A stretch of 63,705 nucleotides of DNA, filler included, from Platydemus manokwari (Eukaryota): the NCBI GenBank assembly GCA_037951405.1. It is 6 parts of 6 records of this genome, joined end to end, with 100 filler letters (N's around TTAATTAATTAA, not from the genome) between each part and the next. Parts side by side here need not be neighbours in the genome. Positions count along the whole stretch, not along the records: positions 30,093 to 41,152 come from JBBMOY010941084.1; 5 more parts are not named here. One strand, 5' to 3'. The position numbers were made by a program, and so were the translations under genes. A model generated the notes under the pieces. That model was given only the letters and a program-made list of their open reading frames with translations. It was not told where the DNA came from and searched no databases. The stretch's first letter is position 1, and each line of letters begins with the position of its first letter. This document shows, one piece after another, positions 1 to 63,705 of the stretch.

Positions 1-224
1 TTAATAATAAATATTATTTTTAATTATAATATTAATATTAGTATTATCGGCAATATTATCAAATATTATTAACAAACCTGATTAATAAAAAGATAATATA
101 TTATATCAAATATTATTCATTATATCATTCACAAAAATATTTATCTCATATCTAATGAAACTCAAGACAAATTCCCTATCACCATTCAACTCCACGAAAG
201 AACTCCATAAACAGCAGTTCCCCC

Positions 225-831
225 ATTGTTTTATCCACTACTCGTCAGAATTTATTGGTGAACTTTTGAGTACTTTCAGATTTGACAAATTCTATTGATA
301 TGTGCTTGCGACATGGGAAACAATAGAGTAGTGTATTGTTGTTATTATCAATTTCTTTGTTTATTGAAATTGAGCTTATTCTCCTGAGTCTACTTGTTCT
401 TCAAGAGAGCTCATTTGCTAATAACAAAAATTTGCTAGAACCATTGTTCTCTGAAATTATTGAAAGAGTTGTGAGCGTGTGTGTGTGTGTGTGAACTAGT
501 ATTGAGCATGTTAATCCATTTCACACTGTTGTTGTTTTTTAGCTTACTGCTAGACATAGATTTGAAGAGTTATAGTTCATCTGAATACGTTATTGTCAAC
601 GACATTGTTTTATTAGCCTTTTTTAGAATAATATTTTTAATATGTTGTTTTTTTTATTGCAACAGGTAACACATCAGAGGGAGTGTATGATTAGTAATTC
701 AATGGCAGCTTTGCCGGATGATAGCATTGTGAAATATTTATATACTCCGTAATAGAATAAATAGCTCTCTATCTGTTGATTATATAAACTGTTGGGAATA
801 TGCTTATAATACCGATGACACAACGATTGTT
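225..831. promoter_or_regulatory. Cluster of six Sox consensus sites (ATTGTT/AACAAT) upstream of the first recovered SoxD exon
   Basis: Sites at 225, 319 (AACAAT), 335, 443, 604 and 826; 319/335 form an inverted pair with a 10-bp spacer. Confidence 0.35.
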
Positions 832-1067
832 CTTTTTCATTCGCGATTTCCATACCACTTTCTGAAATTAATTTACGAAAAATAGTATTTTTTTGTGTGT
901 TTTTTTCAAAGATTTTGGGCTCATTTTCAATTTTGTTGTGCGATTAAACATGCTATGGGCTTGATCATCTTATAACTTTGCCGACCATCTTTATTAAATC
1001 TATTAAATTTATTAATAATAAAGCTATAATATAATAATAATTATTATCAATATTTATATATTTTTAG

Positions 1068-2899
1068 GATCATTTTATGTCTTCTCGGCGTAAAGTTCAT
1101 CCTCCTAGCAGACTGATATTTTCCTATTCACCAATAACGACAGCAAATTTATCCAACAATTCTCAAGCAACAAACATTACTCTATTTCAAACATCAATGA
1201 TTGCTAACGAGCGATCGTCACTTTGTCCCATCTCTACGGCGGGCATTGGCCAAAGTATCTCAATATCTCAAGCTAATATTGATCTCCACAATTTACTCAA
1301 TGGTGCTGTGACCAACATTAACAACAACAACAACAACAACACGTCCAATTGCAATGGAAATGGATTCGATTTGGTCTCATTGAACAAGATTATTTCCCAA
1401 AATCCGATTCTAGCAACGTTTTTCAGTAATATTCAGGATAATAATTGCTCACAACATGTAAATATTATCCCAACGGTAACGAGCAACATTATACAGCTCA
1501 TTAAAATGATTTGTAACTCGACGAGCATCAATCCAAATGAAATCGGTGTGTTTCTAGACAGTTTAATTTCTGGAATTTGCAGTATTAAGAACGAACTCAT
1601 TCAAAAGGTAATATATTGACATTGATATGGAATTCATTATGGTCTCTCTCTTAGCCCGATGAAGACGACACTCCATTAAATTTAACTCAACCGAAGTCTG
1701 AAGTTAATAATACATACATAAATGAGAATGTAATTTTTCATTGTTTCTACTTTCAGTAATAAGTAGACTGTCTTTCAAATCATATTTTAATTTATTAACT
1801 TTTATTTGTGTTTTGTTTAGAGAACAACCGGATTAAATCTTTCTCTCGACAAATCACCAACACCCGAATCATCATCACCTGATTGCGATATTAAATCCCC
1901 TCCAGCAGCCCATCAAACACGTGTTAATGGAAATGGATCCTTATGTTCAATATCAAACGGAAAGCCCAGTATTACTATAAATAATGTGTCCCCAATAACA
2001 AACCCAGCAAATATAACTCATCTTGTTGGTTCGATACCAGTCACATGGAATACAGGCCAAGCTATCACTGCTCTTCTTTCTTCAAATGCTAATATTAACA
2101 ACCCACTGACAATTCTTACCCGGAAAGATTGCTCAACAAATTCGAAGAGCACCAACAATACAATTTTATCCAGTATAGCAAACAATAATAACGGTAACAT
2201 CCTCACACTTTCCCCTCAGCTGAATCACTTAATCGCTGCTCCTTCAATTGCCGGATGTCTTTCTACTGTTGTAACTCCGTTAAGTTCGTCTGGATCTAAT
2301 TCTAGTGCCAACGGAGATCTAGCATCCAATCAAATGGTAGCTTTAAGCAACATTATTTCAACATTGAATAATGCCCTAGCTGCCAGCCATCACCAGAAAC
2401 AGTCTCAACAAAATGCCCAGATTACTAATATTAACGAGATTCTTATTAACGGAGTTGTACAACACAGACTCTCAGCTCATCAAATCAATCATGGATTGAC
2501 CATTCCTGCCAATAATCCTCAAATCAACAGTCCTACCGGCGTTATACAAATTAATCAAACTATAGGTTCATTATTATTTTGCTTCAATATTCGTATGTGA
2601 TGTTTCTTGTGTTTCAGATAATAAGACCACCGTTAATAATAATAATAATAATAATAATCAAGCAATTGCAATCGACACAAATAATAAAGGACCGGAAAAT
2701 GATGATAGCCAGGTTTATTTCATGAATATTTACATATGTGACATGATCATTATTAAAATTATTCATTGAAAAATCCAATAAAATATATAATATCTATAAA
2801 TAGATATTTAAATAAATTTTATAAGCATTAAAAATAATATTCACAAAGAATTTGAATTGATGACTGTCTTGATCAGAATAATGTTATACATTTTAAATC

Positions 2900-2932
<33 letters not shown>

Positions 2933-5900
2933 CTAACTATTTCATTTATAAAATTAATAATCCTCACATTCCTCTCCTTTAATATCTTTGATATCACCAT
3001 ATTCCTTGTTATCACTGTACCATTTTGACATTGCAACATATAAATAATTTTATGATTCTTTTCTATCGCGTCATATGAATCACTATATTATTCGTGATTT
3101 TCATCCCGTATTTCTTTGTTTGCCAACACTACCACAATTTCTCTTTATTGATTTTATCAATATTGATTAATATGCAATTGTCAGCCGTCTATTTTTGTGT
3201 CGTGCCATTCAACGTCTATTCAATCTCTGGTAATATTGAAACTCAGTTTGTGTGTTGCTTTCCTTTATTTTTGTATTTATTTAATGACTTATTGTTCTGA
3301 ATTATCTTTTTATTAATTCATTGACGTTATGATTATACGAATATTAAGTCTTTCACTATTTTAAAAGCAGGTTTTTTTACCACAATCTACGTATATTATT
3401 TTGAATGTACGTTATTTCAATACCCATTGAATCTATCCAAATGTTGGTTTATTTTGTCTTTACAATGTCTTCTTCTAATAAATAATGATCATTTCGTGTT
3501 CTTCTACACGAATTTTAATAATTTCCATTCATCATTATTTGTCTTTAATCTCATAATTGTGTTAGTACTCTGGTTTTCGATTTAAATTTGGTGTAGGATT
3601 TTAGTGTTTTGTCAAATATTGTGAACATATATCTCACATATTATCTTAGAATATATCTGCATCTTCATGATTAATACACTTTCTAAAAATCATGTTTATA
3701 TCCAAACTACTTAGATAATAATTCAGTCGAGCTTGGAATTGTGATGTTACCGGGTTGATTGTAACATAAATTGATTTGTGGTTCGATATTTGTGTGAATC
3801 TTTCGCCATAGAAATAATGGTTTGAATCATATCAGACACAATATTTTCAAGTAATTCTTTCCTATTGTTCATTGTATTGGATCCGTATGAAATTACACTT
3901 TCACTTCTAGATCCTTTTTTACGATAGAATAACCTCTATTGCGTCGAAACTTGTGTCGGTATCTGGCATAAACTCTTAATTGAAGTCTAGGAATGTAGAA
4001 TTGATGCTTCTGCTAAAACTTTCTATTTTTTTTATTCTTCATACATTACTCATCTAATGTTTTTGATTTTTTGAGTACTTCTGGTTATTAATAATTATTG
4101 GTTATTATTAGATGATTATTAGTATTTATTAGTATTAGAATTTTTATTAATATTATTATCAATACTGTTATTATGACTATTATCAAAAGCATTATTATTA
4201 TTTTTAATTATTATTATCAGTTTAATCATTATTGATATTAATAAAAAGCAATTATATTTATTATTAATAATAGCACTATTATCATTACTATTATTACTGT
4301 GTCGATTTTAAAAATAAACTGGAGCTTAAAAGATTTTATGATCAAATTTTACATTTAAAAATATGAATACGTTCAAGTAATTGTATCGTGACTTTTCCGT
4401 TTGTTTTCAATGCACGCTTTATAAAATAAAAGCGGCTTATAACTACAATATTTTTTTATTGATATTACTATTATCAATATTATTATTAATGTTATTATAA
4501 AACACAATAAAGATTATTATTCTTGATATTCATTAAAAATATAGATAGTAAAACTATTATTTTGAAATTTTATCATTCATATTACATTTAATATCATCTT
4601 ATAAATAATTAAATGCTAATATAAATAAAATTTTCTTTGTAGAATTCGAATAATAAAATGATAGGCGCGCGAATCGTTCGGTCTCAACGTAATCCTGACA
4701 AGAGCGATAATATGAGTCGTTCATCATCATCACACATTAAACGACCAATGAATGCTTTTATGGTGTGGGCCAGAGAAGAAAGGAGAAAAATTCTAAAAGT
4801 AATTATTTCTCCGCTTAACACAAAAATACAATCTATTGTTAGGCTTGTCCCGATATGCACAACAGCAATATATCGAAACTTCTCGGTCAAAAGTGGAAAT
4901 CGATGACTGCTGCAGACAAACAACCATACTATGAAGAGCAATCTCGACTCAGCCGTCAACACATGGAACAACATCCCGAATATCGTTATCGGCCCAGACC
5001 AAAACGAACTTGTATTGTTGATGGACGTCGGTTACGCATTTCAGAATATAAAGATTTAATGCGAGCAAGAAAAGGTCCAGACGGAACTAGGAAACAGCCT
5101 TGGTTTTCAGGTTCTGACAATCTATCTAATGATCCTCAAACACAGAAAATAGTCAACAGTATTCTTGGATGTAAGAAATGATAACTTTTTGATTTTATTC
5201 TTTTCACGTTAAGGCTATTGAGGATCTAATGATTGTATAGGTATAGCGATAAAAAATAATATTTTCAGTAAAATTTAATAAAATTTATTCCAGAAAAGCA
5301 TTCGTAGATTGTGTTTTTTTTTAATAAAAAAGACTTAATAATGAATTTTGGAAATTTCTTCCCTGCTCTATGGGAAATCAATGAAAATTATTCAATTCAT
5401 AAAATAATCAATGAGCACCATTTCCATGGAAACAGGAACGAGAATTTTGCTTAAATATGAATTCTTTTCATTGAAATTAACATTGTTGATTTTGAATAGC
5501 CATTGTTAATTAATAGAGTTGTTTAATCAAAGCTTTCTTTGATCGATTATAAACAATCATTTCACATTTTTTCTCAAGCACCTATTGCTTACAAGTCTAA
5601 GAATGGAAAATTCTCAACTGTCATTGTGCCTAAAATATGTCACATTGATTAATGACAGACTGTTCCAAAAATATCGATTTGAAAAATACCAGAGAAATTT
5701 AGTAACTCTTATTAATTAGGTTAATTTTGTTTTTTGTTAATAATAGTATTGTGTTGTTTTACATTCAATCTATGGAATCTAAAGAGAGAGAGTTTCATAA
5801 TTTTAGTTAGGAAATATTTTAGTCCAAAATCAACGTTCTGTCTCAGCTGATATCATTGACGTGGACAAGGAGTTGTGACCACTAAACCAGATGCTTTAAT

Positions 5901-6553
5901 TATACTGTCCTTATGTGTCATTTTTATTGTGTGTGTGTGGGGGGCTAGAGTTGCTCCTGTATATCTGTAGTAGAAAGGAAAACTAGATTATAACTTCAGT
6001 ATTTATTAATTAATATTTCTTTGACCATTTTTTGAGTTGTTTTCATGTTCTATTTTTTCTTCAATCAGAAAAATATCGGAGGTTTTTTTCATAGACATTC
6101 ATGGAGGAATTGATAAGAAATCACAATTTGAAATGATTTTTTTTATCGACTGACCGAATTATAAATTGTCTTTAACCTACAGGTAATATGACATCGATAT
6201 CGCAAGAAATTTCCCGCAGTGAAACGAGTTCATTGAATGAAGACAGTATGGGAAGTGACGATCAGAAATTGAAGATCGACACCACCGAACCACCAGTGAT
6301 TTTATCGTGCCCACTCAACATTACCAATGAAATGGAAATGAAAATCGAAACCAATAATTATGAAGAAATGGAAACCGACGATACAAACAGCGTCGATACG
6401 AACAATGTCGTATTCAATTGTAACGCGAACGATATCGATGACAACAAAGCCAATTCAAACGAAACCAATGCTGCTAATATACAGAACGAATTAAACAGAG
6501 ACTTACAAATCAATAACTTTAATCATATGGAAATATCGATAAAAACTGAATGA
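1068..6553 (+). CDS. SoxD: SoxD-group HMG-box transcription factor (Sox5/6/13-like). Exons 1068-1607, 1655-1729, 1821-2565, 2618-2712, 4643-4798, 4843-5170, 6183-6553; 5' end may be incomplete
   Basis: Splicing the 44-nt GT-AG intron 4799-4842 gives [22 protein letters not shown]|[19 protein letters not shown]...[24 protein letters not shown], the SoxD HMG box plus its group-specific tail. All introns are GT-AG and phase-consistent. Exons 1-2 give IKNE...PLNLTQPK. Confidence 0.93.
2960..4080 (-). mobile_element. Highly degraded LTR-retrotransposon-like relic in SoxD intron 4
   Basis: The minus strand reads AAAGGAGAGGAA-TGTGAGG near 2961-2980 (PPT followed by a TG LTR start). Composition is coding-like but there is no intact ORF. 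Confidence 0.3.
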
Positions 6554-7799
6554 TGAGCATGATTGGAATTATTGATCGATTGTTTTGTTTTTAATGTCTA
6601 CAAATAATAGAAACAGCTCCATTGATTTATGCCAACCGATTTACTAGCAGATCATTCTTAAACTGTGATTGGAACAAATTTCGAGTGAGAGAGAAATCTC
6701 AAAACCAAAACGATGTGAGGGATGAATAAATTTTTTTTTAATTTAAATACTTTGTACATGTTTTTTTATTTAATTGATTTGAAGATTCGTCTATGAAACT
6801 GATTTTTCTAGTGTTATTATATCAGTATTATGTGACAATAAGTATTTGATATTGTCTTCTTGTGTGTGCGTGCGTGTGTGCGCGGTTGTAATTGGATGCA
6901 TATTTGTACAAAACTGTTCATCAATAAATTATATGGCATGCTCTCTTATCGGTTGGTTTCAATTTATTACGATGCCTCATTTAAACCAAACACCATTTCA
7001 AATGCAACAGCAACGAAATGGTTTTTTGCTATTTTTCTGCAGATCTGTGGAACGTATATATGGATCACTGTTGGAAAATATGAAAATCAATAAACATTAT
7101 TATTATTTATTATTATCAATATCATAAATAGTTTTGCTCTAATATTATCATATTTGTGTTTATTATTATTGTGTAAGAGATAAATACATCGATCAAAATC
7201 GATATCCAATTATCATAGATAACCCTGTCAAGTGATAGACTAAGTTGAAGCTGAAGGTAATGACATCGGGTTCGAGCTTCTACAATTGACTACATGATAG
7301 AAACATTAATGATTTAATCTGTTGAACCTCAAACATAATAATATTGATTATATTATTTTGCTTAGATATTAATTTATTTTAATATTTATATTATTATTAA
7401 GCTTTAAATCGTAATAAGAGTTTGAAGAAAATTCTTCTAATTATTCAAGATTATTCATTTTTTTAAATTTTTTATCGTACTTTGATCTGAATTACTTAAC
7501 AAGACCATAAATCAAAATACTGAAATATTACTAATAATTGATTTATTAAAAGTAATTGTGGTAAAATATTTAATTTTATTCTTATAGTCTACTATCAAAA
7601 TTAAGCAGTATATAAAAAATATTATTATCTTGTCAAAATCGCAAAATCAAATTAATTAATTATTTAATACCAATCTTGAAGCATGGTTACATTAATTAGA
7701 AAGGTTTCTTTCAGCATTACTAAAAATTGCTTTTATAAATAATAATAATAATCTCCTCTATTCACATACATTTAGTGTTGATATTTATAAGAGTAGGAT

Positions 7800-9250
7800 A
7801 CTGCAACAATCCAAATATTATAACCATAAAAGATATACAAGTTTCGTTTACAGATTATAAAATCCCAATAGCAGTCAAATAAACAGGACTAAAAATGGAT
7901 TTATTTATTAAAATTGGATTCGTCAAGAAAACAAAATCAATTTATCTACTAGAAGCAATCACTAATAAAGAAGATTTTAAAAATCTCACACAAATACTAA
8001 GTTAAACATATTGACCTAAATAGATCTCTACAACATGTAATCCTGTCGATATATTTTATAAACAAAATCATCAGACAGCCTAATAAAATGTCCATGAATG
8101 TCCACTGCTAAAAATCTTCAGTTCATTATCCAATCCACCATTCCATGATTGGTCAGATTTTTGTCTAATTTTGTTTCCTTAATCGTCATAACTATTATAG
8201 AGCTATTAACTATCATTTCTATTTCATTCTTGTTTTTCAAGGAAACTTAACAACTTATTGGAGAAAGAGAAAAATGTAAATATTTCAGTAAATGTCAACG
8301 AGTCTCACAACACAAAATTTTGAAAATCAATAACAACATTGACAAACAATAAAACATTTGTTTAAATCGATGGAATCGAAAATATGTAAATATCTTAATA
8401 ACTATCTGATGGAGTAAAATCTATAATTAATACAGCTTCAACAGTGAACATTTCTGATGTCATTGCGCAATGTTATAGAAAATCGTTTACGTCACATAAA
8501 CCATTATCCCAATTGGTTTTGTTGATATTAATGAGTTGTTTGGAAAAAAGAAATTTCGATGAAAACTAAATTCTACTTCAACAGAATTGCTCGAAACCAA
8601 TGTTCTCAGCACAAATCAATGATTCAGCGATTGTATTGATAAAGAAGTGTTCATTTAAACAAAATGTCTCAAACAACTAATTTAGATGAATGAAATAAAT
8701 CGATATTTCATCATGTTTTTTGCTCACTTCAACGCTAGTCTTGTTGATTATATCGAATATTTTGTTTTAATGTTGACAGAATAGGTTTTCACATCACCGC
8801 TTTAAGAGTTGTCGAAATTGTGTCTGAATTATTTTTGTTTTCCACCTAATTGTTCTCTTTTCGGATTTCCTTTATTTATAAATTTAAAATGTGATAAGAT
8901 AATTGAATTTTATCCTATTTTCTCTTTAGACCGATATCGTTATGATTTAGATGATTATGAAGAAAATCTCCAAATTCTGAGTAATGAATTAAATTCAGAA
9001 AATGATGTGAGTAAATAGCAGTTAATTTTGATGAAATTGTCGTGGTAATGAATATCGAAAGCAACTAATCCTGATACTTTTAAAATTACATTTTCAAGAA
9101 ACAATCCTAGAATCAGCAAAGCAGTTTCATAAATTAGCTGGTGAAAAATCTTGAAACAACTGTCTGGACTGCCATTTGTTGGGGGTAACTTATTTACAAA
9201 ATTATCATTTTGTTTTTAGATTATTTAATTTAATTCGCATTAAAATGAAG
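7800..9250 (+). mobile_element. Degraded hAT (ZMYM1-like) transposase relic
   Basis: Frameshifted fragments in hAT order: KYFS/SVNVNES (~8278, cf. FSxxxDES), AQCY (~8465, cf. GQCYDGA), HxxxxQLVLxD-like (~8495-8525, cf. HxLNLVLxD), FYPIFSLDRY...EENLQIL (~8910). Confidence 0.35.
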
Positions 9251-9404
9251 TCATATTTAGTGATGCAGAAGTAAAACTTTACAGGAAAATATAAAAGGTG
9301 TAAAACAATAATTTCTTTTAGGAATATTGATATATTAGGCTGAGTCAAAAGTTATTCATGTTTTTTAGTTGTTTAAAGTTTTTGTTTTACCAAATCATTT
9401 AAAC

Positions 9405-9504
9405 NNNNNNNNNNNNNNNNNNNNNNNNNNNNNNNNNNNNNNNNNNNNTTAATTAATTAANNNNNNNNNNNNNNNNNNNNNNNNNNNNNNNNNNNNNNNN
9501 NNNN
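9405..9504. other. Artificial contig linker N44-TTAATTAATTAA-N44
   Basis: Identical 100-bp structure occurs five times; the 12-mer gives stops in all six frames. Confidence 0.97.

Positions 9505-9576
<72 letters not shown>
9505..9576 (+). repeat. (AAT)n microsatellite, about 24 units, at a contig end
   Basis: Direct reading. Confidence 0.97.
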
Positions 9577-9577
<1 letters not shown>

Positions 9578-11651
9578 TGTTTTGTAATCGTCTAATATAA
9601 TTTGATGCCAAATCTTTTGTTGAGATTGTCCGGTCGAATGGTTTCAGATGAAATAGATGTTTAAAACTGTTTTATAAAATGTGAATGAATACAGAGGAAT
9701 AACATAAATAAGCACGGATGATAAATAAATAAATGAAAAAATAAACACAATTAAAAAAATAAAATAAATTAATCGATTTTGACATTACTTTTACACATCG
9801 AAAAGGAGCTATGAAATGTTATTGTGTTTGATCTCAAAATATTTGTGGGAAAAAATAAATATAAATAATAATTCATCCACATCCTAACAAATAAATTACA
9901 TAACTGTTAAAATAAAATATAAAATATCTCTTGTGACTTATTGCCAGAAAGATGGCTACTAACGGGAATATAATGGGTCTGTGGAAATTTTAGATTATTT
10001 TATTTTTAATTCATCTCTGTCTCCAACCTTATGAGATAAAGGGAGAAGATTTGTTTGAAAAATAACGTGTTAGCAAAACATATTTCATTTAAGCTATTTA
10101 ATTTCAAATATTTAATCAAAAATCGATATCATTACTTTATCATTCGATAATCAATATAATCTTTAAAATTTTTATGTAATTATTAAGTTATTTTTAACGA
10201 TTAATCGAGAATCTTTAAAATGGTGAAAAAACATAATAAAATTTAATTTAAAATAAAATTATTGGAGTAGATTTATTTCTTTAGCAGCTTTGATTCGTCA
10301 ATTTATATCTGGAGTTCCATATCTTGATAGAAGTCATTTTAATGAATCACGGAGGAAACAAATAACTGAAATCAGAAATGATTTCTTGAAAATACCATGT
10401 TGAAAGAGAATTCAGTCCTCACTTATTCTTGTTTATTTGGCATGCTGTATGATGAGGGTAAATCTACAGTTTCGATTCCGGAATAAAAGAAAAAGGTTAT
10501 TATAAAGTTTGAGTATATTTTTCAGATATAATTTATGATTGGTTGAAAATGTCTAACTATGTCAAATTATTAAAATGTCTTCACAAAGTTGGATTTTAAA
10601 TTCGATAATGATTTGGATAGAGATATATTTTGGAGTTGAACTTCTTAATTTCGCTTTCGATTTGTATTTAATGAAACGACAGAATCTAACAAAGAAGACT
10701 GGAATTATTAAAAAATTATTTAAAAAAAATATATTATGGTGAAAAATATGATTGGTTTAAAATTAGAATTATATCGATAAAATTTGAGAAAGTCGTTGGT
10801 GATCAATGGGAGAAGAATAAAAGTGAAATATCAGGATCGATTATTAAATACCAAACATGCCTGATGAAGATTTTTAGATGATAAATCGTAATATCTGCGT
10901 GCCTGCATATGATGCGGAAGATAAATTAAAATATTTAAAATTATTTAATTCCGAATTCCGATAAAATTTAGATAAAATTCAAAATAGTTTCATTCAAGTT
11001 ATAAAACTACTTTGCCAAGGTTTTGGGTTCGGCTGAAAAATATATAGAAATTTTTGATCGAAAATTAATTTAGGATGCTACAATTTTAAAGAGTAATTTC
11101 TTTGAGCAACTTTGAATTAGACACAGATATTTGACAAACCCTTCTATGGTTAAAAATTTAAACATAGGGATGATAAAAAATTCAAATTAAAATTATCAAA
11201 TACTTTTGGATTTATTATTTGATGTCTTAGTTCCTGTAGATATTTAAAGAAAAATTATGCTAAAAAATACAATCTGATACATCGTATAAAAATATACCAG
11301 AAAATATAACAAAAACGAGGAATAAAATGCTAATATTATCATTTCACAACGAAACCCTTTCTGAATAAAATATCAAAAATAATAAAATTATATATTATGA
11401 ATTTAATAAAATTCAATTTAAAAAATTAAATGACTTAATTTTCAAGTCTTAAAATTATCGTTCTAGTGGGAATGATTTCCAATGAAATATGGATGACTTC
11501 CTGTTCTTGCGACTTTTATTAGGACTCGTATTTCTTAATAAAAATTTTATCGATTTTAAGACTTTTTATTTTCAATACGATAATTCATTGAAATATATTT
11601 TAAACTCTCAATAAAGATGATTCCGACCTCCATTAAAACCCACATTATATA

Positions 11652-11700
11652 CGTGTGTCTGTGTGTGTCTGTGTGTGTGTCTGTGTTTGTGTCTGTGTGT
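11652..11700 (+). repeat. (TG)n/(TGTGTC)n microsatellite
   Basis: Direct reading. Confidence 0.85.
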
Positions 11701-13199
11701 TGGTTTTAAACTAAAATACAAAACTTTCATTAAAAATTTCGTTGCCAGAACAAAAGTTAATTGAAATTATTTTTAACATGATTTTCCAAATTTAAATTAA
11801 TTATTTTAATAAATCAAGTAATTAATTTGATTAAGTTAAGTTTAAATTGATAATATTTCCATTTATTATTCTGTTTTAACCATTTAGTTAATTATTCCAT
11901 TACATCAACACTGTACGTGTCTTCTACTTCAACTTTTCATTTTCAAGAACCAATAATGGGTTCGAGCGAAACAGTAATTATTAGGATTAACGTAACCATC
12001 TACCAACAAAGTATTTATTGTTGTTTAAATTTGTCCGTATTGAAAGAATTTTAAGAAAATAAACTTGAAAACGATGTCCTAATGTTTAACATGAACATAA
12101 ATCAATATTAAAGTTCATTAATTAAAAAAATTTTAAAATAAAGAAAAAATAAGTCAAGTTCAAAAAACAAAAAAGCCACAAAAAATTTTACATATTGTGG
12201 TTTAAGTATTGCTAGAAAGGGAATGAAAAGTCATGAAGATTGGTATCAAAGTTTGTAAGTAGATAATGTTAAAATTATTATTTAAAGGAGAATGGAAAAG
12301 TGAAAAATTGCAAATTTTTATTGAATTTTTTTACGTTTACAAAAATATTGCGGTAATCATAATTTTGAAAATGATATTGATCAATATAGTAACCATATTT
12401 TCTGTGAAAAATTAGTAACTTCATCAATGTATTGGTTGAAAATTATGGTGAAACTAATGAGATAACGTTAGCTATACACAACTGTCTCCTAATACAGAAG
12501 ATTACAATTTTCACAACTTCGTAACGTCTTAATTAAGGTTTGATAATGGCTCCTGTTAAAATTATTTATCCGCTGGATCATCTCATTAACTGAGACGGAT
12601 ATTAATGTTTTCTGACGAATATATGAATAACACAAACAACTTCCCATTAAAATTGTAAACGATAAAGTCATCAAAAATCTTTATTTTAAAACTTCTTCAT
12701 CAAATTTTAGTACGCATCATAGGAAGGTCTATTTATGGAAGTGTTTCTCGTGTTACTTTTTGGCTGTGTGAAGAATATATTTAAGCGAATCAAAGATACA
12801 GCTATGACAAATGCGAATGGGGTCATGAATTCAACAATAAGCCATCGATATCCATGCAAAATAATTTGTTGGTAATTCAAAAATCGCTTGAGAATTACTT
12901 AGATTGTTTTGTTTTGTAATTTCATATTAGCTTGAGAAACATCCAATTAAAATCAAGGAAAACAAAGAGAAATTTGACTATTTTGTTCAAACAAAACTGC
13001 ATTTTTTGTTGCAAATTAAAATCGTATCAAAAGTGAAACTTTTCTTGATTATAAATTCGATATCTGATTTCCTTAAATGCTCTGATTATTAAAGAATCTT
13101 ACAAAACTTCATTATATTGATTATGTGACCTCCTCGAGACCTTTTAAGAGATTACATAACCTTTTGAATTTAGTCTTTCAGTATCTCAGTAACCCATCT

Positions 13200-14600
13200 C
13201 TAATTGCACATCAAAATTGGTGAATCTTTCTACAAGTTCTCCGATGGCGTGATTGGTTTAAAATTCAATCAAATAATTTAAATAATTACAATAGCTAGGG
13301 CTAGCATGATGATCACCCAGATGGATACGGTTTCCAAACTACTAAAGAATTTATTTGTATTTTGATCTGCCGAACCGGAGCGTGACCTCTAAATATGAGA
13401 CGGTTGTGTAGAATAAGATGGAACAGATGACCACTGATATTGTTACATCAAATGAGACACCAAAGAAGACTTTATTGCATTCATAGTGGTTCAGTTAAGA
13501 AAAGAAATAAAGATGCAAAAGTGTAGCAGAGCTTCTAAGGATAACGACGGTGATAAAATACTGAACGAAGTCCGAAAAGTGAAGAATGTGAACACAGTGA
13601 GATCATATTATTGGATAACATTAAGTAAAACAAATCATAAAGTGAATTAACAGATAGAAAGTATAAAAACCAGATTTTGCTACAACTGATAGAAATCAAT
13701 ACAAATATCATGAAATTGCTTTAGTCGAATGTTTGTGTCTTGTTATGACTATAATGATAGCTAGAAAAGGTCCAAGCTTAGTAAAGAACAATAGATGTCA
13801 ATTTCAAAGGCATCATGAAAAGAAATATTATACAGACTTGAATAGACGTAAACAATATAAGCAAAAACATCGAGAACTTATTTAATAAAGATAGTTTATA
13901 GTTGGTGCAACTAACCGGTAACAGTGTGAATCACCTCGGTATATGTGATTCAGTGAGATTGTCAATATGCCAAATTATCTGAACGAAAGATGAGTACATT
14001 GGTAAAATATGAATCGGAAAAAGAACCATGAAGGGCACCAAACCTGCAAAGCTCTGACCTAAAGGAAAGTGTGTCAAAATTATGCAATAGGTGACAGTGC
14101 TAGTTTCAACCATAATCCCTTGTAACACATTATAAATGGCAGTGACATTATTTTTAGCGATGACAATAATATTGAAAATTCTGTCTCAATAACATGTCTA
14201 AGTTTTTTGCCATTAAAATTGAAGATCAAATCTAAAAATAATTCTTTGTCATTAAATAATATAATCCACACAATAAAAATTAGTGCGCCAATCTCGTAGA
14301 AAAATAAATGAGAGCCATTAAAATAAATTCAAGAAAAATAAGTGAATAAGCCATGGGATTATTATCAGTCAAAATTCATCAACTGGAATAATATACAAAC
14401 ACAAACCAACATTTGTTACAGGTTGTAAAAAGATCTACAAATTGATAGGAAGATATTTATCTTCAGAAATTTTTATTCGTCAAGCTATTCGATTGTTTTA
14501 TACATCCTGAAGAAAGCCTCCTACTCATTGACGCGAAAAAATACCCATAAGTTATAAATCCCTTCAAACACAATAGAGTCTAAAGGATATGAAGACCATC
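13200..14600 (+). mobile_element. Degraded LTR-retrotransposon internal region
   Basis: ...CACATCA followed by a PBS-like TTGGTG (~13207-13221), a degenerate Cys/His knuckle-like stretch at ~13725-13825, a protease-like LTGNSVNHLGIC fragment (~13910-13947), and a downstream LTR-family copy at ~14600. Confidence 0.35.
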
Positions 14601-14890
14601 TTTTGAGTTATCGTTCAGAGAACAATTTAATCATCGAAAAATTTCTCTGCAATAATAAAAATGCAATCGCAGATAATTTCTCTCTACTGGAAAATGCATT
14701 GCCTGCGTTAGAAAATAATTTCTATGAGTGGCTCATCAGCAGTTATATAAGGCAGTGGCCGCAATAATTACTGGCACAATTAAGGTCAAAACTACTGTTG
14801 CTATGAGTGGTTGTTATATAAGGCAGTGGTCACAATAATTACTGGCACAATTAAGGTCAAAACTACTGTTGCTATGAGTGGTTGTTTTAA
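14600..14890 (+). repeat. Divergent copy of the palindromic LTR-like family, containing a 71-bp tandem duplication of the TATA segment (14742-14812, 14813-14883)
   Basis: Two near-identical units GTTATATAAGGCAGTGG..CAATAATTACTGGCACAATTAAGGTCAAAACTACTGTTGCTATGAGTGGTT; upstream sequence aligns by eye to the 15.7 kb and 18.2 kb copies. Confidence 0.75.
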
Positions 14891-15620
14891 CAATTCTAAG
14901 ACTCCGTAATTCTCCACAAGAGAAGATTATGCGTCCTAATTAATGAGAACATGTTTATGCCCAGTTTCCATATTTAGTCACACTCAAATTAAATTTCCAG
15001 ATTTTCAATATTTCTATTTATCGAACATTGTCTCATTCTTGCAACGGGTTTGCCCCAATGCGATGAAGGAGCTTATCAACAATAATCTTCTCTGAAATTG
15101 GTAAAAAGTGAAAAATCAATACAATAAATTAGATTGCAGCTGTGACCTTAATAAGACCTCTTTGAGATTGATTAAGACGTTAATATTAATCAGCAAACAG
15201 TATCAATATTGTTAAGGAATAAAATCGATATAAGTCCAAACGTGACAAATTAAAAGCCAACAATCGCCAGTATTCAATATCTTAACAATCTATATTTATA
15301 TATACAATCCATCTTGCATCTGATCGAATCTCAATGAAACGAAGAGACGTTCATATTTCATCTGTGCTTGTGAATTTGTACTCAAATCAGCGCGAAGAAA
15401 TCATTATAAAATCAATTGCACACCTTCATGTCATTGTACACACTTAATATATTTTTATATTCAATCCTGGCTTAATTCCTTTAAATTATTTTATTTTTTC
15501 AGTTATATTTTAATGTTGATAATCAAGAAAAAACGTTTGAAATATGCAGCATATATGAAATAATCGGCATGTATTTTTTATATTTTGACAACTCTCGGGA
15601 TATTTGAGCAAAAACTAATT

Positions 15621-16287
15621 TGAAATATTGATATTAATACACAATAAGATACCGCGCAATAACAGTGACAAATAAATCATCATCTATTATCGCTCAAGTA
15701 AATTCTACTACAAAATAAAAAAATCACTCTATTAAATTTAATTGAGAGATATTTTCTCTGTGAAATAAATATATTCACACAGAATTTCTCTCACCAGTGA
15801 ATAAATTATATCGATAAAATAATAAATATTCACTGGCATTAAATTTAATTGCAGAGAATATTTGCAAGTAATTCGCTGCCTATATAAGGCAGTGATTTCA
15901 ATCAACACTGTCATAATTTTCACTGACACAAACTCTCGACAAATTATTAGACGAGTGGATCCATCGACCAATTTTTCAGCGCACTTAAGAAGATCATCAG
16001 TTGCTGAAGATCAATTCCTTTGTATATGCCCGGCATTTGCTGGAAGACCCAAAGTAAGGTCGTTCCTATAAAATACCAATCTATATTATATATAGTATCT
16101 TGTATCGGTTATTATAGAGTTATCGGTTTTACGCCAAGAGCAGGCTGTATTAACCGCTATCATCTTGAAATTGTAGGACATCTTGAAAACGTATTGGTGT
16201 ATAGTGTAGTTTTAACATCAATTTTTAGTTTATTAATTTATGTTTGTTAATAAGTAATGGTGTCATATTTAATAAATATTTGTAACA
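15621..16287 (+). mobile_element. Solo-LTR-like repeat, copy 1 (palindrome-rich family)
   Basis: Homologous to the reverse complement of 17584-18311; has CTGCC-TATATAA-GGCAG and ends AATAAATATTTGTAACA. Confidence 0.7.
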
Positions 16288-17399
16288 TTAAAGCTTTAGT
16301 TTTCTTAATCATATAGGAATCATAAAATCATAGTTTGTAGTAAGGAAATATAGTTAATAGTTTTAAAAGGGGTTAAATATTTTAAGACTGATTGATAAAA
16401 TAGTAAAATATATCACTACTGCCACACCTATAATCATCATACAATAAGGCTGTGCGAGGTGAAAGAACAACAATATAAGGTAAATTACGCCTGTGGCGTT
16501 AATCAAGAACTCATAGAGACTGATTAAGCCAGTAGTGATATCAAGTAAAATTAAGCTTATTAAAACAAATAACTCAATAACGTAACATAACGAATACAAA
16601 TAAGTTTATTGAGAAGAATGAAATAAACAATATCCGAAGGTATTTTACTGGGAATTCTAAGCAGACGGGTAAGATGAAGTTAGTGTGATGGCAGTTTATA
16701 TCTAAATTATATTAGGAATTATATTTGAATTAACTGATGATCATATAAAAGTTAACTATCAGTTAAAATTATGACGATCTTAGTCAACGCAATAGATCAT
16801 GTTCATAATTTAAATTTCATCGGTTCTGTTGACGATTAATTCGTCTTTTACATGATTTCCATTTATCGATTTTTCTTTTCTAAGATTCACAGCAACGATC
16901 GTAGAAATTATAATTTGCGTTTCCACTTTGTGTATACGTTGTAGAGTTGATGGTTGTTTTGTTAGTAGTTTGACAATGGCGTGTTACTTGACTTCTAGAT
17001 CAGCTATTCATACTTGATCAACTACTTGGATGGCCGACTTATTAGATAAATTTTTAACATTCTTTATCTGCATTTGAAATTATGCTTTTTAATTATCTAT
17101 GTTAAATAATTATTTTCTTATTTTTATTTTATCTGTTACCACACTAATTCCTGCTTCTATTTTCCATAGAAATAATAAAAAACAATTAAATTATTAATCA
17201 ATATCAAATAAAATAATTCATACAAAAATAACCCATCAATAATCAATTGAATTGTTAATCAATAAAAATACCCAATAAAACAATAATTAAACTTTTTTTT
17301 CTTGAAATATAAATATTATATTTGGAGCTTGTAGTTTAATTTCTTTTTATTCATTCTTTGTTATTATTTTCTGGAATATCACTATTGTCTTGATCAGTC

Positions 17400-18800
17400 T
17401 CTATGAGTTCTAATGAAGCACAGGGTTCAAACTATAAAAAATCTTTTATGATTTATTTTTTCACATCACGCAATAATATTACACGAGGATAATATATGCG
17501 GTAATAATGATCTTCCTATCAGTCTCAATTAATGCTGTTCCTATTTATTAACATTTTTACTTCGATCGATGAACAGTCAAATTTGATATACAAATATTTA
17601 TTAATACAACAACTATAATAATAACAACTAAAGTATAAAAATGACAAATTGATTTTATTTATACAATATACACTTAACATTTAAACGAAATGATCCTATC
17701 AATTTTCTGGACAAAGAATACAGTTCATAAACTCATTCTCTTGGATAAAAACAAATTACCTTTCAAGGTGGTTGAGTGAAAACTTGATAGTAAGAGATAA
17801 ACGATACAATATATAATATTGATAGTATTTATAATATATATAGTATTTTACACGAATGGATCTTACTGAGGGGTCATCAAGTAAAATACAGGACATATAA
17901 GGAATCTTCTTTTTCTGCACTGCCTGGTCTTTCATTGTGCTTTGATTGCATGTAAAATAATGCCTCTTCCCGTATGTGACAATTGTGGCGAGTGAAACTG
18001 TGTCTTAAGTAATGTGAAAGTAATGGAAATGTGGCAGTGTAAATTGTGACTCCTGCCTTATATGGGCAGTGATGAATCACTCGCAGATATTCTCTGCGAC
18101 TATGTCTAATGCCAGCGAATTTTATCGATAGAATTTATTCGCTGGTGAGAGAAATTCTCTCTGAATAAATTTTTTCACAGAGAAAATATCTCTCGATTAA
18201 ATTTAATCGAGTGATTATTTTATTCCGTAATAGAATTTACATGCGCGAAAATAGATGACAATTTATTTATATCTTATTGCATCGATTAGAATTTTTATTC
18301 AAACTATTACATAAACCTATTTGTAAAACCGGAGAAAATGTAACAACAGAAAATGTCTTGCTACCTTTTCTTTAATTCATTTATATCGAAAAATGACAAT
18401 GTCAGGGACTGAACTCACAAAATAAATTATTTTCCATACCCAAATTTCACAAAAATAAAGAAGATATTCCAAAGAAAGATATATTTGTCAGCTATAACTA
18501 TAAAAAGGACAAATCGGTGATCATCCTAGCGAAATATTCATAGAAACTAATCAATTGATGTTCATAATGGAAGGCCGTAAATTATTAAAGTTATACAAAT
18601 CGATGAATACATGTGCTATGTTTATTTCTTTCGATTGATAAAAACAAAGGCGATAGCTAATACAACTGTTCCGTAACATTCTTAAATATAGATGCTTATA
18701 ATCTCAATTTGTTATATTGCTAAAAGCATCCAGCATTTGTGAATTAGTACAAAAAGCTATGAAGACGTGAATTCCAAAAATTACCAACTGACGATTGCTT
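17400..18800 (+). mobile_element. piggyBac transposase relic split by the LTR-like insertion
   Basis: SIDEQ (~17562-17576) lies left of the insertion. KPICKTGENVTTEN (cf. PIxxxGRNVTxDN), VSYxYKKDKSVIIL and GRP*IIK (cf. KPxxIxxYN) lie to the right. Stops and frameshifts throughout. Confidence 0.6.
17584..18311 (-). mobile_element. Solo-LTR-like repeat, copy 2 (inverted relative to copy 1), inserted into a piggyBac relic
   Basis: Minus strand begins TGTAATAG and ends AATAAATATTTGTATATCA (TG...CA), with a TATA-like box and a polyA signal. Confidence 0.75.
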
Positions 18801-19440
18801 GCCAAGGAAAGATGAAATTAAAATAATTCTAAATTGTAAAGTCCTAAAGAAAAGGAAAACGTTAGATAATATCTCAAATTTAATCCAGCTCTGTAACATA
18901 AATGGGAGCAGTATTGAAAGATGGTGTGTAACAACGCAAAGTAGATAACACAGCTTCTTTTAATTGTTAGCACATATTTCGTTACCAATAAATTATTGTA
19001 AAACACGATCCGAAGTGGTCAATCATGTTAGTTTAAGTGTTTAGGGAGGGATAAAAAAGAGAATAGTGTGATTTCAACCATAATATTCTTAAAATGAAAT
19101 ATTGCTTATATTGAAAAAAAATTATTTTCAAAAGGCACTTCCAACTAATAATTATGACTTCACATCCTTATCCATAACAATAATCGAATCTCAATGATCC
19201 ACAGATTTGATAAGATATAGGTTTTTCAAAGCACTTTTAATTCATTCCCAACCATAAACGTAGTGATGATTTAAAAATTATTATAAAATCCACAAAATTT
19301 TATTAATAATAAAAAATCGTATTTATTGGCCCATACGTATCATCTTAATTCAATTTACAAAAATAATACAAACAATTTTTTTCAGTGTAAAGTGGATTAT
19401 AAATATAAATTATTTAAGTGCTATTATTATATATTTTATT

Positions 19441-19540
19441 NNNNNNNNNNNNNNNNNNNNNNNNNNNNNNNNNNNNNNNNNNNNTTAATTAATTAANNNN
19501 NNNNNNNNNNNNNNNNNNNNNNNNNNNNNNNNNNNNNNNN
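19441..19540. other. Artificial contig linker
   Basis: N44-TTAATTAATTAA-N44. Confidence 0.97.
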
Positions 19541-22500
19541 TATGTATATCGAATGTTTCAGGATTTGACCAAATTTTTTCATCATGATGTATAGCATATA
19601 TTGGTATAATAAATTCCATTCCCTTCTTTACATTAATCACTTGACCAGTAGATGTGGTCAAAGTTGTATCTTTGGTAGACATTCTCTGAATCCTAGTACC
19701 TGATGGAGAATATCGTAATGTTTCATTTATACATTGATCTACCAAATGAATATCTTCCAACATATCATACGTGATTTCTTTCTGAATTAATTTAAATATA
19801 TTTTATCAATTATCTTATAATATCTAATATTCGGAACTAAAAGTTTAAATGCAGCTATTAACACATTTATACATCAGTCAAAATCTGTACTTGTTGTATC
19901 ATTTGATAACAGTAATGTGGTTAAATAAACAAACACGATATATTTAAAAAATTGTATCGCTGATTAGTTCAGACTTTTAATAAATAATATGTTTGCCAAT
20001 TACAATGCATTAACTAAAACAAAAGACTCCAGCTACAAATGTAGATCACAATTCTGACCTACATTCATCTAAGACTCTTTGCTTTCCTCGATAAATATTT
20101 ATTGTTATTTTCAGACATTCTTATCATCAATTTTGACACTTCATATAAAAAATCAGATAATTATAATGACTAAAAAACAACCTTACATGCATATTTTTAT
20201 AAAATAAAATAATTACATCACGTTTTCAAATTAATAAAAATATATTGCCATCAATCAATATTAAATTCACAAATTTACTTCAAAAGGAAAATTGTTTTTG
20301 ATTTCATTATAAACTTCATCTTGAGCAGAAGGGTTCAATGATAAATGAAACATACTGTATGTCAATAAGGTAGCAGTCGATTCATGACCGGCGAATAAAA
20401 ATCCTATAGCTTGAGCTAAAATCTCATCATCAGATAGACCTTTATATTTAACTGGATCAGATTTCTTTATGCTGTCAGGGTTGTTTTCACATATTTCTTC
20501 ATTTGCTTTCAACATGATTGCCAAAAAATCGTTGTATTCCTAAAATTAAAAAAAATTCCATAAATTGTCGAAATAAATAATCAATATTTGAGCTATTTTT
20601 TATTTAATAAGTATCGATCATTATTGATTGTATCGTATCCTACGAATTGTTGCATTTCTAACATAATCCTTATTTCATGAGCTTCTTTTTGATTTGTTAA
20701 TTATAATAAAATCATTTGATGTACATTCCACAGGCAATCGAAATGTTAATTATTTCTAATAATTATATTGACGATTATCCCAATAGCGTTACAATTTTAT
20801 TAATAGTAAGCGGTTGAGTAGAATATTTATGAATACAACTGACGAATTTAAGAGCAAAATACATTAATTAAGTTCGAACTAATAAACCTAGTAATCATAT
20901 ATAATATATAACCTCTTTTGATTCTCTTCGACATTGAATAGCCTTAGAAACAGAATTTTTCATATATGTTTCAGAATCTTGAGAAAGAATATTATTCGAA
21001 AACAAGCTAGCAATTGTGGGGAAAATACCTTAATAAAATTATAGAATAAATTATCATTTAAATTATTTAATCCCACGAAATTTTTATTATTAATATTAAG
21101 CCACCTAAGTACTTAAATTTCAATGGAAATACATCATTTAAATTAATCGAGTTGTTTTAAAATTGAATAATTTAAGAACTTATAACTGAAATATAGAAGT
21201 ACATAGTATTTTCAGAAAATTTACCGTAAATTAAGAAACGGGGTCCTTTGACCCAATTTTAATGTAATGAATTTTCGTGCATATTTATATTAAAATTAAT
21301 TTGTAATCATATTTGAATGAAATTTTTACACCCACCTGAAACTTTGAAGTATTTCAAGCCATTATAATTACGTCATTTTACTACATTAAAATTAAAAGCT
21401 ATAATGCTTTTGCACTGAAAAACGAGGTCTGAGAAGCTAAAAAGTTAAAAAATTTTAAAATCTCAGAAATTCCCAAAAAATGGAAAATCATCTATTAGCA
21501 GACCTACAAAAGATCGTAAATGAGTACGCACAGAAGCAGAGAAGGTCAAAATCAAGGACCAGGTATGACAAATCTAGATCATGGTCCAGGAAAAACGCCA
21601 AACCTAGATATCGAATTACTATGATTAAAGAAATGATAAACAGAGCATTAAACTCATTTTTATTGATGATGATGGCTTTCAATAAGTCAGATACAAGAAA
21701 GGCTAACACCGAAAGAAAGATAGAAAAGTGAAAAAAATGGAAGAAATAAAGATAATCATCAATAAAGAAAAAAGACAGATTAAGCCCAAAGAAAAGTAGA
21801 TCCTAAATGAATCTCAATCAATGAATTCTGACAAAAAACACCAATACAATTAATATCCAAATCAAATGTGTTAATTGTGAATGTCCGAGGCCAAACTTGT
21901 GATAATTACGCAAGTCAAAAGGAACGATGGTGAAAAGCAACGAAAAATGAAGAACATTGTACCTACTAAAGAATCTGAAGAAAAGGAAGACAAAACGAAC
22001 AAACTCGACAACACAATAAATCGAGGTAATGATGATGATAATATTGACAAATTGGACAAGTCAATCTCCATTAATGTAACTTCAAAAATATCGAATACCT
22101 CCTATATTCCAACTAATGATGGAGAGAAACAACCAAACCAAAGCATTGAACGTATTGATTTCTCAACACAGACAAAGAGAAGCAGAAAATCTAGCGAACT
22201 ATTAGCCAGTCCAAGTCAAAGAATAATAACGTGAACTCCAATAATGATTCATCTGAGTCCAATCAAAGGATGAAAAACCTATTTGTTGCCGGATAAAAGC
22301 CAACTGCTAATTGACCTCAAAAGTAATTGATGAGGGTGAAACAGGTACTTCAGATATGAACCCTCAGTTCCAGACAATACGCATTGTTTTTGGTTTTCCG
22401 GTGACCGAATGAACAATTACATCAAAAACCGAATACCAGATGAAATATTCTATCTCCAATCATATACTACTAAAAGTATTGTTGTCCATCATCTTGATAT

Positions 22501-25500
22501 CTCAGACTCGATGATATGCCAATAACACTGAGCAGAAGCAAAATCTTTCTGACTCCTGTTAATGTGAATAATACTCACTAGACACTGCTGATTGGAAACA
22601 AAGATAATGGGATGGAAATTATTGATTCGATGGAAGACAACAGTGCTTTTATACTCAGTGCATCTTTCAAAGTGAAAAAACTAATAGACGTTATCAAACA
22701 GTACGAAGGATCCACTCATTCAGTACTAAGCTCTCCTCGTAGTTACCAGTCAAGATAATGTCAGAACAACAATGTTGACTGTGGACCCTTCGTATGTGGT
22801 TATGTAGTAAATCTTGCCAATAATCGCAAAATTAATGAAATCAATGCCACAGACATTCGAATCGAGGTTATATCAGAAACTGAGAGAGACTGGAGTAAAC
22901 CAAGAAATATTGGAGGAGGTCAATCAGAACAGATGCAAATCACAAAATAACAAGATGACCACCTACTATTCACAGATAAGTATATGATAGTACTGGCCAG
23001 GAGAGATTATAAGCCTAAGGTTTCTGGTTCTAAATCAGTTTCTGAGTAAAGCACTTGCCAACAAAAACGCAAAAGTGTAAGAAATGGATATTGGTGATAG
23101 CAAACACTACAAAGTACGAAATAATAATGCTTAATCCAGAAGGCAACTCGTAGAACGATGAGAATACAAGTATACTAAATAAAGTAAATGAAAATATCTC
23201 AATTCTAGTATGGAACAAAAAAGGATTTGATATCGTCGAGGCTAACACCAACAGAGTGTTGCAAATAACCTTTGGAGAAAGCGGACCACTGGTCTTCTGG
23301 CATATATGCAATACTTGCAAAAATAGTAACCTATTTCGAATTAATACAACGACAATTATGGTGAAAGCCAATCAAGCGATTATCGATCATCAAAAACAAT
23401 CATCAACGATTCCTAAAGATGCTCCAAAAGATACAATTAAGAACAGGCTAAGTCTGACAAATAACTCGGGAAAAGATTCATTAAATGAGACATAAAAATC
23501 GTCTGTGAATTTATCAGAACTATGACAGTGATTTGACTACCAGGGCATCCATTCCTATGTAAAGTAACAAATCCTAAAAACAATCCTATGGTAACAACTT
23601 TGGAGTTGGATCGATGAGAACAACCTGATTCATCGATTGCAAAAAAGTCTGAGGCCAGCTGATGGGTGTGTGGAGCACAAATCTATTCTTCGACCTCTAT
23701 TAGAAAACTACTACAGGAAAGGAAGAGATGATATTCAAATCTCATTCATGGAAATAGAGGAGGCCTTTTCTTCGATAAACATCACAGCCACGAGCGAAAT
23801 ATTGGAATATATGGGCCTGGATGAAAATGCTATAAAACTGATCAAGTGCCTGTACAACAACTCCTGGATTACGTTCAAGTGTGGAGATCCTGAGACGTGT
23901 TCGATCGAAGTGATACGTGGGGTTCGTCAAGGTTGCCCAATATCAATGTTGTTATTCAATATTTCAATTGGTGGATTATTATTGGCTAATAATAAAATCT
24001 CTTCCCTCGCATATACTGATGACCTTGCGCTGAACGGTAGGGACACCAACAGTGTACAACCCATGATCAATGAGGCTTCCGAACTGTCAACCTCACTTGG
24101 ATTCAAGTCCAAACCATCAAAATGCTAGATAACTTAGAAGTGAACAATGAACCCATTCTAATAATCACTATTTACAACCATTATCGGTATTTGGCTGTAA
24201 ACTTCTATCTGAAGTTACACAATTTTACAGAAAATTTATTCAGTGATCTGAAAAATGCAATAGAAATGCTCACAAATTCAATTCTGCTTCCATAGCATAA
24301 ACTCAGAGCATTTGAAATGTTCAACCATACAAAATGCACTTTCTTCCTGAGAAATTATTATATCACCTATACAAACTCAACGAATTCGATATATGATGAG
24401 AAAATACTTAGAGACAATACTGGTTTTACCAAAAAATTGCAGTAAAAATTACCTATATGCTTCCAAAGATAATGGGGGATGCTGTGTAAGCAATATGACT
24501 GAAGGTTATACAATTCAATCAATCACCTATTCCTACTATCTCCTCACGAGCAAGCATGATGTAATCAGACTGACAGTGGTGCACTCTCAATGTCAATTAG
24601 AAAAATCGAAATAGATACCTTACCGTCTTTGAATAAAAAATACATGGACGGAATGGCGTGCGGTCAATGTCTGTACCCAACGGAATCACAGACACACATT
24701 TTCACAATGTTTAAACCATCTAACTCGCTTGTAACTTTTAGGCCCAATGAAATTATGGAGATTATATCAAAGCGGGTGGACTATCTTTATATATTAGAAA
24801 TGTCAATTTGCAAACTCCAACCTTCAAATCGACTTACAAATGGTGAATGACAGAAAATCTACAATCAAATTGACATCAAATGCACCATGGTCGACTGATG
24901 AGATAAATCAAAAAACCTTCGCCGAGTAAGACAGTCTTAAAAAGAAGGTCAAAAAGAACAAGCAAAAATTCAGATATAATTTCACAATTTGATCGTGGGT
25001 GTGCTCGGAACATGGGTGAAGTCAAATGATGGAATTCTACAAAAATTGGGACTTTGCCAGCTAATCATCCACAAACTAGTGATGAAATGCAAAAAGTCAA
25101 ATATACGTGCGTCGTACCTACAATGGTAGTTTCATGCTGACAAAATAAACTCATACTGCCCCAAAAACAACTAAAACAAGGGATGAAGACTATTCAATGT
25201 AATCATCAACTCATTATAAAAGAATAAATTCAAATAAAATTAGTTGAAAAAACATTGTTACTTATTAGTATAAATGAAGTATTTGAAATTGGTTTGGAGA
25301 ATAATTTTTCTAACTGTTTAATAAATGGATGAGTGGTATTATTGGATACATTGATATCGATACCGAACATTGTTTTCGCAATGACATCCATTGTATATGA
25401 ACTGAATAATCTGAAAAATAAGATCATAAAATTGAAATTATAAATATCTTTAATACAAACATGTTTTGTCGGATTTTATGTTCAAATCATTTGATAATGC

Positions 25501-28500
25501 TTTATATTTAACTATTATCTATAGATTATTTTAATGTGTTTTCTTTGCAAATTGAACAAAATCATTAACCTAACCATTTCGAATCAAACTACTTTCTTTA
25601 TTAACAAAACTTAAGGATGCATGTCTTTGTAAATTTAGGCGTTAGGGTAAAATAGTTCATATAGTCATGCAACTTCTTCATATGTTTTAGAACAGGTACA
25701 TCATTGAGATTTGCAGACATAATATTTATTTAAAAAAACTAAACTAATTCACCAATCAATAATTTAAACAAATTTAACGTGTTTGTTTATTCCACTACGT
25801 TATTCGCCTCTTGTTGAGGCCCATTGCATTGTTTCATTGACTCCAATCGTCTGGATTTTATCGCATAATGGAGTTGAATCCGCACTGGTTTGTCTGACTT
25901 GAATTCGGCAATTTGGCGGAGGCATTTGTTCTGGTATCCATTCTTTTTCCTTTTATGGAGATCTACTTGAACTAGCACCTTTTCTTAAACCAGTAAAATT
26001 TTATGTTTTTCTTCTCCTGTCTCTTTAAAATTTTCTCTAGCTGATGCTGCAATATCATCTCGAATCTGGTTCTAGTGACTTACATTCGTATGGATTATGA
26101 TTTTTCGCCCTTAGATTATCTCGAAAGATGAGAATTTTGTTGTTGATTGATGTGTTTATAACAATTCAGCCCGACTTTTCTCGGGCTCGTACCGTCCTGA
26201 TGACTCTTTCCGCTAGACCATTCGATTGATGCTGGAATGCTGAGCTGAATCTTTGTTTCATTTCAAATTTTGAACATGTCTCTGTCATAAATTTGACTCC
26301 AAATTCTTTCCCATTATTAAATAGAATGCACTTTGGCTTTCAAAAAAGATAAAACTACGATTTTAGGATGATCTGGAAGATTGTCTTTTCGTCTTTCTTT
26401 ACTTTAGCGCATTGTCTATCAACTTCAGCTTATCTTTAATTCTCAAAAGTGAGTGTTTATTCCGGAGTTCTGCGATAGTTAGAGTTGTTTCATTATTTAG
26501 AAATATTACCGTCTCCACTATTTCTGCATCTTTATGCTGTGCTTCCTGGATTTTCTTCATTATCTCAAAATGTTTGTATTTGGACTTTCCGTTTATACTC
26601 CATTGTGTTTAGTCTTGCACTGGGAATTTATTATCGCATTGATCATAGGTAATCCATCTGCTTTGCTATGATTCTGTTCTTTTCTGTAATTAAATCGAAA
26701 TCGTATTCTGACAGAGCCGTTATCCATGTTTAACCAGAGGTTACAGCGAATCGTGAAGCGCTATTGCAGCATAATCTATGATGAATCGCCTATAATATTT
26801 TGTCAGACCTAAAGATGATTGCAGTTTGGTCGTACACTGTGGTACAGTGAAATTTTGTATCTGTTCGATTTTGTCACAATTAGTCTGTATACCCTTGGCA
26901 CTGACCATGTTGTCTAAAAACCACACTTCATCTTTGATTGGTGTGCATTTCTAGGGATTCACTTTCACACGCAATTCATGAATTCGTCGAAAAAGGCTTT
27001 CAGGAAATCGTCGTGATCTTGCCAAGTTTTTCCGTATATCACCACATTGTCCAAATAATTAACAACATCATTAAATATCAATTCATCTAATAGCTTATGC
27101 ATTAACTTTTGAAAAGTTGCTGGAGTTCTAAATAGTACTAACGTGAGTCTGTTGAAATAGTATTGGCAGGTTCTTGTGATAAAAGCTGTGCAATCTTGGG
27201 ATCTCGAAATTAGTTCAATTTGTTAATAAGCTTCCCACAAATTTATTGAGGAGAAATATTTGCTCTTCTTGCTCGTGTCTTACTGAGTCTTCGATTAGAT
27301 CAAATAATCCTGAACATATAAAATTCTATTTTCTACTTTGTGCTTCGTACCTTATATTAAATGTCACCATCTAAAATTATGGCCTTCTTGTCTGCATATT
27401 AAATTTTCGTGCCTTAGGGGACACTGGCTTCTGTAGGGTCTAGTTTCTCCACATCAGAACCAATTGCCTCCGTGGAAGCGTTCTTCTTTTTGGTCTGGCA
27501 TGCTTGGACACTTTTTGTACAGTTTTTGGCCATGTAATTCATAGAATAAATTTGTCTCTCTCAACCTGAAGCGAACTTCTGTACTGAAGCTATTGGATGA
27601 TAGTATGTGGTGGTTTGTAATTTCTTGACTCACTACTTTCTTTTTTGAACTGGTTATTGCACCGGTTGCTTCTTCCAGTTTTAGCTATAGAGCATAGCTG
27701 TGTCTACAGTTTGTATTGACTACCTAGAAATTTCGTTTCGAACTTTGCTCTATATTTGCAGCACTCCTAACGTCTATTATATCCATGCCTGGCTTTAAGG
27801 CAAAAACGTCTATTAACCATTCGATCGTGTTCTCTTACTGATGATATATTTTAATATGGAGTTTTGCTTCAATCCGGAATTCATCACCACTCAATTAATC
27901 TCTGAATCATTATCTCAAAGATGGCAATGATTCGGTCTCCATTTGTTGAACATATGCAAGTTCAACATTCATATTCATTATAGATTTTTTTTTATTGTGA
28001 ACGTATCTAATAAGGCTCTAATTAAGCCGAGACTATAAATTATTGGTCACTCCTAGTATCTCGTATGCACTTTGTGGCCTCATTTGAATTTCTTTCATCG
28101 AACTTTCGAATATCGAAATTAAGGGCTTCATTTGCCAGTTACATCATTGACATTCACAGACATAATATTTATTTAGAAAATTAAAATAATCTTCCAATTA
28201 ATTATTTAAACAAATATAATGTGTTTTAGAGATCGATTTTGTAGTTTGTATTTTGACCTTGCTACTAAATGGTTAAAATTGATATATTTAAACAAATAGA
28301 GAATTAATGCTATAAAATAAAAGTTTAGTGTTAATATTTATTTATTATTTAAAAAATGAAAACTTTGAGTGGTTCCTAAAAATCAAAATTTTTAATTTGT
28401 ATTTTCAAATATATTTTGTTTCTATTAACATTTGACTAATTTCAAATGTTATTCCATTTTAGCTTATTATTTTAGCAATTATTCTCGATTTCTAACAAGT

Positions 28501-29173
28501 CTTTAAAAACCCATACGATGCATTTGAAATACCTTGACTTTTGGTTTGAGGCGTCTCATATGAACTTTGGACACATTTTTAATTAAAATTTTTAACTATA
28601 CTTAAAAACGATTAATTCAAATTGTTAAATAAAAAATATATAAACAAACTCTTTTATATCAATATCTAAATTTTCTAATTTCTTCAATCGGTTCACCATG
28701 TCGTTTGTGCTAGAAATAATCATCGGAGACATCTGCAAATGAATATTATAATTCAGAATATTATCGACTTACAATCACTTGACTTTTTTCAATTTTCCGG
28801 AAGTAAATACTGGACTAACTAAAGCTCGAACTCTTTCCCAGTCTTTTCCATTAAGTTGTGCCACATTAAATTTCAGTAAATTTGAGAATCCAAAATCCTG
28901 AGAAATTAATATCTTATTACTTTTTCAATGGTTTGAAAAGATTTTCTGCTACATATTTTTAACTACATAATAATGTAATTTAATTAATCTGTCAATAAAC
29001 AAATCAATGAACATAAAACTATTTATAACTATCTTGAGATGAGAAATTTAATAAAATTTACAAAACAATTACTTACTGGTCTGTCGATAAAAGATTTTGA
29101 GTCTTTTATAAATATTTGTTTCAAAATAGCTTCATCGGAAACCACCAATTTTGCATTTCGTCCAAAATATACC
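19541..29173 (-). CDS. Cytochrome P450, CYP3 clan (CYP3A-like). Exons 29173-29077, 28897-28784, 28732-28650, 25410-25262, 21028-20913, 20539-20279, 19781-19541(contig end). Heme-Cys exon not present; 5' exons unresolved
   Basis: WERVRALVSPVFTSGKLKK (C-helix WxxxR), YTMDVIAKTMFG, LSDDEILAQAIGFLFAGHEST (I-helix), ETLR (ExxR), IHHDEKIWSNPETF. Introns are GT-AG, phase-consistent, and the recovered exons have no stops. Confidence 0.9.
21420..25230 (+). mobile_element. Degraded NeSL-like non-LTR retrotransposon (Ulp1 protease, RT, CCHC, restriction-like endonuclease) in a P450 intron, antisense to the gene
   Basis: RT motifs GVRQGCPISMLLFNI and LAYTDDL; CGQCLYPTESQTHIF knuckle; QIDIKC and IVGVLGTW REL motifs; upstream Ulp1 motifs. 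Many stops and frameshifts. Confidence 0.85.
22385..22830 (+). pseudogene. Ulp1/C48 (SUMO) cysteine protease domain of the retrotransposon, disrupted
   Basis: WFSGDRMNNYI (cf. WLNDxxINxY), IFLTPVNVNNTH*TLLI (HW with TGG>TAG at 22579), IIDSM, and QNNNVDCGPFVC (Cys codon 22780-22782). Confidence 0.8.
25697..28226 (-). mobile_element. Degraded, internally deleted Ty3/gypsy element with ~88-bp direct terminal repeats (25697-25784, 28140-28226) in a P450 intron
   Basis: RT fragments TAFIT...PATFQKLM, YLDNVVIYGKT and WFLDNMVSAKGIQT...LGLTKYYRRFI; RNase H WITALSEYDF; integrase-like fragments in gypsy order; TGG immediately inside the right repeat. Confidence 0.85.
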
Positions 29174-29992
29174 CTACATCAAATAAAAAGAGAAGTGTTT
29201 AATGTATATTTAAGAAAACGAATTATAAATATTAATATTATCCCAGTTCATAATGGATTTCAATTGTAAAAACTTGAAACAGATTAAGCTTAATGATTCT
29301 CAAATTATAACGATCAATTTTATTGACATTAAATATTTTTCATAGTTTTTAATAACTTTTCCACAATAATTGACATTGTTTCGTTCAGTCTCAGTACAAG
29401 AGATTCTATTAATTAGGACGCAGTTTTGTAATACTTGTTTGATAATTTTTAGAAAGATCGAACAGATTATCTAATCTGACTTAATTTAGAGTTCCACATC
29501 ATAAATATAGTTATAAATATATTTTATTAAAATGAAAAATGCACTTATACCAATTTGGTATTTATATTTCCTTAGATATTAATAATAGTTAACATTCAAT
29601 ATTAATAATAAAGTATATAAAATAATTTCTTGAATATTTTCATGAATATCGTTATTGGAAACTAGATTTTATCAAATATGAGGAATAAATTTTGAGAAAA
29701 TTCATAATTTTCCAATTATGATCACAGATAATCATAATGACGTGCCTTCGATTTATTTAATATAAAAATTAATTTTTTTAAGAGAAATGAATTTTGTTGA
29801 TAATTTATATTATATTTAAAATATTGAAAAAATTATCTTCTCATTTATGATTGTTTTAATGGAATACGATAAACATTTTTGAAGAACTAATAATATTTTT
29901 ACTATAATTTCCCAATATTGTACTGACTCATTAAATACTGTAAAAAGAACTTTTCTAAAGATAGACATTTGAAGTAAATTAGGGTTAAGTGT

Positions 29993-30092
29993 NNNNNNNN
30001 NNNNNNNNNNNNNNNNNNNNNNNNNNNNNNNNNNNNTTAATTAATTAANNNNNNNNNNNNNNNNNNNNNNNNNNNNNNNNNNNNNNNNNNNN
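29993..30092. other. Artificial contig linker
   Basis: N44-TTAATTAATTAA-N44. Confidence 0.97.
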
Positions 30093-30899
30093 AAACAAAG
30101 ATTTTGTTTATTCGCAACAAATTCTTTTGTTTAAAGCAAACCAAGGTCAAAGAAGAAAAATTTTCATAATTCTATTTTTAGCTACTACGTCATTGCTAAA
30201 AATAGTGTGGGTCAAAAACAGTAGGCTGTTGCTAAATTTAGGCATGACGTCTCGAGAGTTTCTAAATTTAGAAAAAAATGAGAACAAAAAATAGACACAC
30301 TAGAATGACGTATGCAACCTACAAAATCAGTATAAAAGAGCAAGCAAATTCATTTTGATTGCACTTTTTCATACTTGCACTGTATTACAAGCTATTAATT
30401 CAGCGAAACTTTTCCTCACGAAGCATTTTGACGAACCAATTTTCTCAAATTATTTATTCACGAAGCATTTGTATTAACCAGTTTTATCCCAAGAATTATT
30501 CGAACAATCTCATTGAGTCTTTTTTACAAGAAGCATACAAGAAAATTTCATTCCCAATTCAACTACTTATATTCAGAAACCATGATGAGTAAAATTTTAT
30601 ATTTTTATGTGCCTACAGCTGTTTCGATAGCTGTGTGGTTGTTTTAAATTCACCCAAGTTCAAACTTTATCTCCCACCTTTTTTTATCCACAGGGGTGTC
30701 TTGCTAATTAGTTAGGCACACCTGATTGTTCTACGGAAGGGATCTGATCGTCCACAATAGTGTCTTGTAGTTTACATTTAAATTTGTTATATTAATAAAA
30801 GTATTATATCGAAATTATTTACTTAATTATTGATTTTATCATTTTCAGGAACACTCATATTTTACAAGTATCTATATTTTAAATATTATTATTATTATA

Positions 30900-30984
30900 G
30901 TTTGAGAGTGATTTGAACACTTCCCGCGTATCTGATTGGAACAGATTCTGTTGGGAGCCAAATCGCAACCTACCTTCATACTAT
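30900..30984 (-). repeat. Possible tRNA-derived SINE head or tRNA pseudogene
   Basis: Minus strand has an A-box-like TAGTATGAAGGTAGG and a T-arm AGTG-TTCAAAT-CACT; no convincing cloverleaf. Confidence 0.3.
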
Positions 30985-31456
30985 ATTAAATCCGAACGTT
31001 ATATTGTATTCGTAATCTTATAACACCAAAATTTCGTTCCAATTTCATTTATTGCTATCTTGTCTTATAAAACCCCAACAATATTTATATTTAAATAAAA
31101 TTACACTCTTTAGAAATACGTAGGATTTAAAATGAATAATAATATTTAAAAAAATTCATAGTTTCTTTTACGAAAATTTCTAAAATAATGTACATAAACC
31201 TGTGTAATAATTTTTCTTCTAACACAAAATACTGAACAACATTGTAATATAAAATTCCATATTGGATAAATAATTTTCAAATCTTACAAAATATTCAAAA
31301 ATTATTTACATAAATAAGAGAAAGGCCAATATTCGATTAAATTAATTTAATTTATTTCTATAACCACTTTCAATTTTATAAAAGTAATTCAACAAATTCC
31401 AGAAAATCTGTTTTAAATTATTATCGAATTAATTTTTTAAGTTCATAATATTTAAA

Positions 31457-32183
31457 ATGGAAAATGAATATTATAATGTCAGGATATTAAGACAAGGATC
31501 AATTTCCGAATCCGAAGATGGTTCTTACAAGTTGAGATCTAATATATGCTTAGTCACTGGATCGAAAAATATTCTTGTAAACACTGGTGGAGCCTGGGAA
31601 GCAGATACATTAAATACATTGTTGATTAACTCAGGATTTTCAACTAATTTATTCGACTATGTTATTTGTACAAACAATAAAAGTGATAATATTGGGAATC
31701 TAAACTTATTTACAAATGCAACTCACATTGTTGGTCATGATATTCAGAAAGACCAATCGTTTTTGAATCATAAATTCTGCAACGAAATTCCATTTGAAAT
31801 AGATAGGAAAGTTAATTAATATATTATTGTTTTTTATTTGATTAATCATGTTAAGATTTCTGTTATACCTACTCCTGGAAGAAGTATGACAGATTTAAGT
31901 GTTATCATCGACAATGGTCCAGATGACGTCACTGCGATAGTGGGTGATATGATATTTTGTGAAGAAGAAATTAAGAACGACTATGAATTTAATGCTTGGC
32001 CTATCTGGAGTATAAATAAGCTCATAAGAAATAGAAGAAGTATAATGGAAAGAGTTCATCGAATAATACCCGGTCGTGGAAAAGAATTTATGGTTAAGAT
32101 TAAATTCAATGTAATATCATTCATTCTTGTTTTAGGTTCGCGAAGATCATTGCATATCGCCAACTATTCATTTTGATGATTGA
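31457..32183 (+). CDS. MBLAC1-like: MBLAC1-like metallo-beta-lactamase-fold protein (~212 aa) lacking metal-ligand histidines. Exons 31457-31810, 31856-32092, 32136-32183
   Basis: ILVNTGGAW, VICTNNKSDNIGNLNLF, PTPGRSMTDLSV, IVGDM and IIPGRG align motif by motif to MBLAC1 (ILVDTGGPW, THGHSDHIGNLxLF, TPGHT..DVSV, GDL, IVPGHG). Two short GT-AG introns (45 and 43 nt); AATAAA at 32210. Confidence 0.88.
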
Positions 32184-32313
32184 CATACTGATTGAAATTT
32201 TTGCTCTTTAATAAATATTTATGTAATTTTAAAGTTATAAAAAATAACAATATAGTTTTATTAAGTAGTAAATGTTAAATACATTTATTAAAACAACAAC
32301 GGACAACTAAATT

Positions 32314-34902
32314 TCATTCATTCCCATTAAGAATAAATTCATTGTTTTTGATTTCCGCTTTTGGTAGATCTTTTTCAGCATCCTTTTCAAATTGTCTATC
32401 AATCTTTGATTTTGCTCTCTCCAACACATCCCGTGACATCCTCAACAAACCATTATAAATATCTTGAAGTTGATTGACTTCCCGGACATTTTTACGTTCA
32501 ATGTATAATTTCGATTCCAGCTCCTTAAATTCACTGTTTAAACTATTTTCCATGTCTTTTGATGTGTGATAATGAGCTCGAATGTTTTCTATAAAGTTAG
32601 TAGTGATATAAATTAGAATTAAATAATCTTACCTAATTCTTCTTTACAGTCATTAAAATTTGATATAATGGTTTTAATTTCAGACTCGATATTTTTAATT
32701 CGTAATTTTGTATTTGCTTCATCATCCGTATAGATTGTTGATTCATTATTGACAACTAATTTCAATTTATTTCCTCGACTTAATTCGAGATCACTGATGC
32801 TGTCATCGAGCCTATCAACATTAAGTTCTCGATAATAGACACCCCCACGTCTACTTATAGCCTTAGCGATTAACTTCCTGGCTTGAGATCTCGATAAATC
32901 CAATCCAATAGAGTGAAGTATTTCCTCCAAATCATGCTCTTTAATATAATCTGCATGATCAACATCAAAAATACAAAATGACATCAATGTTTCTGCATCA
33001 AGTGGAGTCTTGTTAGGAACAGTTGCTTCCATTGTTGGTTTATTTTCAATTGTTTCTTCTCGCTTACGCTTTGCATCTGGTTCACCTTCAACTTTTTCCG
33101 TTTGTTCTGGGGGTACAGGTAATTTCACTAAGGTTTTATATATTTTAAAGGCAGAATCACGTTGAATCATTTCATTGAATTGCTCAGCAAAAACTGATAC
33201 TTCAAACGTGTTCTCTTTTTGATCGTCGCTTCTGTATTCGAGTAGATTGTGAAGTGACACTAGCTGACAATCAAATTTGCCATTTTTAACAGTTTTATTT
33301 GTATGGACCACAATCGACGGATTATCATTCATTTTGTACAATCGTTCGAAACGCTTTTTATCTTTGTCTGATAGATCTCGTATTTCATTTTTTTCCATTG
33401 ATTCACAAGCAACATCTTTCGATATTTTTTCCGTTTGTTTGCATTCTTCAACATTGACTGCTTCAGGATCAATTTTTGCATTACTTGCATCAATACCATC
33501 ATCCTACAAATCCATAAAAAATATTAAAATAAATATAATCACCTTTTCGTCTTCTTTTGCAATCGATTCTTCAACCTTAAAAAATTATAAATACACCTTA
33601 TTTCAAATATTTTTATTATTTTTCAAATTTAAATATTAATTATATTTATAAAATTACTTTCTCCTCGTTTTGTTCTTTTTTTTCATCAGTATCTACGATT
33701 TCAACACTAGGTTCAGGAATTGGTGGATTGATGATATTTTCCAGTGCACCAGTATATTTTTTCTTTGCTTCTTCCCATTTATCTGAATCAGGCATACAAT
33801 CCCAAATGGATGGTATGAACAATACCACAGTTTCAACGCGAAAATCAAGCTCAGCATCATTACGACTTTCATCATTTTCGCAGGATATATTTGTGCCTTG
33901 TCTATCAGCTGGACGATAATAATGAAATTCAATAAATCTGTACCTAAATAAAATTTAAAAGTTGTGCTCAAAAATTATGATTACCATTCTTTGCAAGGAG
34001 ATAAGTCGATACCCGTCAATTGCTTACATGTTCTTATAGCTGTATTTATTAGAACCTTTGGATCTTCGTCCGGGTTTGGACCATCTAAACTTGATGACCA
34101 AGGTCCACCAATCGCCATTGGTTCATTTTTACCTTTAGATCCAACAAGAAAATGCAGAGTTTTGTTTAAAGTTTTATATTGATTATTATCAGAAATATCA
34201 CTATCACCATCACAAACTGCCTTAATAATATCGCCCATTTCTGGAGAACTTATAAGCATTACTTTAGCAGAGTATATATAGTTTGCGTCAGATGGTTCGG
34301 CTTCTTCACTTACAAATGGCGTGAGTGGTTCAACGTCACGATGAAAAACTTGAAAAGTAGTTTTATTTCCAATTTTCATCGGGGAATAGATAGGAAAAAC
34401 TTCTTGCCAACGAAAATCGGAATGGAAAAAGTCAGAAGGAATATATAACTTAAGATATCTTGATCTTAACAAAGATATCGAGCCTTCTTTTAAATCATAA
34501 ACAACTTTAGGTGCTTTAACACTATACTTAGAAATAGGTTTTTTACTCACGACAGTAGGAGCAGTATTGTTATAATTGCGACGAACAGCGGATTGATTAT
34601 TTTCATGAGTATTCTTTTTTGGTGGAACACCTTCATAACGATTGTGAAAATCTCTTTTACCACGTCTGAATTAATAGCGTATTATCATCTCTAAATTTTT
34701 AAGTATTTTATACTTATTTTCCTCTCGGTAACCACCACGATTACCTCCATAGCCTCTACGCTCATTGTAGACATTGCCATAATTCATTTGATTCCCATAT
34801 CCTTGTGAATACATATAATTACCTAAACAAGTGTTAAAAGGCTTCGAGAATGTTAATGTAAATACTATTATTCAATTGGTTTCTCCATGACCTATTCGCC
34901 AT
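32314..34902 (-). CDS. CCAR1: CCAR1 (cell cycle and apoptosis regulator 1), ~763 aa. Exons 34902-34866, 34822-34714, 34665-33985, 33943-33658, 33575-33543, 33503-32633, 32588-32314
   Basis: LYIPSDFF; DBC1 domain FLVGSKGKNEPMAIGGPWSSSLDGPNP...TAIRTCKQLTGIDLSPCKEW|YRFIEFHYYRP; KENTFEVSVFAEQFNEMIQRD; EF-hand-like FDVDHADYIKEHDLEEILHSIG; C-terminal coiled coil. All phases are consistent. Confidence 0.93.
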
Positions 34903-35151
34903 TGTTAATTTAAAAAATTATAGAAATAATAATAGATATAATTTAGTTAAACAAAGAAATTTAAATAGAGATGTACAATACGATTATTCAAAAACATATA
35001 TTTTTTTACAATTTAGATTACCGAAATAGATCCAAATAAATTTTATGAAATACAATTTATTATGTTCAATTAAATTCACCAATTTGTTTAGAAATGACGA
35101 TAATTAAATCATTTTAAATTTAATTTAAATTTGATTTTTTAATTAAAGTCG

Positions 35152-35159
35152 TGACGTCA
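35152..35159. promoter_or_regulatory. Full CRE palindrome TGACGTCA in the CCAR1/HSBP1 divergent intergenic region
   Basis: Exact match about 250 bp upstream of the CCAR1 ATG, in otherwise very AT-rich DNA. Confidence 0.45.
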
Positions 35160-35323
35160 TTACATTTTTAAAATGTTCATTTAAAATTTTGTATTTCTGA
35201 TAACTTTTCTTAAATAATGACTAAATGAATTGACTTAATTGTTATTTGTATTCCAACATTCATGAACGACTTTGTAAACATTATAAAGTTAGAAACCCAT
35301 GCTGGCTCATTAAATTCATATTC

Positions 35324-35338
35324 TGAAAATTCGGGAAT
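35324..35338. promoter_or_regulatory. Three-unit heat-shock element tGAAaaTTCggGAAt
   Basis: Exact nGAAnnTTCnnGAAn match about 470 bp upstream of the HSBP1 ATG. Confidence 0.4.
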
Positions 35339-35804
35339 TATTCTGTGAGAATGGTGTAAACCCAGGTGATTGTGCCAATTAAGAAATTAAGCGGAATGAG
35401 AAATATTGCAATGATAACTTTGGTTTATATTTATTATATCTAGTTAAATTTTGGATGGCCATTATACCTTTATATATTTTTTAATTTGACAACGGTTCAT
35501 ACAAAATTTATCAGATAAGAAAAATGTCCAGGATTAATTAAACTCATATTTATAAATTATTTTAACATACGATAAATGTATTTTAATTAATTATTTTTTT
35601 ATTAAATTTACAGAGTATTCAAAGAATTATAATTGTAACTGTATAGCATGAAAAATTTAAGTTATTCAGCAAATTGATCATTTCGTGACATTAAACCCTA
35701 AACAAACATTTTATTTTACTTATCATTTAAAATAATGGTTAAATAAAGATTTCATAACTTAAATCGAATTGTTTTAGTAATTTACGTATTTTACGAAATT
35801 TAAA

Positions 35805-36126
35805 ATGGAAAGAAATGTTGATGCTAACAAAGTAAATAATATACCAGATTTGACATCTCAAGTTTCATTTTATTGATTATTACACTCGTTAATTTATTTA
35901 TACTTTAGATACAAACTATGTTAGATCAGATGCAAAATAGGTTTCAAACAATGGGCGATGAAATTACAGCTAAGCATATCCTTTTATTTTTAAAATTCTA
36001 TAAATTGAAAAATTGATTTTCATACTATTTATCCTTAACCACATTATTTTACTTGATTCAATGTCAGATAGAATAGACGACATGGAAAAGAATATTGCCG
36101 ACATAATGAAAACTACAGAAAATTAA
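35805..36126 (+). CDS. HSBP1: Heat shock factor binding protein 1 (65 aa). Exons 35805-35861, 35909-35975, 36053-36126; second intron is U12-type AT-AC
   Basis: Spliced product MERNVDANKVNNIPDLTSQ|IQTMLDQMQNRFQTMGDEITAK|LDSMSDRIDDMEKNIADIMKTTEN matches HSBP1 ([46 protein letters not shown]). Not in the ORF track. Confidence 0.93.
35976..36052 (+). other. U12-type (minor spliceosome) AT-AC intron, 77 nt
   Basis: 5' ATATCCTTT, branch site TCCTTAAC at 36032-36039, terminal AC at 36051-36052; removal restores the HSBP1 frame. Confidence 0.93.
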
Positions 36127-36849
36127 ACGTTGTCAATTATTTACAAATCGTTTTATCTTTGCAAATTTCAATAAAATTTTTATAAAATATATTTCAGCAT
36201 TAAAATTATTCTCAAGAAAATCTAATTATTAATTACTTTGTAATTTTGATCAAAGTTAAATTGCATGTTTTGACTTCAGGTATGTGTAACGATTCGAAAT
36301 ATTTTGTGAAGAATGATAAGATTTTTATAATTTTAATAAATTCAATGTTTGGTTGTATTTATTTGAACTTATAAAGCTGCACGGATTATTTTATTTTTAT
36401 ATTAATGATTATTTAAAAACAGTAATGTTATAAAAAATTTTGTAATGATTTTCTTTTGGAGATGATAGTAATTGGTAATATATTTTTTTCTCATCAAATA
36501 CTGTGTTAAAACAGTTGGAATTTGAAATATAATTTCTGTTAATAGAAACAATACAAAGTTTCAGTAAATTTAGTACAAATCAGAACAAGGTATTAAAATT
36601 GCTCCTCTACTAAATAATTTTAAATTTCAAACTCAATTTCTTCTATATACTTCTAGTAAACTATAGCTTGATATATTGGATTTTAAAATTAATTATTTCG
36701 TCTATGAAATTCAAGAAAATATAACATTTTAAAAATTACAGTCAAACATGTTTAACATGATAGTCAATATACCTATTTTTACTTAGGTGCACGTTTAAAA
36801 AGTTATATTTGCGTCGATTAAAAAATTTAACATATAATTTAAAGCAACC

Positions 36850-37520
36850 AATAGAATTTGTTATTTTCAATTACCTCGATTCTTTTTTCTCATTGAAAAT
36901 CATCAACAAATTTTACTGGTATCATTTGGAAAATTAATTTAAAAATCAATTTTTTTTACACATGGATTGGCTTCGTATCCTGTAACAATTGCATCTCATA
37001 TTTTAGTTCCACTTTTTCATAACCTTTTACGTACTTCTACTAAACCAAGTAAAAGTTCTTCATCAATTTTTGAATTTATATCAAAGTACAAAAATCATCT
37101 AATTATTCGACATGAGTTTTCATGAGACTTGGTAAAACAATTATAGATAGTCGTTGACTTGACACTATGCCAACCATGACTTGAAACCCATCAACATTTT
37201 TGCACAACTCTTAAAGTCTAATGTTATTACTTAAATCAAAAATGATTGATGAACTTAAACAATGACAATAATTTCGAAAGATATTTATAATATATCGGTC
37301 AAGAGATAAATTAAGAGATTGTATTTGGTGCTCAATAATAACTCCTTGTTGCTCATTTCTAATTTTTTTTGGTGAATTGACAGAATAATAAGATTAAGTC
37401 CCTCTGTTTTCATTTTACTGTATAATTTTTAACTAATTTAGAAACATTCTTAGAGTCATCTAAGACTTTGTATTCCGAGTGCAACAAAACAATGCCAACT
37501 TTTCCAAGTCAAAATTTTTA
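36850..37520 (-). mobile_element. Degraded hAT-like transposase fragment
   Basis: Minus-strand NVDGFQVMVGIVSS (cf. SDGASVMxG..SG) followed by a PSLMKTH-like stretch (cf. P.L...HC); no ORF. Confidence 0.35.
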
Positions 37521-40500
37521 AAACAATGAAATTTCTTTGACTTGCCTATTAGCTAAAGATTTAATTTTTCTAATAATATTTTTATTAAATTAATGAATGT
37601 ATTTGCTGGATTTTGTTATTAAATTTAAATTTTAAACTGATCATTAGGGAATTCAATCTTTTGTAGAATGAGAGAACAATTGGCATTATTTTAATTGAAA
37701 ATCTAAAGGTGATTTTAAATGACGATATGGTCTATTAACACTGATTACTGATCAAACAAACTCAATATTATTTCTAAATAAGTAAATATATTAATTTCAA
37801 AAAGCATTATAATGTTGATGTTTAAAAATCAAAATCTTGAAGACTGATCATAATAAATTCTTTATTTATAACACAATTTTGAACACAAAACAGCAAAAAA
37901 TTATTGGTAAAATACGCAACTCGATACTTAGGTGAGTCGCCGCTAAATCCGTAAGTCGGATGGAGACCAGTTATGTAATGATTAAACAACAATTAAACAA
38001 AAGATGGTTATCAAAATGACTAATTTTAGCTTTAAAATACCGCAATGATAAAATGGTTTCAATTAAATTTGAAAAAAAATGAATGCAACCAAATCTAACT
38101 ACTTAGTGTAAATGTTCTCGCTTAGAAATCGTGATTAAAAAAAATTTCATTTCCAACGATTCGGCTTGTGCATAGGTTCCTTAGTGGTTTTTTTGTGGTT
38201 GTTTGATTTCAATTCATGTCTTTATTTAAGGTTTAATCTCAATCCATGAGAATTCACCATGTTTTATTCTTATTTTTACGAGAATTCGTCAGTGTTTTAT
38301 TTGCAAATTGTCAGCTTTATATATGACTTATTCTGTATTTTCTTATATTATTTTTTATAGATATTTTATTGTTACTAATTTTATAACTTTATTCTGTACT
38401 TAACCTTACGTTATTGCTTCATCTTATAATAATTATTACTACATTATTGATTTTATTATTATTAATATTAATATTATAATTAATGCTGTATTATTATTAT
38501 CCTTATTGTAAATTTTTTCTTACTACAATAATTTTTTCACAACTATATTAACTTTATGATTAAATCAGCAGAATTAATTGTCCGATTAATAAAAACCAAA
38601 TTAACCTACACAATGAAAACCAAAATTGTGTTGGGTTTTGTTGATTACGTCTGTTAATAAACGCAACAGCGTGAGTTCGCAATAATTAAGTTATGCATGT
38701 AGTTTTAAGTTAATAAATGAAACACAAATGAAAATTTACTTAAATTTTTTTTTGAATATTAAATTGCAAATTAATAATGCAGGTTGACTCAAACGTAAGT
38801 TTGCAACAAGTTTAGTTATCTTGATGAGATCGAAAGAACTTGACTATAACTTTAATGATTTTGATCTATGTTTTTAGAAATGAGCTAAATATATTATATA
38901 AAATTAAATTTATGTTTTTAGTCTATTGGTTAATTTTAAGTATTCTTATTATCATTAGCTTGAATTTATTACTGGTCCTAAAGGGCTTCAACAGCTAGCA
39001 TTGAAAACCACGTTATTTGCAAATATACTGACCCTCTCTAAAGGCTGTGAAAGCTAACTTCGATATATTGTGTGGATGAATGTTAATTATCTAAGTTTAA
39101 CGATGAAAAGACCAGCTTGTGTTTTGATAAAAGTTCTAAAATTATAATATCAATTAACAAATATTTCTTCACTGATCTCTGTGACTATAATTAATTGAAA
39201 ACTATAAAGATAGTTTTTCAGAAATTTATATTTATGAAATAAAATGCTAAAAAGAGAGGAAAATATAACAATAAAAATTTATGCAATGCTCAGTACGTCA
39301 CGAAAGCAAGTTGCTGAAAATCCGAAATCGGTCTGAGAAGAGGTCAGTTATATAGGAGATGTTCATTACGACGAATGCAATTATGAATTATATTTAATTA
39401 ATGATTAAATGAACATGGAATTAAGACCTTATAAAATAGAAATAAACTTCACTTCGCTTAATTTGAAAAATCTTTTGAACTCGAAATATATCCACTCGAA
39501 TGCTCAAACAATATATGATCGCTGAATGTCGAATATTCCGTTAATATGAATCAATAAAGCTGCCCTGTTTGATTCGAAAAATCTGATTATCGCAACTTTG
39601 ACTTAGGTTTTTGTGTATGTCTGGATCAACTATTACTTATGTATTTATGATGATCCAAACTTCCAACTACCTGCTCTTTCTGATAATTTACTGATTAATT
39701 ACGTGGATTTTCTTAACATGTTATCTCATTTATTGCTATTTTTCGATGTGTTTTTGTGTATTTTTTAATATGTTTATTTAACTTATCTTATGACCTTTTC
39801 CTGTACTATTATTTGTTTTTATATTATTATTAATTATAACTATTTGATCTTATTTAATCAACATATTGTTAGACAATAATATGTTGCACAATGAATTGAC
39901 AATTTATATTCAACACATTATCAATCATCGTTAAAAGATAACCAATTGTTGTCAGTAATTCAAGTTTCTTAATAATTCCTGGGTTATTGGCTTAATTATC
40001 CGCTCATGGCTTCTTCCACATCTATAGTCAGACTGTTGTATTGTTATGCATATTATTGCATTACATTATATTTCGATTGGAACATATTTGCAAAAATGAT
40101 GGTAGGAGATTCCAACATTTCTCTCTCTTTACGCACACACACACACACATATATATAATGAAAATGATTTACCAAAATTTAATAAGGTGGTTAGCCTATT
40201 TTAAAACATAATCACTGTCTATTCGATAGTTATTAAAGTGAGTTCGCTAAGATCTGTTTGAATTGATGATTAAATTCTACGTATGGACTGGGTATTTGGA
40301 TATATCTCTTTGGCTATGGGCATGGGTGATAGTCGAGTCTGAGGTTGCTCTGCTGCTCTTCCAACACATGATAAATTTAAATGTTATATAAAGTGATTTA
40401 ATAAAATTTAAAAGTTGAAATGATAACAGATAATTAAATAAAACAATTAAATTGTTATATCGGTAATTTAAAATATCTGCCACTTAATTTTATTTTTATA

Positions 40501-40717
40501 TGTATATGTGTAGACTTATTGATAAATATTTCTCTCTCAATTATTATTATTTATTTTTTCAATGAAATTCTCAATTAATATTTCAAATATATTCTCAATA
40601 TATAAAATTCAATTTTATTTAACTTATTGATTGAGAATCATTTTCCTTAATTTAATAATTAATAAATTAAATTTAAGTATAACAAAATTAAACAATTGAT
40701 AGTAATTTTTCAATTCA

Positions 40718-40931
40718 ATGGGTAAACCTATTTTTGACGAATTAACGAATATCAAGATTGGATTATCAATTTCCATGCTGTTAATTGTTTTGATATTGGT
40801 TCTTGGTCCATTTTATTTGATAAGAAATATTTTTAAAAGGAAATATGAAAATAATTATGAAAAAACCGTTACAATGGAAAGAGTTATGTCTGTTTTGAGT
40901 TGCTTTGCAGCTGGTGTTATTCTTACCACTG
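40718..40931 (+). CDS. First exon of a ZIP (SLC39A1-3-like) metal transporter; remainder lost at the contig end
   Basis: KIGLSISMLLIVLILVLGP (TM1) and SVLSCFAAGVILTT (cf. LSCFxGGVFLAT), followed by a G|GTAAGT donor at 40932. Confidence 0.75.
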
Positions 40932-41152
40932 GTAAGTTTTTTTTTATGATTTCATTGATATTAATATTAATTTTATGTTTTAAATTTCGGTTTATTAGAA
41001 ACACTGAATTTCGTATTTATTTTTTAGTTTGATTGTTTCTAAAATTTTTATAATTTTATTTCAAATTAATCAAATTTATAAAAGTATGAAATAATAAAAT
41101 CTGTTACAAAATAAATCTATCGAGAGAAATATCATGATAGAGAATAGTTGTG

Positions 41153-41252
41153 NNNNNNNNNNNNNNNNNNNNNNNNNNNNNNNNNNNNNNNNNNNNTTAA
41201 TTAATTAANNNNNNNNNNNNNNNNNNNNNNNNNNNNNNNNNNNNNNNNNNNN
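41153..41252. other. Artificial contig linker
   Basis: N44-TTAATTAATTAA-N44. Confidence 0.97.
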
Positions 41253-41430
41253 TCTAGTTTTATTTTTAGATTAATTTTTTGACTAATTTATATAATCTTT
41301 TATTTTTAGAAAAATGATTAATCCTTGATATTTTCTAATTAGGTTGTTGTGTTAATTTTAATTAATTATTGTAATTATTGTTATTTCTATTCTCGTTTAT
41401 TATCATGTATTAATTTTTCTATTATCATGT

Positions 41431-41509
41431 TATTGTTATTCTATTATATTATTATTGTCATGTGTCATGTATTGTTATTCTATTATATTATTATTGTCAT
41501 GTGTCATGT
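41431..41509 (+). repeat. Tandem duplication, ~39-bp unit x2
   Basis: (TATTGTTATTCTATTATATTATTATTGTCATGTGTCATG)x2. Confidence 0.85.
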
Positions 41510-42739
41510 TATATCCCAACAATAAGAGATCTATATCTTCAAACCGGACTGCAGCACTTCCTAAAACCACGGACAAGATATGCAAAGATAGACCTCAACT
41601 TGCTCAAATTATTCTCACCGCAAGTCTCAATCCTTCTTCTACATGACTTCCTGAATCATACTAATACACCTAATATATTGTATTCGATGTATAACGTATT
41701 TTGTTAAAAATTATAATTTAGAAATTAATAGAAATTTTTAATGAAAATAAACTCAAAAATAAAGTAAAAATAAATCGGACAACAAAAATAATAAATAGCT
41801 TGTCCAAAAAAGTAATAATAGCAAAAATAAAATTAACTAATATAAATTTTAGAATTTGTTTAAGTAAGCTAATAATATATAGAAATTCCAAAATTAATTC
41901 TAATAGTCTAAAAATAATAGAATTTATTAAATAGAATTATTTAAATAGTTGGAATTAAATTTTTGGAAAAATAAAATAATTTTAATTTCTAATTGGAAAA
42001 ATAAAAACATTTTAAATTTCTAAAGCAAATTTTCCACTTCTAAAATAGTATAAATAGGCACCAAAAATAATTAATTTTCGCTCACTAAAATCCTAACGAA
42101 AAAACGTAGAAATCTGAAAATAAAGATCTGAACGAATAAAACTTAAAATCTTGGAGAGAATAATTACGAAAAAACAGAAAAACTGCCCACGATTATATTA
42201 GTATCAAGAAGACGAATTCACAAGCTCCAAAAGGATCATAAACTTCAACTCCAGAACAATTGGCAATATTGAATTTTATGTTTGAAAGGCACTATTTCAA
42301 AAGTGCGACGCTTGAAGAAACAACGTCAGACATATTTTAAATTCTATATTTTTTAAAATCATTATCTATAGGTCGTTTCGTTAAATTCGAATCGGCCACT
42401 TACATACCATAAATTGTACGAGTTAAAGTCTTGTTTGTGAAAAATAATTAAATTGTTGTTGATCCGGTTTATAAATAATCATTTAAAATAATCAATTGTA
42501 ATTTATCTGGAAAGCTTGTAATTGTATTGATTTTCAATAGCGAACTATTTTTATAAAAGCGTCTTCGGTTTGGTTTATTATTTAATAATTGTTTTTCGAA
42601 TCCATATAGTTGTGAACCTAATCAATAGTATAGTTTTTACGACTGATAATCGAGAGAGTTGATTTGAATTTAAATAAGATCAACTTCAAAGAACTCACTG
42701 ATGTTGGAAACAATAACTTATAAGCCCTAAAACCCAACA

Positions 42740-42945
42740 GTAGGGTCTTCCAGTAAAATACTGGACAATAGGGAATCCTGATCTTTGACACTGGATGGTT
42801 TTGAATGCAAAACAAAGTATCTTAACTCGTAAATAACAATTGATGTAACGTGTAACTGTGTCTTCAATAATGTGTTAGTGTATCTGTGTTAATTGCGACT
42901 GCTGTCCTATATAGGCAGTGATGAATCACTCGTAGATATTCTCGT
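42740..42945 (-). repeat. Partial copy of the palindromic LTR-like family
   Basis: CTGTCCTATATAGGCAGTGATGAATCACTCGTAGATATTCTC matches 18053-18094, and GGGTCTTCCAGTAAAATACTGGACA matches 17871-17895. Confidence 0.75.
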
Positions 42946-44876
42946 ATGAAATATCTTTTAGATTTCATATAAATATCTATATGTTACAATTCTTCAATTT
43001 GAACTTCTGGAATTATTGATTGTGAAAAGAGAGAATCAGTTATTAAATAACAATTTTTAATATCTTTCATAAATCCAATGTTACCAAGCAACGATCAAAT
43101 TGATTGGAGACAGCAAAACGATTTAAATTTTGATCTTATATGATATTTCAAAGATGGAAAAAATTATCTTTAATTCATATTTTGATGCGGTTAAAAAGAT
43201 TAATACGACGAAAAGACGATAAGCAAATCAAGAAATTGATCTTATAGAATTTGACAAAAACAGAAATCGAATTAAAAAATGAAATTGAGGAATAAAAATT
43301 CTTAAGAAAAGAAAATTTCTCATATTGAATCTTTTCTGTAAGTTATTTCTTCGATAATGAAATATCATGTTCTATTGTAATATACTGTGATTTTCTAATT
43401 GACTCTAGCAGTTTTATCAATAAATTAAAGCACTGAGAACAAAACACTCTTCTAATAATGGGTAGAAATCTTAGTTAAATTTAAAGGTTATAATTTTTTA
43501 TTTCTCATGATTCATTAAAATAAATCGCTCCGAATAAAATACATGCAATGAAGCATTACAAAAAATCAAAAATGGATTTTGATATAGTTAGATCTTAAAA
43601 CATTAAAATCATCCCCATATAGGTCAGTTTACCTTTTGCACACAAACACGCACGCATATGCAGGTGTGTCTGATATTATTAGTAAATGTGAGAGTTAATC
43701 GATGAAACCGATATGTAAATATATATTTATAAAGGAATATTTTCAATTGTGCAACTGTATACAACAAACTGAATCCGATATTGATACTCAGAGAAGAGCG
43801 GAAGGAATAAAGAATTATATTTTATAAAATCCAATGGTTTTCTTTAAGCAATTTGACGGCGTCAAAATTAAATTTTTGTTTATTCTTTCAAAAGAACAGA
43901 TAAAAAAGTAATGAAAGCAAGGCTTATTTGGGAGAGATAAAAAGTAAATAAACTCAAAAATGTCGCCAAATGTTTATGCTTTATACTACTCGTTCATTCA
44001 CACGTGTGAGATAATTTTATAAAAATTTGATAATGAGGAAAAGATAGCAAACGTAACAGATGTAATAATTGCATTACATAATAGAAAAATATTCGTTATG
44101 TTTGATAAGAGTGCATTTAGTACAAAAACCAAAGTCGAATAAATAGTCCATCAAAATGAAAAACATTTATTAAAAATCTTTAACACAAAGTTGAAGATTT
44201 ATGGCAAGAACACGGTAAAATAATTTTGTAGTTTAAATAACAAATTATTATTATCAATATTATATCACAATATATACTACTGGACTGTAATCAGTAGCTT
44301 CGCTATATTAAAAATTTTTAAATTAAACTCTCAATATTTATTATTCATACAGATCAAATATTCTCAATAATAATAAGCTGCAAAAAATTTCAATAAATTA
44401 AACAAATAAATTATTGATAATCAATAGAAAAACTCACGGAAAACCAATGATAATCAAAATTCGTTTTTCGAATCAATAAACTATTTCATTCAGTCAGTAT
44501 CTTATGCACATCAAAATCTTACATCGATTATTTTACAGCGACCATTCAATTTTTGTGAAAAATTTTTTTAAAAAAAAATCGATAAATATTTCCCCGTTTA
44601 TAGGTTTTTAATTAATATTTCCATCGAAGAAAAGACAATATTTTATAAATGTATAGATCTTGGAGAGAGCGAGAGAGAGAGAGAAAATAACTAATGATGA
44701 AAAAGATTTGAAAAAATCAAAATCGATAAATTGACAATAATATAAAAAAGTAGTCAAAATTATCGCAGAAAAACTTGTCAAATAAATCAAAAATTATTGA
44801 ATTGCAATGGTACTGGTAAAAAAATCACTGGGATTATGCTGATAAAAATGGTATAATGAAGTTGAGGAGTTTCCTG

Positions 44877-47800
44877 TTAACATTGTTTATCGCGCATCTC
44901 TCGAAAGAGACGATTTTTACTGAATGCATCACCGGACAACAATCGGGAAATATTGTTATCCATATCTCCTACAAAAAAGGCATATCGATGAATATTGATT
45001 TGTTTTCAATGAATCTGGAATTTACCTTTCTTACCACCGACATTAGAATTTGATACCATGTTCTAGAAATAAAATTATAATAAATTATTATATGATAATC
45101 AATAATTATATTGTAATCATCTCTCAATTATTATCATTATATTTATTGAAAATATAAAAATAAACATTAAAAAAAGAAATTGAACTCAATCGGAACAAAT
45201 CTAAAAGGATCAGGGGTAGGCTAAAGTGAAGCTAAGCTGAATCTGATAACAATTTATTGATAAAAAGAGTTATAGTTGTCTTAGTATCATTATTTCCTCA
45301 CTATTTCGTTTTATTTATAATAATAATATTGTTTGAAAATGACATGTCAATGAAGAGATTGAGTAACAAATAATGATTAAGTAATTATTCGAATTCATTC
45401 AAAAACAATGATTGGATGGAAAAAATTAGGTCAAATCAGCATTTGATAAATTGCTTATATAAAGGCTTGTTAGATCACCATAGCAACATTTCCATCCCCC
45501 AACACAACCAAATTAACATCGATTAAACAAAGGAAATCAAATGAATCTTATTATTCACAAACCGATTTCATTATTCATTAGTGAAATTCATTGATAATAG
45601 ATACGAAAATCGATTTTCACGCCATACCATTGTGATAATAATGATAAAGTCAACAAAACGATAAAAAAATGCCAGAAAACAATGAAATAATTATACGAAT
45701 ACATTTTTATCGAAAATTAAATTCATATTTGAAATTCGTATGTGTGAAAATATGAAATTCACCTAAAAAACAAAATATATATTACTCTATAATTGTAAGT
45801 AGATTATAAAATGTAACAATATTATTATGAAATTCAAAAAACTACTCATGAATAATTTAAATAAGATGATTAAATAACTATTGAATGAAAAATCTGACAA
45901 ACTGAAAACGAAAATATCATCGAAATCAAGATGTGATCAATAAATGTTAATCCAAGCCCATATTTAGAAAATATTAACTCTATCTTAATAATATTTCAAA
46001 TATATGTAAACAAATTCTCTCCAATTGTCATATTGTTCACGTAATCAACCATTCTGAAACTTCTTATAGAGATTTTTGTAATTTTCTACCACAAAACATT
46101 GTTTTCAAAGGGCTAATTTATTTCAGTTAACATGGTATTTTTTCGTCGTGAAATTGAGATAATTCCAATGTCTGAAACGATCCCAATATATAATTGACAC
46201 AATAAAATAAATAATTTCTCTCAATGTGCGATTTTCTTGCCAAATCACAACTATAAAACGTTAATCAATTCATAGAAATTATCTTGATCAATTCAGTAAC
46301 AACTTTCAGATAAGACAAATCACTTTTCTGCCGACATGGTGAGGATTAGTGTTGTAGTGGTGTAAATTATATCCATATAGTTATTGGCAATGATAATCAT
46401 TTATTTACTTCGTAATGTGGACAAACATACAAATCAAATTATTCTTAAATCAGATTTCTACTGGAGAACACATTGAAGGTTTTAACAAAAACAAAATAAA
46501 CATGAAAAAATTAATAAAGAAATTATTGATGAATTTATCCATGATTTATCGAACAGCGCGATATAGAAACACTAATGAATAAATGCGCATTAATGAACTT
46601 TGTCACTTACTAATTATGAGTAGAGGAATCTTGAGACAAAGTATAACCGGATTAGTAAACGATGAGTTTATTGGAAACTTGTCGAAACAATAAGCGTTGT
46701 TATTAGTTTATCATTTTGATAATTGTGTTTACTTTTTATAAACAATTAAATGCATTAGGAAGTATGAAGTTAACATATTATTTTATACTTTACCATTAAT
46801 AATATAATAATAATGCTAATAATTATTGAAAAATTCAATAGATTAATAATAATGCCAATACAATACCACAATAATATGAATCATCAATAATAACTTATAT
46901 TAATAATTAAATTAAACGATACTCATATATAAAAATCAATAATAATAATAATAAATCGATATTAAACTATCATCATCACGATTTAATATTTTCATAAAAC
47001 AAGCTATTTTCAAGAAGACAATCAAGACAGACAAGCACCATCAACAACACAATCTCACATTCACAGACAAAATCATTAACCTCACATTAAGGGATCCAAA
47101 AAATAAAAGGTCCAATTTTTCAAGCAAATGTTTTGGAAAATTAATTAGTGATCTTTCCATTCATTGATCAGAATGACTATTTATTACGATAGAAAATCAG
47201 TTGTGTTTATATTGGGAAATAAGCGACCGAAATGTATTTAAGATTCAAATCACGTTGAGACAAATGCGGGATAAAAATTGGCAGATATTTTGTACTTGAT
47301 CTAAAATTGATAACAACACACCAACAAGCGCACCTACACAATATATCAATATGAATATATAAATATTATAGATTTATTGTTGATTCGACGATATTATGGT
47401 TAAGAAATATGGATCGGTTGATCAATTGATGTGTAAAAATGTATAGACCAAATATTAATGTCAATTCCCGACACAAATACAAGAATGAATTCAAAAATCA
47501 ATCTCCTAAAACCAAATTTTGCAATGTTGCTATTTTGTGCCATTCACCATCACTAATCCAATCGATGACCAATAGCGATATATTTGGCACAGATCCAAAA
47601 TATTATCATCATACATACATGTATCCATGTATTAGATCAAGTGATTTTCGGATTCGTTCTATAATTCCATTTCGAACATCATCTTTGACCGTAAACATGA
47701 CAAGCATATTTTATCCGTGACGCAAATATTAATTATAAATAATAACTATTTTGTTAGTAATATATTATCATTAAGAATTTGATTTGGAATTTATGCACGT

Positions 47801-49374
47801 AAGATAATGAGCAATTTTTCAATAAATAAAAAGCTTCGAGAAAAATCAATGAATTCATTAAAACAATAAATTATTTTCTCCACACTTATATAATGATAAT
47901 AATAACGTAATAATAATCTTGCCAATGATTTCAATTAAATTTATAATTTTTCAACCTTTGAATAGATATTTAACCCTTTACAAATGACCAGTTCATCGCC
48001 TAACGTCATACCTTATAATTACATGTAAACAAAATTCGCAAAAATGTTGAAAAACATTCAAATTCTTAACTTTTACTTTATTTGCAGTATTTGCACATTT
48101 AAATAGGCGATCTGGTAAAAGTGGTGTGTACGAATTAACATCAATGTTTGACCATTGGATTAATGACAATGTCTTTTCTAGTTTTAATTTAGTCATCCAT
48201 TTCTATGGGACTAAGACAAGCAACTGATTTATTGAAAGAAAACAATGAAGTGTGTTACTGAACAGAAAAAACTGTTAAAGATGAAGTCACTTTTTTGTCT
48301 AATTTGAAACGAGTTGAGTAGATCGAGTTCCTCTTAGTCAACCAACGTAAAGCCACAGATTGCCAAGGAAAATTGACTAAAAACTACTGTTCTAGTTGAT
48401 TTAAAGGAAACTTTCAAAATTAAAAGTCAAGAGTTAAGGATTGGTTAATTTTGAATTCATTGGTGCGCGAATTATGGAATGGTGGATTCCATGGTCTCCC
48501 TGATATAGGTAAATATAGAAAAAACTCCGAAACCGATAAATCGATGAATTATTTATTAAGATTATAATTGGCAAGGTCAGAACAATTTTGTAATGATGAT
48601 AGGGTTGCAAAAAGATCAATAATGGAAAACAAAATGATAAAAAACATATATTTTATTTGCTTGAATATCTACTGCTACTCTGATACAAGCTACTTTGTTA
48701 GACCTTTTTTGATTTTCTAGAATAATTATCAACGATTAATAAAACGGTTAATGATATTAGTAAACATTCAGATTCAATGTTCTTCAACATGTCCAATAAT
48801 TTGGTAACAATATCAATAAAAACCCTCTTATCTCAATGAAAACAACAATTCACATGATTGATGTGCACTGATATATTCTATTAAGGTATTTAAAATGGAA
48901 ATAATAATAAATATCTCCACACAGAAATAATTACAAATCAAAATACAGATTAGGAAATATGTAGGTCCTTCTCTGCAGTTACAAACAACATTGTCGCGAT
49001 TTCATTTATTGTTATTATGGAAGAATAATACTTCATACAAGATAGGAGTATAAATATAAAAATGGTAATAGTTTATTGAAGAGTATCGAAATATGATATG
49101 GTATAATCAATGTAAATAATGTTTAAATAACTTTTACATGACCATGTGGTACTAGAAGTATGTTGAGACACAAAAAACTGAAGGTCAGGTAATAACAACT
49201 TCAAAAGAACACCTTATTATAATGTGCCAATTATGGCATTCTACAAAGTATGGATTGATATCATTTTTGATTGATTCTTATTATTTTACATGATATCAGG
49301 GGTTTAGAGATAAAAACAAAGTGAACTTAAACAAATCCATTGGTCGAATATGGATAAAAATTGGAAAAAGTACC

Positions 49375-49407
<33 letters not shown>

Positions 49408-52400
49408 TTCGATACTCTTCAATAAACTATTACCATTTTTATACTTATACTACTATCTTGAATGAAGATCTCCGAGATCATCCAATATATATCACACGAC
49501 AATTACACACTTTCACTTACAGCTTTTTCGTGGTGGTTGCTTGTTGTAATTGTATTTCAGTTTCACATCAACATACCCCCTTATGATATGTTTGTTTTAA
49601 TAAATGAAACCTTGTAAATCTTTATATGTATAAGGGTAATCAATCAATAGAATACATTTCAACGTATATTAGACGAAAATAATTGTTACTGCGGGAAACA
49701 TCTTGAGAAAATATGGACAATTAAAAATATAATCACACACTGTGACCATTAAACAAATCTATCAACAGATCTCGAATTGAGAAACATATTCGAGCAATAA
49801 TTGTGATTGAAACAATAGATTGGAAATTTTTATGGATTTTTTCTAAAATATCTAAAACCTGCCTTGCGATTGTTTTTCCTTTCCTCCATCACCATTCTTC
49901 TTTCACGATCATTGAGCACGGATCGCCACGTCGTATCCAAATCGGACAAGAATATAGCGAGTTCTGTGAATAATTTCTGAGTACTATCTTCGGTTTCAGA
50001 ATTAGATAGTGATGGAATGTTTTCACCAAGGAAAATGTGACATTTATCAATGTCAACTTTGATTGAGCTTTGCAATTTCGATAATCGTTCATGATCATCA
50101 CAGATCGATGGATATAATTTATCGGCAACTTCGAGAAAATTATCTTCAGGAATCTATCGGTAAAAAAAATCATTAAAATATGGTAATAATATATTAAGTT
50201 TAAATGATAAGGATACTGTAATTGATATACTTATTTATACTAGTGATAGATGATATTTTTATATTAGTAATATCAGTTATTGAACACAGGTTCCACATAT
50301 AAAAGATATTTATATCATTCGTGAACATTCAACTATTTTCGTTAACTGAATGAAATGGCCTTGATCTTTAAATCTGTCGGTAAAATCGTGATTCATGGAT
50401 TTGTTATTAAGGGATCTTAAAAATATTCTGTTAGCTAATATCAAGAAAAACATCATCATTACACTCTCATCACCTTCATCAATATTCTATCAGCGAATAC
50501 TAGAGATACACATATATACCTGTCACTTGTCTGTCATAGATTTCAGTTAATCGAACACCGTGAAGTGAAAAAGAAATATATCAATATTTTCAATCACGAT
50601 CATTATCCGTGTGATTATAGACAGACAAAAAAATCTGAATATTTAAAACAAAGGAAAGACAAAGGTTAGAAAAAAAGAACTGAAAATTGATAAAAATGAG
50701 AGCTCAATTATTGAACACAATACTTTCCACTCATTAATAAAGAACACCGGGTCTAACCCAATATGTCACAGCACTCTCAACTTCGCTCTAATATATTCTA
50801 TATAAATCGTGATCTTTAAATATAAACAATAATAATATGATAATAATTTGTTTCAATTCTGATAAACTTATTTCATATTTTATTGATCTTTATAAACATG
50901 ATAAATCCACAAGTTTAGTGATGATCTCCTGTCGAAAACTGTTACAATAATATATTAATATTATAATAATACATCATAAAATGAAAGGAATTTCTGTCAA
51001 ATAATAATCCAAACATCACACCGAAATAGATCAACAATCACAATGGATTCCTCAATCTATTTCCATTGATCATTTATGGATATAATTGTAATTATCTTTC
51101 AATCATTTGTCAACACAAATCTCATTTGCTACCATCAATGATTCCATTCCAAGTCAAAAGTTCCAAAAATAAAAGATTCTAATAAATGACCAAAGCAGTT
51201 CACATTTTTGACCTAACATTCAATACATACGAGATATAATTACTGTCGGTTATTTGATTGAAAACAACTTTCTAATCAATCTAATGTCTAGCGTATAAAA
51301 TAGAAAACCTTTGATTAGCTTTGATAAATATAACTATCCGAACAGTTAGATTAAAAATTCTCATTTGTTTAAATTAGTTGTGTAGAAAATTAACGAAAAA
51401 ATCACCAATCAAATGATCAAAAACCTATCAATCATTATGATGACAATATTTATATGATCATGAAACAGAAATTTAGGACGCATGGAAATATTTTGATGTC
51501 TAGCTTTTGAGTTGAAAATATTATTAATAATGATATAAATATTGAAAATATTAGATTAGGCGCACTATATATTATATTGATATACAATCAAAAATCAAAT
51601 CCACAAATATTTTATAATGAAATGAATTTGTTTAAATCTAAAGGATATTATTTTTAACAAGAAAAATCCCAAAGTAACTCCTAGGTGATGTTGCTGTAAT
51701 TTAATTGAAATAAAATGTATATTAAATTTAAAAATATTAATGGTGCATATGGAACTGATGACGTCATCATATGGGAAAACACAACAAATATTAGACTCTG
51801 TCGATAAATGTCATGAAATAGATATTGATTATTATTATTATGGTAAGTAAGGTACATTGGTGATTATATAAAATATTCATGAAAGGAGTTTAAATTATAT
51901 CATTTTGTGAATGAGTTGAATAACAATTTTATAAAATAAAGAGCAATGTATAAAATACATACATATATATCGATAGATGTGTAGAATAAGCACTCAAATG
52001 CTACAAAGCAAAGTAAAAGATGAGCGTAAAATAAACAGCGAACTGTTGTTAATGGATTATAGGAAATATGAATTCCATATTTTAAAATCTGTTAATATTA
52101 TTCCAGTTACAATCGTGAGATTTCCGCCAATTGTGAGAAACTGGTAAAGAAATTAATTTTATAAAACTCATAAACAAAAATGAGACTATTGTCCAGCGGA
52201 AATATAATCCATCAATATTAATTGGTGAAAGCTATGATTGATCCATCACTGATAGATAAATAATTTTGAACAATATTCAAGACGATTTAATAGAAACAGA
52301 TAGCGTGAATACAAATGGAACAATTTAATAATATAATGATAGCTGAAGGGGAAAAAATTCTAAAAAACAATCTTCTGTTGCTCATGTTGTTTATATAAAT

Positions 52401-63705: not shown

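Follow-up and report, generated by a model that had tools for sequence, protein, structure and literature searches.

A candidate MBLAC1 pseudoenzyme with replaced metal ligands in Platydemus manokwari

The window analysed here, a stretch of 63,705 nucleotides joined from six parts of the Platydemus manokwari genome assembly (GCA_037951405.1), carries a three-exon gene of the MBLAC1 branch of MBL-fold proteins in which every histidine that would be expected to bind a metal ion has been replaced. The explanation that best accommodates the sequence comparisons is that this is a real, spliced gene whose di-metal centre has been lost and whose non-catalytic product is kept by purifying selection, and we consider it probable that the protein is a pseudoenzyme in this sense. 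A report on human MBLAC1 describes it as a histone pre-mRNA 3' endonuclease (PMC6303110), and MBLAC1 and its counterpart SWIP-10 have been connected with histone mRNA 3' processing, copper homeostasis, the glial protection of dopamine neurons and the risk of Alzheimer disease, their biochemical role being still debated (PMC6303110, PMC11441482).

The gene lies on the plus strand of the piece at 30093-41152 (JBBMOY010941084.1), which has 27% GC and no N, and its three exons join into a 639-nt coding sequence that begins with an ATG at 31457 and specifies a product of 212 amino acids (below, the window protein). Exon 1 (31457..31810), with 118 codons from the ATG, bears motif I as VNTGG (N42 at 31580) and a degenerate motif II that reads T-N-N-K-S-D-N (31670-31690). 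Exon 2 (31856..32092; 79 codons) bears TPGR as motif III (R127 at 31880), VGDM as motif IV with its Asp kept (D149 at 31946), and PGRG as motif V (R192 at 32075), and exon 3 (32136..32183) supplies the last 15 codons and a TGA stop. Both introns are of the GT..AG type and in phase 0, intron 1 (31811..31855, GTTAAT...TTAAG) being 45 nt and intron 2 (32093..32135, GTTAAG...TTTTAG) 43 nt long; because intron 1 contains an in-frame TAA, the full protein can be made only by splicing. The junction of exons 1 and 2, EIDRK/ISVIPTPGR, is collinear with the closest relative, P0001, and with every other homologue, and the C-terminal tail beyond the junction of exons 2 and 3 resembles that of P0001. A hexamer that, by sequence only, resembles a polyadenylation signal (AATAAA, 32210..32215, plus strand) follows 27 nt 3' of the stop. 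The uninterrupted reading frame, clean introns and polyA signal described in an earlier note on this DNA are thus all confirmed.

The remainder of the piece offers several observations in their own right. A multi-exon CCAR1/DBC1-like gene on the minus strand (32314-34850) faces the MBLAC1-like gene tail to tail, their stops some 130 nt apart, and encodes a LAIKA domain (E = 2.8e-29), a pair of EF-hands and a DBC1 domain (E = 3.8e-24). A CCAR/DBC1 exon with 68% identity to one in this gene is found on Logan contig L001 (SRR33002330), where the GC content is 48% as against 27% here; no MBLAC1-like sequence was found beside the exon on that contig, which stops within the intergenic region. Further along, a small HSBP1-like gene (~35806-36130, plus strand) was recognised by eye from the residues ...QTMGDEIT...RIDDMEKNIADIM..., and its second intron apparently starts with GC (gctaag) rather than GT. 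A 104-aa open reading frame near the end of the piece (40718-41032, plus strand) begins with a hydrophobic segment like that of a membrane protein and probably represents the first exon of a gene truncated by the edge of the piece. Rfam and tRNA scans of the 11-kb piece returned no matches. The contig set of the only public sequencing run that holds DNA of the MBLAC1-like locus amounts to 543 Mb in 4.3 million contigs, a size that points to a large source genome or sample and, the short introns notwithstanding, tells against a compact one of ~50 Mb.

The assignment to the MBLAC1 branch rests on sequence and structural comparisons that agree with one another. Exon 1 aligns with human MBLAC1 (PDB 4V0H; E = 7.8e-7), with T-N-N-K-S-D-N placed opposite T-H-G-H-S-D-H, and when 1.84 billion protein representatives were searched exhaustively with this exon by HMMER, 190 matches were obtained, those with names being overwhelmingly annotated as MBLAC1 from snails, flukes, insects, amphioxus and sea urchin. 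Only one of the 190 is a close relative, namely P0001 (208 aa; UniParc UPI00060102BF), which is 79% identical to the window protein over 207 aligned residues (81% between exon 1 and P0001 residues 3-116) and collinear at both exon junctions; the matches that come next are 30-46% identical. No further close ortholog is on record, a word search with P0001 returning only itself and one intact protein of 37% identity, and no DNA relative of P0001 was found by a scan of metagenome contigs. P0001 was used as a proxy for the spliced window protein in the Pfam, PDB and AlphaFold comparisons. Its score for the Lactamase_B family (PF00753), 44.6 bits, exceeds the cutoff of 22.7, whereas the exons of the window gene, which were scanned one by one and not as the spliced 212-aa protein, gave no PF00753 match. 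Against the PDB, P0001 aligns over residues 36-198 with 4V0H (E = 4.2e-13), TPGR standing opposite TPGH and PGRG opposite PGHG, and the next PDB match is at 1.6e-5. The AlphaFold model of P0001, which was built from an alignment in which active homologues dominate, has a pLDDT of 93.9 and a pTM of 0.91, and its top Foldseek matches are the chains of 4V0H (TM 0.85/0.81, rmsd 2.2 Å), so the preserved fold proposed earlier is borne out for this proxy. As judged from these comparisons, the window protein is an MBLAC1 homologue by descent and by fold, and in a functional sense it would stand outside the catalytic family.

The metal ligands of MBLAC1 are His116, His118, Asp120 and His121 of motif II together with His196, Asp221 and His263 (PMC6303110). 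When 99 MBLAC1-like proteins were aligned with MAFFT, the eight columns formed by the motif I Asp and these seven ligands were found to read D-H-H-D-H-H-D-H in 61 of the 99, N-N-K-D-N-R-D-R in the window protein and N-N-K-D-H-R-D-R in P0001. The replacement codons in the window are AAC for N42 (31580), AAC for N73 (31673), AAA for K75 (31679), AAT for N78 (31688), AGA for R127 (31880) and CGT for R192 (32075), and the two Asp ligands are retained as D77 (31685) and D149 (31946); every codon position given in the earlier note for the five histidines, and the change of VDTG to VNTG, proved exact. Compared with a His codon (CAY), AGA differs at three positions and AAA at two, and such multi-position differences indicate that these two changes are old. 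Each of the five His ligands has changed, as have 12 of the other 40 positions with a family conservation of 80% or more (Fisher p = 0.005), which upholds the contention that the loss is concentrated on the histidines; with the two kept Asp ligands included, p is 0.06. The accompanying statement that the scaffold and the two Asp residues are kept stands for D77 and D149 and fails in part for the scaffold, since the window protein, while retaining the residues that define the fold, keeps 28 of the 45 positions with 80% conservation or more and differs at the other 17, as where GDLFE has become GDMIF. P0001 shares the replacement of the motif I Asp and of all but one of the five His ligands, which places most of the loss before the split of the two lineages. 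The loss of the fifth His, at the motif II position now occupied by N78, is by this comparison a later event in the window lineage only, as expected once the site had stopped binding metal.

Several readings compete with that of a selected, metal-free protein. An assembly or gene-model artefact that hides a sequence with His codons is scarcely credible: no point in its favour was found, a Logan contig of 4184 bases, independently built from the one run that holds the locus, has 0 differences from the assembly across 31309-32400 and hence none of the His codons that the earlier note had thought reads might reveal, P0001, which comes from a separate source, agrees with the window protein at seven of the eight ligand columns, and several of the codon differences are multi-nucleotide ones. 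The agreement of the contig, for which the sample behind the assembly is a possible source, excludes an assembly slip and carries no independent biological support. A young pseudogene, decaying or unexpressed, whose open frame has survived by chance, is improbable, although it gains something from the single close relative known, from the long stem branch with its many changed conserved positions, and from the absence of RNA runs with the locus in a search of public sequencing runs, which returned a single match of unrecorded kind stored as contigs. Set against this are the intact frame, introns and stop, and the presence of the dead signature in a relative that has diverged by 21%. When neutral, AT-biased substitution was simulated on the window coding sequence up to 21% amino-acid divergence, with indels and splice sites uncounted, the frame was left intact in ~2.4% of simulations (P about 0.02). 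Of the 44 aligned positions at which the window protein departs from P0001, 39 could be scored for family conservation, and these differences fall mostly where the family varies, with 5 among the 65 positions of the most conserved third, 10 among the 64 of the middle third and 24 among the 65 of the most variable third (Mann-Whitney p = 2.7e-6). The replacements are also conservative, the 44 having a mean BLOSUM62 score of +0.23 as against -0.45 for random single-nucleotide nonsynonymous changes (p = 0.006). Neutral decay since the split is therefore unlikely on these three protein-level tests, which draw on one pairwise comparison with P0001, itself a predicted gene model, and the tests, together with the shared replacements in P0001, favour the selected metal-free protein suggested earlier over a young pseudogene. 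The clade of the window protein and P0001 has a long stem of ~1.5 changes per site, which, with the 17 of 45 conserved positions changed, implies that constraint was for a time relaxed or altered, and the stem would represent a burst of change at the time when the metal site was lost or thereafter.

If the gene is thus a functional one, what remains to be weighed is the task of its product. In the pseudoenzyme that we prefer, the basic residues at former ligand positions (K75, R127 and R192), from which side chains converge on the metal ions, would pair with the retained carboxylates of D77 and D149, and this cluster of salt bridges would take the place of the metals and stabilise the zinc-free alpha-beta-beta-alpha sandwich; the former substrate groove could then bind a partner protein or a nucleic acid, with no hydrolysis. 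The counted charge of such a site, K + R + R less D + D, is +1, and this is no higher than the count for two Zn(II) with two Asp and a bridging hydroxide. Given this equality, the cationic pocket of the earlier proposal, by which RNA or phosphate could be bound, is not adopted here as established, and the Lys and Arg residues may simply fill and neutralise an empty metal site. That the pocket has instead been remodelled for a chemistry that needs no metal or uses other ligands, through its Lys, Arg and Asp residues, leaving the protein an enzyme still, strikes us as quite improbable. D77 and D149 are kept in both species, the replacements are polar or charged and not random, and the change of H118 to Arg or Lys in independent lineages hints at a favoured alternative state, but the fourth ligand of motif II is His in P0001 and Asn in the window protein, as would suit a site that has ceased to matter, and the nearby conserved GDLFE motif is altered. 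No MBL-fold hydrolase is known to work without its metal centre, and this too counts against continued catalysis. The protein might also form a heterodimer with a His-intact MBLAC1 paralogue and regulate or scaffold it, as CPSF100 does with CPSF73 and INTS9 with INTS11, an arrangement that we regard as unlikely, if less so than continued catalysis. It would fit with the dimeric state of human MBLAC1, whose active site adjoins the interface (PMC6303110), with the established existence of dead MBL-fold partners of active nucleases (PMC7980224, PMC10688271), and with the proximity in the tree of degenerate and intact MBLAC1-like proteins, such as P0091 of Halyomorpha with P0052, and P0026 and P0062 with intact snail MBLAC1. 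On the other side, there is no second MBLAC1 copy in the 11-kb piece, no intact protein was assignable to the same species, and the dimerisation of human MBLAC1 is reduced by ligand substitution or metal removal (PMC6303110), so that a metal-free subunit may dimerise poorly. These features of the human dimer, an interface beside the active site and a weakening without metal, tell neither for nor against a heterodimer.

The pseudoenzyme reading is placed in context by other MBLAC1 homologues, since ligand loss also occurs in flukes and a monogenean, in mollusc-affiliated sequences, in a stink bug and in Steinernema. A clade typified by the motif TDGRAE[HF] (support 100/98) unites proteins of Paragonimus spp. 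(P0034, P0171, P0173 and P0174) and Protopolystoma xenopodis (P0010) with P0006; its motif II reads T-D-G-R-A-E-(H/F) and its other ligands are replaced. The Opisthorchis and Clonorchis proteins have an intact motif II, THEHVDH, and the comparison suggests that an old and conserved dead MBLAC1 may exist in parasitic flatworms beside these intact proteins. Long-lived dead MBLAC1-like proteins would accordingly have a precedent in the Paragonimus and Protopolystoma sequences. Like the window protein, the members of this clade are ligand-less, with the motif I Asp changed to Asn, H116 to Asp or Asn and H118 to Arg or Lys; unlike it, they have insertions of their own and bear Gln, Asn and Tyr at the other ligand positions where the window protein has Arg, Asp and Arg. 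The window clade, whose weak placement puts it in an unresolved cluster that includes flatworm sequences, is sister to the TDGRAE clade in the best tree and remains so when the ligand columns are left out, a placement of weak support (74/81) on long branches, and the window protein is 32-35% identical to the TDGRAE clade as against 38-40% to intact proteins. AU tests of joining the window clade with opisthorchiid, all flatworm or nematode sequences rejected none of the three (p = 0.18, 0.28 and 0.14, respectively). The loss may be common to the window and TDGRAE clades or may have arisen independently in each.

Elsewhere in the family, the sequences with SDGRVEN and PYGHVET are sister to intact snail MBLAC1, the Halyomorpha halys protein (P0091/P0175), with TNGDPGN as its motif II, is sister to the intact protein P0052, and P0117 of Steinernema glaseri has a heavily degenerate ligand set. 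Arg or Lys at the position of His118 is found in the window lineage, in the fluke-monogenean clade and in most of the mollusc-affiliated sequences. P0026, P0147, P0100, P0062, P0127 and P0002 likewise belong among these independent, ligand-degenerate MBLAC1 homologues, the last of them being a Biomphalaria model in which a duplicated first half with the motif II TSGKMAQ precedes an intact copy; the duplicated half could be an alternative or a tandem-duplicated exon. In databases, the ligand-less sequences bear the plain label MBLAC1. The best match of the window protein is thus not to an inactive family already described, for ligand-less MBLAC1-like lineages are present in databases and a literature search found no published description of a dead MBLAC1, or of MBLAC1 together with the word pseudoenzyme.

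Taken by itself, the gene in the window is a modest result that adds one more pseudoenzyme candidate, and the recurrent pattern among invertebrates raises its interest somewhat. A possible, if doubtful, extension is that proteins of the MBLAC1 family also do a job that needs no metal, such as the binding of nucleic acids or partner proteins, and that selection would have preserved this job after repeated loss of the di-metal site in invertebrates, with Lys or Arg at H118 and other basic residues standing in for the metal ions. Should this be true, natural metal-free variants would separate the catalytic from the non-catalytic roles of MBLAC1/SWIP-10, and the conserved versions without a metal site would serve as ready-made separation-of-function alleles; were they expressed and found to bind the same partners or RNAs, a non-catalytic function of the family would follow. 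For annotation, the consequence is that recurrent ligand loss in independent invertebrate lineages is hidden under the label MBLAC1.

Among characterized proteins, human MBLAC1 is the nearest to the window protein, its structure (4V0H) being both the best PDB match in sequence and the best structural match of the P0001 model. The two are alike in length, in domain limits and in the spacing of their motifs (VxTGG, T-x-x-x-x-D-x-IGNLNLF, TPGx, GD and PGxG), but the window protein has all five His ligands (H116, H118, H121, H196 and H263 in BBL terms) and the motif I Asp replaced, is only ~24% identical overall and has a six-residue insertion before a conserved Trp. An MBLAC1-type domain is likewise common to the window protein and to SWIP-10 of C. 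elegans and its nematode relatives (PMC11441482), although the nematode SWIP-10-type proteins are ~490-515 aa long, having a much extended N-terminal region and the HxHxDH motif intact, whereas the window protein is ligand-less and has 212 residues. In the trees, a long distance separates the nematode proteins from the window protein, even if the AU test did not reject their joining; the 515-aa P0125 of Auanema, judged by its length and by a domain placed towards the C terminus, looks like a SWIP-10 relative.

Two groups of dead enzymes offer a wider frame for a metal-free member of the MBLAC1 branch. The carbonic-anhydrase-related proteins CARP VIII, X and XI have had their His zinc ligands replaced, often by Arg or Gln, and yet keep their fold, remain strongly conserved and act by binding partners; their fold is unrelated to that of the window protein, and the likeness is one of analogy only. 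CPSF100 and INTS9 stand closer, in that they have the MBL fold, have degenerate metal ligands and are kept as non-catalytic proteins, although they belong to the beta-CASP subfamily, exceed 600 aa and are obligate heterodimer subunits with CPSF73 and INTS11, whereas any partner of the window protein would be hypothetical. Dead MBL-fold proteins are, with these examples, already established as a kind, and the window protein is a variant of that kind.
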